Assembly: GCA_964571775.1 (NCBI GenBank)
Contig: CAZNDF010000001.1
Span: 1-26,628 of the forward strand
Source of the DNA: an uncultured Gammaproteobacteria bacterium
GTDB taxonomy: Bacteria > Patescibacteriota > Microgenomatia > UBA12405
Length of the DNA stretch: 26,628 bases
Reading direction: 5' to 3'
Shown: positions 1 through 26,628 of the stretch, piece after piece
Numbering within the stretch: the first letter of the stretch is position 1
Layout of the letters: the number at the start of each line of letters is the position of its first letter
The notes under the pieces: generated by a model
What the model was told of the DNA's origin: nothing
Database searches by the model: none
Seen by the model: only the letters and a program-made list of their open reading frames with translations
Position numbers and translations under genes: made by a program

Positions 1-59
1 GTGTCAATTTGATTGTTGAAGAAATCGGTCGAGCTATTAAGGCTGCAGGAACCAAATAG
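1..59 (+). CDS. rpsB: 3' end of 30S ribosomal protein S2 (partial, runs off window start)
   Basis: Frame 3 reads VNLIVEEIGRAIKAAGTK* (TAG 57-59), resembling the last helix of S2. It lies directly upstream of tsf, the conserved rpsB-tsf order. Confidence 0.55.
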   Translation, partial: VNLIVEEIGRAIKAAGTK

Positions 60-91
60 ATCTCAGATTATAGATGATAGATCTTAGATAA
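57..91. repeat. Five degenerate heptamers (tagatct cagatta tagatga tagatct tagataa)
   Basis: Exact 7-nt period read directly; starts at the rpsB stop codon. Confidence 0.8.
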
Positions 92-112
92 TAATAATTA
101 AATAATAAAATT

Positions 113-571
113 ATGGATAATAAACAAATAATTGAATTAGTAAAGAAAATCCGAAATGAAACTGGTTTAGGGATAATGGAAATTAAAGCTGCTTTGGAAG
201 AAGCAGAAGGTGATGAAAAAAGAGCCAAAGAGATTTTAAAAGAAAAAGGTTTAAAAAAAGCAGAAACTAAAACAGAAAGAGAAACTCATCAAGGTAGAGT
301 AGCTACTTACACTCATACTACCGGTAAAATTGGAGTAATGGTGGAATTACTTTGTGAAACTGATTTTGTGGCTAAACATGAAGATTTCTTGGGTTTAACA
401 AAAGATATTTGTTTGCAAATTGCAGCAATGAATCCAGAAAATGTTGAAGATCTTTTGAAACAAGAATTTATAAAAGATGCTTCAATTACTATTGAAGAAA
501 AAATTAAAGGTCTAGTAGTTAAATTTGGAGAAAACATGAAATTAACCAGATTCGCTAGATTTGAAATCTAA
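113..571 (+). CDS. tsf: Elongation factor Ts, short form (152 aa)
   Basis: N-terminal VKKIRNETGLGIMEIKAALEEA, ELLCETDFVAK motif and C-terminal GENMKLTRFARFEI. Confidence 0.95.
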   Translation: MDNKQIIELVKKIRNETGLGIMEIKAALEEAEGDEKRAKEILKEKGLKKAETKTERETHQGRVATYTHTTGKIGVMVELLCETDFVAKHEDFLGLTKDICLQIAAMNPENVEDLLKQEFIKDASITIEEKIKGLVVKFGENMKLTRFARFEI

Positions 572-584
572 TTTGTTTTTTAAT

Positions 585-618
585 AAAAAAATCCTCTGAG
601 AAATCAGGGGATTTTTTT
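585..618 (+). terminator. Intrinsic terminator after tsf (probably bidirectional)
   Basis: Stem ATCCTCTGA-gaaa-TCAGGGGAT flanked by an A-run and a T-run. Confidence 0.85.
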
Positions 619-652
619 ATAACTTCTTGACAATAATGAGAGGGAAAGAAAC

Positions 653-786
653 ATTTGTAATGCGGGGTTGGTAATGATGGGGCATTACCTGACACTTTTA
701 CTCAATACAAATGGAAGTGTGTCAGTAAAAATGAGGGTGAATCAGTCAATTGTTCATCGGCGAAATCTAACTATTCGGTTAAATAA
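653..786 (+). pseudogene. Frameshifted relic of the 4-Cys W-x-C module found in the neighbouring surface proteins
   Basis: Frame 2 gives ICNAGLV (653-673). Frame 1 gives NDGALPDTFTQYKWKCVSKNEGESVNCSSAKSNYSVK* (673-786), which matches YYKWRCDGINGGASVNCSAK of the 998-aa protein. No start codon found. Confidence 0.6.
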
Positions 787-811
787 GGTTCTGTTTTTAC
801 TGTTTTTTGTG

Positions 812-839
812 TTGACAAAAACGAAATAATCTTTATTAT
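812..839 (+). promoter_or_regulatory. Sigma70-type promoter, TTGACA-16-TATTAT, 8 nt before ATG 848
   Basis: Perfect -35 at 812-817 and 5/6 -10 at 834-839. Confidence 0.6.
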
Positions 840-847
840 CTAGTTAC

Positions 848-1183
848 ATGGAGAGTACAACAAAAAATAATTGGAAATTATTAGTCGGTTTATCGATTTT
901 GGTTTTGGGTTTGACTTATGGGGTTCAAATGGTTCAAAAAAACCAGGAGAACAGGAGTAAGGCAGCAGAAGAGGTGGGGTTACAAAATACTGAAGTTGAA
1001 GAGGAGAGTGTGTGTGGTGAATCAAATGGTATGTTGGTTTCAGCAAGACCAATATTAGATCTATGTAGTAATGGACTACCTATTTGGAATGACTCTGTGG
1101 CCGAGGATGGAGAATATAACTGGTCTTGTGTGATTGAATCTAATAAATCAACTGTCAGTTGTAGTGCTTTTTTGGAAGAATAG
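848..1183 (+). CDS. Small membrane-anchored protein with one 4-Cys W-x-C module
   Basis: N-terminal hydrophobic helix, VQKNQENRSKA motif, then CGESNG..P..LCSNG..W.D..AEDGEYNWSC...VSCSA. Confidence 0.85.
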   Translation: MESTTKNNWKLLVGLSILVLGLTYGVQMVQKNQENRSKAAEEVGLQNTEVEEESVCGESNGMLVSARPILDLCSNGLPIWNDSVAEDGEYNWSCVIESNKSTVSCSAFLEE

Positions 1184-1231
1184 ATTTTATAGTATGTCTT
1201 TTTGAGTAACTTGTTATAATAGTTTAATTTT

Positions 1232-1783
1232 ATGATAAATTTTTCAGATGTAAGGGTCCGAATGGACAAAATAGTATCTTTATTTGTTAATGATATTGTT
1301 TCAATTAGGACTGGTCGAGCAACTCCAGGGTTGATAGAAAATGTGGTGGTGACTGTTTATGGTGGGCAAAAGATGAGATTAATAGAGTTAGGTTCTATAA
1401 GTGTGCCAGATGTGAGATCATTGACTTTCCAGCCATGGGATCAGGGGTTAATTAGAGAAATTTCTAATGGAATTGCAGCCGCTAATGTGGGGATGAACCC
1501 GGTGGTTGATGGTCAAATTATTAGAATGAGTTTACCGATGTTGACAGTAGAACAAAGAGAAGATTATGTAAAATTGTTGGGGAGAAAGTTGGAGGCAGCT
1601 AGGGTTATGATTCGCGATGCACGGGCTGATTTTAGATCAGATATCCAAAAAGCTAAACAAGATAAAACTATTTCTGAAGATGAATTTAAAAAAGACGAGA
1701 CAGAACTACAAAAAATAACAGATGAGTTTATTAAAAAACTGGAAGGATTGTCAGAAAAGAAAGAAGTAGAGATACGGGGATGA
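1232..1783 (+). CDS. frr: Ribosome recycling factor
   Basis: IRTGRATP, QPWD, NPVVDGQIIR, LTVEQR and ELQKITDEFIKKLE..KKEVEI motifs. Confidence 0.96.
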   Translation: MINFSDVRVRMDKIVSLFVNDIVSIRTGRATPGLIENVVVTVYGGQKMRLIELGSISVPDVRSLTFQPWDQGLIREISNGIAAANVGMNPVVDGQIIRMSLPMLTVEQREDYVKLLGRKLEAARVMIRDARADFRSDIQKAKQDKTISEDEFKKDETELQKITDEFIKKLEGLSEKKEVEIRG

Positions 1784-1785
1784 TT

Positions 1786-1820
1786 TAGATGATAGATATT
1801 AGACCTTAGATCGTAGATAA
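1786..1820. repeat. Five degenerate heptamers (tagatga tagatat tagacct tagatcg tagataa)
   Basis: Exact 7-nt period; same TAGATnn unit as 57-91. Confidence 0.8.
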
Positions 1821-1827
1821 TGGGAAT

Positions 1828-2883
1828 ATGGATTTGATTATATTTGTAATAGCTTTGTCAGTTTTAGTGTTAGTTCATGAATGGGGTCATTTCATGGCAG
1901 CACGAAAGACGGGCGTAAAAGTGGAAGAATTTGGATTAGGCTTACCTCCAAGAATAATTGGGAAAAAGATAAAGGGAACTATTTACAGTCTTAATTGGTT
2001 GCCGGTTGGCGGGTTTTGTAAACTTTATGGTGAGGATGGGGATGGTAAAGGGACTGATGCTTTCAATAATAAAAATCCGTGGCAAAAAATGTTGATAGTT
2101 TTGGGCGGGGTAATCATGAATTTAGTTTTGGCAGTGGTAATTTTTAGTGTGGTTTATACGATTTTGGGAGTTCCAGTTGAAACAGATAACGTCTCGATTA
2201 TTGGTATATCTCCAAACTCTCCAGCTGAAGAGGCTGGATTGAAAGAAGGGGATATTATTTTAAAGGTAAATGATGTTGAAGTTAAAAAAGCAGATCAATT
2301 AACTAATGAGGTTTTGAAATATAAAGGGAAAGAAGTTAGTTTAGTAATTGGTGGTGAAGGTCGTGATTCATCAATACAAACCAAAGTAAAGGTAAGAGAA
2401 AATCCACCAGAAGGCGAAGGGTCTATGGGAGTAGCAATATCAAATACAGAGATGATGAAAGTGCCTTGGTATCGGATAGATAAAGGGATTATGGCAGGGT
2501 TTAAAGAAGCCTATTATTGGGGGGAGATTATTTTTGGTGGAGTAACAAAGATGATTGGAGGGTTATTTATTGGTCAGGTTCCAAAAGATGTGAGTGGGCC
2601 AATTGGTATGTATGAGGCAACTAGCGCTATTAATAAGAATCAAGGTATTTTGGCAGTGATTCATTTTTTTGGAATAGTTTCAGTGAATTTAGCGGTGGTA
2701 AATGTTTTGCCTTTTCCAGCACTTGATGGAGGGAGAATAATATTTGTCATTTATGAAATGATTACAAAAAAGAGAGTGAATCAAAAAGTAGAAACAGTGG
2801 TGAACAATTTAGGAATGTTACTATTGTTAGGATTAATACTGTTGATAACAGTAGGTGATGTTTGGCGCCTTTTAGGGAAATAA
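1828..2883 (+). CDS. rseP: Site-2 intramembrane zinc metalloprotease (M50, RseP/RasP) with PDZ domain
   Basis: HEWGH zinc motif, GG...N, central PDZ (SPAEEAGLKEGDIILKVN) and NVLPFPALDGG. Confidence 0.95.
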   Translation: MDLIIFVIALSVLVLVHEWGHFMAARKTGVKVEEFGLGLPPRIIGKKIKGTIYSLNWLPVGGFCKLYGEDGDGKGTDAFNNKNPWQKMLIVLGGVIMNLVLAVVIFSVVYTILGVPVETDNVSIIGISPNSPAEEAGLKEGDIILKVNDVEVKKADQLTNEVLKYKGKEVSLVIGGEGRDSSIQTKVKVRENPPEGEGSMGVAISNTEMMKVPWYRIDKGIMAGFKEAYYWGEIIFGGVTKMIGGLFIGQVPKDVSGPIGMYEATSAINKNQGILAVIHFFGIVSVNLAVVNVLPFPALDGGRIIFVIYEMITKKRVNQKVETVVNNLGMLLLLGLILLITVGDVWRLLGK

Positions 2884-2914
2884 GGAATTTATTTTTTGGT
2901 TTTTATAATGGATC

Positions 2915-2952
2915 TTGATCTATTGACCTGGGTTTTTAAAAGTGATTAACTT
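2915..2952 (+). promoter_or_regulatory. Putative promoter, TTGACC...TAACTT, copy 1 of a duplicated upstream element
   Basis: TTGACC at 2923-2928 and TAACTT at 2947-2952, 5 nt before ATG 2958. 28/36 identical to 3372-3407. Confidence 0.6.
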
Positions 2953-2957
2953 ATCAC

Positions 2958-3296
2958 ATGATGAATAGATTAAATAACGCTAATAAAAGAGGTGTTTCTG
3001 GTGTTTTTTTAATAATTTCGGTTTTAGTTTTGGCGATAGCTTTGCCAGTGAGTGTTTTTTTGACCCAGAAAAATCAAGAATCTAGAAGTAAAGCAACAAG
3101 TGAGTCGTCAACTATTGGTATTTGTGGAAAATCAACCGGAGAATATTTCTCGGCCAAGCCGGCTTCTGGTTTGTGTGATGGCGGTGTTTTGGTTTGGACT
3201 GATGAAGAGGCAACAGACGGTGATTGGAACTGGACTTGTAAAGGTGATTTAGGGGTGGCTGATTCATCAGTAGATTGCTTGGCAGTGAAAGAATAG
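2958..3296 (+). CDS. Small membrane-anchored protein with one 4-Cys W-x-C module
   Basis: KRG followed by a hydrophobic helix, TQKNQESRSKA motif, then GICGKS...P.SGLCDGG..VWTDEEATDGDWNWTC...VDCLA. Confidence 0.85.
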   Translation: MMNRLNNANKRGVSGVFLIISVLVLAIALPVSVFLTQKNQESRSKATSESSTIGICGKSTGEYFSAKPASGLCDGGVLVWTDEEATDGDWNWTCKGDLGVADSSVDCLAVKE

Positions 3297-3369
3297 TTGT
3301 TTCCTTTTTTGGATGATTTTTTTTGAGGGGATTTGGTGTGAATTTTTTTTGATGGAGAAGGGAATTATT

Positions 3370-3407
3370 TTGATCTATTGACCCAATGTTTAAAAGGTGT
3401 TTAACTT
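3370..3407 (+). promoter_or_regulatory. Putative promoter, copy 2 of the duplicated upstream element
   Basis: TTGATCTATTGACC identical to 2915-2928, with TTAACTT at the same spacing. Confidence 0.6.
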
Positions 3408-3429
3408 TTTTATATTAAAAAAATTTACA

Positions 3430-6426
3430 ATGAAAAACTTAAGATTAACTGAACAGAGAGGAATAGCTCAAATTTTTTTATTGGTTGGCATGTTAGTGGT
3501 AGCAGTTTCTCTACCTTTTGCAACGAGATTAGTGCAACAGAATCAGGAGAACAGGAGTAATGCGGCTACTAAAAAAACGGCTGCATATTGTAACTCTAAA
3601 CTTACTAGAACGGCTTGTACAGATGATCCTGGTTGTTATTATTTTGCTGCTGGTGGTTTACTTGATAGCTATAACAAAGCTAATTGTATCCCATCGAGGA
3701 TTCGAGGTGAAGGGTGCTCCTATAGTAGTACGTGTTATGATGGTTTGAGTTGTAGGAGTGGTTTTTGTGTTAACTCTACTGATTGTGTTCATACAAGAGC
3801 AGGTAAAGTTGTTGCTAATGGAAGTAAACTTTGTTGGGATTGGGATATACATACATGTTCTAGTGGGGATTTAGAGAAGGGAGTGGTTAGCTGTAATACT
3901 TATTCTGTTAATAATCCGGATCGAGTTGGGTGTACGGGTAATACATCTGGCTCTTGTACTTTTTCGACCGCTTTAAAAAAGTCATCAGCTGCGCCAACAA
4001 CTAAACCTACGGCTACTCCAACACCGAGACCTACTTGTAGTTCTAAGGGTGGGGCTTGTATTGGTGGGGTAAGGACTTGTACTGATGTTGAAGGTGGTAG
4101 TGTAATTTCTGGAACTGATTGTAGTGGGACTACTCCTGTATGTTGTAAAGTGAAAGAGACTTCGAATAAATGTATCCTTGGTGATAAGTCTTATGATAAT
4201 GGTTTTAAATATTGCTCTGATGTTTATGGTCCTAGTCAATTAAAAACATGCAATAACGGAAGTTGGAGTACTGAGGATTGTCCGGGTGGTTGTCCTGTTG
4301 GTACTAGTAATTGTAGTAAAACTACCGTTCCTAAATGTACTAGTTACACTTATTCTGCTTGGTCGACTTGTACTAATGGAAAACAAACAAGAACTGTCAC
4401 AGGTAGAACCCCATCTGGGTGTTCAGAAAATACTGCAGGTTCAGCGACACTAGTAACTTCACAAAATTGTACAACTAAGGTTAGTTGTACTTCTAAGGGT
4501 GGGGCTTGTATTGGTGGTGTAAGGACTTGTACTGATGTTGAAGGTGGTAGTGTAATTTCTGGAACTGATTGTAGTGGGACTACTCCAGTGTGCTGTAAAG
4601 TGACGGAACCAGTTGGTGCCTGTAATAGTACGACTATAGCTAAGACTTGGTCTTCGGCTCCCAGTGATTCTCAAGCCTGTTCTTCAGGAAAGGTATATTG
4701 GGTAGATAAAGAAGCGACTGATGGTACTTACAATTGGAATTGCAGGGTTACTGGTGGTTCAACTGCTACTTGTGCTGTCGGTAAAACCGTAGCCGCCGGT
4801 ACAAAAGTTGATGGTAAATGCGGTGGGGCTATGGATGCAGTAGTCAAAACTAAACCGACTTCTGGTTTATGTGCGGCTGGTACAGCGAGTACAGTAACAG
4901 CAGGTACAGGGGTAACTTTATGGAAATGGACATGTGCAGGGGCTAATGGGGGTTACACCGCTACTTGTGTAGCGATATATAATCCTTGTAAGGCTGTTGG
5001 TGGTGATTGCAGGACTGTTTGTAGCAGTGATGAAGAACTATACAGTGGTGGTCGTGATGCTTGTAGCCCCGCTGTGTGTTGTAAAGTTAAATCTACAGTA
5101 ATTGCTAAAAAGGATGGAGTGTGTAATGTTAGTTATAATGGTAAAAGTGTAACTAGCAGACCGTCTGATGCAACTGCGTGTAGTACTGGTACTGTTTATT
5201 GGACTGATGTGAGTGCCACTAGTGGATACTATAAATGGCGATGCGATGGTATTAATGGTGGCGCTAGTGTAAATTGTTCTGCTAAAAATGATGTCAGCGG
5301 ATCTCCGGCAACTAATTCTTCGGCTTGTAAAGCTAAGGGTGGTGTTTGTGCTACTTATAGCACTGCTTTGAAGACTGGTGATTCGTGTAAGGTTAATGGT
5401 TATCCGAAATTTGGTAAAGTAGTGACCGGTTTATGTTCGGGTGATAGCAAGACAGTTTGTTGTACTGGGATTACGACTGTGGTGAATCCACCAGTAAATC
5501 CCCCTGTTAATCCACCAGTAGATCCCCCTGTTAATCCACCAGTAGATCCCCCTGTTAATCCACCAGTAGATCCTCCTGTTGACCCTCCGGTAACTGTACC
5601 ATCTACAAATATAACTTTGAGTCCACCCACTGTTACTTTGATTGTGGGTGAGACTAAGGCTATTGTGGCAACGTTGGAACCATCTAACTCGACAGATACA
5701 GTTACTTGGACAAGTAATAATTCAGCTATAGCGGCAGTTTCAACAAGTGGAGTTATCACTGGTGCTTCTGCTGGGTCAGCAGTAGTAACAGCAACGACTA
5801 CGAGTGGAAAAACAGCTACAGTTAGTGCAACTGTAAATCCAGCTGCGGCTGGTTCGGCTCAAGTATCTTTTAAATTTGCTTTCTTTGGAATTAAACCGGG
5901 AGCAGCTTGTATTTCTAGTTTGGAAAATTTAAATATTGAAGTGGCTAATGTTCCAACAAGTACTTATCAATCTGGTTTGAGTACTGTTTTTGCTAAGTTG
6001 GATGATGATCAGGTTGATGCAAACGGTAATCAAATATTCCAGGTGACAGCGTTGTCTTTGGATGCAACTAAGTTTGGAGCAGCCAATAATGCTAATTATA
6101 TAAAGATTAAAGGGCCTTTCCATTTGAGGAGAAGAATGTGTGCTGATGGTCAAACCTCTAAAGTTCCAGAAACTACCGTTTGTGATATTGACTTGACTAG
6201 AACTGACGGTCATATCTATGACTTTTCTAAATACACATTGCTTTCTGGAGATATTAATAAAGATGGAATAGTAAATGGAGCTGATTTTGGTCTAGTAAAA
6301 ACAGCTCTTGACTCTGATGATTCAGTCTCTTGTGGTAGAGATGGTGATTTAAATATGGATGGAGTGATTAATGGAGTTGATACTCAAATAATTAAAATAA
6401 CTCTACTTGAGAGAGATGACGAGTAG
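3430..6426 (+). CDS. Large Cys-rich modular surface protein (998 aa): TM anchor, defensin-like repeats, TSP1-like motif, W-x-C modules, (VxPP)9 linker, Ig-like Big_2 domain, C-terminal dockerin-like domain
   Basis: Domains read from the translation: YSAWSTC..GKQTR; VTWTSNNSAIAAVSTSGVITG; GDINKDGIVNGAD...GDLNMDGVINGVD. Start moved from GTG 3397, which lies inside the putative promoter, to ATG 3430. Confidence 0.85.
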   Translation: MKNLRLTEQRGIAQIFLLVGMLVVAVSLPFATRLVQQNQENRSNAATKKTAAYCNSKLTRTACTDDPGCYYFAAGGLLDSYNKANCIPSRIRGEGCSYSSTCYDGLSCRSGFCVNSTDCVHTRAGKVVANGSKLCWDWDIHTCSSGDLEKGVVSCNTYSVNNPDRVGCTGNTSGSCTFSTALKKSSAAPTTKPTATPTPRPTCSSKGGACIGGVRTCTDVEGGSVISGTDCSGTTPVCCKVKETSNKCILGDKSYDNGFKYCSDVYGPSQLKTCNNGSWSTEDCPGGCPVGTSNCSKTTVPKCTSYTYSAWSTCTNGKQTRTVTGRTPSGCSENTAGSATLVTSQNCTTKVSCTSKGGACIGGVRTCTDVEGGSVISGTDCSGTTPVCCKVTEPVGACNSTTIAKTWSSAPSDSQACSSGKVYWVDKEATDGTYNWNCRVTGGSTATCAVGKTVAAGTKVDGKCGGAMDAVVKTKPTSGLCAAGTASTVTAGTGVTLWKWTCAGANGGYTATCVAIYNPCKAVGGDCRTVCSSDEELYSGGRDACSPAVCCKVKSTVIAKKDGVCNVSYNGKSVTSRPSDATACSTGTVYWTDVSATSGYYKWRCDGINGGASVNCSAKNDVSGSPATNSSACKAKGGVCATYSTALKTGDSCKVNGYPKFGKVVTGLCSGDSKTVCCTGITTVVNPPVNPPVNPPVDPPVNPPVDPPVNPPVDPPVDPPVTVPSTNITLSPPTVTLIVGETKAIVATLEPSNSTDTVTWTSNNSAIAAVSTSGVITGASAGSAVVTATTTSGKTATVSATVNPAAAGSAQVSFKFAFFGIKPGAACISSLENLNIEVANVPTSTYQSGLSTVFAKLDDDQVDANGNQIFQVTALSLDATKFGAANNANYIKIKGPFHLRRRMCADGQTSKVPETTVCDIDLTRTDGHIYDFSKYTLLSGDINKDGIVNGADFGLVKTALDSDDSVSCGRDGDLNMDGVINGVDTQIIKITLLERDDE
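4036..4602 (+). repeat. Intragenic duplication of a 117-nt (39-aa) six-Cys unit at 4036-4152 and 4486-4602
   Basis: 112/117 nt identical by manual alignment; 4 synonymous changes and 1 Ser/Thr change. Confidence 0.95.
5482..5589 (+). repeat. Nine 12-nt tandem units encoding V(N/D)PP
   Basis: gtt aat cca cca / gta gat ccc cct alternation read directly. Confidence 0.95.
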
Positions 6427-6446
6427 TTATAATTTAAATAATAAAA

Positions 6447-7058
6447 ATGAAAGAAAATAAATTAATAAAAATACTTATCCCAATTGTGGCTATGATTGTG
6501 GTTGTGGAGAGTGTGGTGCTGGTTTCAAATTTGGATAAAGGTAATAACAATGTAGCTGACAGTAAAATTGAAGAAGTTGTTCCAACTGAAGGAGAACAAA
6601 AAGATGAATCGCCAGTGGCTGACTTTGTTTTTGCGACAGACACAAAAGAGATGAAGGTAGGGAAATCGTATGAGGTGGTTTTGAATTTAGTAGCAAAAAA
6701 GGATTTGGCTTTGGATGCTATTGAAACCTATGTAGATTATGATCCAAAATTAGTAACAGTATCGAAATTAGTCTCAGGCAATACTTTGCCAAAGGCTGAT
6801 GTTTCGAAGGTTGATGAAAAAAATGGCAGAGTTAGTACGGTGTTTTTGATTGATGATAAATCTGGCTATGTAACCAAATCAGATGAAATTAATAGAATTG
6901 TCTCTTTTATGGTGACACCAAAAGTAGAGGGACAGATTAATTTGGAATTGACTACTAGTAGTGATGATAAAAAACTTGTTACTATGATTGTAGAAACTGC
7001 TACGAGTAAGCAATTGACTTTCTCGAGCAATAAATTAGAGATTAATGCAATTAAATAA
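6447..7058 (+). CDS. N-terminally anchored cohesin-like domain protein
   Basis: TM helix, then beta-rich VGKSYEVVLNL...AIETYVDYDPKLVTV...IVSFMVTPKVEG pattern typical of cohesin domains. Confidence 0.65.
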   Translation: MKENKLIKILIPIVAMIVVVESVVLVSNLDKGNNNVADSKIEEVVPTEGEQKDESPVADFVFATDTKEMKVGKSYEVVLNLVAKKDLALDAIETYVDYDPKLVTVSKLVSGNTLPKADVSKVDEKNGRVSTVFLIDDKSGYVTKSDEINRIVSFMVTPKVEGQINLELTTSSDDKKLVTMIVETATSKQLTFSSNKLEINAIK

Positions 7059-7061
7059 GTC

Positions 7062-7742
7062 ATGAAAAAGACTGCCTGGTTACTAAATACTTTTTTAATT
7101 TTATTTTTATTAACAGCCTCAAGTGTTAAGGCTGCTGTAGCTGGGCCGCATTTGTTGGTAGATCCGTCGAGTGGTAACTATTCAGTGAATGGGACATTTA
7201 GTGTGACAGTAAAAATTGATTCAGCTTCGGAAGTGGTTGGAGCTATTGATGGTATCGGAACTTATGACTCTGATAAATTGGAGTTAGTTTCTATAAATAA
7301 GGCTCCTTCGATGGTTTTTGAGGGTATCAGTGGTGGGGGAAGTTGTACTGTCGAATCGGCTTCGGGAAGATTTAATTTCACTTGTTATTCTAATGATTCA
7401 TTATCAGATCAGTCTCTTAGTGGAAATTTAGTGGTGTTGAATTTTAAAGCTAAGGCTACTGGTACGGCGACGGTGAATTTTGTTTGTGCTAGTGGAAATA
7501 CAACTGATTCTAATATAATAAAGACTTCAAATGCAGTGGATGTGATTGCTTGTGGAGAGAATGTTGGAGGGTCTTATGTCATAGGTAACAGCACAGGTGG
7601 TGAGGATACTACTACTGCACCGACTAGTTCGACAACCACTTCTACTGAATTGCCTAAGACTGGTGGAGTAGGAGCGACTTTAGGTTTGATAGTTTTTGGA
7701 GCGATTAGTTTAGCTTCAGCAGTATTTTTGAAATTTCTATGA
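7062..7742 (+). CDS. Secreted cohesin-like protein with C-terminal LPKTG sorting signal
   Basis: Signal peptide (SVKA-A); VNGTFSVTVKID...YDSDKLELVSI...LVVLNFKAKATGTATVNF; Thr-rich linker; LPKTG at 7650-7664 followed by a hydrophobic helix. Confidence 0.75.
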   Translation: MKKTAWLLNTFLILFLLTASSVKAAVAGPHLLVDPSSGNYSVNGTFSVTVKIDSASEVVGAIDGIGTYDSDKLELVSINKAPSMVFEGISGGGSCTVESASGRFNFTCYSNDSLSDQSLSGNLVVLNFKAKATGTATVNFVCASGNTTDSNIIKTSNAVDVIACGENVGGSYVIGNSTGGEDTTTAPTSSTTTSTELPKTGGVGATLGLIVFGAISLASAVFLKFL

Positions 7743-8461
7743 AGAAGCTTAAGGTAAAAAATATTGTTATTTTTGGGGTTTTAGGAGTGGTAATGGTGTT
7801 GGTAGTAGTAGCAGTGAGTCAGGTTAGAACTTTTATGAGTGGAGCTTCAAGTGATATTGAACCACAAAATGTGTCAGCAATTCCGGGCGAAGATGGAAAA
7901 TCAGCAACAATCACTTGGACTTCTGATAAAGAGTCAATATCAAAAGTTGAATATGGAACAACAGCTGCAAGTTTAGTTTTGATGTCAGCAGAATCGGTGG
8001 CGGCAGTTAATCATAGCTTATCTTTATCTTCTTTGAGACCGGCAACAACTTATTATTACAGAATTAGAATAGGAGAGGAAGTTTTTGATAATGGTGGTGT
8101 TCCTTATAATTTTAAAACAAAAGCAGACGCGACAGCAGTCGTTTCACCTACATTAATACCAACAGTACCATTAACAACAACAAACAATAATGTTGCGTCA
8201 GGTGCGGGAATCGTATGTGATCCAAAAGCGGATTATAATAAAGATGGAGTAGTTACTGGTTTAGATGTGATGGCTTGTAAGGCTGATGGGGGAAAGGTGG
8301 CTGCAGTTACAACAACGACAACCCCAAAAATAACGACTACTCCGAAGGCAACAACGTCAAGTTCTCCAACTTTGGACTGTACTGGGAAAATCATTGATTA
8401 TAATAGCGATGGAGTAGTTAACGGGCTAGATAGAGTTAACTGTTTACAAAATCAGAGATAA
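7739..8461 (+). CDS. Membrane-anchored FN3/purple-acid-phosphatase-N-like protein with two dockerin-like Ca-binding loops
   Basis: SATITWTSD..S.SKVEYGT...HSLSLSSLRPATTYYYRI; DYNKDGVVTGLD and DYNSDGVVNGLD. Confidence 0.75.
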   Translation: MKKLKVKNIVIFGVLGVVMVLVVVAVSQVRTFMSGASSDIEPQNVSAIPGEDGKSATITWTSDKESISKVEYGTTAASLVLMSAESVAAVNHSLSLSSLRPATTYYYRIRIGEEVFDNGGVPYNFKTKADATAVVSPTLIPTVPLTTTNNNVASGAGIVCDPKADYNKDGVVTGLDVMACKADGGKVAAVTTTTTPKITTTPKATTSSSPTLDCTGKIIDYNSDGVVNGLDRVNCLQNQR

Positions 8462-8488
8462 TAGAGTAAAATAGGCAATCGTTAATTT

Positions 8489-16357: not shown

Positions 16358-16849
16358 ATGCCTAGCAGATGTTTGAATAGGGTAACTTTAATTGGTAATT
16401 TAACTCGTGACCCGGAATTGCGATACACTCCAAGTGGGATGGCCGTCGCTTCTTTCGGATTAGCAACTAACCGGGTTTGGGTTACTAAACAAGGTGAAAG
16501 AAAAGAAGACGCACAATTTCATCGAATTGTGGCTTGGAATAAATTAGCTGAGTTGTGTTCACAACTTTTATCCAAAGGTAGAAGAGTTTATGTTGAAGGT
16601 AGAATTCAATACCGTGATTTTACTGATCAAGAAAACAATAAAAAACAAATCGCTGAAATTATTATTGATGATATGATTATCTTGGATAACAAAGGTCAAA
16701 ATAGTGAACATGCTGAATCAATGGATTTAGCTGGAGCACCAGAGTCTGATACTATTGCAGCTGAAGGTAGTATTGAAGACATTGTTATTCCAGATGATAT
16801 TGGTGGCGAACCAGCATCTGACAAAAAAGATGAAGAAATGCCATTTTAA
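16358..16849 (+). CDS. ssb: Single-stranded DNA-binding protein
   Basis: LNRVTLIGNLTRDPELRYTPSG, KGRRVYVEGRI and acidic tail EEMPF. Confidence 0.97.
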   Translation: MPSRCLNRVTLIGNLTRDPELRYTPSGMAVASFGLATNRVWVTKQGERKEDAQFHRIVAWNKLAELCSQLLSKGRRVYVEGRIQYRDFTDQENNKKQIAEIIIDDMIILDNKGQNSEHAESMDLAGAPESDTIAAEGSIEDIVIPDDIGGEPASDKKDEEMPF

Positions 16850-16856
16850 TTAAATT

Positions 16857-17108
16857 ATGATTAAAAAGAGTAAAAAAGACAGTTTGTTAATAGCGAAAAG
16901 AAAAGGCCGTGAAAAAGGTTGTACTTTTTGCAAAAATAAAACTATACCTAATTGGGAAGATCATGAAAAATACCATGAGTTTTTATCTCCTCGAGGTAGG
17001 ATTATGGCTTCACAATTTACTGGGGTTTGTGCTAAACACCAGCGAAAGTTGGTTAAAGCTATAAAGCAAGCTCGCCATTTGGCTTTATTGCCTTTTGTCA
17101 CTAAATAG
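16857..17108 (+). CDS. rpsR: 30S ribosomal protein bS18 (Zn-binding type)
   Basis: CTFC, FLSPRGRI, TGVCAKHQR.LVKAIKQARHLALLPF. Confidence 0.95.
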   Translation: MIKKSKKDSLLIAKRKGREKGCTFCKNKTIPNWEDHEKYHEFLSPRGRIMASQFTGVCAKHQRKLVKAIKQARHLALLPFVTK

Positions 17109-17121
17109 TTTTTTAAAAATT

Positions 17122-17160
17122 AATCCCTCTGAATACCATCTGGGTATCAGGGGGATTTTT
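17122..17160 (+). terminator. Intrinsic terminator after rpsR
   Basis: AATCCCTCTGA(a)TACC-atctg-GGTATCAGGGGGATT followed by a T-run. Confidence 0.8.
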
Positions 17161-17177
17161 GGTTATAATTAAGGATA

Positions 17178-17924
17178 ATGAAAAAGAAAATGAAGACAAA
17201 ATGGATTATAAAGGTATCTGGAGAAGTGAAATTTTTAGTTAATGAGGGAGAATCTGTTTTGGCTGGTAAAATTTTGGCAAAATTAAAAAACAAGACGATG
17301 GAATCTTTCAATTTTTCTGGTTTTTTTGGAAAATTAGGTAATGACAAACTGGTTGAGTTAAATGAAAAATTTAAAAACACTTGGGTGAATAGCGGCGATT
17401 TGTTATGTCTAATTGGAGGTATTTTCCCAAACAAAATTTGTTTTCCAATGAGCGGTAATTTTTTGGAAGTAGATGAGTTTGGTACTCTAAAGATAGAACG
17501 AATTGATGATGAAGAAAAGGAAATAACAGCTCCGGTTAATAGTAGAGTGGTGAAAATTGATGAAGACAAAATAATTCTCGAGTTTGAGGCTCAAGAGGTG
17601 GTAGGGAAAGGTATCGTTGAAGGAAAGACTTGGGGAAATGGAAAGATTATCATAATAGATGAAATGAAGGATTTAAATTCGTCAATTGGTGGAGGAGTAC
17701 TATTCACCAATAATTTATCAAGACAGTTTTTGTTGAAGGCTGAGGTTGTTGGAGCGGTGGCCGTAGTGACTAATAAAGAGGTAGAAGCAGATGATATTAA
17801 TACAGATTTACCAGTATTAGAGTTGGATGATAATGCTTGGATGGAAGTGATGAAACACAAAGGTGAAGAAGTTAGTATGTTGGTTAATTCTAGAGTTGGA
17901 AGATTATTAATAGTGTTAGAATAA
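17178..17924 (+). CDS. Conserved hypothetical protein with possible biotinyl/lipoyl-like beta hybrid motifs
   Basis: Long ORF; FLVNEGESVLAGKILAK and ITAPVNSRVVKI resemble hybrid motifs; function not assignable. Confidence 0.7.
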   Translation: MKKKMKTKWIIKVSGEVKFLVNEGESVLAGKILAKLKNKTMESFNFSGFFGKLGNDKLVELNEKFKNTWVNSGDLLCLIGGIFPNKICFPMSGNFLEVDEFGTLKIERIDDEEKEITAPVNSRVVKIDEDKIILEFEAQEVVGKGIVEGKTWGNGKIIIIDEMKDLNSSIGGGVLFTNNLSRQFLLKAEVVGAVAVVTNKEVEADDINTDLPVLELDDNAWMEVMKHKGEEVSMLVNSRVGRLLIVLE

Positions 17925-17927
17925 ATA

Positions 17928-19124
17928 ATGCGTTTTAAGAATATAAGAAATTTAGCTTTGGCAATGGCACTATTGTCAATAGTGTCTTTGGTTAGTTATA
18001 AAATTGGTCAAGGAAATCAAATATCTCTTGAGAACTTAAACCAATTTGATTTGTCATTAATGTGGAAGGTAAAAGATAAATTAGCGGGCAATTTTTTGGA
18101 TAAAGATAAGATGAATAATGAGGCTATGAAGTACGGCGCAATTCAAGGTATGGTAGCGGCTTTGGATGACCCTTATACGGTATATCTTCCACCGGAGGAT
18201 AATAAGAGTGCAAATGAGGACCTGGCTGGTGAGTTTGCTGGGGTGGGGATTTCTTTGGGATATAAAGATAAAACTTTGGCGGTAATGTCACCAATAGCCA
18301 AAAGTCCGGCTGCAAGAGCTGGGGTTCAGGCAGGTGATTTGATTCTGAAGATAACTGATAAAGCAAAGAATGTCGATAAGGACACTACTGGAATATCTTT
18401 GGATGAGGCAGTTAAATTGATTAGAGGGGATATTGGAACTGAAGTTGTTTTAAAAATGTATCGTGAAGGAAAATCTGATACTTTTGATATCGCCCTAAAA
18501 AGAGAGAATATCGAAATTCCTGGACTAGAATTAGAATGGAAGGAAGTTGAAGGTAAGAAGATTGCTTGGATAAAATTTTATAAATTTAGCGAGCAGGTAT
18601 TTAATGAATGGCCAGAAATAGTTAAGAAAATAAATACCGAGAATGGCAGTAATTACGGTGGAGTAGTTTTGGATTTGAGAAATAACCCTGGTGGTTATTT
18701 GCAGGCAAGTGTATTAGTGGCCTCTGATTTTATAAAAGAAGGTGTGGTGGTAAAACAAGAATCTAGTGATGGCAAAGTAGAAACTTACAATGTAGATAAA
18801 ACTGCTGGTGGTTTGTTGGATGATAAAATGGTGGTTTTGATTAATGGAGGAAGTGCTTCAGCATCTGAAATTTTGGCTGGGGCTTTGAAAGATTATAATC
18901 GGGCAAAATTGGTTGGAGTAAAGTCTTTTGGAAAGGGAACAGTCCAACAAACTGAAGAATTCAAAGACGGTAGTGGTCTCCATGTAACTATTGCCAGATG
19001 GTTGTTGCCAAATGGTAAAAATATTCATGGAAATGGGATTGACCCAGATGTGGAAATAAAAGCAGGAGATAATCCAGATGAAGATTTGCAGCTAAATAAG
19101 GCGATAGAAACGTTGTTGAAATAA
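17928..19124 (+). CDS. ctpA: Carboxy-terminal processing protease, S41A family
   Basis: LDDPYT, PDZ, VLDLRNNPGG, SASASEI (catalytic Ser), FGKGTVQ (catalytic Lys) and GIDPDV. Confidence 0.95.
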   Translation: MRFKNIRNLALAMALLSIVSLVSYKIGQGNQISLENLNQFDLSLMWKVKDKLAGNFLDKDKMNNEAMKYGAIQGMVAALDDPYTVYLPPEDNKSANEDLAGEFAGVGISLGYKDKTLAVMSPIAKSPAARAGVQAGDLILKITDKAKNVDKDTTGISLDEAVKLIRGDIGTEVVLKMYREGKSDTFDIALKRENIEIPGLELEWKEVEGKKIAWIKFYKFSEQVFNEWPEIVKKINTENGSNYGGVVLDLRNNPGGYLQASVLVASDFIKEGVVVKQESSDGKVETYNVDKTAGGLLDDKMVVLINGGSASASEILAGALKDYNRAKLVGVKSFGKGTVQQTEEFKDGSGLHVTIARWLLPNGKNIHGNGIDPDVEIKAGDNPDEDLQLNKAIETLLK

Positions 19125-19170
19125 TTGTATTTTTTTATTAAATTACTTTAATTAGTGGTTTAATTAAATT

Positions 19171-20301
19171 ATGAAATCAAGAAAAATTAAATCAATATTA
19201 CTTTTGTTGATAGTGGTTTTGTTGTTGGGAATTGGTGGAGTCGGTGGTTTGGTATTAGGAAGAAAATTTTTACCTAAAGATTTGTTGATTCAAAATAAAA
19301 TTGAAGTGGTAGATGAGGAATCGGTGGTGACAAGGGTGGTAGAAAAATCAACCCCGAGCGTAGTAACTGTGTCAATAAACAAAGAAGTGACAACAAACTC
19401 TTTTGATGCGTTTAAACAGCTTTTTGGGATAGCTCAACAACCAGTTGAAGTACAAAAAATAGAGAGAGATATTGGGACTGGTTTTATCATAAGTAGTGAT
19501 GGTTTGATTGTAACCAATAAGCATGTGGTGTCAGACACTTTGGCAAAATATAAAGTAGTAATTGGTAAAGATGAAACGGTAGAAGTAGTAAATATTTATC
19601 GTGATCCAATAAGTGATTTGGCAATACTAAAAGTAGACAAAACTGGCTTAACCCCGGTAGATATGGGTGATTCAGATCAACTTAAAGTTGGTCAAACAGT
19701 GATTGCAATTGGAACTGCGTTGGGGGAGTTTCGATCAACAGTAACTAAAGGAGTGGTTTCTGGTCTAGGGAGAGGAATCACTGCCGGTGACTATACAACA
19801 GGAATAGAAAAACTAGAAGATGTAATTCAAACAGATGCAGCTATAAATCCAGGAAACTCTGGCGGTCCATTGTTTGATTCTTCTGGGAAAGTGGTGGGCG
19901 TGAACGTTGCGACATCGCAAAATGGTCAGAGTATTGGTTTTGCATTACCGATAAATTTAGTTAAGTCGAGCGTAGATAATTTTCGGAAAACTGGTGAATT
20001 TGACCGACCTTACTTTGGGGTAGCTTATCAAATGATTACCAAGCAAGCAGCTTTACTTAACGAAGTGCCAGCTGGGGCTTATGTTCAGACAGTACTAAAA
20101 GACAGTCCAGCGGAAAAGGCAGGTTTAAAAATTGGAGATATTATTACTGAAATTGACGGTAAAAAATTAGCTGATACTGAGGATACTTCGATTGCTGGCA
20201 TGGTGAATCAGAAAAAAATAGGGGATAGCCTTAAAGTGAAATATTTTAGAGATAAAACCGAGACAGAAGTTGAAGTCAAATTAGAAAAGAAGAGTAGTTA
20301 G
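19171..20301 (+). CDS. htrA: HtrA/DegP-like trypsin serine protease with PDZ domain
   Basis: TM anchor; [34 protein letters not shown]; C-terminal PDZ. Confidence 0.95.
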
Positions 20302-21026
20302 TTTTTATTTTCTTCTACAGGTTGATCAAGAACAGTGAGTTCTAAAAGTAAATCGTCTAAATATCCAGCCATGATTTCATCGAGATTATTGAATGATTTT
20401 TCAATACGGTGATCTTTTATTTGATTACGAGGATAATTGTAAGTACGAATTTTATCAGCTCGGGTTGACTGGCTAATATTAGAACGACCACCAGCAACTT
20501 GAGCAGCTCTTTTTTCTTCTTCTAATTGCCAAAGCTTATTTTTGAGAAGTTCTAGGGCGATTTCTCGATTTTGTTGTTGATAACGTTCAGTACGAACATC
20601 GAACATTAAACCAGTAGGTTTATGGACTAAATGGATAGCGGTGGAAACTTTGTTGACGTTTTGGCCGCCGTTGCCGCCGGCACGACAAGCAGTAATGACG
20701 ACATCGTCCATACTGAAATTAACCTCTTTGGAATCAATTTTTGGCATAACGGCAATGGAAGCAGTAGATGTTTGAATTCGGCCACGTTTTTCGGTTTCCG
20801 GAATTCTTTGAACCCGATGAGTGCCAGCCTCATATTTTAGTTGGTTGTAAGAGTCGATACCAGATATTTGAATAACGAAACCATCAATTTGACTGACTTT
20901 CCAACCAACTTTATTAGCGTAGCGGATATACATGTTCATGAGGTCTTGGGCCCAAAGAGTGGCTTCTTGACCACCAGGACCTGGATGGAATTCCATAATA
21001 GCAATATTAGGGTTTATTGTTGGCAT
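20298..21026 (-). CDS. prfA: Peptide chain release factor 1-type protein lacking N-terminal domain 1 (242 aa)
   Basis: [22 protein letters not shown] (RF1 PxT motif), [14 protein letters not shown]; begins at the domain-2 boundary. Confidence 0.85.
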
Positions 21027-21032
21027 AAATTG

Positions 21033-21061
21033 ATTATAAGGGTTGGCTTAAAATTATTGAA
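21033..21061 (-). promoter_or_regulatory. Promoter for short RF1, TTCAAT-17-TATAAT, 6 nt before ATG
   Basis: Perfect -10 at 21033-21038 on the minus strand. Confidence 0.6.
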
Positions 21062-21066
21062 TAAAT

Positions 21067-21108
21067 AAACAAAAAGCCGGCGAAATTACAAAATAATCTT
21101 CACCGGCT
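21067..21108 (-). terminator. Intrinsic terminator after rpmE
   Basis: Minus strand AAGCCGGTGAA...TTCGCCGGCTT followed by a T-rich tail. Confidence 0.75.
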
Positions 21109-21116
21109 TAAAGTAA

Positions 21117-21371
21117 CTAGTTTGATTTTTTAGTAGCTTTTTTTGAAGCTTTTGCTTCGATATTAGCCTTACCTTTGGCCATTTTTTCGTTAAATTTATC
21201 AATTCTTCCTTTAATGTCAACGAATTTTTGTTGACCAGTGAAGAATGGGTGACATTTTGAACAAACGTCAACGTCAATTTTAGCTGAGGTTGAACCAGTA
21301 GTGAATTTGTTGCCGCAAGCACAGCTGACTTGGCAATCAGAGTAGTATTGTGGATGGATTCCTTGTTTCAT
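21117..21371 (-). CDS. rpmE: 50S ribosomal protein bL31 (Zn-binding type)
   Basis: [27 protein letters not shown] and GRIDKF. Confidence 0.97.
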
Positions 21372-21410
21372 AGGGTTTATTGTATCAGATTTCTTTATAA
21401 ATTGAAACTT

Positions 21411-21632
21411 TTATTGGTTTATAAAAAAGCTAATGGGGTCAATTCTGTGAGGGCAGTCTTGAGGGCTTAAATAGCAATCGATCTTTTCGCCATCTGTCGT
21501 TTGTCCAGTCATTTTTCTAACAATCAAATTTTGAAGACTAAAATCACAAAAGTATTCTTCATTAGTGTAGTTTCCTGCTTCTGGGCTAGAATCAGTAGGG
21601 AGTAAATAGCCACAACTTTTTTCTGGGTTCAT
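21411..21632 (-). CDS. Small hypothetical protein with 4 Cys
   Basis: 73-aa ORF starting 1 nt after the hisS stop; fills the intergenic gap. Confidence 0.5.
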   Translation of the reverse strand: MNPEKSCGYLLPTDSSPEAGNYTNEEYFCDFSLQNLIVRKMTGQTTDGEKIDCYLSPQDCPHRIDPISFFINQ

Positions 21633-21633
21633 A

Positions 21634-22884
21634 TTATTTAATTTGGCTGATTAAATCTTCAAAAGAAACTATTATTTGTTGGGAAGTTTCAAGTTTCTTT
21701 AGAGTAATTTGGTTGTTACTGGCTTCATTAGTGCCAATGATAGCCAAATAGGGAATATTCAGTGATAAAGCATATTTTATTTGTTTACCTAGTTTGTCGT
21801 TATCCGGATAAATAATACTAGAAATATTTTCTTGACGGAGTTTAGAGGTTAAATCTAGTATCTCTTTTTGTGTTTCAGTCCCAAGATTGGCGACTAAAAT
21901 TTTAGTAGTAGATTTATTTCCTTTTGGTAAAAGATCTAAAGTTTGAATAACATCAACGACCCTTTCAAAACCAAATGAGAAACCAACAGCAGGTACTTGG
22001 GGACCACCTAGAGTAGAAACTAAGTTGTCGTATCGACCACCACCTCCGATAGCTCCAATTTTTGGTTCAGTGACAGTAACTTCAAAAATAGTACCAGTGT
22101 AATAGTCGCAACCGCGGACCAAAGTTGGGTCAAAGATAAAAGCCGTTTGAGGTACACCAAGACCCTTTAAAAGATCTAAAACTTGTTTTAGATTTTCATC
22201 TGGTTGAGCTTGTTTGATATATTTAAAAATTTGATCAATTTGGCCAATAGATAGACCTTTGGAAGTGAGTTCATCTTTTACTCCATTCTCACTAATTTTG
22301 TCTAATTTATCAAGAGATTGTAGTACTGAATTTTGGCGTTCATTAATACCACTTTGAGATAAAATTGAGGATAAGACGGTGCGGCTATTAATTTTAATGA
22401 TAGCGTTTTTAAAACCCAATTTTTGAACACCTTGATAAATAACAGAAATTATTTCAGCATCAGCGATGGGGGAGCTGGTACCAAAAATATCTATATCACA
22501 TTGGACAAACTCCCGATAGCGGCCTTTTTGAGTATTTTCGGCACGCCAAACTGGTTGAATTTGATAGCGGCGAAAGGGTAAAGATAATTGATTATTATAG
22601 ATAGCTAAAACTTTGGAGGTGGGGACGGTTAAATCATAACGGAGGCCAATTTCTCGGTCGCCATTATCTTTGAAAAAGTAACCTAATTTATCATCAGTTT
22701 CACTACCATATTTACCTTTGAGGACAGAAGAATATTCTAAAGCAGGTGTTTCTAGTGGTTGAAAGCCGCAGGTTTCAAAAAGACTAGTTAAAGTATTTTT
22801 GACGTAATTTCTGACATACATGTCAGATGGTAAGAAATCTCGGAAGCCTTTTAGAGTTTGAGATTTAATATTTGATTGATTCAT
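21634..22884 (-). CDS. hisS: Histidine--tRNA ligase
   Basis: KGFRDFLP, LRYDLTVP, motif 2 WRAENTQKGRYREFVQCDID, GGGRYDNL, motif 3 GFSFGFER and anticodon domain KLGKQIKYA. Confidence 0.97.
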   Translation of the reverse strand: MNQSNIKSQTLKGFRDFLPSDMYVRNYVKNTLTSLFETCGFQPLETPALEYSSVLKGKYGSETDDKLGYFFKDNGDREIGLRYDLTVPTSKVLAIYNNQLSLPFRRYQIQPVWRAENTQKGRYREFVQCDIDIFGTSSPIADAEIISVIYQGVQKLGFKNAIIKINSRTVLSSILSQSGINERQNSVLQSLDKLDKISENGVKDELTSKGLSIGQIDQIFKYIKQAQPDENLKQVLDLLKGLGVPQTAFIFDPTLVRGCDYYTGTIFEVTVTEPKIGAIGGGGRYDNLVSTLGGPQVPAVGFSFGFERVVDVIQTLDLLPKGNKSTTKILVANLGTETQKEILDLTSKLRQENISSIIYPDNDKLGKQIKYALSLNIPYLAIIGTNEASNNQITLKKLETSQQIIVSFEDLISQIK

Positions 22885-22900
22885 AGTTGAATTTTAACAT

Positions 22901-23815
22901 TTAAATGGTTTGGGCTTGATATTTATTATTAACTGAATTAAAAAATAGTTTTTTGATTTTGGTGGAATCGACATCAGTGACTATTTGACTATTGTTTGAA
23001 CTTTTTTGTTTGATTAAAGTTTGTCCAGCAGAGTTGACTGAAACAAAATTATTTTCAGTTTTAAAAAGTTTAGGATTAATGGCGTAAGCGATGGCTAAGA
23101 CATCATACATGACCCCGCCTTTAAAGCCACCGTATTTTTTATCATATTGGTAATAGCTGATATATGAATTAACAATTTTTTTGAAATTATTGCCAATATC
23201 AGTGTTTTTGAATTGATTAAATTCGTTTGAAGTAAACATCACTTGGCGACAAATATTAATTGGGATGAGGACCTTTGGAGTGGAAAATTCTAGAATTATT
23301 TTTAGTGCCAAAGGGTCGTTGTAAACATTAAATTCAGCTTTTGAAGTGATATTGCCTTTTTGGTTAAAAACGCCACCAAGAATGATTATTTGATTAATTT
23401 TAGAAATTAAATCAGGACGGATTATCCCTAATAAAGCTAAGTTAGTACTTGGTCCAAGACAAATAATGTCAAAACTTTTCGTTGGGTTTTGCGATAATGA
23501 ATTGATCAAGAACTGGATGGCAGATGTTTTTTGAGACTTTGTTTTTAAATTAACATCAAAACCTCCAAGACCATTAAACCCATGTGATTTAGCAAACACG
23601 GGTTTTTTATTTAATGGGAGGCTAGCACCCTGATAAACAGGGATATTAGAATTCAATATTTGAAGAATGCTGAGAGTATTTTTGGTGGTATTTTTGATGT
23701 TTGAATTACCATAAGTAGTAGCAATTCCAATGATATTTAATTTTGAAGATATGGCTAAAAGGATAGCTAATGCATCGTCTACACCAGGGTCAGTATCAAT
23801 GATTATTTGTTTCAT
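22901..23815 (-). CDS. Nucleoside hydrolase (IUNH family)
   Basis: IIDTDPGVDDA, HG.NGLG, CLGPSTNLA and AEFNVYNDP. Confidence 0.93.
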   Translation of the reverse strand: MKQIIIDTDPGVDDALAILLAISSKLNIIGIATTYGNSNIKNTTKNTLSILQILNSNIPVYQGASLPLNKKPVFAKSHGFNGLGGFDVNLKTKSQKTSAIQFLINSLSQNPTKSFDIICLGPSTNLALLGIIRPDLISKINQIIILGGVFNQKGNITSKAEFNVYNDPLALKIILEFSTPKVLIPINICRQVMFTSNEFNQFKNTDIGNNFKKIVNSYISYYQYDKKYGGFKGGVMYDVLAIAYAINPKLFKTENNFVSVNSAGQTLIKQKSSNNSQIVTDVDSTKIKKLFFNSVNNKYQAQTI

Positions 23816-23817
23816 AA

Positions 23818-25329
23818 TTAGTAGGATATTGAAGAGATATCTGTTGGTTTTTTAATTAATAAAGTTTTAAAACCTAGATCAGCGGCAGGTTGAATATCGG
23901 TATCTTGTTGATCTCCAATTGAGGTGATATTTTGCGGTAGGTAAAGTCTAGAAATTTTTTTAAAGATTTCTTTTTTAAATTGAAAATCTTCACCTGAATA
24001 AATAGTTTCAAACTTATCTTTGATTCCTAAATAACTAATCACTTGATTAATCCAAATCATAGGAGAAGAGGATAGAAGAATTAATTTAAATTGTGGAGGG
24101 ATATTCAAGATAGCTTCGATTGATTTTTGATAGTCTTTAACTATATCTCTGGGATTAATATTCCAGACATTATTAAAATAATCATTTCGACTAATCTGAT
24201 ACCTATTAGATAAAAATTGACTAGCGCCGATCGGATCAGAAATAGCCTGTTTAAATATTTCTATGGCTTGATTCGTGGAAATATTTTCTTTTTGGCAAAT
24301 AAAATTAATTATATTTTGGTTAACAGTAGATTCTAAAGTTGATCCAGAATATCCGTTATTTTTACCATCGAGTTGGTATAAAGTTCCGTCCATGTCAAAA
24401 ATCATTACTTGTCGTGTCGCTTCTGATTCTACAATTTGAGAACATTGGTCTAAGTAATCAGTCACGTTAAATTTTATATTTACAGGGATATTCCGTTTTC
24501 GACTGTATGGAAGGGGAAAGCCACGATTTATTAGATCTTTAAAAGTTATTTTTCTACCAAGAATGTTTTCCCAGTTTAAGACTAGTTCTTTTTGAGCCTT
24601 AATTAAATTAAGACTGATTCCAAAAAGGTTTTGGTCGTCAAGGCTAGCTGATTCACCATCGCTCCATGGGTAGATATAAGGCTCGGATAAAGCAACTCGG
24701 TTGGACTTACTAATATTTACGACTCGTCCACCGAGAAAACTGATGTCTCGGAGATCAATCCAATCCATAAGATTAGTAACCGGTTCAAGATCACCAATAA
24801 AACCTACAGACTCAATATTTTCGTCTTTTATACCGATTTGCGACAAGAGGTTTTTGGCGGCTTTAATAGTCCCGCCAGTAAATAATCCATCATCAGCTAA
24901 AATTATTTTTCTTTTTTCAATATCAGGAATTTGGCTAGCGATTTTTTCTAGTTGTATTCTAAAGTCAGAAAATCCTTGACGAGGGATTTTGACCCCATCA
25001 GCTTTTCGGCTAATACCAAAACGAAAGAAACGGTCTTGATATTTTGAGTCAGTTTCAATTTGAGATAAAAGACATCTGTCTAAACAGATACAAATGCAAT
25101 CATTATCTTGTGATAATTTATTTATAATTTGTTTTTCGAGAGCTTGATTAATGTCGTCTTCTGAGTAAGCTCTAACTTCAATTTTTTCTACTGGTTGAAG
25201 ATTTTGTCGAAAAATATCAACAACTGATTCAAAATAGTCATTAGCTATTTTTTGGGGAAAATTGCCGATTTTATTTTGAATACCAATAGTATCTTGGGTA
25301 ATAACATAATTTTGTTTTTCTTGATTCAT
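23818..25329 (-). CDS. Type I phosphoribosyltransferase-like domain fused to a HAD-family hydrolase (503 aa)
   Basis: PRPP loop IILADDGLFTGGT; HAD motif I FDMDGTLY, II LLSSS, IV IGDQQDTD. Start moved to ATG 25329 because the upstream extension overlaps a terminator. Confidence 0.75.
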   Translation of the reverse strand: MNQEKQNYVITQDTIGIQNKIGNFPQKIANDYFESVVDIFRQNLQPVEKIEVRAYSEDDINQALEKQIINKLSQDNDCICICLDRCLLSQIETDSKYQDRFFRFGISRKADGVKIPRQGFSDFRIQLEKIASQIPDIEKRKIILADDGLFTGGTIKAAKNLLSQIGIKDENIESVGFIGDLEPVTNLMDWIDLRDISFLGGRVVNISKSNRVALSEPYIYPWSDGESASLDDQNLFGISLNLIKAQKELVLNWENILGRKITFKDLINRGFPLPYSRKRNIPVNIKFNVTDYLDQCSQIVESEATRQVMIFDMDGTLYQLDGKNNGYSGSTLESTVNQNIINFICQKENISTNQAIEIFKQAISDPIGASQFLSNRYQISRNDYFNNVWNINPRDIVKDYQKSIEAILNIPPQFKLILLSSSPMIWINQVISYLGIKDKFETIYSGEDFQFKKEIFKKISRLYLPQNITSIGDQQDTDIQPAADLGFKTLLIKKPTDISSISY

Positions 25330-25339
25330 AGTTTTTATT

Positions 25340-25418
25340 AAAAAATAAATCCCCGCAGGGAAGCGGGGATTGATTAATAATAAAAAGATTTTCAGGCGGC
25401 CAAAAACCCCGCGGTTTT
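25340..25418 (-). promoter_or_regulatory. Putative transcription attenuator 2 (protector, antiterminator, terminator)
   Basis: Terminator AATCCCCGC-ttccct-GCGGGGATT-TATTTTTT (25340-25371). Upstream GCGGGG (25407-25412) can pair with CCCCGC. AAAACC-gcgg-GGTTTT hairpin sequesters it. Confidence 0.6.
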
Positions 25419-25469
25419 GACAGCCACGGTATGGCAATGGTTTTTAATAAATTTAATTTTATTTTTCAT
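25392..25469 (-). CDS. Putative leader peptide 2, MKNKIKFIKNHCHTVAVKTAGFLAA (25 aa)
   Basis: Translated manually; His-Cys-His at codons 11-13; overlaps the antiterminator segment. Confidence 0.5.
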   Translation of the reverse strand: MKNKIKFIKNHCHTVAVKTAGFLAA

Positions 25470-25510
25470 ATTTTTTGGGTTGCCATCATTAAAATCATGA
25501 TGGACTTATG

Positions 25511-25585
25511 GGTGGTATATCGGACTTGAACCGACAACCTCAGCTTTCACAGAGCTGCGCTCTAACCAATTGAGCTAATACCACC
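25511..25585 (-). tRNA. tRNA-His(GUG), copy without encoded CCA
   Basis: Cloverleaf with encoded G-1 opposite C73, anticodon stem CAGCT/AGCTG, loop CTGTGAA and T-loop GGTTCAAGTCC. Confidence 0.95.
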
Positions 25586-25617
25586 AGGTAAGTTTGCTAA
25601 AGCAAATTAAAGTAAGA

Positions 25618-25650
25618 GAAATATGATTCAAAGAATTTGAATTATATTTC
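25618..25650. repeat. 15-bp AT-rich inverted repeat upstream of tRNA-His
   Basis: GAAATATGATTCAAA-gaa-TTTGAATTATATTTC; 14/15 Watson-Crick pairs. Confidence 0.7.
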
Positions 25651-25673
25651 ATTTTAAAGTGCTCCTAGTCCTT

Positions 25674-25741
25674 AAAAAAACAAAAAACCCGCCAGTTGGC
25701 GGGGTCAAGATACGTTGAAATCCACCAACTTAAAAGTTAGT
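25674..25741 (-). promoter_or_regulatory. Putative histidine-responsive transcription attenuator 1
   Basis: Minus strand: protector CTAACT-ttta-AGTTGG; antiterminator GTTGGTGG (25722-25729) with CCGCCAAC (25695-25702); terminator CCCGCC-aact-GGCGGG-TTTTTTGTTTTTTT. Confidence 0.8.
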
Positions 25742-25777
25742 GTGATGATGACTTGAACGTAATGTTTTGGTAAACAT
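25730..25777 (-). CDS. His leader peptide 1, MFTKTLRSSHHHTNF (15 aa)
   Basis: ATG TTT ACC AAA ACA TTA CGT TCA AGT CAT CAT CAC ACT AAC TTT TAA, 6 nt downstream of a -10 box and abutting the attenuator. Confidence 0.8.
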   Translation of the reverse strand: MFTKTLRSSHHHTNF

Positions 25778-25783
25778 ACTTGT

Positions 25784-25811
25784 ATTTTACTGAGGAAACA
25801 GGAAATGTCAA
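25784..25811 (-). promoter_or_regulatory. Sigma70 promoter, TTGACA-16-TAAAAT, for the His leader
   Basis: TTGACA = reverse complement of 25806-25811; TAAAAT = reverse complement of 25784-25789. Confidence 0.75.
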
Positions 25812-25831
25812 ATTTTTTGATAAAATCAGTT

Positions 25832-26539
25832 ATGAATATTGTAAAAATGGAAAATAATGAGTGGTTATTAGAAATTGATTTGGATGGTGGAAGAATTTAT
25901 AAACTGGCTTTTGGTGATCAGATTATTTTGGGAACTTTTGAAAGAATTGATGGTAAAAAAGGGAATACACATTTATGTGTTCCGAATTTTGCTAATGAGG
26001 GAGTGGAGAAATATGGGTTTGTATTTCATGGGCCGTTTAGAAATACTACTTGGAAAATATTAGGGAAATCGGATACGGCTTTAGAAATTAGGTGTGAAAT
26101 TGATGGTTTATCCGTAACGCAGTTTTTTAGATTGAAGGACAGTTTTAGTCAAGATATTGAGGTGTTAAATACTTCTAATGAAAAAAAGAGAGTTAATTTG
26201 GCAGTGCATAATTATTGGGATACAGAATTTGGTTGGCAGGGGACTAAACTAAATGGGGTTGATATTACTGAAGGGATCAAAACAAATCCAGAAGTATCTT
26301 TGAAAGATTTAAATACTATTGAGATAGTAGGTAAAAAAAATATTTTTTGGAAAGTGGAAAATTTTAAATTAGCTAAATTATGGACTGGAATTAAACAAGA
26401 AAAAGGGGTTAACTCTTATGATCGAAAATATATTTGTATTGAACCAGAAATGGAGTTTGAGGGGTTTGTGGAAACAGAAAAAAGTTGGCTTTTACCGGGA
26501 CAAAGAATTTTTTCAAAGCAAAGTATTGGACTAGAATAG
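25832..26539 (+). CDS. Aldose 1-epimerase / galactose mutarotase-like protein
   Basis: HLCVPNF, FHGPFRN..W, NLAVHNYW and YICIEP. Start moved to ATG 25832 (TGaTAAAAT 5 nt upstream) because ATG 25805 overlaps the divergent -35. Confidence 0.8.
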   Translation: MNIVKMENNEWLLEIDLDGGRIYKLAFGDQIILGTFERIDGKKGNTHLCVPNFANEGVEKYGFVFHGPFRNTTWKILGKSDTALEIRCEIDGLSVTQFFRLKDSFSQDIEVLNTSNEKKRVNLAVHNYWDTEFGWQGTKLNGVDITEGIKTNPEVSLKDLNTIEIVGKKNIFWKVENFKLAKLWTGIKQEKGVNSYDRKYICIEPEMEFEGFVETEKSWLLPGQRIFSKQSIGLE

Positions 26540-26543
26540 TTTT

Positions 26544-26621
26544 TGGGGTGGTATATCGGACTTGAACCGACAACCTCAGCTTTCACAGAGCTGCGCTCTA
26601 ACCAATTGAGCTAATACCACC
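26544..26621 (-). tRNA. tRNA-His(GUG), copy with encoded CCA
   Basis: Identical body to 25511-25585; ends ...ATACCACC-CCA. Confidence 0.95.
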
Positions 26622-26628
26622 ATGAGGA

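What the first reader, a model, noticed from the sequence alone, without database searches (positions are those of the whole stretch)
3430..14025. Cohesin-dockerin-sortase surface complex, cellulosome-like but without cellulases
Seen: one contiguous block (3430-8461) encodes a dockerin-tipped 998-aa Cys-rich protein, a TM-anchored cohesin-like protein, an LPKTG-tailed cohesin-like protein and an FN3 protein with dockerin-like loops. A further dockerin protein at 12223 carries a phosphodiester-glycosidase domain. Established: Ca-dependent dockerin-cohesin binding assembles cellulosomes, and LPxTG is a sortase wall-anchoring signal. Inference: a modular plug-in platform displaying adhesins and a glycan-phosphodiester-cleaving enzyme, plausibly for attachment to or remodelling of a host cell surface by an episymbiont. 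Such domains have been noted in CPR genomes, but I know of no functional characterisation of the complex. No sortase gene is in this window.
Basis: partly seen in the sequence, partly recalled or inferred. Interest (0 to 1): 0.78.

Follow-up and report, generated by a model that had tools for sequence, protein, structure and literature searches.

The report
Minimal cohesin-dockerin surface display, CPR bacterium
A tiny-genome wastewater bacterium (Candidatus Shapirobacteria, CPR) carries a conserved four-gene cassette that looks like a stripped-down cellulosome anchor: one wall-anchored and one membrane-anchored cohesin "socket", plus a large cysteine-rich surface protein and three hydrolases of likely wall-acting kinds that carry the matching plug, but no cellulases.

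Summary
Window 3397-8461 is a tightly packed four-gene cassette:
- a 998/1009-aa Cys-rich protein ending in Big_2 plus dockerin;
- a TM-anchored divergent cohesin (CohA);
- an LPKTG-tailed cohesin (CohB);
- an FN3 protein with a conserved split dockerin.

A dockerin-NAGPA protein lies at 12220-14025, five housekeeping genes downstream, so the block is not contiguous.

What the tools added:
- All four strong dockerins in the genome sit in a ~190-aa X-module-dockerin (XDoc) dyad. Its model (pLDDT 94) matches only type II XDoc dyads of cellulosomal scaffoldins.
- The CohB model is a cohesin.
- The two XDoc proteins outside the window carry NlpC/P60 and a weakly matching 3D-like domain.
- The genome has two sortases and peptidoglycan genes.
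- The cassette keeps one housekeeping position, and CohB was found in 52 of 61 related genomes.
- A congener still has a two-cohesin scaffoldin; only its 3' relic remains here (655-786).
- Co-folding CohB with XDoc gave weak support (0.33, best control 0.01).

Verdict: a real, non-cellulosomal, sortase-anchored cohesin-XDoc display system, closest in logic to Ruminococcus flavefaciens ScaE. I rate it a new variant of a known kind. Binding, pairing and the enzymes' target (own wall or foreign wall) remain untested.

The parts
3397..6426 (+). Large secreted Cys-rich protein (1009 aa from GTG 3397, 998 aa from ATG 3430). Order of modules: leader with the VQQNQENRSNA motif; about 690 aa holding 60 Cys in repeated modules; a (N/D)PPV x9 linker (5485-5592); Big_2 (about 5605-5820); C-terminal XDoc dyad (5854-6423) with Ca loops DINKDGIVNGAD (6250-6285) and DLNMDGVINGVD (6346-6381).
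   Evidence: Pfam; translation; motif coordinates; XDoc alignment and HMM; XDoc model pLDDT 93.9 with matches to type II XDoc dyads.
6447..7058 (+). CohA: 203-aa protein with an N-terminal TM helix (invariant Glu21/Ser22), an acidic linker and a divergent cohesin module (about 6639-7013). Probably a membrane-anchored socket.
   Evidence: Pfam Cohesin 19.8 bits, below the cut-off. 22 of 45 orthologs hit Cohesin. The family profile hits the ScaC cohesin 5lxv at E 0.0015. 79 of 100 nearest Atlas clusters are cohesin families. Own conserved family of at least 109 clusters. Its fold was not modelled here.
7062..7742 (+). CohB: 226-aa protein with a signal peptide, a cohesin module (about 7182-7511, four invariant Cys), a Ser/Thr-rich stalk, LPKTG (7650-7664), a hydrophobic segment and a C-terminal K. 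Predicted sortase substrate, the wall-anchored socket.
   Evidence: Pfam Cohesin 34.9 bits. AF2 model with core pLDDT above 90; all top 50 PDB matches are cohesins. L, P and G of LPxTG are invariant in 48 homologs and T is above 90%. It is the only canonical LPxTG tail in the genome.
7739..8461 (+). FN3-Doc: 240-aa protein with a signal or anchor helix (conserved SGA site), an FN3-type domain (about 7862-8119), and two Cys-bracketed dockerin half-sites (8216-8278 and 8378-8443) split by a Thr-rich linker. Its start overlaps the CohB stop by 4 nt.
   Evidence: Pfam Pur_ac_phosph_N 37.9 bits; Dockerin_1 21.5 bits alone and 24.3 summed. Both loops and all four Cys are invariant in 5 orthologs, while the linker varies from about 9 to about 34 aa.
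12220..14025 (+). XDoc-NAGPA enzyme (600/601 aa): leader, N-terminal XDoc dyad (12364-12960), an acidic and PT-rich linker, and a phosphodiester-glycosidase domain (about 13477-13941) with the DGGGS motif (13906-13920).
   Evidence: Pfam; translation; motif coordinates. [quoted passage not shown] The gene is absent at the syntenic site in L010 and L011.
655..786 (+). 3' relic (last ~44 codons and the stop) of a secreted two-cohesin scaffoldin gene. The gene is intact in a same-genus genome (G028, 681 aa: leader, 2 CohB-like cohesins, Cys-rich and WxC modules).
   Evidence: The DNA alignment is about 93% identical over this stretch and shows no similarity upstream. The G028 protein scores Pfam Cohesin 59.4 bits in two stretches.
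848..1183 (+). 111-aa mini-protein with the same leader motif (VQKNQENRSKA) and one 4-Cys WxC module of the kind found in the large protein and in the G028 scaffoldin.
   Evidence: Leader scan; BLASTP to the G028 scaffoldin leader and WxC modules; identical ortholog placement in G028.
2958..3296 (+). 112-aa mini-protein directly upstream of the cassette, with a leader variant (TQKNQESRSKA) and one 4-Cys WxC module.
   Evidence: Translation; ortholog in G028 at the same position.

Best explanation
This is a minimal, non-cellulosomal cohesin-dockerin display system on the surface of a Candidatus Shapirobacteria (Microgenomates, CPR) cell.

Proposed mechanism:
1. CohB is secreted. One of the two sortases cuts it at LPKT|G and links it covalently to the cell's own peptidoglycan.
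2. CohA stays in the membrane by its N-terminal helix.
3. Proteins carrying the ~190-aa X-module-dockerin dyad are exported by a shared leader. They are the large Cys-rich Big_2 protein encoded next to the cohesins, and in this genome also a NAGPA-type phosphodiester glycosidase, an NlpC/P60 endopeptidase and a protein with a weakly matching 3D-like domain.
4. These proteins plug into the wall-anchored cohesin through the two Ca-binding dockerin helices. This mirrors how the ScaB and CttA XDocs plug into the sortase-anchored ScaE cohesin of Ruminococcus flavefaciens.
5. The FN3 protein, with its split Cys-bracketed dockerin, is the likely partner of the second cohesin.

Net effect: a putative adhesin and a small, exchangeable set of enzymes of kinds that act on wall polymers (peptide stems, glycan, sugar-1-phosphate links) are held at the cell surface.

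What is shown and what is inferred:
- Shown: domain identities, folds, motifs, presence of sortase and peptidoglycan genes, conservation, synteny.
- Weakly supported in silico: CohB-XDoc binding.
- Inferred: which cohesin takes which dockerin, and that the enzymes act outward on a host's or dead cells' wall polymers. I put outward action at roughly 50-60% against 25-30% for the cell's own wall.
For: - Domains: Pfam.
- CohB fold: all top 50 PDB matches are cohesins, including ScaE 2zf9 and the Coh-XDoc complexes 4iu3 and 5m0y.
- XDoc model: pLDDT 93.9. Its only significant Foldseek matches are type II XDoc dyads (5g5d_B at E 7e-6, then 5m0y_B, 2b59_B, 4wi0_B). In an independent all-PDB search, 3kcp_A (Z 11.1) and 5g5d_B (Z 10.8) stand clear of the next match at 7.4.
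- Ca-loop positions: both 12-residue loops read D.N.DG..N..D in this genome's XDocs, and most of these positions are invariant or at least 90% conserved in 76 XDocs.
- Co-fold of CohB 25-182 with XDoc: ipSAE 0.33 (runs 0.33, 0.29, 0.40) against a best control of 0.01, verdict 'weak support'. In the calibration the mark was reached by 58 of 80 solved complexes and 2 of 110 mismatched pairs, but a pass at 0.60 or under came from only 7 of those 80 and from both mismatches that passed. The interface lies on dockerin helices 1 and 3.
- Anchoring: two sortases above the Pfam and TIGR01076 cut-offs. CohB is the only LPxTG protein. Five PBPs and five Mur-ligase genes are present. Sortases were found in 61 of 61 relatives.
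- Operon packing: gaps of 20 and 3 nt and a 4-nt overlap.
- Conservation: CohB in 52 of 61 and XDoc in 57 of 61 genomes of the order. Synteny is identical in relatives 53-57% identical.
- Cargo in this genome: NlpC/P60 with Cys and His residues in place; a weak 3D-like domain (Pfam 14.3 bits, below the 23.8 cut-off; Ent wall-binding C-termini at E 2.5e-6, far below curated cut-offs); NAGPA with DGGGS.
- Cargo across the family is varied hydrolases.
- Precedent for an LPXTG cohesin binding XDoc: PMC5301203.
Against: - No binding has been measured.
- The co-fold pass is in the weak band, which the tool states is more often wrong than right unless the guess was likely beforehand. Families with solved complexes can also score from memory.
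- The third run placed the partner differently, sharing 0% of contacts with the other two.
- No X-module residue lies in the confident interface, unlike solved type II complexes.
- CohA is below the Pfam cut-off, was not modelled, and shows no significant profile similarity to CohB.
- The sortases reach no class threshold, so their motif preference is unknown.
- Most relatives have a single XDoc protein. The order-wide core function may therefore concern only the Cys-rich protein, and enzyme display may be a side development in a few lineages.
- The XDoc NlpC/P60 is the only NlpC/P60 above cut-off in this genome, which fits a housekeeping autolysin.
- The 3D-like call rests on sub-threshold matches only.
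- Expression evidence is only contigs from RNA libraries, which could contain DNA.
Confidence: 0.7

Rival explanations
1. The platform is the same, but it faces inward. The cohesins position the cell's own autolysins (NlpC/P60, the 3D-like protein) and a wall-polymer-trimming NAGPA enzyme on its own peptidoglycan for growth and division. In this reading XDoc replaces the LysM, SH3b or choline-binding modules that other monoderm bacteria use. The large Cys-rich protein is a structural surface coat.
For: - The XDoc NlpC/P60 is the only NlpC/P60 above the Pfam cut-off in this 82%-complete genome.
- The cassette sits among housekeeping genes and is inherited vertically across the order.
- The genome makes peptidoglycan.
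- The 3D-like domain weakly resembles the C-termini of wall-binding Ent proteins.
Against: - XDoc-tagged enzymes are lineage-specific and differ between genomes: NAGPA, metallophosphoesterase, MBL-fold, esterase, GH39. That is unusual for housekeeping autolysins.
- The NAGPA gene is a recent insertion.
- Most relatives manage with a single XDoc protein that carries no enzyme.
Confidence: 0.25
2. The modules do not pair with each other. The cohesin-like and dockerin-like domains are structural beta-sandwich spacers and Ca-stabilised helical modules with other partners such as glycans or host proteins, and their co-occurrence is not a plug-and-socket system.
For: - Binding is only weakly supported in silico.
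- Cohesin- and dockerin-like modules occur widely outside cellulosomes without demonstrated partners (own knowledge).
- CohA is highly divergent.
Against: - Two cohesins and two dockerin types are encoded in one translationally packed cassette. CohB was found in 52 and XDoc in 57 of 61 related genomes.
- The dyad matches only cohesin-binding type II XDocs.
- Controls with unrelated partners scored 0.00-0.01 against 0.29-0.40 for the real pair.
- A congener has a two-cohesin scaffoldin.
Confidence: 0.1
3. It is a true plant-polysaccharide-degrading cellulosome whose glycoside hydrolases lie on unassembled parts of the genome.
For: The genome is only 82% complete. One family member carries GH39 and GH79C domains.
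Against: - Only five dockerins are detectable in the genome, and none sits on a cellulase or hemicellulase.
- No multi-cohesin scaffoldin remains, only a relic.
- Of 50 proteins with a C-terminal XDoc, 29 have Big_2 and no enzyme family occurs in more than one (a GH20-associated domain and a hyaluronate-lyase N-domain, once each).
Confidence: 0.02

Closest known systems
Ruminococcus flavefaciens ScaE anchoring system (type III cohesin binding the XDoc dyads of ScaB, CttA and a cysteine peptidase)
   Same: A single-cohesin protein is anchored covalently to the wall through LPXTG and sortase. Its ligands carry an X-module-dockerin dyad. One ligand (CttA) is a non-enzymatic adhesion protein and another is a peptidase. 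The genes are clustered (PMC5301203). ScaE structures are among the matches to the CohB model (2zf9, 4iu3).
   Different: Here there is no multi-cohesin ScaB-type scaffoldin (lost, with a relic at 655-786), no cellulases and no CBMs. XDoc sits directly on enzymes, and at their N-terminus. The XDoc resembles the C. thermocellum type II dyad rather than the ScaB/CttA dyad with its three insertions. A second, TM-anchored cohesin and a split-dockerin FN3 protein are added. The host organism is a CPR bacterium of about 0.7-0.8 Mb.
Clostridium thermocellum / Acetivibrio cellulolyticus type II cohesin-XDoc (CipA XDoc with SdbA, OlpB and ScaC-type anchors)
   Same: This is the best structural match for the whole dyad: 5g5d_B, 5m0y_B, 2b59_B, 4wi0_B and 3kcp_A, Z about 11 over 146 residues. 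In both systems the dyad serves attachment to a wall-bound cohesin.
   Different: Sequence identity is only 16-18%. Here the dyad has four conserved Cys. The anchor uses LPXTG and sortase rather than SLH domains. The dyad is carried by enzymes and an adhesin-like protein, not by a primary scaffoldin. X-module contact with the cohesin was not seen in the co-fold.
Ruminococcus bromii amylosome
   Same: A cohesin-dockerin system with non-cellulase cargo and scaffoldins that carry C-terminal sortase signals (Sca2, Sca5). Dockerin binding to cells depends on Ca (PMC5814915).
   Different: The amylosome cargo is amylases, and its scaffoldins hold several cohesins or are themselves enzymes. It has no XDoc dyad of this kind.
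Clostridium perfringens NagH/NagJ cohesin-dockerin complexes
   Same: A non-cellulosomal cohesin-dockerin pairing that joins secreted glycoside hydrolases acting on another organism's surface glycans. The dockerin of 2ozn_B matches the dockerin part of the model at Z 7.4.
   Different: In C. perfringens the cohesins and dockerins sit on the enzymes themselves, giving enzyme-enzyme complexes. There is no dedicated sortase-anchored single-cohesin protein and no X-module dyad. The function statement here rests on my own knowledge and the PDB title only.

Membership tests
Cohesin-dockerin assembly system (cellulosome-type) | Cohesin module with the nine-stranded beta-sandwich (jelly-roll) cohesin fold | tested here: met
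   CohB: Pfam 34.9 bits, above 24.1; all top 50 PDB matches of the AF2 model are cohesins, TM up to 0.79 by target length. CohA: by sequence only; its fold was not modelled.
Cohesin-dockerin assembly system (cellulosome-type) | Dockerin with two duplicated Ca-binding loop-helix segments (D.N.DG..N..D) | tested here: met
   Four proteins score above the Pfam cut-off. Both loops are intact, and most loop positions are invariant or at least 90% conserved in 76 homologs. The FN3 protein has an atypical split version, 21.5 bits alone and 24.3 summed.
Cohesin-dockerin assembly system (cellulosome-type) | Specific, Ca-dependent cohesin-dockerin binding | tested here: inconclusive
   Co-fold of CohB with XDoc: ipSAE 0.33 against a best control of 0.01, 'weak support'. 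The mark was reached by 58 of 80 solved complexes and 2 of 110 mismatches, but at 0.60 or under by only 7 of those 80 and by both mismatches that passed.
Cellulosome in the strict sense | Scaffoldin with multiple cohesins that integrates dockerin-bearing plant-cell-wall glycoside hydrolases, usually with a CBM | tested here: not met
   This genome has only two single-cohesin proteins. The two-cohesin scaffoldin of a congener survives here only as a relic. No cellulase, hemicellulase or CBM occurs among the five dockerin proteins.
Type II-like X-module-dockerin (XDoc) dyad | An Ig-like X module packed directly against the dockerin, forming one structural unit | tested here: met
   AF2 model pLDDT 93.9, pTM 0.89. 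The whole-dyad matches are only to XDocs of CipA, CipB and ScaA.
Type II-like X-module-dockerin (XDoc) dyad | The X module contributes contacts to the cohesin | tested here: not met
   Confident interface residues (135-152 and 177-185 of the dyad) all lie in the dockerin. This comes from a weak in-silico model only.
Sortase-anchored surface protein | C-terminal LPXTG, a hydrophobic segment and a positively charged tail | tested here: met
   CohB ends ...ELPKTGGVGATLGLIVFGAISLASAVFLKFL. L, P and G are invariant and T is above 90% in 48 homologs. The Pfam Gram_pos_anchor hit is only 15.2 bits, below the cut-off of 20.
Sortase-anchored surface protein | A sortase and a peptidoglycan acceptor in the same genome | tested here: met
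   Two sortases at 91 and 64.5 bits, with TLVTC and VLQTC motifs. Five PBPs and five Mur-ligase genes. The sortase class is unassigned.
NAGPA / phosphodiester glycosidase (PF09992) | Domain above the gathering score and the catalytic DGGGS motif | tested here: met
   40 bits, above 25. DGGGS lies at residues 563-567, nt 13906-13920. Its role is described in PMC13474241. The substrate is unknown.
NlpC/P60 peptidoglycan endopeptidase | Domain above the gathering score with the catalytic Cys and His | tested here: met
   Contig 10 protein: 47.6 bits, above 23. It resembles RipB at E 2.8e-11. The motifs GLDCSGF and GNHIGIF are present. Activity was not tested.
3D domain (PF06725) | Domain above the gathering score | tested here: not met
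   Contig 2 protein: 14.3 bits at E 0.049, below the 23.8 cut-off. The NCBIfam matches to the C-termini of Ent wall-binding proteins (best E 2.5e-6, 26.9 bits) are far below their curated cut-offs of 560-780 bits. I treat this cargo as 3D-like only.

The most novel reading that the evidence does not exclude
The cassette encodes the host-attachment and feeding organelle of these Microgenomates. In this reading the fast-evolving Cys-rich XDoc protein is the host-specific adhesin, held with very high mechanical strength on a sortase-anchored cohesin. The exchangeable XDoc hydrolases (NlpC/P60, the 3D-like protein, the NAGPA-type phosphodiester glycosidase) locally open the host's peptidoglycan and teichoic-acid-like polymers at the contact site. 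It would be a 'cellulosome' repurposed against a living cell wall, inherited vertically across a whole CPR order.
Probability: 0.2. Interest if true: 0.85.

Novelty: new variant of a known kind. Interest (0 to 1): 0.55.

Why it matters
How CPR bacteria with 0.6-1 Mb genomes attach to and draw resources from other cells is largely unknown outside Saccharibacteria.

This is a compact surface module found in nearly every genome sampled from one order of Microgenomates, and it is directly testable. It has two sockets and two plug types. It also has a variable Cys-rich protein that could determine partner specificity, and in some lineages enzymes of wall-acting kinds that use the same plug.

It also shows that the type II XDoc and sortase-cohesin anchoring logic, known from cellulolytic Firmicutes, exists in reduced form in a distant phylum with non-cellulolytic cargo. 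The congener that keeps a two-cohesin scaffoldin, lost here, gives a snapshot of the system being simplified.

In practical terms, the small disulfide-bearing cohesin-XDoc pair could serve as an orthogonal protein-assembly part.

If binding fails, the finding reduces to domain annotation that NCBI already gives ('cohesin domain-containing protein').

Tried and rejected
- hhalign of the CohA family against the CohB family: insignificant (probability 0.9%). The two cohesins are not recent duplicates, and this could not be used to support CohA.
- Profile searches of PDB sequences: CohA hits one cohesin at E 0.0015; CohB finds nothing significant. Fold comparison was needed.
- NCBIfam: no family for the large protein, CohA, FN3-Doc or NAGPA, and no sortase class reached.
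- Promoter and terminator scan of 2800-8800: 13 promoter-like sites against 16.4 expected, and no convincing terminator after 8461. Uninformative for this AT-rich CPR genome.
- Word-indexed homolog search with the XDoc region: only 4 hits and no names. The exhaustive profile search was the useful one.
- Literature: searches for cohesin/dockerin with 'candidate phyla radiation' or 'Microgenomates' found no description of this cassette. The held library is limited, so this is not proof of absence.
- Complex prediction: weak support only. I do not count it as evidence of binding on its own. The disagreement of run 3 might reflect a dual binding mode, but I could not test that and make no claim.
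- RNA-library contigs show presence in metatranscriptome libraries from close strains, not proven transcription.
- Strict cellulosome rejected: no multi-cohesin scaffoldin, no cellulases, no CBM.

Full report
**1. What is in the sequence**

The window is contig 1 of a 660,645-bp assembly in 99 contigs, 82% complete. GC is about 35% and the window is dense with housekeeping genes: tsf, frr, rseP, rpsU, yqeY, ybeY, dnaX, recR, cysS, rpsF, ssb. Source names on homologs (Candidatus Shapirobacteria, Woesebacteria) and an earlier scan note place it in the Microgenomates group of the CPR. Near-identical DNA occurs in wastewater, bioreactor and digester metagenomes.

Between rseP and rpsU lie four co-oriented genes with gaps of 20 nt and 3 nt and a 4-nt overlap:
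- **3397/3430-6426.** A leader, then about 690 residues holding 60 cysteines in repeated modules, a (N/D)PPV x9 linker, Big_2, and a C-terminal dockerin.
- **6447-7058 (CohA).** An N-terminal TM helix and a cohesin hit at 19.8 bits, below Pfam's cut-off of 24.1.
- **7062-7742 (CohB).** Cohesin at 34.9 bits, a Ser/Thr stalk, LPKTG, a hydrophobic tail and a terminal K.
- **7739-8461.** An FN3-type domain and two dockerin half-sites.

Five housekeeping genes further on, 12220-14025 encodes a leader, a dockerin, a linker and a NAGPA domain.

**2. The dockerins are X-module-dockerin dyads, and the cargo extends beyond the window**

The genome holds exactly two cohesins, both in the cassette, and five dockerins. 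The two dockerin proteins outside the window are on contig 2 (382 aa) and contig 10 (536 aa).

All four strong dockerins are preceded by a conserved module of about 130 aa. Together they form a unit of about 190 aa with four conserved Cys. An HMM of the module finds only these four in the genome.

The AF2 model of the unit is very confident (pLDDT 93.9, pTM 0.89).
- By Foldseek, its only significant PDB matches are the type II XDoc dyads of CipA, CipB and ScaA (E 7e-6 to 1e-4, about 186-194 aligned columns).
- In a Foldseek-independent scan of 48,161 chains, 3kcp_A (Z 11.1) and 5g5d_B (Z 10.8) stand well above the next match at 7.4, which covers the dockerin alone.

Both Ca loops read D.N.DG..N..D in this genome's XDocs, and most of these positions are invariant or at least 90% conserved across 76 family members.

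Cargo in this genome:
- NAGPA, with the DGGGS motif at 13906-13920. This motif is critical in human NAGPA (PMC13474241).
- NlpC/P60 at 47.6 bits, RipB-like, with its Cys and His motifs present.
- A weak 3D-like domain. Pfam gives 14.3 bits, below the 23.8 cut-off. The matches to the C-termini of B. cereus Ent wall-binding proteins reach E 2.5e-6 but are far below curated cut-offs. I treat this one as a lead only.

In these three enzymes the XDoc is N-terminal, right after the leader. In the large protein it is C-terminal.

**3. The sockets**

The CohB model (48-sequence alignment; core pLDDT above 90) matches only cohesins among its top 50 PDB hits. These include type I, II and III cohesins, the sortase-anchored ScaE, and cohesins solved in complex with XDoc.

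CohA rests on sequence evidence only. Of 45 orthologs, 22 hit Pfam Cohesin (best E 6.5e-9). The family profile's top PDB hit is the ScaC cohesin 5lxv (E 0.0015). In the ESM Atlas, 79 of its 100 nearest clusters are cohesin families. It shows no significant profile similarity to CohB, so the two are old, distinct cohesin types. Its TM helix carries an invariant Glu-Ser pair, which suggests a retained anchor rather than a cleaved signal peptide (inference).

**4. Anchoring**

- The genome has two intact sortases above the Pfam and TIGR01076 cut-offs, with TLVTC and VLQTC motifs, though neither reaches a class threshold.
- CohB is the only canonical LPxTG protein. Two others end in IPKTG and IPETG.
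- The L, P and G of LPxTG are invariant, and T is above 90%, in 48 CohB homologs.
- Five PBPs and five Mur-ligase genes show that the cell makes peptidoglycan.
- All 61 sampled relatives have sortases.

**5. Binding**

One co-fold was possible: CohB 25-182 with the XDoc of the adjacent large protein, each with its own alignment. The three runs scored ipSAE 0.33, 0.29 and 0.40, and the best of three controls scored 0.01. The verdict was 'weak support'.

In the tool's calibration the mark was reached by 58 of 80 solved complexes and 2 of 110 mismatches. A pass at 0.60 or under, however, came from only 7 of those 80 and from both mismatches that passed.

The confident interface uses dockerin helices 1 and 3 and one face of the cohesin, with no X-module residues. 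Runs 1 and 2 share 95% of contacts and run 3 shares none. Because solved cohesin-dockerin complexes exist, the score may partly reflect memory. I read it as compatible with binding, not as proof. The prior is raised by gene adjacency, co-conservation and the ScaE precedent.

**6. Conservation and evolution**

- CohB has at least 148 homolog clusters at 90% identity and CohA at least 109.
- Relatives whose CohB is only 53-57% identical keep the same order: rseP, large dockerin protein, CohA, CohB, FN3-Doc, rpsU, yqeY, ybeY, dnaX. The NAGPA gene is missing at the recR junction in both.
- CohB was found in 52 of 61 sampled genomes of the order (16 of 17 genera) and XDoc in 57 of 61.
- Most genomes have a single XDoc protein. 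This genome has four and a few others have three to five. Enzyme tagging is therefore a lineage-level expansion on an order-wide core made of the Cys-rich protein, two cohesins and FN3-Doc.
- Family-wide, proteins with an N-terminal XDoc carry varied hydrolases: NAGPA 3, metallophosphoesterase 3, MBL-fold 2, then NlpC/P60, esterases and GH39. Proteins with a C-terminal XDoc mostly carry Big_2 and unannotated Cys-rich regions.
- The FN3 protein's two Cys-bracketed DYNxDG loops are invariant in five orthologs, while the linker varies from about 9 to about 34 residues.

A same-genus genome (G028) has a 681-aa protein between tsf and the 111-aa ORF. It has the same leader, two CohB-like cohesins and Cys-rich WxC modules. 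Window 655-786 is about 93% identical in DNA to the last ~130 nt of that gene, with no similarity upstream. This genome has therefore lost a two-cohesin scaffoldin and kept a 3' relic. Another congener has a 565-aa Big_2-cohesin protein next to frr.

**7. How it most likely works**

See Best explanation. In short:
1. CohB is wall-anchored by sortase and CohA is membrane-anchored.
2. XDoc proteins plug in through Ca-dependent dockerin helices.
3. FN3-Doc probably serves the second cohesin.

The result is surface display of a variable Cys-rich putative adhesin and a small exchangeable set of enzymes of kinds that cut peptide stems, glycan strands and sugar-1-phosphate links.

Whether the substrate is a host's wall, dead-cell wall material in sludge, or the cell's own wall is not decidable here. 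Variable, lineage-specific cargo argues for an outward role. The fact that the XDoc NlpC/P60 is the only one above cut-off in the genome argues for housekeeping.

**8. Comparison with what is known**

The logic is that of R. flavefaciens ScaE, an LPXTG/sortase-anchored single cohesin that binds the XDoc dyads of ScaB, of the adhesion protein CttA and of a cysteine peptidase (PMC5301203). The dyad's structure is closest to the C. thermocellum type II XDoc. Non-cellulase precedents are the R. bromii amylosome (PMC5814915) and the C. perfringens NagH/NagJ complexes (PDB 2ozn).

It is not a cellulosome in the strict sense, because it has no multi-cohesin scaffoldin, no cellulases and no CBM.

I found no paper describing this cassette in CPR. 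Public annotation already labels the proteins 'cohesin domain-containing' or 'LPXTG-motif cell wall-anchored'.

**9. Verdict**

I classify it as a new variant of a known kind and rate interest as moderate (0.55). The domains and the anchoring logic are known. The phylogenetic setting, the order-wide conservation, the hydrolase cargo, the second cohesin with a split dockerin and the scaffoldin loss are new. Function and binding remain untested.

Weak expression evidence exists: contigs from two wastewater metatranscriptome libraries, 92-97% alike, cover CohA, CohB and FN3-Doc. DNA carry-over cannot be excluded.

Noticed in passing
window 655-786 (and L012:2135-4180): 3' relic of a two-cohesin secreted scaffoldin gene. 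The intact 681-aa gene sits at the same tsf/frr position in same-genus genome G028. DNA is about 93% identical over the relic and similarity ends abruptly upstream.
   Followed up: yes
window 3430-3570, 12223-12360, 848-985, 2958-3100; L006:961-1090; L007:946-1110: Six secreted proteins of this genome share a leader: a hydrophobic helix followed by (V/T)Q(K/Q)xQ(E/D)(N/S)RSxA. It may be a conserved signal-peptidase region or a dedicated sorting signal. It matches no NCBIfam or Pfam model.
   Followed up: partly
window 848-1183 and 2958-3296: Two mini-proteins (111 and 112 aa) consist only of that leader plus one 4-Cys 'WxC' module. The same module is repeated in the large XDoc protein and in the G028 scaffoldin. 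Both are conserved in position in G028.
   Followed up: partly
window 12220-14025: The XDoc-NAGPA gene is absent between recR and the ~170-180-aa ORF in two syntenic relatives (L010, L011), so it is a lineage-specific insertion into a housekeeping array. A second NAGPA-domain ORF without a dockerin lies at G000:C28:4332-4838 (905-aa frame).
   Followed up: partly
window 6447-6540: CohA's TM helix has an invariant Glu21-Ser22 in 45 orthologs. A charged residue conserved inside a membrane helix suggests an interaction with another membrane protein.
   Followed up: no
window 5485-5592: A 36-residue (N/D)PPV x9 repeat forms a rigid proline linker between the Cys-rich region and Big_2. The reverse strand of this region gives a spurious 119-aa ORF (5400-5759).
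   Followed up: no
G000:C5:15062-16330 and G000:C91:747-1385: Two further proteins have sortase-type tails with IPKTG and IPETG instead of LPxTG: a 422-aa protein with FN3-like repeats and a 212-aa protein. With two sortases in the genome, this may reflect two substrate classes.
   Followed up: no
window 6343-8800 (runs X17, X18): Contigs from two wastewater metatranscriptome libraries, 92-97% alike, cover CohA, CohB, FN3-Doc and rpsU/yqeY but almost none of the large gene. One 899-nt contig spans the CohB/FN3-Doc junction. This shows presence in an RNA library only, not proven transcription.
   Followed up: partly
L013:10035-11732 (-), G022: Another congener encodes a 565-aa Big_2 + cohesin protein next to frr. 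Larger ORFs with CohB-like cohesins (747-1102-aa frames) occur in G003, G007 and G032, so scaffoldin content varies within the genus.
   Followed up: partly

What the first reader, a model, noticed from the sequence alone, without database searches (positions are those of the whole stretch)
21411..25811. Candidate His-starvation unit: leader1 > tRNA-His > leader2 > PRTase-HAD > nucleoside hydrolase > hisS > small ORF
Seen: all elements are co-oriented with tiny gaps (2 nt PRTase-HAD to hydrolase, 16 nt hydrolase to hisS, 1 nt hisS to small ORF) and no obvious internal terminator. Inference: a probable amino-acid auxotroph couples production of both tRNA-His and its synthetase to His-tRNA charging through two attenuators in series. 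The nucleotide-salvage genes may have inserted between the regulatory leader and hisS. E. coli pheST is the known precedent for attenuation of a synthetase; a combined tRNA plus synthetase circuit is, to my knowledge, undescribed.
Basis: inference. Interest (0 to 1): 0.8.

Follow-up and report, generated by a model that had tools for sequence, protein, structure and literature searches.

The report
Tandem histidine attenuators gating tRNA-His operon
Two mini-genes rich in histidine codons, each followed by a switchable transcription stop, flank a histidine tRNA gene. They most likely raise expression of the tRNA, two ribose-handling enzymes and (by read-through) the histidine-charging enzyme when charged tRNA-His runs low in this tiny-genome bacterium.

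Summary

Leader 1 (MFTKTLRSSHHHTNF) is a textbook leader-peptide attenuator. A covariance model of it hits 72 of 132 genomes of the order. The 29 best hits in other genomes all lie just upstream of tRNA-His and/or hisS, and each has 2-4 His codons.

Leader 2 (..NHCHTV..) hits 52 of 132 genomes, usually in tandem with leader 1.

Two corrections apply:
- hisS has a conserved extended -10 box (TGTTAAAAT) 6 nt before its ATG. This organism's mRNAs are largely leaderless, so hisS probably also has its own promoter. The attenuators would add to its expression, not solely control it.
- The PRTase-HAD/nucleoside-hydrolase pair is not a random insert. Distant homologues again sit before hisS, and one sits behind a His leader with no hisS.

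No usable RNA data exist, so co-transcription is untested.

The mechanism is classical. I found no paper describing it on a tRNA gene or in CPR bacteria. This scan has noted the same device in at least 93 other genomes.

The parts
25784..25811 (-). Promoter P1: TTGACA, 16 nt, TAAAAT. The -10 box ends 6 nt before the leader 1 ATG, so the start is leaderless.
   Evidence: scores it 11 of 12. The same -10-to-ATG spacing holds in 25 of 30 homologous leaders. Leaderless starts are common genome-wide.
25730..25777 (-). Leader 1 ORF, MFTKTLRSSHHHTNF plus stop. The His codons lie at 25750-25742.
   Evidence: All 30 aligned homologues have a 13-18 codon ORF with 2-4 His near its end.
25711..25761 (-). 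Hairpin 1:2 (anti-antiterminator). The inner helix pairs CACACTAAC (25744-25736) with GTTGGTGG (25729-22).
   Evidence: It is the MFE fold without a ribosome. Across 30 sequences 95.5% of cells pair, and one pair switches G-C (20) to A-U (9).
25695..25729 (-). Antiterminator 2:3: GTTGGTGG (25729-25722) pairs with CCGCCAAC (25702-25695).
   Evidence: It forms (-14.5 kcal/mol) when a ribosome is placed on any His codon, and not when the ribosome is at the stop codon. It pairs in 96.6% of cells, against 21-61% in slid controls, but shows little covariation.
25674..25703 (-). Terminator 1: CCCGCC AACT GGCGGG plus T-run.
25510..25585 (-). tRNA-His(GTG), copy B, with encoded G-1. It lies behind attenuator 1.
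   Evidence: ARAGORN and Rfam at 69.2 bits.
25392..25469 (-). Leader 2 ORF, MKNKIKFIKNHCHTVAVKTAGFLAA plus stop. The His codons are at 25439-37 and 25433-31.
   Evidence: The ORF is conserved with NH[CRQ]H in the genus and HH[TPSNR]H in other genera.
25395..25429 (-). Leader 2 switch region. It holds CCGTGG (a); the hairpin arms GGCTGTCAAAA (b) and TTTTTGGCCGCC (d); and the loop CCGCGGGG (c), which can pair with the terminator's 5' arm CCCCGC.
25338..25371 (-). Terminator 2: AATCCCCGC TTCCCT GCGGGGATT plus T-run. It ends 9 nt before the PRTase-HAD ATG.
23818..25329 (-). PRTase-like / HAD phosphatase fusion, 503 aa.
   Evidence: Pfam and NCBIfam. The model has pLDDT 89. The HAD domain is nearest to 5'-nucleotidases. 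The N-domain is nearest to type I PRTases at Z 8-9.
22901..23815 (-). Inosine-uridine-type nucleoside hydrolase, 304 aa.
   Evidence: Pfam IU_nuc_hydro, E 1.7e-74. It is RihC/RihA-like but below the equivalog cut-offs.
22891..22899 (-). Extended -10 box TGTTAAAAT, 6 nt before the hisS ATG. It is the probable own promoter of hisS, giving a leaderless mRNA.
21634..22884 (-). hisS, histidyl-tRNA synthetase, 416 aa.
   Evidence: Pfam tRNA-synt_His at E 9e-44, plus the HGTP_anticodon domain.
21411..21632 (-). 73-codon ORF, 1 nt after hisS. It is probably a real small protein with four Cys.
   Evidence: A homologue sits at the same place after hisS in G016, with 40% identity over 50 aa (E 1e-8) and four Cys conserved. 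No family matches it.
26544..26621 (-). tRNA-His(GTG), copy A, identical to copy B. It lies outside the attenuated unit. Its upstream promoter lies beyond the end of the contig.
   Evidence: In relatives this copy is preceded by TGTTAAAAT, 16-17 nt upstream.
25805..26539 (+). Divergent epimerase-like gene, 244 aa, a conserved neighbour of the unit.
   Evidence: Pfam Aldose_epim is below its cut-off. The synteny holds in most relatives.

Best explanation
The unit senses charged tRNA-His through two ribosome-mediated (leader-peptide) transcription attenuators in series.

Attenuator 1:
- P1 starts a leaderless transcript at the ATG of leader 1.
- If His-tRNA(His) is plentiful, the ribosome runs to the stop codon, which lies 1 nt before segment 2. 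It masks segment 2, so the terminator forms.
- If no ribosome is loaded, segment 1 pairs with segment 2, and the terminator again forms.
- If the ribosome stalls on the HHH codons, segment 1 is covered and segment 2 is free. Segment 2 pairs with CCGCCAAC and prevents the terminator. RNA polymerase then reads into tRNA-His copy B.

Attenuator 2 repeats the decision. A stall at HCH covers CCGTGG and the 5' arm of the hairpin. This frees GCGGGG to pair with the 5' arm of terminator 2. Transcription then enters the PRTase-HAD and nucleoside hydrolase genes. With no terminator in between, it continues into hisS and the 73-codon ORF.

hisS additionally has its own leaderless promoter for basal expression. 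tRNA-His copy A lies outside the attenuated unit.

Shown here: the anatomy, its conservation, the pairing potentials and covariation of helix 1:2, and the synteny with tRNA-His and hisS.

Inferred: translation of the leaders, the response to histidine, read-through into hisS, and the activity of the hisS promoter.
For: - Leader 1 model R1 hits 72 of 132 genomes of the order, mostly once per genome. The 29 best hits in other genomes all lie directly upstream of tRNA-His and/or hisS.
- All 30 aligned leaders (window plus these 29) have an ORF with 2-4 His. The stop codon lies a few nt (1-3) before segment 2 in 28 of them. In 25 the ATG begins 12-15 nt after the first base of a -10-like hexamer, so 6-9 nt follow the hexamer.
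- CAT and CAC interchange at the His positions while the neighbouring codons vary.
- In helix 1:2, 95.5% of cells pair (92.5% for the whole structure with the terminator) and there is a G-C/A-U compensatory switch, against 29-61% paired in slid controls.
- Folding with ribosome masks gives the antiterminator only for stalls at His codons.
- Leader 2 model R2 hits 52 of 132 genomes. About 35 of these have it in tandem with R1 around tRNA-His.
- Either leader abuts hisS directly in relatives.
- In G030, G019, G026 and G036 only 9-19 nt separate the T-run from tRNA-His, so there the tRNA can only be reached by read-through.
- HisG and HisD were not found.
Against: - There are no expression data. 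The RNA-labelled runs held only a few short contigs that may be DNA or come from relatives.
- hisS has a conserved promoter-like box at its start.
- The window also has TAAAAT and TATAAT boxes between terminator 1 and tRNA-His. Both targets may therefore be transcribed independently.
- The antiterminator helices are conserved but show almost no covariation.
- Leader 2's antiterminator is only 6 bp. Equilibrium folding forms it even without a ribosome. Its alternative hairpin has modest z-scores.
- Leader 2 has no promoter or Shine-Dalgarno sequence of its own. It must be translated from within, or after processing of, the tRNA precursor.
- The leaders are missing from many genus members, including the closest one, G021. 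They are therefore dispensable.
Confidence: 0.7

Rival explanations
1. The attenuators control only tRNA-His copy B and the two cargo enzymes. hisS is in practice an independent, constitutively expressed leaderless gene. Read-through from upstream contributes little to it.
For: - TGTTAAAAT-N6-ATG is conserved before hisS whatever the upstream gene.
- The same box precedes the unregulated tRNA-His copy in relatives.
- A -10 box lies 5-8 nt before the ATG in 25% of long ORFs, against 10% in a control window, and Shine-Dalgarno motifs are not enriched.
- hisS is essential yet sits behind two terminators.
Against: - No terminator lies between the hydrolase gene and hisS, and the gap is 16 nt.
- In several relatives a His leader sits 45-180 nt before hisS with nothing else to regulate.
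- The module-to-hisS order is kept in distant lineages.
Confidence: 0.2
2. Leader 2 is not a sensor. Its terminator simply ends the tRNA-His transcript. The reading frame is kept open only because the RNA hairpins are conserved.
For: - It lies 7-40 nt after the tRNA.
- Much of the peptide conservation (..AGFLAA) coincides with the 3' arm of a hairpin.
- The antiterminator is short.
Against: - His codons are kept at a fixed distance from the RNA elements. Synonymous CAT/CAC changes occur there, and the middle residue varies (C, R, Q, T, P, S, N) across 18 genera.
- In G005 leader 2 stands alone, with its own -10 box, in front of hisS and with no tRNA.
- Genes follow within 10-200 nt on the same strand in every case examined.
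Confidence: 0.07
3. The leaders sense uncharged tRNA-His directly by RNA-RNA pairing, in the manner of a T-box, and not through a translating ribosome.
For: - His codons could act as a specifier.
- Segment 2 (GGTGG) resembles the 5' strand of the tRNA-His acceptor stem.
Against: - No T-box or other Rfam family matches, even at E up to 10.
- The element is about 80 nt and has no Stem I-like platform.
- An in-frame ATG, a stop codon and a leaderless promoter geometry are all conserved, and a T-box would not need them.
Confidence: 0.02
4. Chance: the His codons and the hairpins have no regulatory role.
For: AT-rich intergenic DNA holds many short ORFs and -10-like boxes (23 promoter-like sites against 23.0 in shuffles).
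Against: The element recurs at the same locus in 72 of 132 genomes, with the His codons kept. No comparable element lies elsewhere in the genome.
Confidence: 0.01

Closest known systems
hisL leader / his operon attenuator of E. coli and Salmonella (Rfam His_leader RF00514)
   Same: A short ORF with clustered His codons. It has mutually exclusive 1:2, 2:3 and 3:4 hairpins and an intrinsic terminator, and it senses charged tRNA-His through ribosome stalling.
   Different: There is no sequence or Rfam similarity. It has three His codons, not seven, and a leaderless start. It controls a tRNA gene, an aaRS and salvage-type enzymes, not histidine biosynthesis, in an organism where HisG and HisD were not found.
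pheM-pheST attenuator of E. coli
   Same: A leader-peptide attenuator in front of the cognate aminoacyl-tRNA synthetase.
   Different: It concerns another amino acid and is a single attenuator. No tRNA gene lies inside the unit. It has a Shine-Dalgarno-led leader.
Predicted His leader peptides before the hisS paralogue and hisZ in the Bacillus cereus group (Naville and Gautheret 2010, PMC2965389) and before his operons of some Firmicutes (PMC9413887)
   Same: His-codon leader plus terminator in front of HisRS-family genes outside the Proteobacteria. These are also known only from comparative genomics.
   Different: They belong to a different lineage and have a different sequence. They control paralogues or biosynthesis genes. 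They hold no tRNA gene and are not arranged in tandem.
Leaderless leader peptides predicted before aaRS and biosynthesis genes in Deinococcus deserti (PMC4007540)
   Same: The leader peptide begins at the 5' end of the transcript, and its targets include aaRS genes.
   Different: That paper does not report histidine or a tRNA gene as a target. Those cases have TSS data, and this one has none.
T-box riboswitch before hisS in Firmicutes
   Same: The same regulatory logic: low charging of tRNA-His gives read-through into hisS.
   Different: A T-box binds the tRNA directly and needs no translation. No T-box is present here.
PRPP-dependent ribofuranosyltransferase plus HAD phosphatase modules of capsule synthesis (Hib Bcs3 CriT/CrpP, PDB 8A0C; 7SHG; PMC10299916)
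   Same: A PRTase-like domain joined to a HAD phosphatase. That suggests transfer of ribose 5-phosphate from PRPP to an acceptor, followed by dephosphorylation.
   Different: The structural matches are weak (Z 6.2 for the N-domain). The protein here is small and apparently soluble, the acceptor is unknown, and the gene context is histidine-linked, not polysaccharide-linked.

Membership tests
Leader-peptide (ribosome-mediated) transcription attenuator | A short ORF with clustered codons for the sensed amino acid. | tested here: met
   Leader 1 has HHH and leader 2 has HCH. All 30 leader 1 homologues have 2-4 His. Of 30 leader 2 homologues, 29 keep 2-3 His codons at the same spot; 27 match H(x)H, two (G074, G083) carry HxxH, and G067 has HH with no ORF found.
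Leader-peptide (ribosome-mediated) transcription attenuator | An intrinsic terminator between the leader ORF and the regulated gene. | tested here: met
   Both terminators were found by the scan and are followed by T-runs.
Leader-peptide (ribosome-mediated) transcription attenuator | An antiterminator that shares bases with the terminator's 5' arm. | tested here: met
   Leader 1 has an 8-9 bp helix that pairs in 96.6% of cells, against 21-61% in slid controls. Leader 2 has only a 6-bp GCGGGG/CCCCGC helix, which is weaker support.
Leader-peptide (ribosome-mediated) transcription attenuator | An upstream segment, overlapping the regulatory codons, that sequesters the antiterminator strand. | tested here: met
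   For leader 1, helix 1:2 shows a compensatory G-C/A-U change. For leader 2, a hairpin whose arms differ between genera is predicted in most of the 30 sequences (27 by my count), but its z-scores are modest.
Leader-peptide (ribosome-mediated) transcription attenuator | Geometry: a stall at the regulatory codons frees the antiterminator, and a ribosome at the stop codon blocks it. | tested here: met
   Constrained folding of leader 1 shows this. For leader 2 it holds for a stall at the second His codon only.
Leader-peptide (ribosome-mediated) transcription attenuator | Read-through responds to the charging of the cognate tRNA in vivo or in vitro. | not testable with these tools
   The public RNA runs are uninformative.
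Rfam His_leader (RF00514) | A match to the covariance model. | tested here: not met
   No hit at E up to 10 over 21300-26628.
T-box riboswitch (RF00230) | A match to the covariance model, with Stem I, a specifier and the T-box sequence. | tested here: not met
   No hit at the gathering score or at E up to 10.
Type I phosphoribosyltransferase (N-domain of the 503-aa protein) | A PRPP-binding loop: acidic residues followed by a G/T-rich turn. | tested here: met
   ILADDGLFTGGT is present, with D146, D147, G148, G152 and T154 invariant in 16 homologues. The Pfam Pribosyltran score of 21.3 bits is below the 26.3 cut-off.
Type I phosphoribosyltransferase (N-domain of the 503-aa protein) | The PRTase core fold. 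| tested here: inconclusive
   Eleven of the top 12 VIA-align matches are proteins of the PRTase fold, but Z is only 7.9-9.0. Foldseek finds nothing below E 0.02.
IU-type nucleoside hydrolase | A Pfam IU_nuc_hydro match and the N-terminal DxDxxxDD motif. | tested here: met
   251.6 bits against a cut-off of 34.2. DTDPGVDD lies at residues 7-14.
Class II histidyl-tRNA synthetase | A catalytic core plus an HGTP anticodon-binding domain. | tested here: met
   tRNA-synt_His at 150 bits and HGTP_anticodon at 57 bits.

The most novel reading that the evidence does not exclude
The genes that different relatives carry between the second His attenuator and hisS form a histidine-starvation regulon for getting usable L-histidine, or for a still unknown ribosyl-imidazole chemistry, in bacteria that cannot make histidine. 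The variable genes are:
- here, a PRTase-HAD fusion plus a nucleoside hydrolase;
- elsewhere, a histidine-racemase-like/GNAT fusion with an M15 dipeptidase, M20 deacylases, and proteins of unknown type.

On this reading the PRTase-HAD/hydrolase pair acts on a histidine-related riboside, not on ordinary nucleosides.
Probability: 0.25. Interest if true: 0.8.

Novelty: new variant of a known kind. Interest (0 to 1): 0.55.

Why it matters
- If the model holds, a tRNA gene is under feedback by its own charged product through a leader peptide. That is a direct homeostat for aminoacyl-tRNA supply, and I could not find it described in the literature.
- It shows that classical attenuation with leaderless leader peptides operates in the barely studied, uncultured CPR/Patescibacteria.
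- It gives a regulatory handle on genes of unknown role. Whatever sits behind these leaders is likely needed when histidine is short. That makes the PRTase-HAD/nucleoside hydrolase pair, the racemase-like fusions and the deacylases testable candidates for how obligate auxotrophs secure histidine.

Tried and rejected
- **Rfam.** Searches at the gathering score and at E up to 10 found only the two tRNAs. There was no His_leader and no T-box.
- **Public RNA runs.** X19, X25 and X28 were laid on 21000-26628. They gave only a few short contigs, flagged as probably DNA or carrying many differences. One 127-nt contig (25536-25662) and one 165-nt contig (25235-25399) match exactly but cannot be shown to be RNA. 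This gives no verdict on co-transcription.
- **Other attenuators in the genome.** A genome-wide scan for other amino-acid-run leaders with terminators gave only two candidates besides leader 1, on C3 and C27. Both are terminators at gene ends.
- **Equilibrium folding of the full leaders.** It always keeps the terminators, so I folded transcripts cut before the terminator's 3' arm.
- **The promoter scan.** It has no discriminating power in this AT-rich DNA, with 23 sites against 23.0 in shuffles. The hisS promoter claim rests on conservation, not on the scan.
- **Spread of the PRTase-like domain.** A search of the order found it in only 3 of 132 genomes. It is a sporadic cargo there, and wider relatives had to come from the protein collection.
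- **Fold searches of the whole 503-aa model.** They return only HAD matches.
- **His_biosynth (PF00977).** It gives two partial 50-60-residue matches, which I read as unrelated barrel proteins.
Full report
**What is there**

The finding lies on the minus strand of a 0.66-Mb, 34.5% G+C, 82%-complete genome. DNA runs place it in wastewater and anaerobic-digester metagenomes. Its size, its relatives and the only named homologue (a Woesebacteria protein) point to a CPR/Patescibacteria bacterium. Reading 5' to 3' on that strand:

- Promoter-like TTGACA-16-TAAAAT (25811-25784). Six nt later comes the ATG of a 15-codon ORF, MFTKTLRSSHHHTNF (25777-25730).
- One nt after its stop comes GTTGGTGG (25729-25722).
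- Then the terminator CCCGCC-AACT-GGCGGG with a T-run (25703-25674).
- tRNA-His(GTG) with G-1 (25585-25510).
- A 25-codon ORF, MKNKIKFIKNHCHTVAVKTAGFLAA (25469-25392).
- A second terminator (25371-25338).
- A 503-aa PRTase-like/HAD fusion (25329-23818).
- A nucleoside hydrolase (23815-22901).
- hisS (22884-21634).
- A 73-codon ORF (21632-21411).

Pfam supports the protein names, with the PRTase match below its cut-off. A second, identical tRNA-His lies at 26621-26544, beyond a divergent epimerase-like gene. The contig ends 7 nt further on.

**Leader 1 is a conserved attenuator**

I fetched the hisS neighbourhood of 20 relatives. A short ORF ending in ..NHHH[TA]N[FL] recurs upstream of tRNA-His. 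It is followed by GTTGG[CT]GG and then CCCGCCAAC-N-GGCGGG-T(n). This holds in other families of the order too.

- **Distribution.** A covariance model of the 81-nt core (R1) hit 72 of 132 genomes of the order, mostly once per genome.
- **Location.** The 29 best hits in other genomes all lie immediately upstream of tRNA-His and/or hisS.
- **Leader ORFs.** All 30 aligned instances encode a 13-18 codon peptide with 2-4 His near its C-terminus. In 28 the stop codon lies a few nt (1-3) before segment 2. In 25 the ATG begins 12-15 nt after the first base of a -10-like hexamer, so 6-9 nt follow the hexamer. That is the geometry of a leaderless mRNA.
- **Helix 1:2.** The last His codon and the next three codons pair with segment 2 in 95.5% of cells (92.5% for the whole structure with the terminator). 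One pair switches between G-C (20 sequences) and A-U (9). Slid controls pair in 29-61% of cells.
- **Antiterminator.** Segment 2 with CCGCCAA pairs in 96.6% of cells, against 21-61% in slid controls. It is too conserved to show covariation.
- **Folding with a ribosome footprint.** I cut the transcript before the terminator's 3' arm and blocked a footprint. The antiterminator (-14.5 kcal/mol) forms for a stall at any of the three His codons. A ribosome at the stop codon, or no ribosome, leaves the terminator strand free.

This is the trp/his-type four-segment logic.

**Leader 2**

The second ORF and its RNA elements are conserved after tRNA-His in the genus. The peptide reads NH[C/R/Q]HTV there. 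Model R2 hit 52 of 132 genomes, almost all in the window's family. In about 35 genomes R1 and R2 lie in tandem on one strand around tRNA-His.

In other genera the peptide reads HH[T/P/S/N/R]HTV. CAT and CAC interchange at the His positions, and the ATG and the stop codon are kept.

The RNA offers three pairings:
- CCGTGG lies just after the His codons.
- A hairpin has arms that differ in sequence between genera but stay complementary.
- The hairpin's loop, CCGCGGGG, has the same sequence as the terminator's 3' arm, so it can pair with the 5' arm CCCCGC.

With a ribosome on the second His codon, the GCGGGG/CCCCGC helix is the predicted fold. With a ribosome at the stop codon, nothing competes with the terminator.

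Support is weaker than for leader 1. The antiterminator has 6 bp. Equilibrium folding forms it even without a ribosome. The hairpin z-scores are modest. The ORF has no promoter of its own in the window.

Leaders do abut hisS directly in relatives that lack the two enzymes. This holds for leader 1 in G012, G122, G118, G023, G117 and G081, and for leader 2 with its own -10 box in G005. In G014 and G030 the order is leader 1, tRNA-His, hisS, with gaps of 22 and 56 nt. That is probably the older arrangement.

In G030, G019, G026 and G036 only 9-19 nt separate the T-run from the tRNA. There the tRNA can only be reached by read-through.

The leaders are not universal. The closest relative, G021, and several others have tRNA-His, an antisense epimerase-like gene and hisS, without either leader.

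**hisS probably has its own promoter**

The 16-nt gap before hisS reads TGTTAAAAT-TCAACT-ATG, an extended -10 box 6 nt before the start codon. The same 20 nt precede hisS in at least 14 members of the genus. The upstream gene varies among them: the hydrolase, an M15 peptidase, an M20 deacylase, a HAD protein or the antisense epimerase-like gene. In relatives TGTTAAAAT also precedes the leaderless-unit-independent tRNA-His copy.

Genome-wide, Shine-Dalgarno motifs are not enriched before long ORFs (5%, against 7% in a control window). A -10-like hexamer ends 5-8 nt before the ATG in 25% of them, against 10% in the control. rpmE, downstream, has TGATACAAT 7 nt before its ATG.

I therefore read hisS as having a basal, leaderless promoter, to which attenuator-controlled read-through adds. 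The other half, absence of spanning transcripts, could not be tested. The RNA-labelled runs gave only a few short contigs, possibly DNA. The window also has TAAAAT and TATAAT boxes between terminator 1 and the tRNA, so an internal tRNA promoter cannot be excluded either.

**The cargo**

The genes between leader 2 and hisS differ among relatives:

| Genomes | Genes between leader 2 and hisS |
|---|---|
| Window, G019, G129 | PRTase-HAD plus hydrolase |
| G004 | An unknown 237-aa protein plus hydrolase |
| G024, G017, G022 | A histidine-racemase-like/GNAT fusion (NCBIfam HisR/CntK models, E 1e-26 and 1e-21, below cut-offs) plus an M15 dipeptidase |
| G020, G013, G093 | M20 ArgE/DapE-type deacylases |
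| G072, G068 | DapF-like two-cysteine proteins |
| Other genera | Small unknown ORFs |

The PRTase-HAD family is small, with 15 homologues, and occurs in only 3 of 132 genomes of the order. Even so, distant members (37-41% identity) again sit in PRTase-HAD, hydrolase, hisS order:
- One follows a TrpR-family gene.
- One follows a leader (MNTFVSNLVHHTNRV), a terminator and tRNA-His.
- One follows an HHIHTH leader and terminator, with a deacylase-type gene and the hydrolase, and no hisS at all.

The pair is therefore linked to histidine control in its own right.

The model (pLDDT 89) shows a HAD domain nearest to XMP and pyrimidine 5'-nucleotidases. The N-domain's best structural neighbours are type I PRTases, at only Z 7.9-9.0. 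It has an invariant PRPP-loop motif. PRPP-dependent ribosyl transfer followed by dephosphorylation has a precedent in capsule enzymes (PMC10299916). The acceptor here is unknown.

**Auxotrophy**

HisG and HisD were not found in this 82%-complete genome. HisD was found in none of 38 genomes of the genus, 20 of them at least 90% complete, while all 14 control genomes rang.

**Comparison with what is known**

The device works like the hisL and pheM attenuators, but it is not a member of Rfam His_leader and it is not a T-box. Leader peptides before HisRS-family genes have been predicted in bacilli (PMC2965389). His leaders have been predicted before his operons in some Firmicutes (PMC9413887). Leaderless leader peptides before aaRS genes have been predicted in Deinococcus deserti (PMC4007540). 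My searches of the held library found no report of such a device on a tRNA gene, in tandem, or in CPR bacteria.

Earlier notes of this scan describe the same kind of attenuator in at least 93 other genomes, and the same kinds of cargo. I reached the main results before reading them and re-tested what I use.

**Verdict**

This is a real, conserved, two-stage histidine attenuator unit. Its certain targets are a second tRNA-His copy and two enzymes of unknown histidine-linked role. hisS is a likely read-through target that also has its own promoter. The mechanism is classical, while its application and lineage are new. Everything about expression remains inferred.

Noticed in passing
window 20298-21026 (-): The release-factor gene encodes only 242 aa. 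It has the end of the PCRF domain, the RF-1 domain with GGQ, and a PET (PxT-type) motif, but no N-terminal domain 1. Relatives have the same short form (241 aa in G016, 228 aa in L116).
   Followed up: partly
whole assembly G000; examples at window 25784-25777, 22899-22882 and 21386-21369: Shine-Dalgarno motifs are not enriched before long ORFs (5%, against 7% in a control window). A -10-like hexamer ends 5-8 nt before the ATG in 25% of them, against 10% in the control. TGnTAAAAT-N6-7-ATG looks like the standard leaderless start of this organism.
   Followed up: partly
window 25333-25321 and 22888-22876 (-): The 13-mer AACTATGAATCAA occurs exactly twice in the 0.66-Mb assembly, at the start codons of PRTase-HAD and of hisS. 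Both proteins begin MNQ. It may be a footprint of the event that placed the cargo between leader 2 and hisS.
   Followed up: partly
window 26544-26621 and 25510-25586 (-): The two tRNA-His copies are 100% identical over 77 nt. Copy A encodes CCA. Copy B reads CCCAT after the acceptor strand, so it lacks a full CCA. The contig ends 7 nt beyond copy A, probably because the repeat broke the assembly. G004, G121 and G019 have the same two-copy layout.
   Followed up: partly
window 25618-25650 and 25590-25603 (-); L057, L058, L059, L071, L076 and L079 between terminator 1 and tRNA-His: The spacer between attenuator 1 and the tRNA holds further hairpins. Relatives share AGGNCAAAATTT...AAATTTTGCCT and an acceptor-stem-like GGTGAAACG...CGTTTCTACCAC element. 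In G015 (L055) the spacer holds fragments of the 5' half of tRNA-His. Their function is unknown; processing sites or duplication remnants are possible.
   Followed up: no
window 25729-25695 (-): The antiterminator helix (GGTGG with CCGCC) resembles the acceptor stem of tRNA-His (GGTGG with CCACC). The leader could have arisen from a partial duplication of the tRNA.
   Followed up: no
window 21411-21632 (-); L019 923-1156: The 73-codon ORF after hisS has a 77-codon counterpart after hisS in G016. Four cysteines and the motifs C-x-Y-x-LPT, FCD and MTG are conserved. No family match was found.
   Followed up: partly
L116 3606-3917: In a distant genome the PRTase-HAD, hydrolase, hisS operon is preceded by a TrpR-family (HisR-like) gene. 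The 3' end of that gene overlaps a weak R1/R2 match and a terminator.
   Followed up: partly
window 25805-26539 (+) and relatives: An epimerase-like gene (Aldose_epim, below its cut-off) is a near-constant neighbour of tRNA-His and hisS in the genus, always on the opposite strand. In G021, G011 and G018 it lies antisense between the tRNA and hisS, with under 35 nt to the hisS start.
   Followed up: no
window 19171-20301 (+): A 376-aa HtrA/DegP-like trypsin-PDZ protease gene converges on the release-factor gene with a 4-nt overlap of the two ORF ends. The name is judged from the sequence only, and the same gene type appears in L116.
   Followed up: no

Follow-up and report, generated by a model that had tools for sequence, protein, structure and literature searches.

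Leader-peptide attenuation is a textbook mechanism for the control of proteobacterial biosynthetic operons. In the hisL attenuator of E. coli and Salmonella (RF00514), an open reading frame (ORF) with His codons is combined with alternative RNA pairings and an intrinsic terminator, and the position of the ribosome decides the outcome. Leader-peptide attenuators of aminoacyl-tRNA synthetase genes include pheM-pheST in gamma-proteobacteria and trpS and leuS in Streptomyces (PMC1262725), and for bacilli Naville and Gautheret (2010, PMC2965389) predicted His leader peptides before hisZ and before a paralogue of hisS. The hisS T-box leader of Firmicutes (RF00230) provides more HisRS on uncharged tRNA-His via antitermination. 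A search of the open-access literature returned no paper joining the Candidate Phyla Radiation with leader-peptide attenuation. Here we describe leader 2, an element of a tiny-genome bacterium that constitutes a new sequence family. Judged from comparison with its relatives, leader 2 is very probably a transcription attenuator in which the ribosome translating the leader peptide gauges how much charged tRNA-His is available; it would be the second of two such attenuators in one transcription unit.

The window (the whole stretch of DNA that was analysed, 26,628 nucleotides) carries this unit on its minus strand, in the order promoter, leader 1, terminator 1, tRNA-His, leader 2, terminator 2, PRTase-HAD, nucleoside hydrolase and hisS. 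The leader 1 region (25688..25811) comprises a promoter (25811-25784), the ORF MFTKTLRSSHHHTNF (25777-25730) and terminator 1 (25703-25688). It is followed by the tRNA-His (GTG) gene (25510..25584; ARAGORN; Rfam tRNA, 69 bits), which is co-oriented with leader 2 and lies 40 nt upstream of its ATG. A hairpin with a 7-bp stem was seen in the computed fold of the spacer (25483..25503); among the relatives compared, it is maintained in G028 through a two-sided change (A-U to G-C) and absent from G019 and G022. Leader ORF 2 (25392..25469), MKNKIKFIKNHCHTVAVKTAGFLAA, runs for 25 codons from the ATG at 25469 to a TGA stop at 25394-25392, and contains the sensor codons CAT-TGC-CAT (His-Cys-His; 25431..25439) and a GCGGGG motif (25412-25407). 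Terminator 2 (25340..25371), comprising segments 3 and 4, was identified by a terminator scan as the stem AAUCCCCGC/GCGGGGAUU (25371-25348) followed by UAUUUUUU; it has a 9-bp stem with six G-C pairs, a 6-nt loop and a U-run to 25340. Downstream lie the first gated gene, a PRTase-HAD fusion of 503 aa whose ATG (25329) is 10 nt past the U-run (23818..25329; Pfam), the second gated gene, an inosine-uridine nucleoside hydrolase (22901..23815; Pfam IU_nuc_hydro, E = 1.7e-74), and hisS, encoding histidyl-tRNA synthetase (21634..22884; Pfam). These coordinates confirm the features placed by the initial annotation, namely a mini-ORF about 40 nt after the tRNA, its overlap with GCGGGG and a terminator 10 nt before the ATG.

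The leader 2 element exceeds what chance would produce. Its 180-nt stretch folds with z = -4.1, and none of 200 shuffles folded equally well. Counting both strands, the window has nine copies of GCGGGG where 3.0 would be expected, and three of them fall inside this 62-nt element; from the shuffle mean the rough odds of a chance GCGGGG in the 100 nt upstream are about 0.006. Rfam detected nothing beyond tRNA in the region, and the sub-threshold matches (Phe_leader, rnk leader and others) are attributable to the terminator alone.

Conservation points the same way. The PRTase-HAD protein as a query recovered only two relatives, and the leader DNA was the better probe. The element occurs in 12 of 38 genomes of the genus (the comparison set in which the window's own genome is G000) and in 18 metagenome contigs, giving 26 distinct sequences. 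The lineage is represented in wastewater and digester samples. The matches listed by a loose pattern scan of genome contigs were almost all chance hits in GC-rich genomes, and only G031 was recovered among them. Leader ORF 2 is 24-26 codons long across the relatives, and its ATG, frame and stop position are retained in 25 of the 26 sequences, which bears out a check proposed in the initial annotation, the conservation of an HxH mini-ORF before hisS. The exception, L204, has ATT instead of ATG. Summed over the relatives, the ORF span holds no in-frame stop codon, whereas the two other frames have 51 and 49. Only whole codons are gained or lost inside the ORF; outside it, indels are of 1-2 nt. 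Both His codons are invariant (26/26). The codon between them is TGC/TGT (Cys), CGA/CGC (Arg) or CAA (Gln), each of which a His codon could become in one or two steps. The initial annotation had raised possible His/Cys sensing; because the middle residue varies in this way, the Cys half of that proposal is unsupported, and comparison of the sequences indicates a drifted position with no signal. Two observations on the ORF count against the attenuator reading: it has only two His codons, and no clear Shine-Dalgarno sequence precedes its ATG, to which the ATT of L204 may be added.

Conservation of this kind could in principle reflect a gene for a small functional peptide closed by an ordinary terminator, since the core and C-terminus are kept (NHxHTV...GFLxA). 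The conserved residues, however, match the RNA pairing segments, synonymous sites included, while codons 15-19 and the N-terminal half are free to drift. Moreover, the 5' half is common to a 15-codon leader that ends right after its His codons, and linkage of the ORF to hisS and tRNA-His is constant. We therefore consider a functional peptide barely credible.

The RNA pairings suggest instead a switch built around the His codons. Segment 1 (25424..25445) consists of AAAAACC (25445-25439) and CCGUGG (25429-25424) on either side of these codons. Segment 2 (25402..25414), CCGCGG followed by GGUUUUU, has two alternative partners: segment 1, or the terminator 5' arm, to which it would pair as GCGGGG..UUU. 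In the RNAalifold consensus, segments 1 and 2 form a long hairpin enclosing the His codons, with 96.8% of cells paired over the 26 sequences; this pairing explains why synonymous sites in AAC, ACC and GTG do not vary. The initial annotation had proposed a local AAAACC-GCGG-GGUUUU hairpin as the protector. Together with an outer stem (25396..25427), this hairpin is indeed present in the minimum-energy fold of G000, but across the relatives its helix is paired in 83% of cells and its 5' arm varies without compensation, so that the longer hairpin is the better-conserved protector in the predicted folds. The terminator 2 stem is invariant across the 26 sequences (99.6% of cells paired). The antiterminator, GCGGGG..UUU with AAAUCCCCGC, is paired in 98.3% of cells among the relatives, and all of it is nearly invariant.

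Constrained folds of RNA cut after segment 3 gave a consistent outcome in all 12 genomes. With the ribosome set at the second His codon, the antiterminator was the minimum-energy fold in 12/12, in agreement with the alternative pairing of GCGGGG with the terminator 5' arm in the initial annotation; with the ribosome at the stop codon, segment 3 was free in 12/12. Two features of the structures weigh against the attenuator reading. First, the free RNA of G000 through segment 3 already prefers the antiterminator thermodynamically, such that the protector must win kinetically. Second, covariation counts over the aligned relatives gave no two-sided changes in the terminator, antiterminator or protector, because all paired columns are invariant; in these counts the metagenome rows had been chosen with a pattern fixing parts of the stems. 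The compensatory stem changes for which the initial annotation had suggested looking were accordingly not seen.

Taken together, frame conservation, the invariant H-x-H, the constrained folds and linkage to hisS (below) support the proposal of a second His-sensing attenuator in series. In the model that we favour, with ample His-tRNA the ribosome would reach the stop codon at 25394-25392 and cover segment 2, so that segments 3 and 4 would form the terminator and transcription would stop at about 25340. Without translation, segment 1 would pair with segment 2 and the terminator would likewise form. When His-tRNA is scarce, the ribosome would stall on the CAT codons (25439-25431) and melt the segment 1:2 pairing; the freed segment 2 would then capture segment 3 before segment 4 exists, and with the antiterminator formed RNA polymerase would continue into the downstream genes, towards hisS.

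The same hairpin could be read as an RNA-only switch with an untranslated ORF, in which the displayed His codons bind uncharged tRNA-His in a T-box-like manner or the structure serves as a HisRS operator like that of E. coli thrS. The conserved hairpin does display both CAU codons in an internal loop of 9 nt, a nearby UGGG in many relatives could pair with a CCCA 3' end, and the lack of a Shine-Dalgarno sequence would fit. Against this, the UGGG is UGGC in G000, G015 and G013, and neither the T-box (RF00230) nor any other Rfam family matched leader 2 even at E = 10. T-box-like sensing was set aside on the lack of a match and because the element is only ~110 nt and has no equivalent of Stem I. 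An RNA-only switch also leaves the open frame, the whole-codon indels and the fixed stop position unexplained, and the type-1 leader, to which leader 2 is homologous, is a peptide attenuator of the textbook kind. We regard such a switch as highly improbable.

The genes behind leader 2 provide further support for the attenuator. hisS lies downstream of it in 12/12 genomes and in all nine metagenome contigs with enough downstream sequence. It is the sole gene constantly found there, with 0-2 variable cargo genes intervening. In G022, G017 and G024 the first gated gene encodes a histidine-racemase homologue (PDB 9cr6, E = 4.8e-21; NCBIfam histidine racemase, E = 6e-30). In G005, L203 and L211 leader 2 has its own promoter, lacks the tRNA and stands immediately before hisS, which implies that it is more than the terminator of a tRNA transcript.

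This last observation bears on an alternative that the initial annotation had itself named, that the hairpin only ends the tRNA transcript constitutively and an independent promoter follows it. In the form considered here, the transcript so ended is that of leader 1 and tRNA-His, the mini-ORF is a conserved non-regulatory by-product, and the downstream genes are driven from elsewhere. Terminator 2 is strong and invariant, as this account would expect, and in several relatives 40-150 nt separate it from the first gene and could house a promoter. In G000 and G019, however, the gap between U-run and ATG is 10 nt and about 25 nt, respectively; neither gap leaves space for a promoter, and the promoter scan found no promoter-like site before PRTase-HAD. 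Two short metatranscriptome contigs from relatives (X17 and X18) have a depth of 7-11 over the leader and of 0-1 immediately after it, a difference in the direction that a constitutive terminator predicts; we dismissed it as a sign of termination because the downstream genes differ among relatives. A constitutive terminator has no need for a frame, start, stop position and His codons kept in nearly every relative, and it would not require a conserved segment complementary to its 5' arm. The promoter-like element of hisS itself, described next, speaks for the constitutive terminator. Overall, we consider a constitutive terminator improbable.

An extended -10-like element, TGTTAAAAT (22891..22899), lies 6 nt before the hisS ATG and is conserved in the genus, occurring before hisS in 20 of 26 genomes regardless of the upstream gene. 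In G000 the ATG within TGTTAAAAT is out of frame with hisS, which argues that the element is not coding; it probably serves as a basal promoter, giving a hisS mRNA that is leaderless. Six genomes of the genus have hisS without any leader, and both this and the promoter-like element count against the attenuator reading. With its own promoter-like element, hisS would not be strictly gated in the way that the first genes are, and the contribution of leader 2 to its transcription is probably merely additive.

Leader 1 places leader 2 in a wider context. It is present upstream of the tRNA in 10/10 testable genomes that bear leader 2. Between G026 (type 1, as leader 1) and L211 (type 2, as leader 2), the sequence shows no difference from the promoter up to and including the His codons, after which it diverges completely, indicating that the 5' half of leader 2 is homologous to leader 1. 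The two leaders share signal and targets. The type 1 leader, with its N-H-H-H-T word before tRNA-His, is 15 codons long and its ORF ends three codons past the His codons, and a GUUGGYGG antiterminator competes with a CCCGCCAAC/GGCGGG terminator; the type 2 ORF continues for a further 12 codons across segment 2, and its terminator is CCCCGC/GCGGGG. Type-1 leaders have canonical alternative pairings, and one stem is changed on both sides between G000 and G019. They also occur before tRNA-His and hisS in several other genera and are widespread in the family, whereas the leader DNA search detected type 2 only in part of one genus. An order-wide search for N-H-x-H-T words gave about as many matches as the control, and N-H-H-H-T was the sole recurring word that proved real on inspection.

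The serial arrangement invites a further, rather doubtful proposal, that both attenuators form an AND-gate and that leader 2 translation and the terminator 2 decision hang on co-transcriptional cutting of the tRNA. Since leader ORF 2 starts 5-40 nt past the tRNA 3' end among the relatives, its translation could depend on this cutting. Were this so, the cargo genes (histidine-racemase-like, deacylase and nucleoside-salvage) would be reached only after two His-codon stalls, giving a steep, starvation-only response atop basal hisS expression, and cutting would yield a near-leaderless mRNA in which tRNA maturation is coupled to charge sensing of the same tRNA.

A search of the genome, which is 82% complete, found no histidinol dehydrogenase. 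If leader 2 is an attenuator, it would provide an example of how an organism probably unable to make histidine adjusts its charging machinery (tRNA-His and HisRS) and its salvage genes as the state of tRNA-His changes. A two-codon H-x-H sensor would appear sufficient in this lineage, and two different terminator modules could be attached to one and the same sensor. Their position behind the switch would make M20 deacylases and a racemase-acetyltransferase fusion candidate histidine-salvage genes.

Compared with the described systems, leader 2 shares the logic of hisL, but the His_leader model (RF00514) gave no match to it, either at the gathering score or with E relaxed to 10. hisL has seven consecutive His codons whereas leader 2 has two, split by a variable codon; hisL gates histidine biosynthesis whereas leader 2 would gate hisS and salvage-type genes; and leader 2, unlike hisL, directly follows a tRNA gene. 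The T-box fulfils the same role as that proposed here, but it recognises the tRNA itself, using Stem I and the T-box bulge, and no such features were found in leader 2. As in pheM-pheST, trpS and leuS, the regulatory codons of leader 2 match the amino acid of the synthetase; it differs from these in amino acid, lineage and sequence, and its synthetase gene lies behind 0-2 cargo genes and has its own promoter-like element. The predicted His leaders of bacilli are likewise a comparative-genomics find, with a short His-codon ORF and a premature terminator before a hisS-family gene. They belong to an unrelated lineage and precede paralogues, the main hisS there having a T-box, whereas the hisS behind leader 2 is the only one that this query recovered, and leader 2 has a partner attenuator in front of tRNA-His.

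The element under study lies on the minus strand, between the tRNA-His(GTG) gene (25584-25510) and the operon that contains hisS. A 25-codon leader ORF, MKNKIKFIKNHCHTVAVKTAGFLAA, starts 40 nt after the tRNA (ATG 25469; stop 25394-25392) without a Shine-Dalgarno sequence, and its sensor consists of only two His codons, arranged as His-Cys-His (25439-25431). It is followed by a terminator (25371-25348, U-run to 25340) whose 9-bp stem includes six G-C pairs, and the next gene, a PRTase-HAD fusion (ATG 25329), leads into nucleoside hydrolase and hisS with intergenic gaps of 2 and 16 nt. The initial annotation had placed the ORF, its GCGGGG segment and the terminator exactly to the base. GCGGGG occurs nine times in the window compared to three expected, and three of the nine sites fall within this element: one in the ORF and one in each terminator arm, the 5′ copy reading CCCCGC. 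Folding of the 180 nt 3′ of the tRNA gave z = -4.1, with none of 200 shuffles as good. Metatranscriptome contigs of relatives span the leader; they bear on transcription rather than termination, and indicate that the leader is probably transcribed. Judged from sequence comparison and predicted folds, this element (leader 2) is very likely a classical attenuator.

The spacer between tRNA-His and the leader ATG contains a 7-bp hairpin (25483-25503, minus strand), whose stem is preserved in the related genome G028, where both sides have changed to turn A-U into G-C. The hairpin found here in other relatives is a different one, with a 3′ arm, AAGGAGA, located ~12 nt before the ATG that is possibly a sequestered ribosome-binding site.

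Using the 171-nt element as a blastn query, leader 2 was found in 12 of 38 genomes of the genus, with relatives 81-98% identical; genomes of this genus measure 0.4-1.3 Mb, and the window is itself an entire contig of a 0.66 Mb assembly that is 82% complete. A pattern search of metagenome contigs, specifying parts of the stems only and leaving the His codons open, returned 18 further copies and four chance matches in GC-rich DNA. Genomic and metagenomic copies were pooled into an alignment (A2) of 26 distinct sequences. An ATG and a frame of 24-26 codons are present in 25 of these, ending in TGA, TAA or TAG at one common aligned position. Summed across the leader ORFs, no stop occurs in frame, compared to 51 and 49 in the other two frames, and length changes are whole codons within the ORF and 1-2 nt downstream of the stop. 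The lone exception, a metagenome copy of a stand-alone leader (L204, 127-286), carries ATT in place of ATG with no alternative in-frame start; it may be decayed, constitutively terminating or a sequencing error.

Such a frame might belong to a peptide gene, a reading we consider highly improbable: the N-terminal half of the product is free to vary (MKNKIKFIKN, MLNKYININ, MNYIKKIFN, MTNFCLTKN and others). N-H-x-H-T-V is fixed, with x being Cys (TGC, TGT), Arg (CGA, CGC) or Gln (CAA). Related upstream regions therefore bear out the proposed HxH mini-ORF. Because the middle residue varies, the conserved feature is the pair of His codons; of the His/Cys sensing initially considered possible, the His part is supported and Cys is rejected as a sensed residue.

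Neither GCGGGG nor the terminator stem varies in the aligned sequences, so compensatory changes cannot be scored, and some of the sequences were picked by a pattern that fixes letters of these stems; no covariation was detected in the leader 2 helices (26 sequences; paired columns invariant). The antiterminator, in which GCGGGG and UUU pair with AAAUCCCCGC, has 98.3% of cells paired. Constrained folds were computed for the nascent RNA ending after the terminator 5′ arm in 12 genomes. With the ribosomal A site on the second His codon the antiterminator formed in all 12, and with the ribosome on the stop codon the terminator 5′ arm was free in all 12. When the ribosome was absent, a long hairpin formed and left the arm free in seven. 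The free RNA of the window's genome and four others favours the antiterminator in these folds; there, the protector would need to win by earlier formation.

The initial annotation had the protector as a local hairpin, AAAACC-GCGG-GGUUUU. The helix containing this hairpin has 83% of cells paired (26 sequences), and its 5′ arm variants (AACACC, AUUACC, AAUACC, AAAUCC) are without compensation. The RNAalifold consensus is instead a longer hairpin that pairs AAAAACC and CCGUGG, the segments flanking the His codons, to CCGCGG and GGUUUUU (96.8% of cells paired in 26 sequences, counted together with the terminator). It also explains why, in an AT-rich genome, AAC, ACC and GTG do not vary in their third positions. 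An RNA-only sensor of tRNA or HisRS appears very unlikely beside the conserved reading frame.

The hairpin could also be a terminator that acts constitutively, with the ORF as a bystander. However, in G005 and the metagenome contigs L203 and L211, leader 2 has its own TTGACT/TAAAAT promoter, no tRNA upstream and hisS directly after; the element is thus not merely the terminator of the tRNA, and we regard the bystander reading as unlikely. The gap between U-run and first ATG (10 nt in the window's genome, ~25 nt in G019) holds no promoter-like site in either genome.

For hisS the attenuator is very probably not the only input. In 20 of 26 genus genomes TGTTAAAAT lies 5-6 nt before the hisS ATG irrespective of upstream sequence, even where it falls in the last part of a preceding coding gene. 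In the window (22899-22891, minus strand; 6 nt before the ATG) an ATG inside this motif is not in the hisS frame, which makes the motif non-coding; it resembles an extended -10 element of a leaderless hisS transcript. In G021, G011, G032, G018, G034 and G030, hisS starts ~35-55 nt from a divergent neighbour and has no leader. Together, these observations make it very probable that hisS has a basal promoter and a leaderless mRNA. The proposed attenuator of the hisS operon would therefore strictly gate the cargo genes and, for hisS, probably only add to transcription. The same promoter-ATG spacing is seen at leader 1 (TAAAAT, 6 nt, ATG) and at a release-factor gene (TATAAT, 6 nt, ATG 21026). The latter (20298-21026, minus strand) encodes 242 aa only (239-242 aa in all relatives examined) and, since its Pfam PCRF match starts at profile position 101, seems to lack domain 1.

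Downstream of leader 2, hisS was found on the same strand in 12/12 genomes and in 9/9 metagenome contigs with enough downstream sequence, preceded by zero to two variable genes. This cargo comprises PRTase-HAD plus nucleoside hydrolase, HAD hydrolases, M20 ArgE/DapE-type deacylases by Pfam (L038:5514-6653 in G031; L046:6655-7779 in G013), and a candidate M20 deacylase in L044 (G020) with a similar ORF start only; 237-278-aa cargo proteins in G031, G004 and G020 gave no Pfam or NCBIfam match. In G022 (L039:1857-3837), and likewise in G017 and G024, a 464-aa fusion precedes a D-Ala-D-Ala-dipeptidase-like M15 protein. Fusion residues 1-280 match histidine racemases of solved structure (9cr6, E = 4.8e-21) and, below the equivalog cut-offs, the NCBIfam models for histidine racemase (E = 6e-30 and 6e-26); a GNAT acetyltransferase domain follows. 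As a pair, the two proteins may serve D-His or acyl-His salvage, and a histidine enzyme first behind the switch independently supports a histidine signal. A search for histidinol dehydrogenase in this incomplete (82%) genome was negative, which fits an auxotroph able to adjust charging and salvage only.

Several relatives carry an extra conserved module past terminator 2, ahead of the first gene (L004:185-265 in G028; also G005, G013, L196, L199, L200, L207 and L213), and in G010 it lies ahead of hisS; the window's genome is without it. It consists of a long-range AAATAGG...CCTATTT pairing and, after it, a GATCCCGAT-TTA-TCGGGAT hairpin, and is possibly a third terminator or another switch.

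Upstream of the tRNA, the promoter, 15-codon ORF and terminator of leader 1 are present in 10/10 testable leader 2 genomes, with a His run of HHH (HYH or HHY in two relatives). The alternative pairings predicted for this type 1 leader are textbook: GUUGGYGG has two alternative partners, the codons that follow the His run and the terminator's CCGCCAAC, and one stem position is altered on both sides between the window's genome and G019. In G019 terminator 1 ends only ~18 nt from the tRNA, too close for the tRNA to have a promoter of its own; in the window this interval is ~100 nt with a stable hairpin (25585-25687, minus strand). Taken together, the conserved ORF, the antiterminator in 12/12 folds and the constant hisS downstream support leader 2 as a second His-sensing attenuator in series.

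Type 1 also occurs directly before hisS, or before tRNA-His then hisS, in six other genus genomes. At least four further genera of the family have it ahead of tRNA-His, as ...NHHHT(S/T)K, and three of these genomes carry hisS farther downstream. The sequences of G026 (L066, type 1) and L211 (type 2) match at every base from the -35 box to the end of CAT-CGA-CAT-AC and share nothing beyond the His codons until hisS, suggesting one sensor with two exchangeable terminator modules. By this comparison the G005-type arrangement (L047) looks like recombination between the leaders that deleted the intervening tRNA-His; L203 was compared alongside L211. Drift from an HHH run would yield the middle codons seen in leader 2.

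At the end of the contig is another tRNA-His gene (26544-26620, minus strand), where 77 nt (26546-26622) are 100% identical to the stretch containing the first copy. It is located past a 244-aa divergent gene whose place as upstream neighbour is constant in nearly all relatives and whose G022 counterpart has a weak Aldose_epim match.

Leader 2 follows the same logic as hisL and is in no Rfam family. Attenuators are known to precede synthetase genes, namely pheST and, in Streptomyces, trpS and leuS (PMC1262725), and in bacilli His leader peptides have been predicted ahead of a hisS paralogue and hisZ (PMC2965389). New here are the sequence family and lineage, the minimal H-x-H sensor within an internal loop, the position a few nucleotides 3′ of a tRNA gene, and the serial arrangement with leader 1.

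Follow-up and report, generated by a model that had tools for sequence, protein, structure and literature searches.

The window, which is the whole stretch of 26,628 nt that was analysed, represents one entire contig of a 0.66-Mb genome. Its host belongs to Candidatus Shapirobacteria (CPR), where HisS relatives with 74-88% identity are found. Read along the minus strand, the locus comprises a tRNA-His gene (copy B), a divergent gene lying on the plus strand, a first leader (leader 1), a second tRNA-His gene (copy A), a second leader with its terminator (leader 2), and the hisS operon. Neither hisG nor hisD was found in the assembly of this 82%-complete genome. The features are as follows.

26544-26620, minus strand: tRNA-His(GTG) copy B, with a body identical to that of copy A and an encoded CCA; 8 nt from the contig end and not behind a leader.
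25805-26539, plus strand: divergent gene, 244-aa.
25784-25811, minus strand: promoter, with the -35 box TTGACA at 25811-25806, a 16-nt spacer, and the -10 box TAAAAT at 25789-25784; 11 of 12 consensus matches.
25730-25777, minus strand: leader 1 ORF, MFTKTLRSSHHHTNF and a stop codon, 15 codons, with its ATG 6 nt past the -10 box; conserved in 65 extracted copies.
25750-25761, minus strand: 5' strand of the outer protector stem, inside the ORF, pairing with 25722-25711; from the fold and covariation.
25742-25750, minus strand: His codons CAT CAT CAC, codons 10-12; unpaired in the predicted fold.
25735-25742, minus strand: segment 1, CACTAACT, the 5' strand of the inner protector, from the final ORF codons; from the fold, z = -4.3.
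25722-25730, minus strand: segment 2, AGTTGGTGG, which begins at the final base of the stop codon; its partner is segment 1 or segment 3.
25711-25722, minus strand: 3' strand of the outer protector stem, GATTTCAACGTA; from the fold and partner permutation.
25674-25703, minus strand: intrinsic terminator, CCCGCC (segment 3), AACT, GGCGGG (segment 4), and T6-G-T7; hairpin at 25703-25688, T-run at 25687-25674.
25702-25695, minus strand: antiterminator partner of segment 2, CCGCCAAC, within the terminator.
25585-25673, minus strand: 89-nt spacer with a long hairpin (-17.3 kcal/mol, z = -3.6).
25510-25584, minus strand: tRNA-His(GTG) copy A, the putative first regulated product; Rfam tRNA, 69 bits.
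25392-25469, minus strand: leader 2 ORF, MKNKIKFIKNHCHTVAVKTAGFLAA and a stop codon, with His codons at 25439-25437 and 25433-25431; model R2, 136 bits.
25339-25371, minus strand: leader 2 terminator, AATCCCCGC TTCCCT GCGGGGATT and a T-run.
21634-25329, minus strand: packed operon behind leader 2, with gene gaps of -4 and 16 nt.
25329-23818, minus strand: operon gene for a phosphoribosyltransferase-HAD fusion.
23815-22901, minus strand: operon gene for an inosine-uridine nucleoside hydrolase.
22884-21634, minus strand: hisS, the last gene of the operon.

The identical tRNA-His copies were considered as the ends of an integrated element. This candidate was rejected, as the ~960 bp between them carry a gene that adjoins tRNA-His and hisS in relatives, whether these have one copy or two.

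Leader 1: A first-pass annotation of this DNA had described a TTGACA-16-TAAAAT promoter on the minus strand, a 15-codon ORF with the codons CAT CAT CAC, a CCCGCC/GGCGGG terminator with U6-G-U7, and a tRNA-His(GUG) about 90 nt further on. All four were confirmed in position. The promoter at 25811-25784 is the only 11/12 match in 24800-26628, the ORF occupies 25777-25730, the terminator spans 25703-25674, and tRNA-His A starts 89 nt downstream of the T-run. The mutually exclusive protector and antiterminator hairpins of the same annotation are likewise present and covary, but the protector is much larger than had been noted, since the 5' portion of the ORF is also base-paired, to the spacer following segment 2. 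Within this arrangement, CACTAACT (25742-25735) has the potential to pair with AGTTGGTG (25730-25723) as the inner protector, and GTTGGTGG (25729-25722) with CCGCCAAC (25702-25695) as the antiterminator. The 110-nt leader RNA has a predicted energy of -29.7 kcal/mol, which beats 200/200 shuffles (z = -3.4). Its predicted fold consists of a long hairpin, in which the ORF is paired to what lies beyond its stop codon, and then the terminator, and leaves the His codons unpaired. That the leader is more than a chance arrangement follows from its conservation in relatives and not from the single sequence.

Rfam families: In a cmscan of 24800-26628 with E up to 10, the His_leader (RF00514) and the T-box riboswitch (RF00230) gave no match, and two tRNAs were the only matches above threshold. 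The absence of His_leader and T-box matches places the element outside those sequence families. Weak matches to Phe_leader, rnk, and the L10 leader at 25335-25495 were rejected, as what they pick up is the shape of leader 2, a hairpin with a terminator.

Conservation: A BLAST search of the region against 61 relatives shows that the leader core is conserved alongside the tRNA. The covariance model R1, built from 17 leaders, matches 22 of the 38 genomes of the genus and 75 of the 132 genomes of the order (31/46 genera, 6/7 families), usually once per genome. Nearly all R1 matches with E<1e-3 precede tRNA-His and/or hisS, and nearly all have a -10 box 6-8 nt before the ATG together with a short His-codon ORF. 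The distance from the leader to tRNA-His in relatives ranges from a few to about 390 nt. Weaker R1 matches are often bare terminators, and the few matches outside the order are mostly doubtful. The element is missing in 16 of the 38 genus genomes, where hisS comes directly after the divergent neighbour gene.

The 65 extracted copies all have a promoter-adjacent ATG, 2-5 in-frame His codons, and a stop codon. The leader peptides comprise 11-16 codons, apart from two of 21 and 23, and most commonly contain three His codons (CAT 124 and CAC 65 over all copies). Histidine accounts for 20% of leader residues, compared to 1.4% in the genome's long ORFs. In 63/65 copies, 0-5 nt separate the stop codon from a downstream GGYGG core, which pairs with the terminator 5' arm. 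The N-terminal codons vary freely, and conservation of the peptide is restricted to the His codons and the helix-forming codons. The retention of frame, start, and stop while third codon positions drift is not that of an RNA merely needing its sequence. The first-pass annotation had proposed a search of relatives for short poly-His ORFs before tRNA-His or hisS, and had made its reading depend on conservation of the His codons and stems. Such ORFs were found with covarying stems, and the His codons are conserved together with them.

These copies also bear on whether the short ORF has any regulatory role, or instead arose by chance, or represents a functional small peptide or a small RNA ending at its own terminator. 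AT-rich DNA often contains lone short ORFs and terminators, and about 7 promoter-like sites are expected in 24800-26628 from a scan of shuffles. A non-regulatory ORF is nevertheless very improbable, given a peptide that is unconserved outside the codons named above, an ORF 5' part that covaries with the downstream RNA, and leaders for other amino acids that precede their cognate synthetase genes (both described below).

Helices: In A3, a CM-guided alignment of 67 sequences, the columns of the terminator, antiterminator, and inner protector contain 95%, 86%, and 74% canonical pairs, respectively, while the outer protector columns, at 52%, are uninformative. MAFFT and RNAalifold applied to 17 leaders recovered 10 pairs and missed the outer protector stem, because the register of this stem shifts between genera. 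Register-free duplex energies were therefore combined with permutation of the partners (5000 permutations) among 23 representatives whose N-terminal regions are <60% identical. The outer protector has a true energy of -9.9 kcal/mol and a permuted energy of -5.5 kcal/mol (z = -8.5), and the inner protector has -8.3 and -6.8 kcal/mol (z = -4.3). The corresponding values are -13.9 and -12.4 kcal/mol for the antiterminator (z = -4.2), and -13.4 and -11.1 kcal/mol for the terminator (z = -8.5). For each of these four helices, 0/5000 permutations were as good as the true partners. A control pairing of the ORF 5' part with the terminator arm gave -2.7 versus -3.1 kcal/mol (z = +1.5), with 4699/5000 permutations as good. 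The antiterminator duplex (-13.9 kcal/mol) is comparable to the terminator duplex (-13.4 kcal/mol). Segment 2 also tracks changes in the terminator, as GCCGGCGG occurs with a CCCCGGC arm, and GGTGGGG occurs with CCCCGCCACC as arm and loop.

An RNA that senses tRNA-His directly in a T-box-like manner, with a His codon as specifier and without translation, would also be placed before tRNA and synthetase genes, as T-boxes are, and a UGG is present within segment 2. This UGG stands in UGGC or UGGU, which is mismatched to the end of tRNA-His (discriminator C). The element comprises only about 100 nt and, at E up to 10, resembles neither the T-box nor another Rfam family. A single specifier would be enough for such an RNA, whereas the extracted copies carry 2-5 His codons with synonymous changes and retain a promoter-side ATG, an open frame, and a stop at a fixed place. 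Direct sensing of the tRNA is thus a most doubtful account of leader 1.

Ribosome position: The first-pass annotation had suggested folding the leader with a ribosome held at the His codons or at the stop codon. This was modelled by equilibrium folding of 63 sequences, with everything masked from the 5' end to a point 12 or 14 nt downstream of the A-site codon. The median terminator probability is 1.00 for the free RNA and 1.00 with the ribosome at the stop codon. It falls to 0.54 (+14) or 0.43 (+12) at the first His codon, and stays high, at 0.96 (+14) or 0.93 (+12), at the last. In this model, the family shows the suggested response, with a median about halved at the first His codon. The leader of the window itself shows it less clearly, as its terminator probability with a ribosome at that codon varies with the assumed footprint (0.88 at +14 versus 0.22 at +12). 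When only 30 nt are masked, the 5' end pairs across the ribosome and no antiterminator is obtained for the window. An equilibrium model understates a switch that acts during transcription, and the direction of the change is as predicted.

Sequence and comparison establish the parts of leader 1, their conservation, the covariation of the helices, and the specificity for cognate genes. The conserved ORF, His codons, stop position, and helices, together with the cognate linkage, back the geometry of classical ribosome-mediated attenuation that the first-pass annotation had recognised. Since relatives have kept it, leader 1 is very probably a classical leader-peptide transcription attenuator, in which the ribosome senses charged tRNA-His.

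Leaderless start: Among the 538 long ORFs of the genome, a TAnnAT box ends 5, 6, and 7 nt before the ATG in 31, 46, and 21 cases, respectively, against a background of about 7 per position. The same ORFs show hardly any enrichment of Shine-Dalgarno cores. The spacing from the -10 box to the ATG is 6 nt in leader 1 and 6-8 nt in the homologues inspected. The 6-nt spacing equals the mode of the genome, in which starts of the leaderless kind are the norm, and a leaderless leader peptide would be typical of it. Its start is probably leaderless, with a transcript that would begin at or beside the ATG.

Proposed mechanism: For the start of transcription, translation of the ORF, stalling, and the response of read-through, we infer the following course. 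Transcription would begin at or beside the ATG, and a ribosome would load onto the 5' end of the leaderless mRNA. With no ribosome, segment 2 would be locked in the long protector hairpin, which comprises the ORF, segment 2, and the spacer. A ribosome that reaches the stop codon would cover segment 2 instead. In both cases segment 2 would be unavailable, the terminator would form, and transcription would end at the U-tract. When His-tRNA-His is scarce, the ribosome would stall at codons 10-12, and the protector would be melted and segment 2 set free. Free segment 2 would then pair with the 5' arm and loop of the terminator, and RNA polymerase would continue into tRNA-His. The same logic would apply to leader 2, which would gate the operon ending in hisS.

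Leader 2: The first-pass annotation had the switch act on the spare tRNA gene and on downstream genes. The latter part needs correction, as the hisS operon is not simply co-transcribed with the tRNA; leader 2 and its terminator (25469-25339) lie between them. The leader 2 ORF contains H-x-H and then ACCGTGG, which is able to pair with CCGCGGGG (25414-25407). CCGCGGGG is also able to pair with the terminator arm CCCCGC. The genome G048 keeps CCGCGGGG in another reading frame, which indicates conservation as RNA. A model of leader 2 (R2) matches 55 of the order's 132 genomes, and its hits nearly always come right after the tRNA-His that follows leader 1. With two leaders in series, the tRNA would be under one switch and hisS under two. 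In many relatives, the ATG of leader 2 abuts or overlaps the tRNA 3' end (...CCACCCCATG...), and in G005 and G087 it lies 8-9 nt past a -10 box. Where the AUG is at the tRNA 3' end, processing of that end might itself yield the leaderless mRNA of the second switch. In the window, leader 2 starts 40 nt past the tRNA, beyond a small hairpin, and has no visible ribosome-binding site.

tRNA-His as the putative target: The description of the regulated gene as a spare tRNA-His fits the present genome, where an identical second copy is found at 26620-26544, and fails in ten relatives, where the sole full-length match to tRNA-His is behind the attenuator (G014, G038, G048, G094, G110, G116, G128, G067, G111, and G100). 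Copy B has in relatives a conserved extended -10 box of its own, TGTTAAAAT. In several genera, the start of the tRNA behind the leader is no more than about a dozen nt from the U-tract, too close for it to have a separate promoter. In G014, G017, and G022, a TGnTAnAAT box occurs between the terminator and the tRNA, and the 89-nt spacer of the window contains the -10-like hexamers TAAAAT and TATAAT. The TATAAT at 25646-25641, named in the first-pass annotation, is inside the stem of the stable spacer hairpin (-17.3 kcal/mol, z = -3.6), and nothing in the spacer (25673-25585) matches a promoter at 9 or more of 12 positions. The presence of internal -10-like boxes means that part of the tRNA transcription may bypass the switch, and tRNA-His A may have a basal internal promoter in this genome.

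Taken further, the same boxes could indicate that the leader and its terminator form a separate short unit, with tRNA-His A transcribed mainly from a promoter in the spacer and the attenuator adding little here. The two hexamers in 25673-25585 and the extended -10 boxes of G014, G017, and G022 agree with this possibility, but the hairpin around TATAAT, the lack of a promoter match at that threshold, and the short distance between U-tract and tRNA in several other genera do not. A separate unit without a target would also leave the strict linkage to tRNA-His and hisS unexplained, and an internal promoter would add basal expression on top of the switch and not take its place. Transcription of the tRNA mainly from the spacer is thus unlikely. 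Attenuation by leader 1 remains the preferred reading. It is possible, with doubt slightly ahead of confidence, that tRNA-His controls itself in this way. In many members of the order, the gene, apparently the sole one for this tRNA, would be transcribed solely by read-through of a terminator that is relieved by stalling on the leader, and would be chained to the leader of hisS.

Leaders for other amino acids: The by-catch of R1 in relatives includes MFKLVLTTTTTTQ... (Thr6) before thrS, ...MVCCTSC (CC-x-C) before an operon with cysS, and MSQTTKIIIT (III) before ileS. In one relative, ...NNHHHHSS... occurs directly after a tRNA and before hisG, and also matched R2. In this genome, ileS is preceded by a leader on contig C12 (4911-4873), with a -10 box, MKLSLSQIIIIK with a stop codon (IIII), and a terminator. 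A coarse search across this genome (G000) for the combination of -10 box, short ORF, and terminator gave the His leader only; it missed the Ile leader, which was seen by a targeted look upstream of ileS. In G000, thrS has a short upstream ORF without a Thr run, and cysS is without a leader. The presence of the cognate amino acid in each leader is hard to explain except by translation-based sensing.

Known systems: The hisL leader of E. coli and Salmonella shares with leader 1 a short ORF with a run of His codons, hairpins chosen by the ribosome, and charged tRNA-His as the signal. In contrast, hisL has seven His codons, is Shine-Dalgarno-led, and targets biosynthesis genes, whereas leader 1 has three His codons, appears leaderless, and precedes a tRNA gene and hisS. 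A target like that of hisL occurs in one relative, where hisG is behind a leader of the second type (R2 match). The pheM leader of E. coli pheST is a leader-peptide attenuator that acts on an aminoacyl-tRNA synthetase gene via cognate codons. It differs from leader 1 in its amino acid, unrelated sequence, and Shine-Dalgarno-led start, and the pheST unit is without a tRNA gene. T-boxes likewise gate synthetase genes by the charging of the cognate tRNA. However, a T-box binds the tRNA itself, with no ribosome involved, and is a larger RNA that carries a conserved T-box sequence; none was matched here.

Leaderless leader peptides are known from other phyla. In Deinococcus deserti, 14 were predicted before synthetase and biosynthesis genes (PMC4007540), and mycobacteria have leaderless poly-Cys short ORFs and attenuators (bioRxiv 10.1101/834739). 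These share with the present leaders the cognate codons before synthetase genes such as cysS and, probably, the start at the 5' end of the transcript; they are unrelated in sequence, and neither the tandem arrangement nor a tRNA gene as target is described for them. A His leader peptide was predicted before a Bacillus hisS paralogue and hisZ (Naville and Gautheret 2010, PMC2965389). Like leader 1, it has a His-rich short ORF and a terminator before a hisS-family gene, but it is a prediction only, from Firmicutes, and without a tRNA gene.

The first-pass annotation knew of no described case of this kind. This is upheld for a tRNA gene as the product of a leader-peptide attenuator, for which no case was found in the literature (titles and abstracts), and for leader-peptide attenuation in Patescibacteria or the candidate phyla radiation, on which no paper was found; it is weakened by the partial precedents in PMC2965389 and PMC4007540. 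The mechanism is classical. The tRNA target, the tandem attenuators, and the CPR lineage are new, and the leaderless start of this His element is likewise counted as new.

Gene regulation in CPR/Patescibacteria is almost unknown. The leaders described here suggest that the order tunes tRNA-His, hisS, thrS, cysS, ileS, and, in one relative, hisG to the charging of the cognate tRNA, and that it uses leaderless leader peptides where Firmicutes use T-boxes. The leader elements provide an annotation signature for unannotated short ORFs in such genomes. If the layout of tRNA-His and hisS operates as proposed, it would be a compact and testable example of serial attenuators. A tRNA gene as the direct product of an attenuator with cognate codons would, if true, represent a new kind of tRNA homeostasis, and the self-control of tRNA-His, if true, would amount to feedback, by way of translation, from a tRNA to its own supply.

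The two tRNA-His genes have identical bodies. CCA is encoded after copy B (26544-26620; ...CCACCCCA), which does not lie behind leader 1 and is 8 nt from the contig end, and not after copy A (25510-25584; ...CCACCCAT). Copy A is followed by leader 2, the second His leader (ORF 25392-25469), and the interval between them holds a small element:

25470-25509, minus strand: small hairpin CCATCAT GATTTTA ATGATGG, 3' of tRNA-His copy A and 5' of the leader 2 start codon

This hairpin is also found in the near relative G028, and is missing from genomes in which the ATG of leader 2 lies at the tRNA 3' end or a few nt from it. The leader 2 ATG touches or overlaps the tRNA-His 3' end in five relatives (leader copies L138 in G110, L140 in G089, L145 in G105, L146 in G108 and L149 in G097), with the junction sequence ...CCACCCCATG... 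Processing of the tRNA 3' end would therefore yield a leader 2 mRNA that begins at the AUG or within two bases of it.

The spacer between terminator 1 and copy A (25585-25673, minus strand) is predicted by folding to form a long hairpin, with z = -3.6. Its apical AATTCAAA...TTTGAAT portion occurs in G013 too. A different hairpin, AGGNC-AAATTT...AAATTTTGCCT, is conserved after the terminator in many relatives, and a TTTCTTTAGGT motif is found 3' of the terminator, likewise in many relatives.

The leaders are flanked by the following genes:

25805-26539, plus strand: gene of 244 aa, divergent from the leader promoter
22901-25329, minus strand: phosphoribosyltransferase-HAD fusion and inosine-uridine nucleoside hydrolase (nucleotide salvage), in the same His-attenuated operon as hisS

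The ATG of the 244-aa gene overlaps the -35 box of the leader promoter (25811-25806). The product has no Pfam or NCBIfam match, and inspection by eye finds putative aldose-1-epimerase-like motifs. The gene adjoins tRNA-His and hisS in relatives both with and without the leader. In the relative G019, the phosphoribosyltransferase-HAD fusion gene occupies the same position behind leader 2.

Leaders for other amino acids, and a further His leader, occur outside the window, and NCBIfam confirmed the identities of the genes behind the four found in relatives:

Contig C12 of G000 (the genome of the window), 4911-4873, minus strand: Ile leader, with a -10 box, then MKLSLSQIIIIK and a stop, a hairpin and a terminator
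L104 (G076): leaderless Thr6 leader, 5' of thrS
L095 (G101): leaderless CC-x-C leader, 5' of an operon containing cysS
L112 (G098): leaderless III leader, 5' of ileS
L098 (G073): HHHH leader, beginning directly after a tRNA, 5' of hisG-hisE

The Ile codons of the G000 leader are ATA ATT ATT ATT, and its T-run lies 12 nt 5' of the ileS start codon.

Across the whole G000 genome, a TAnnAT hexamer ends 5-7 nt 5' of the ATG in about one-fifth of 538 long ORFs, with a mode of 6, and Shine-Dalgarno cores show scarcely any enrichment in the same set. Because the hexamer is common at this distance and Shine-Dalgarno cores are scarcely enriched, leaderless mRNAs seem, from these start-site patterns, to be a major initiation mode of this organism.
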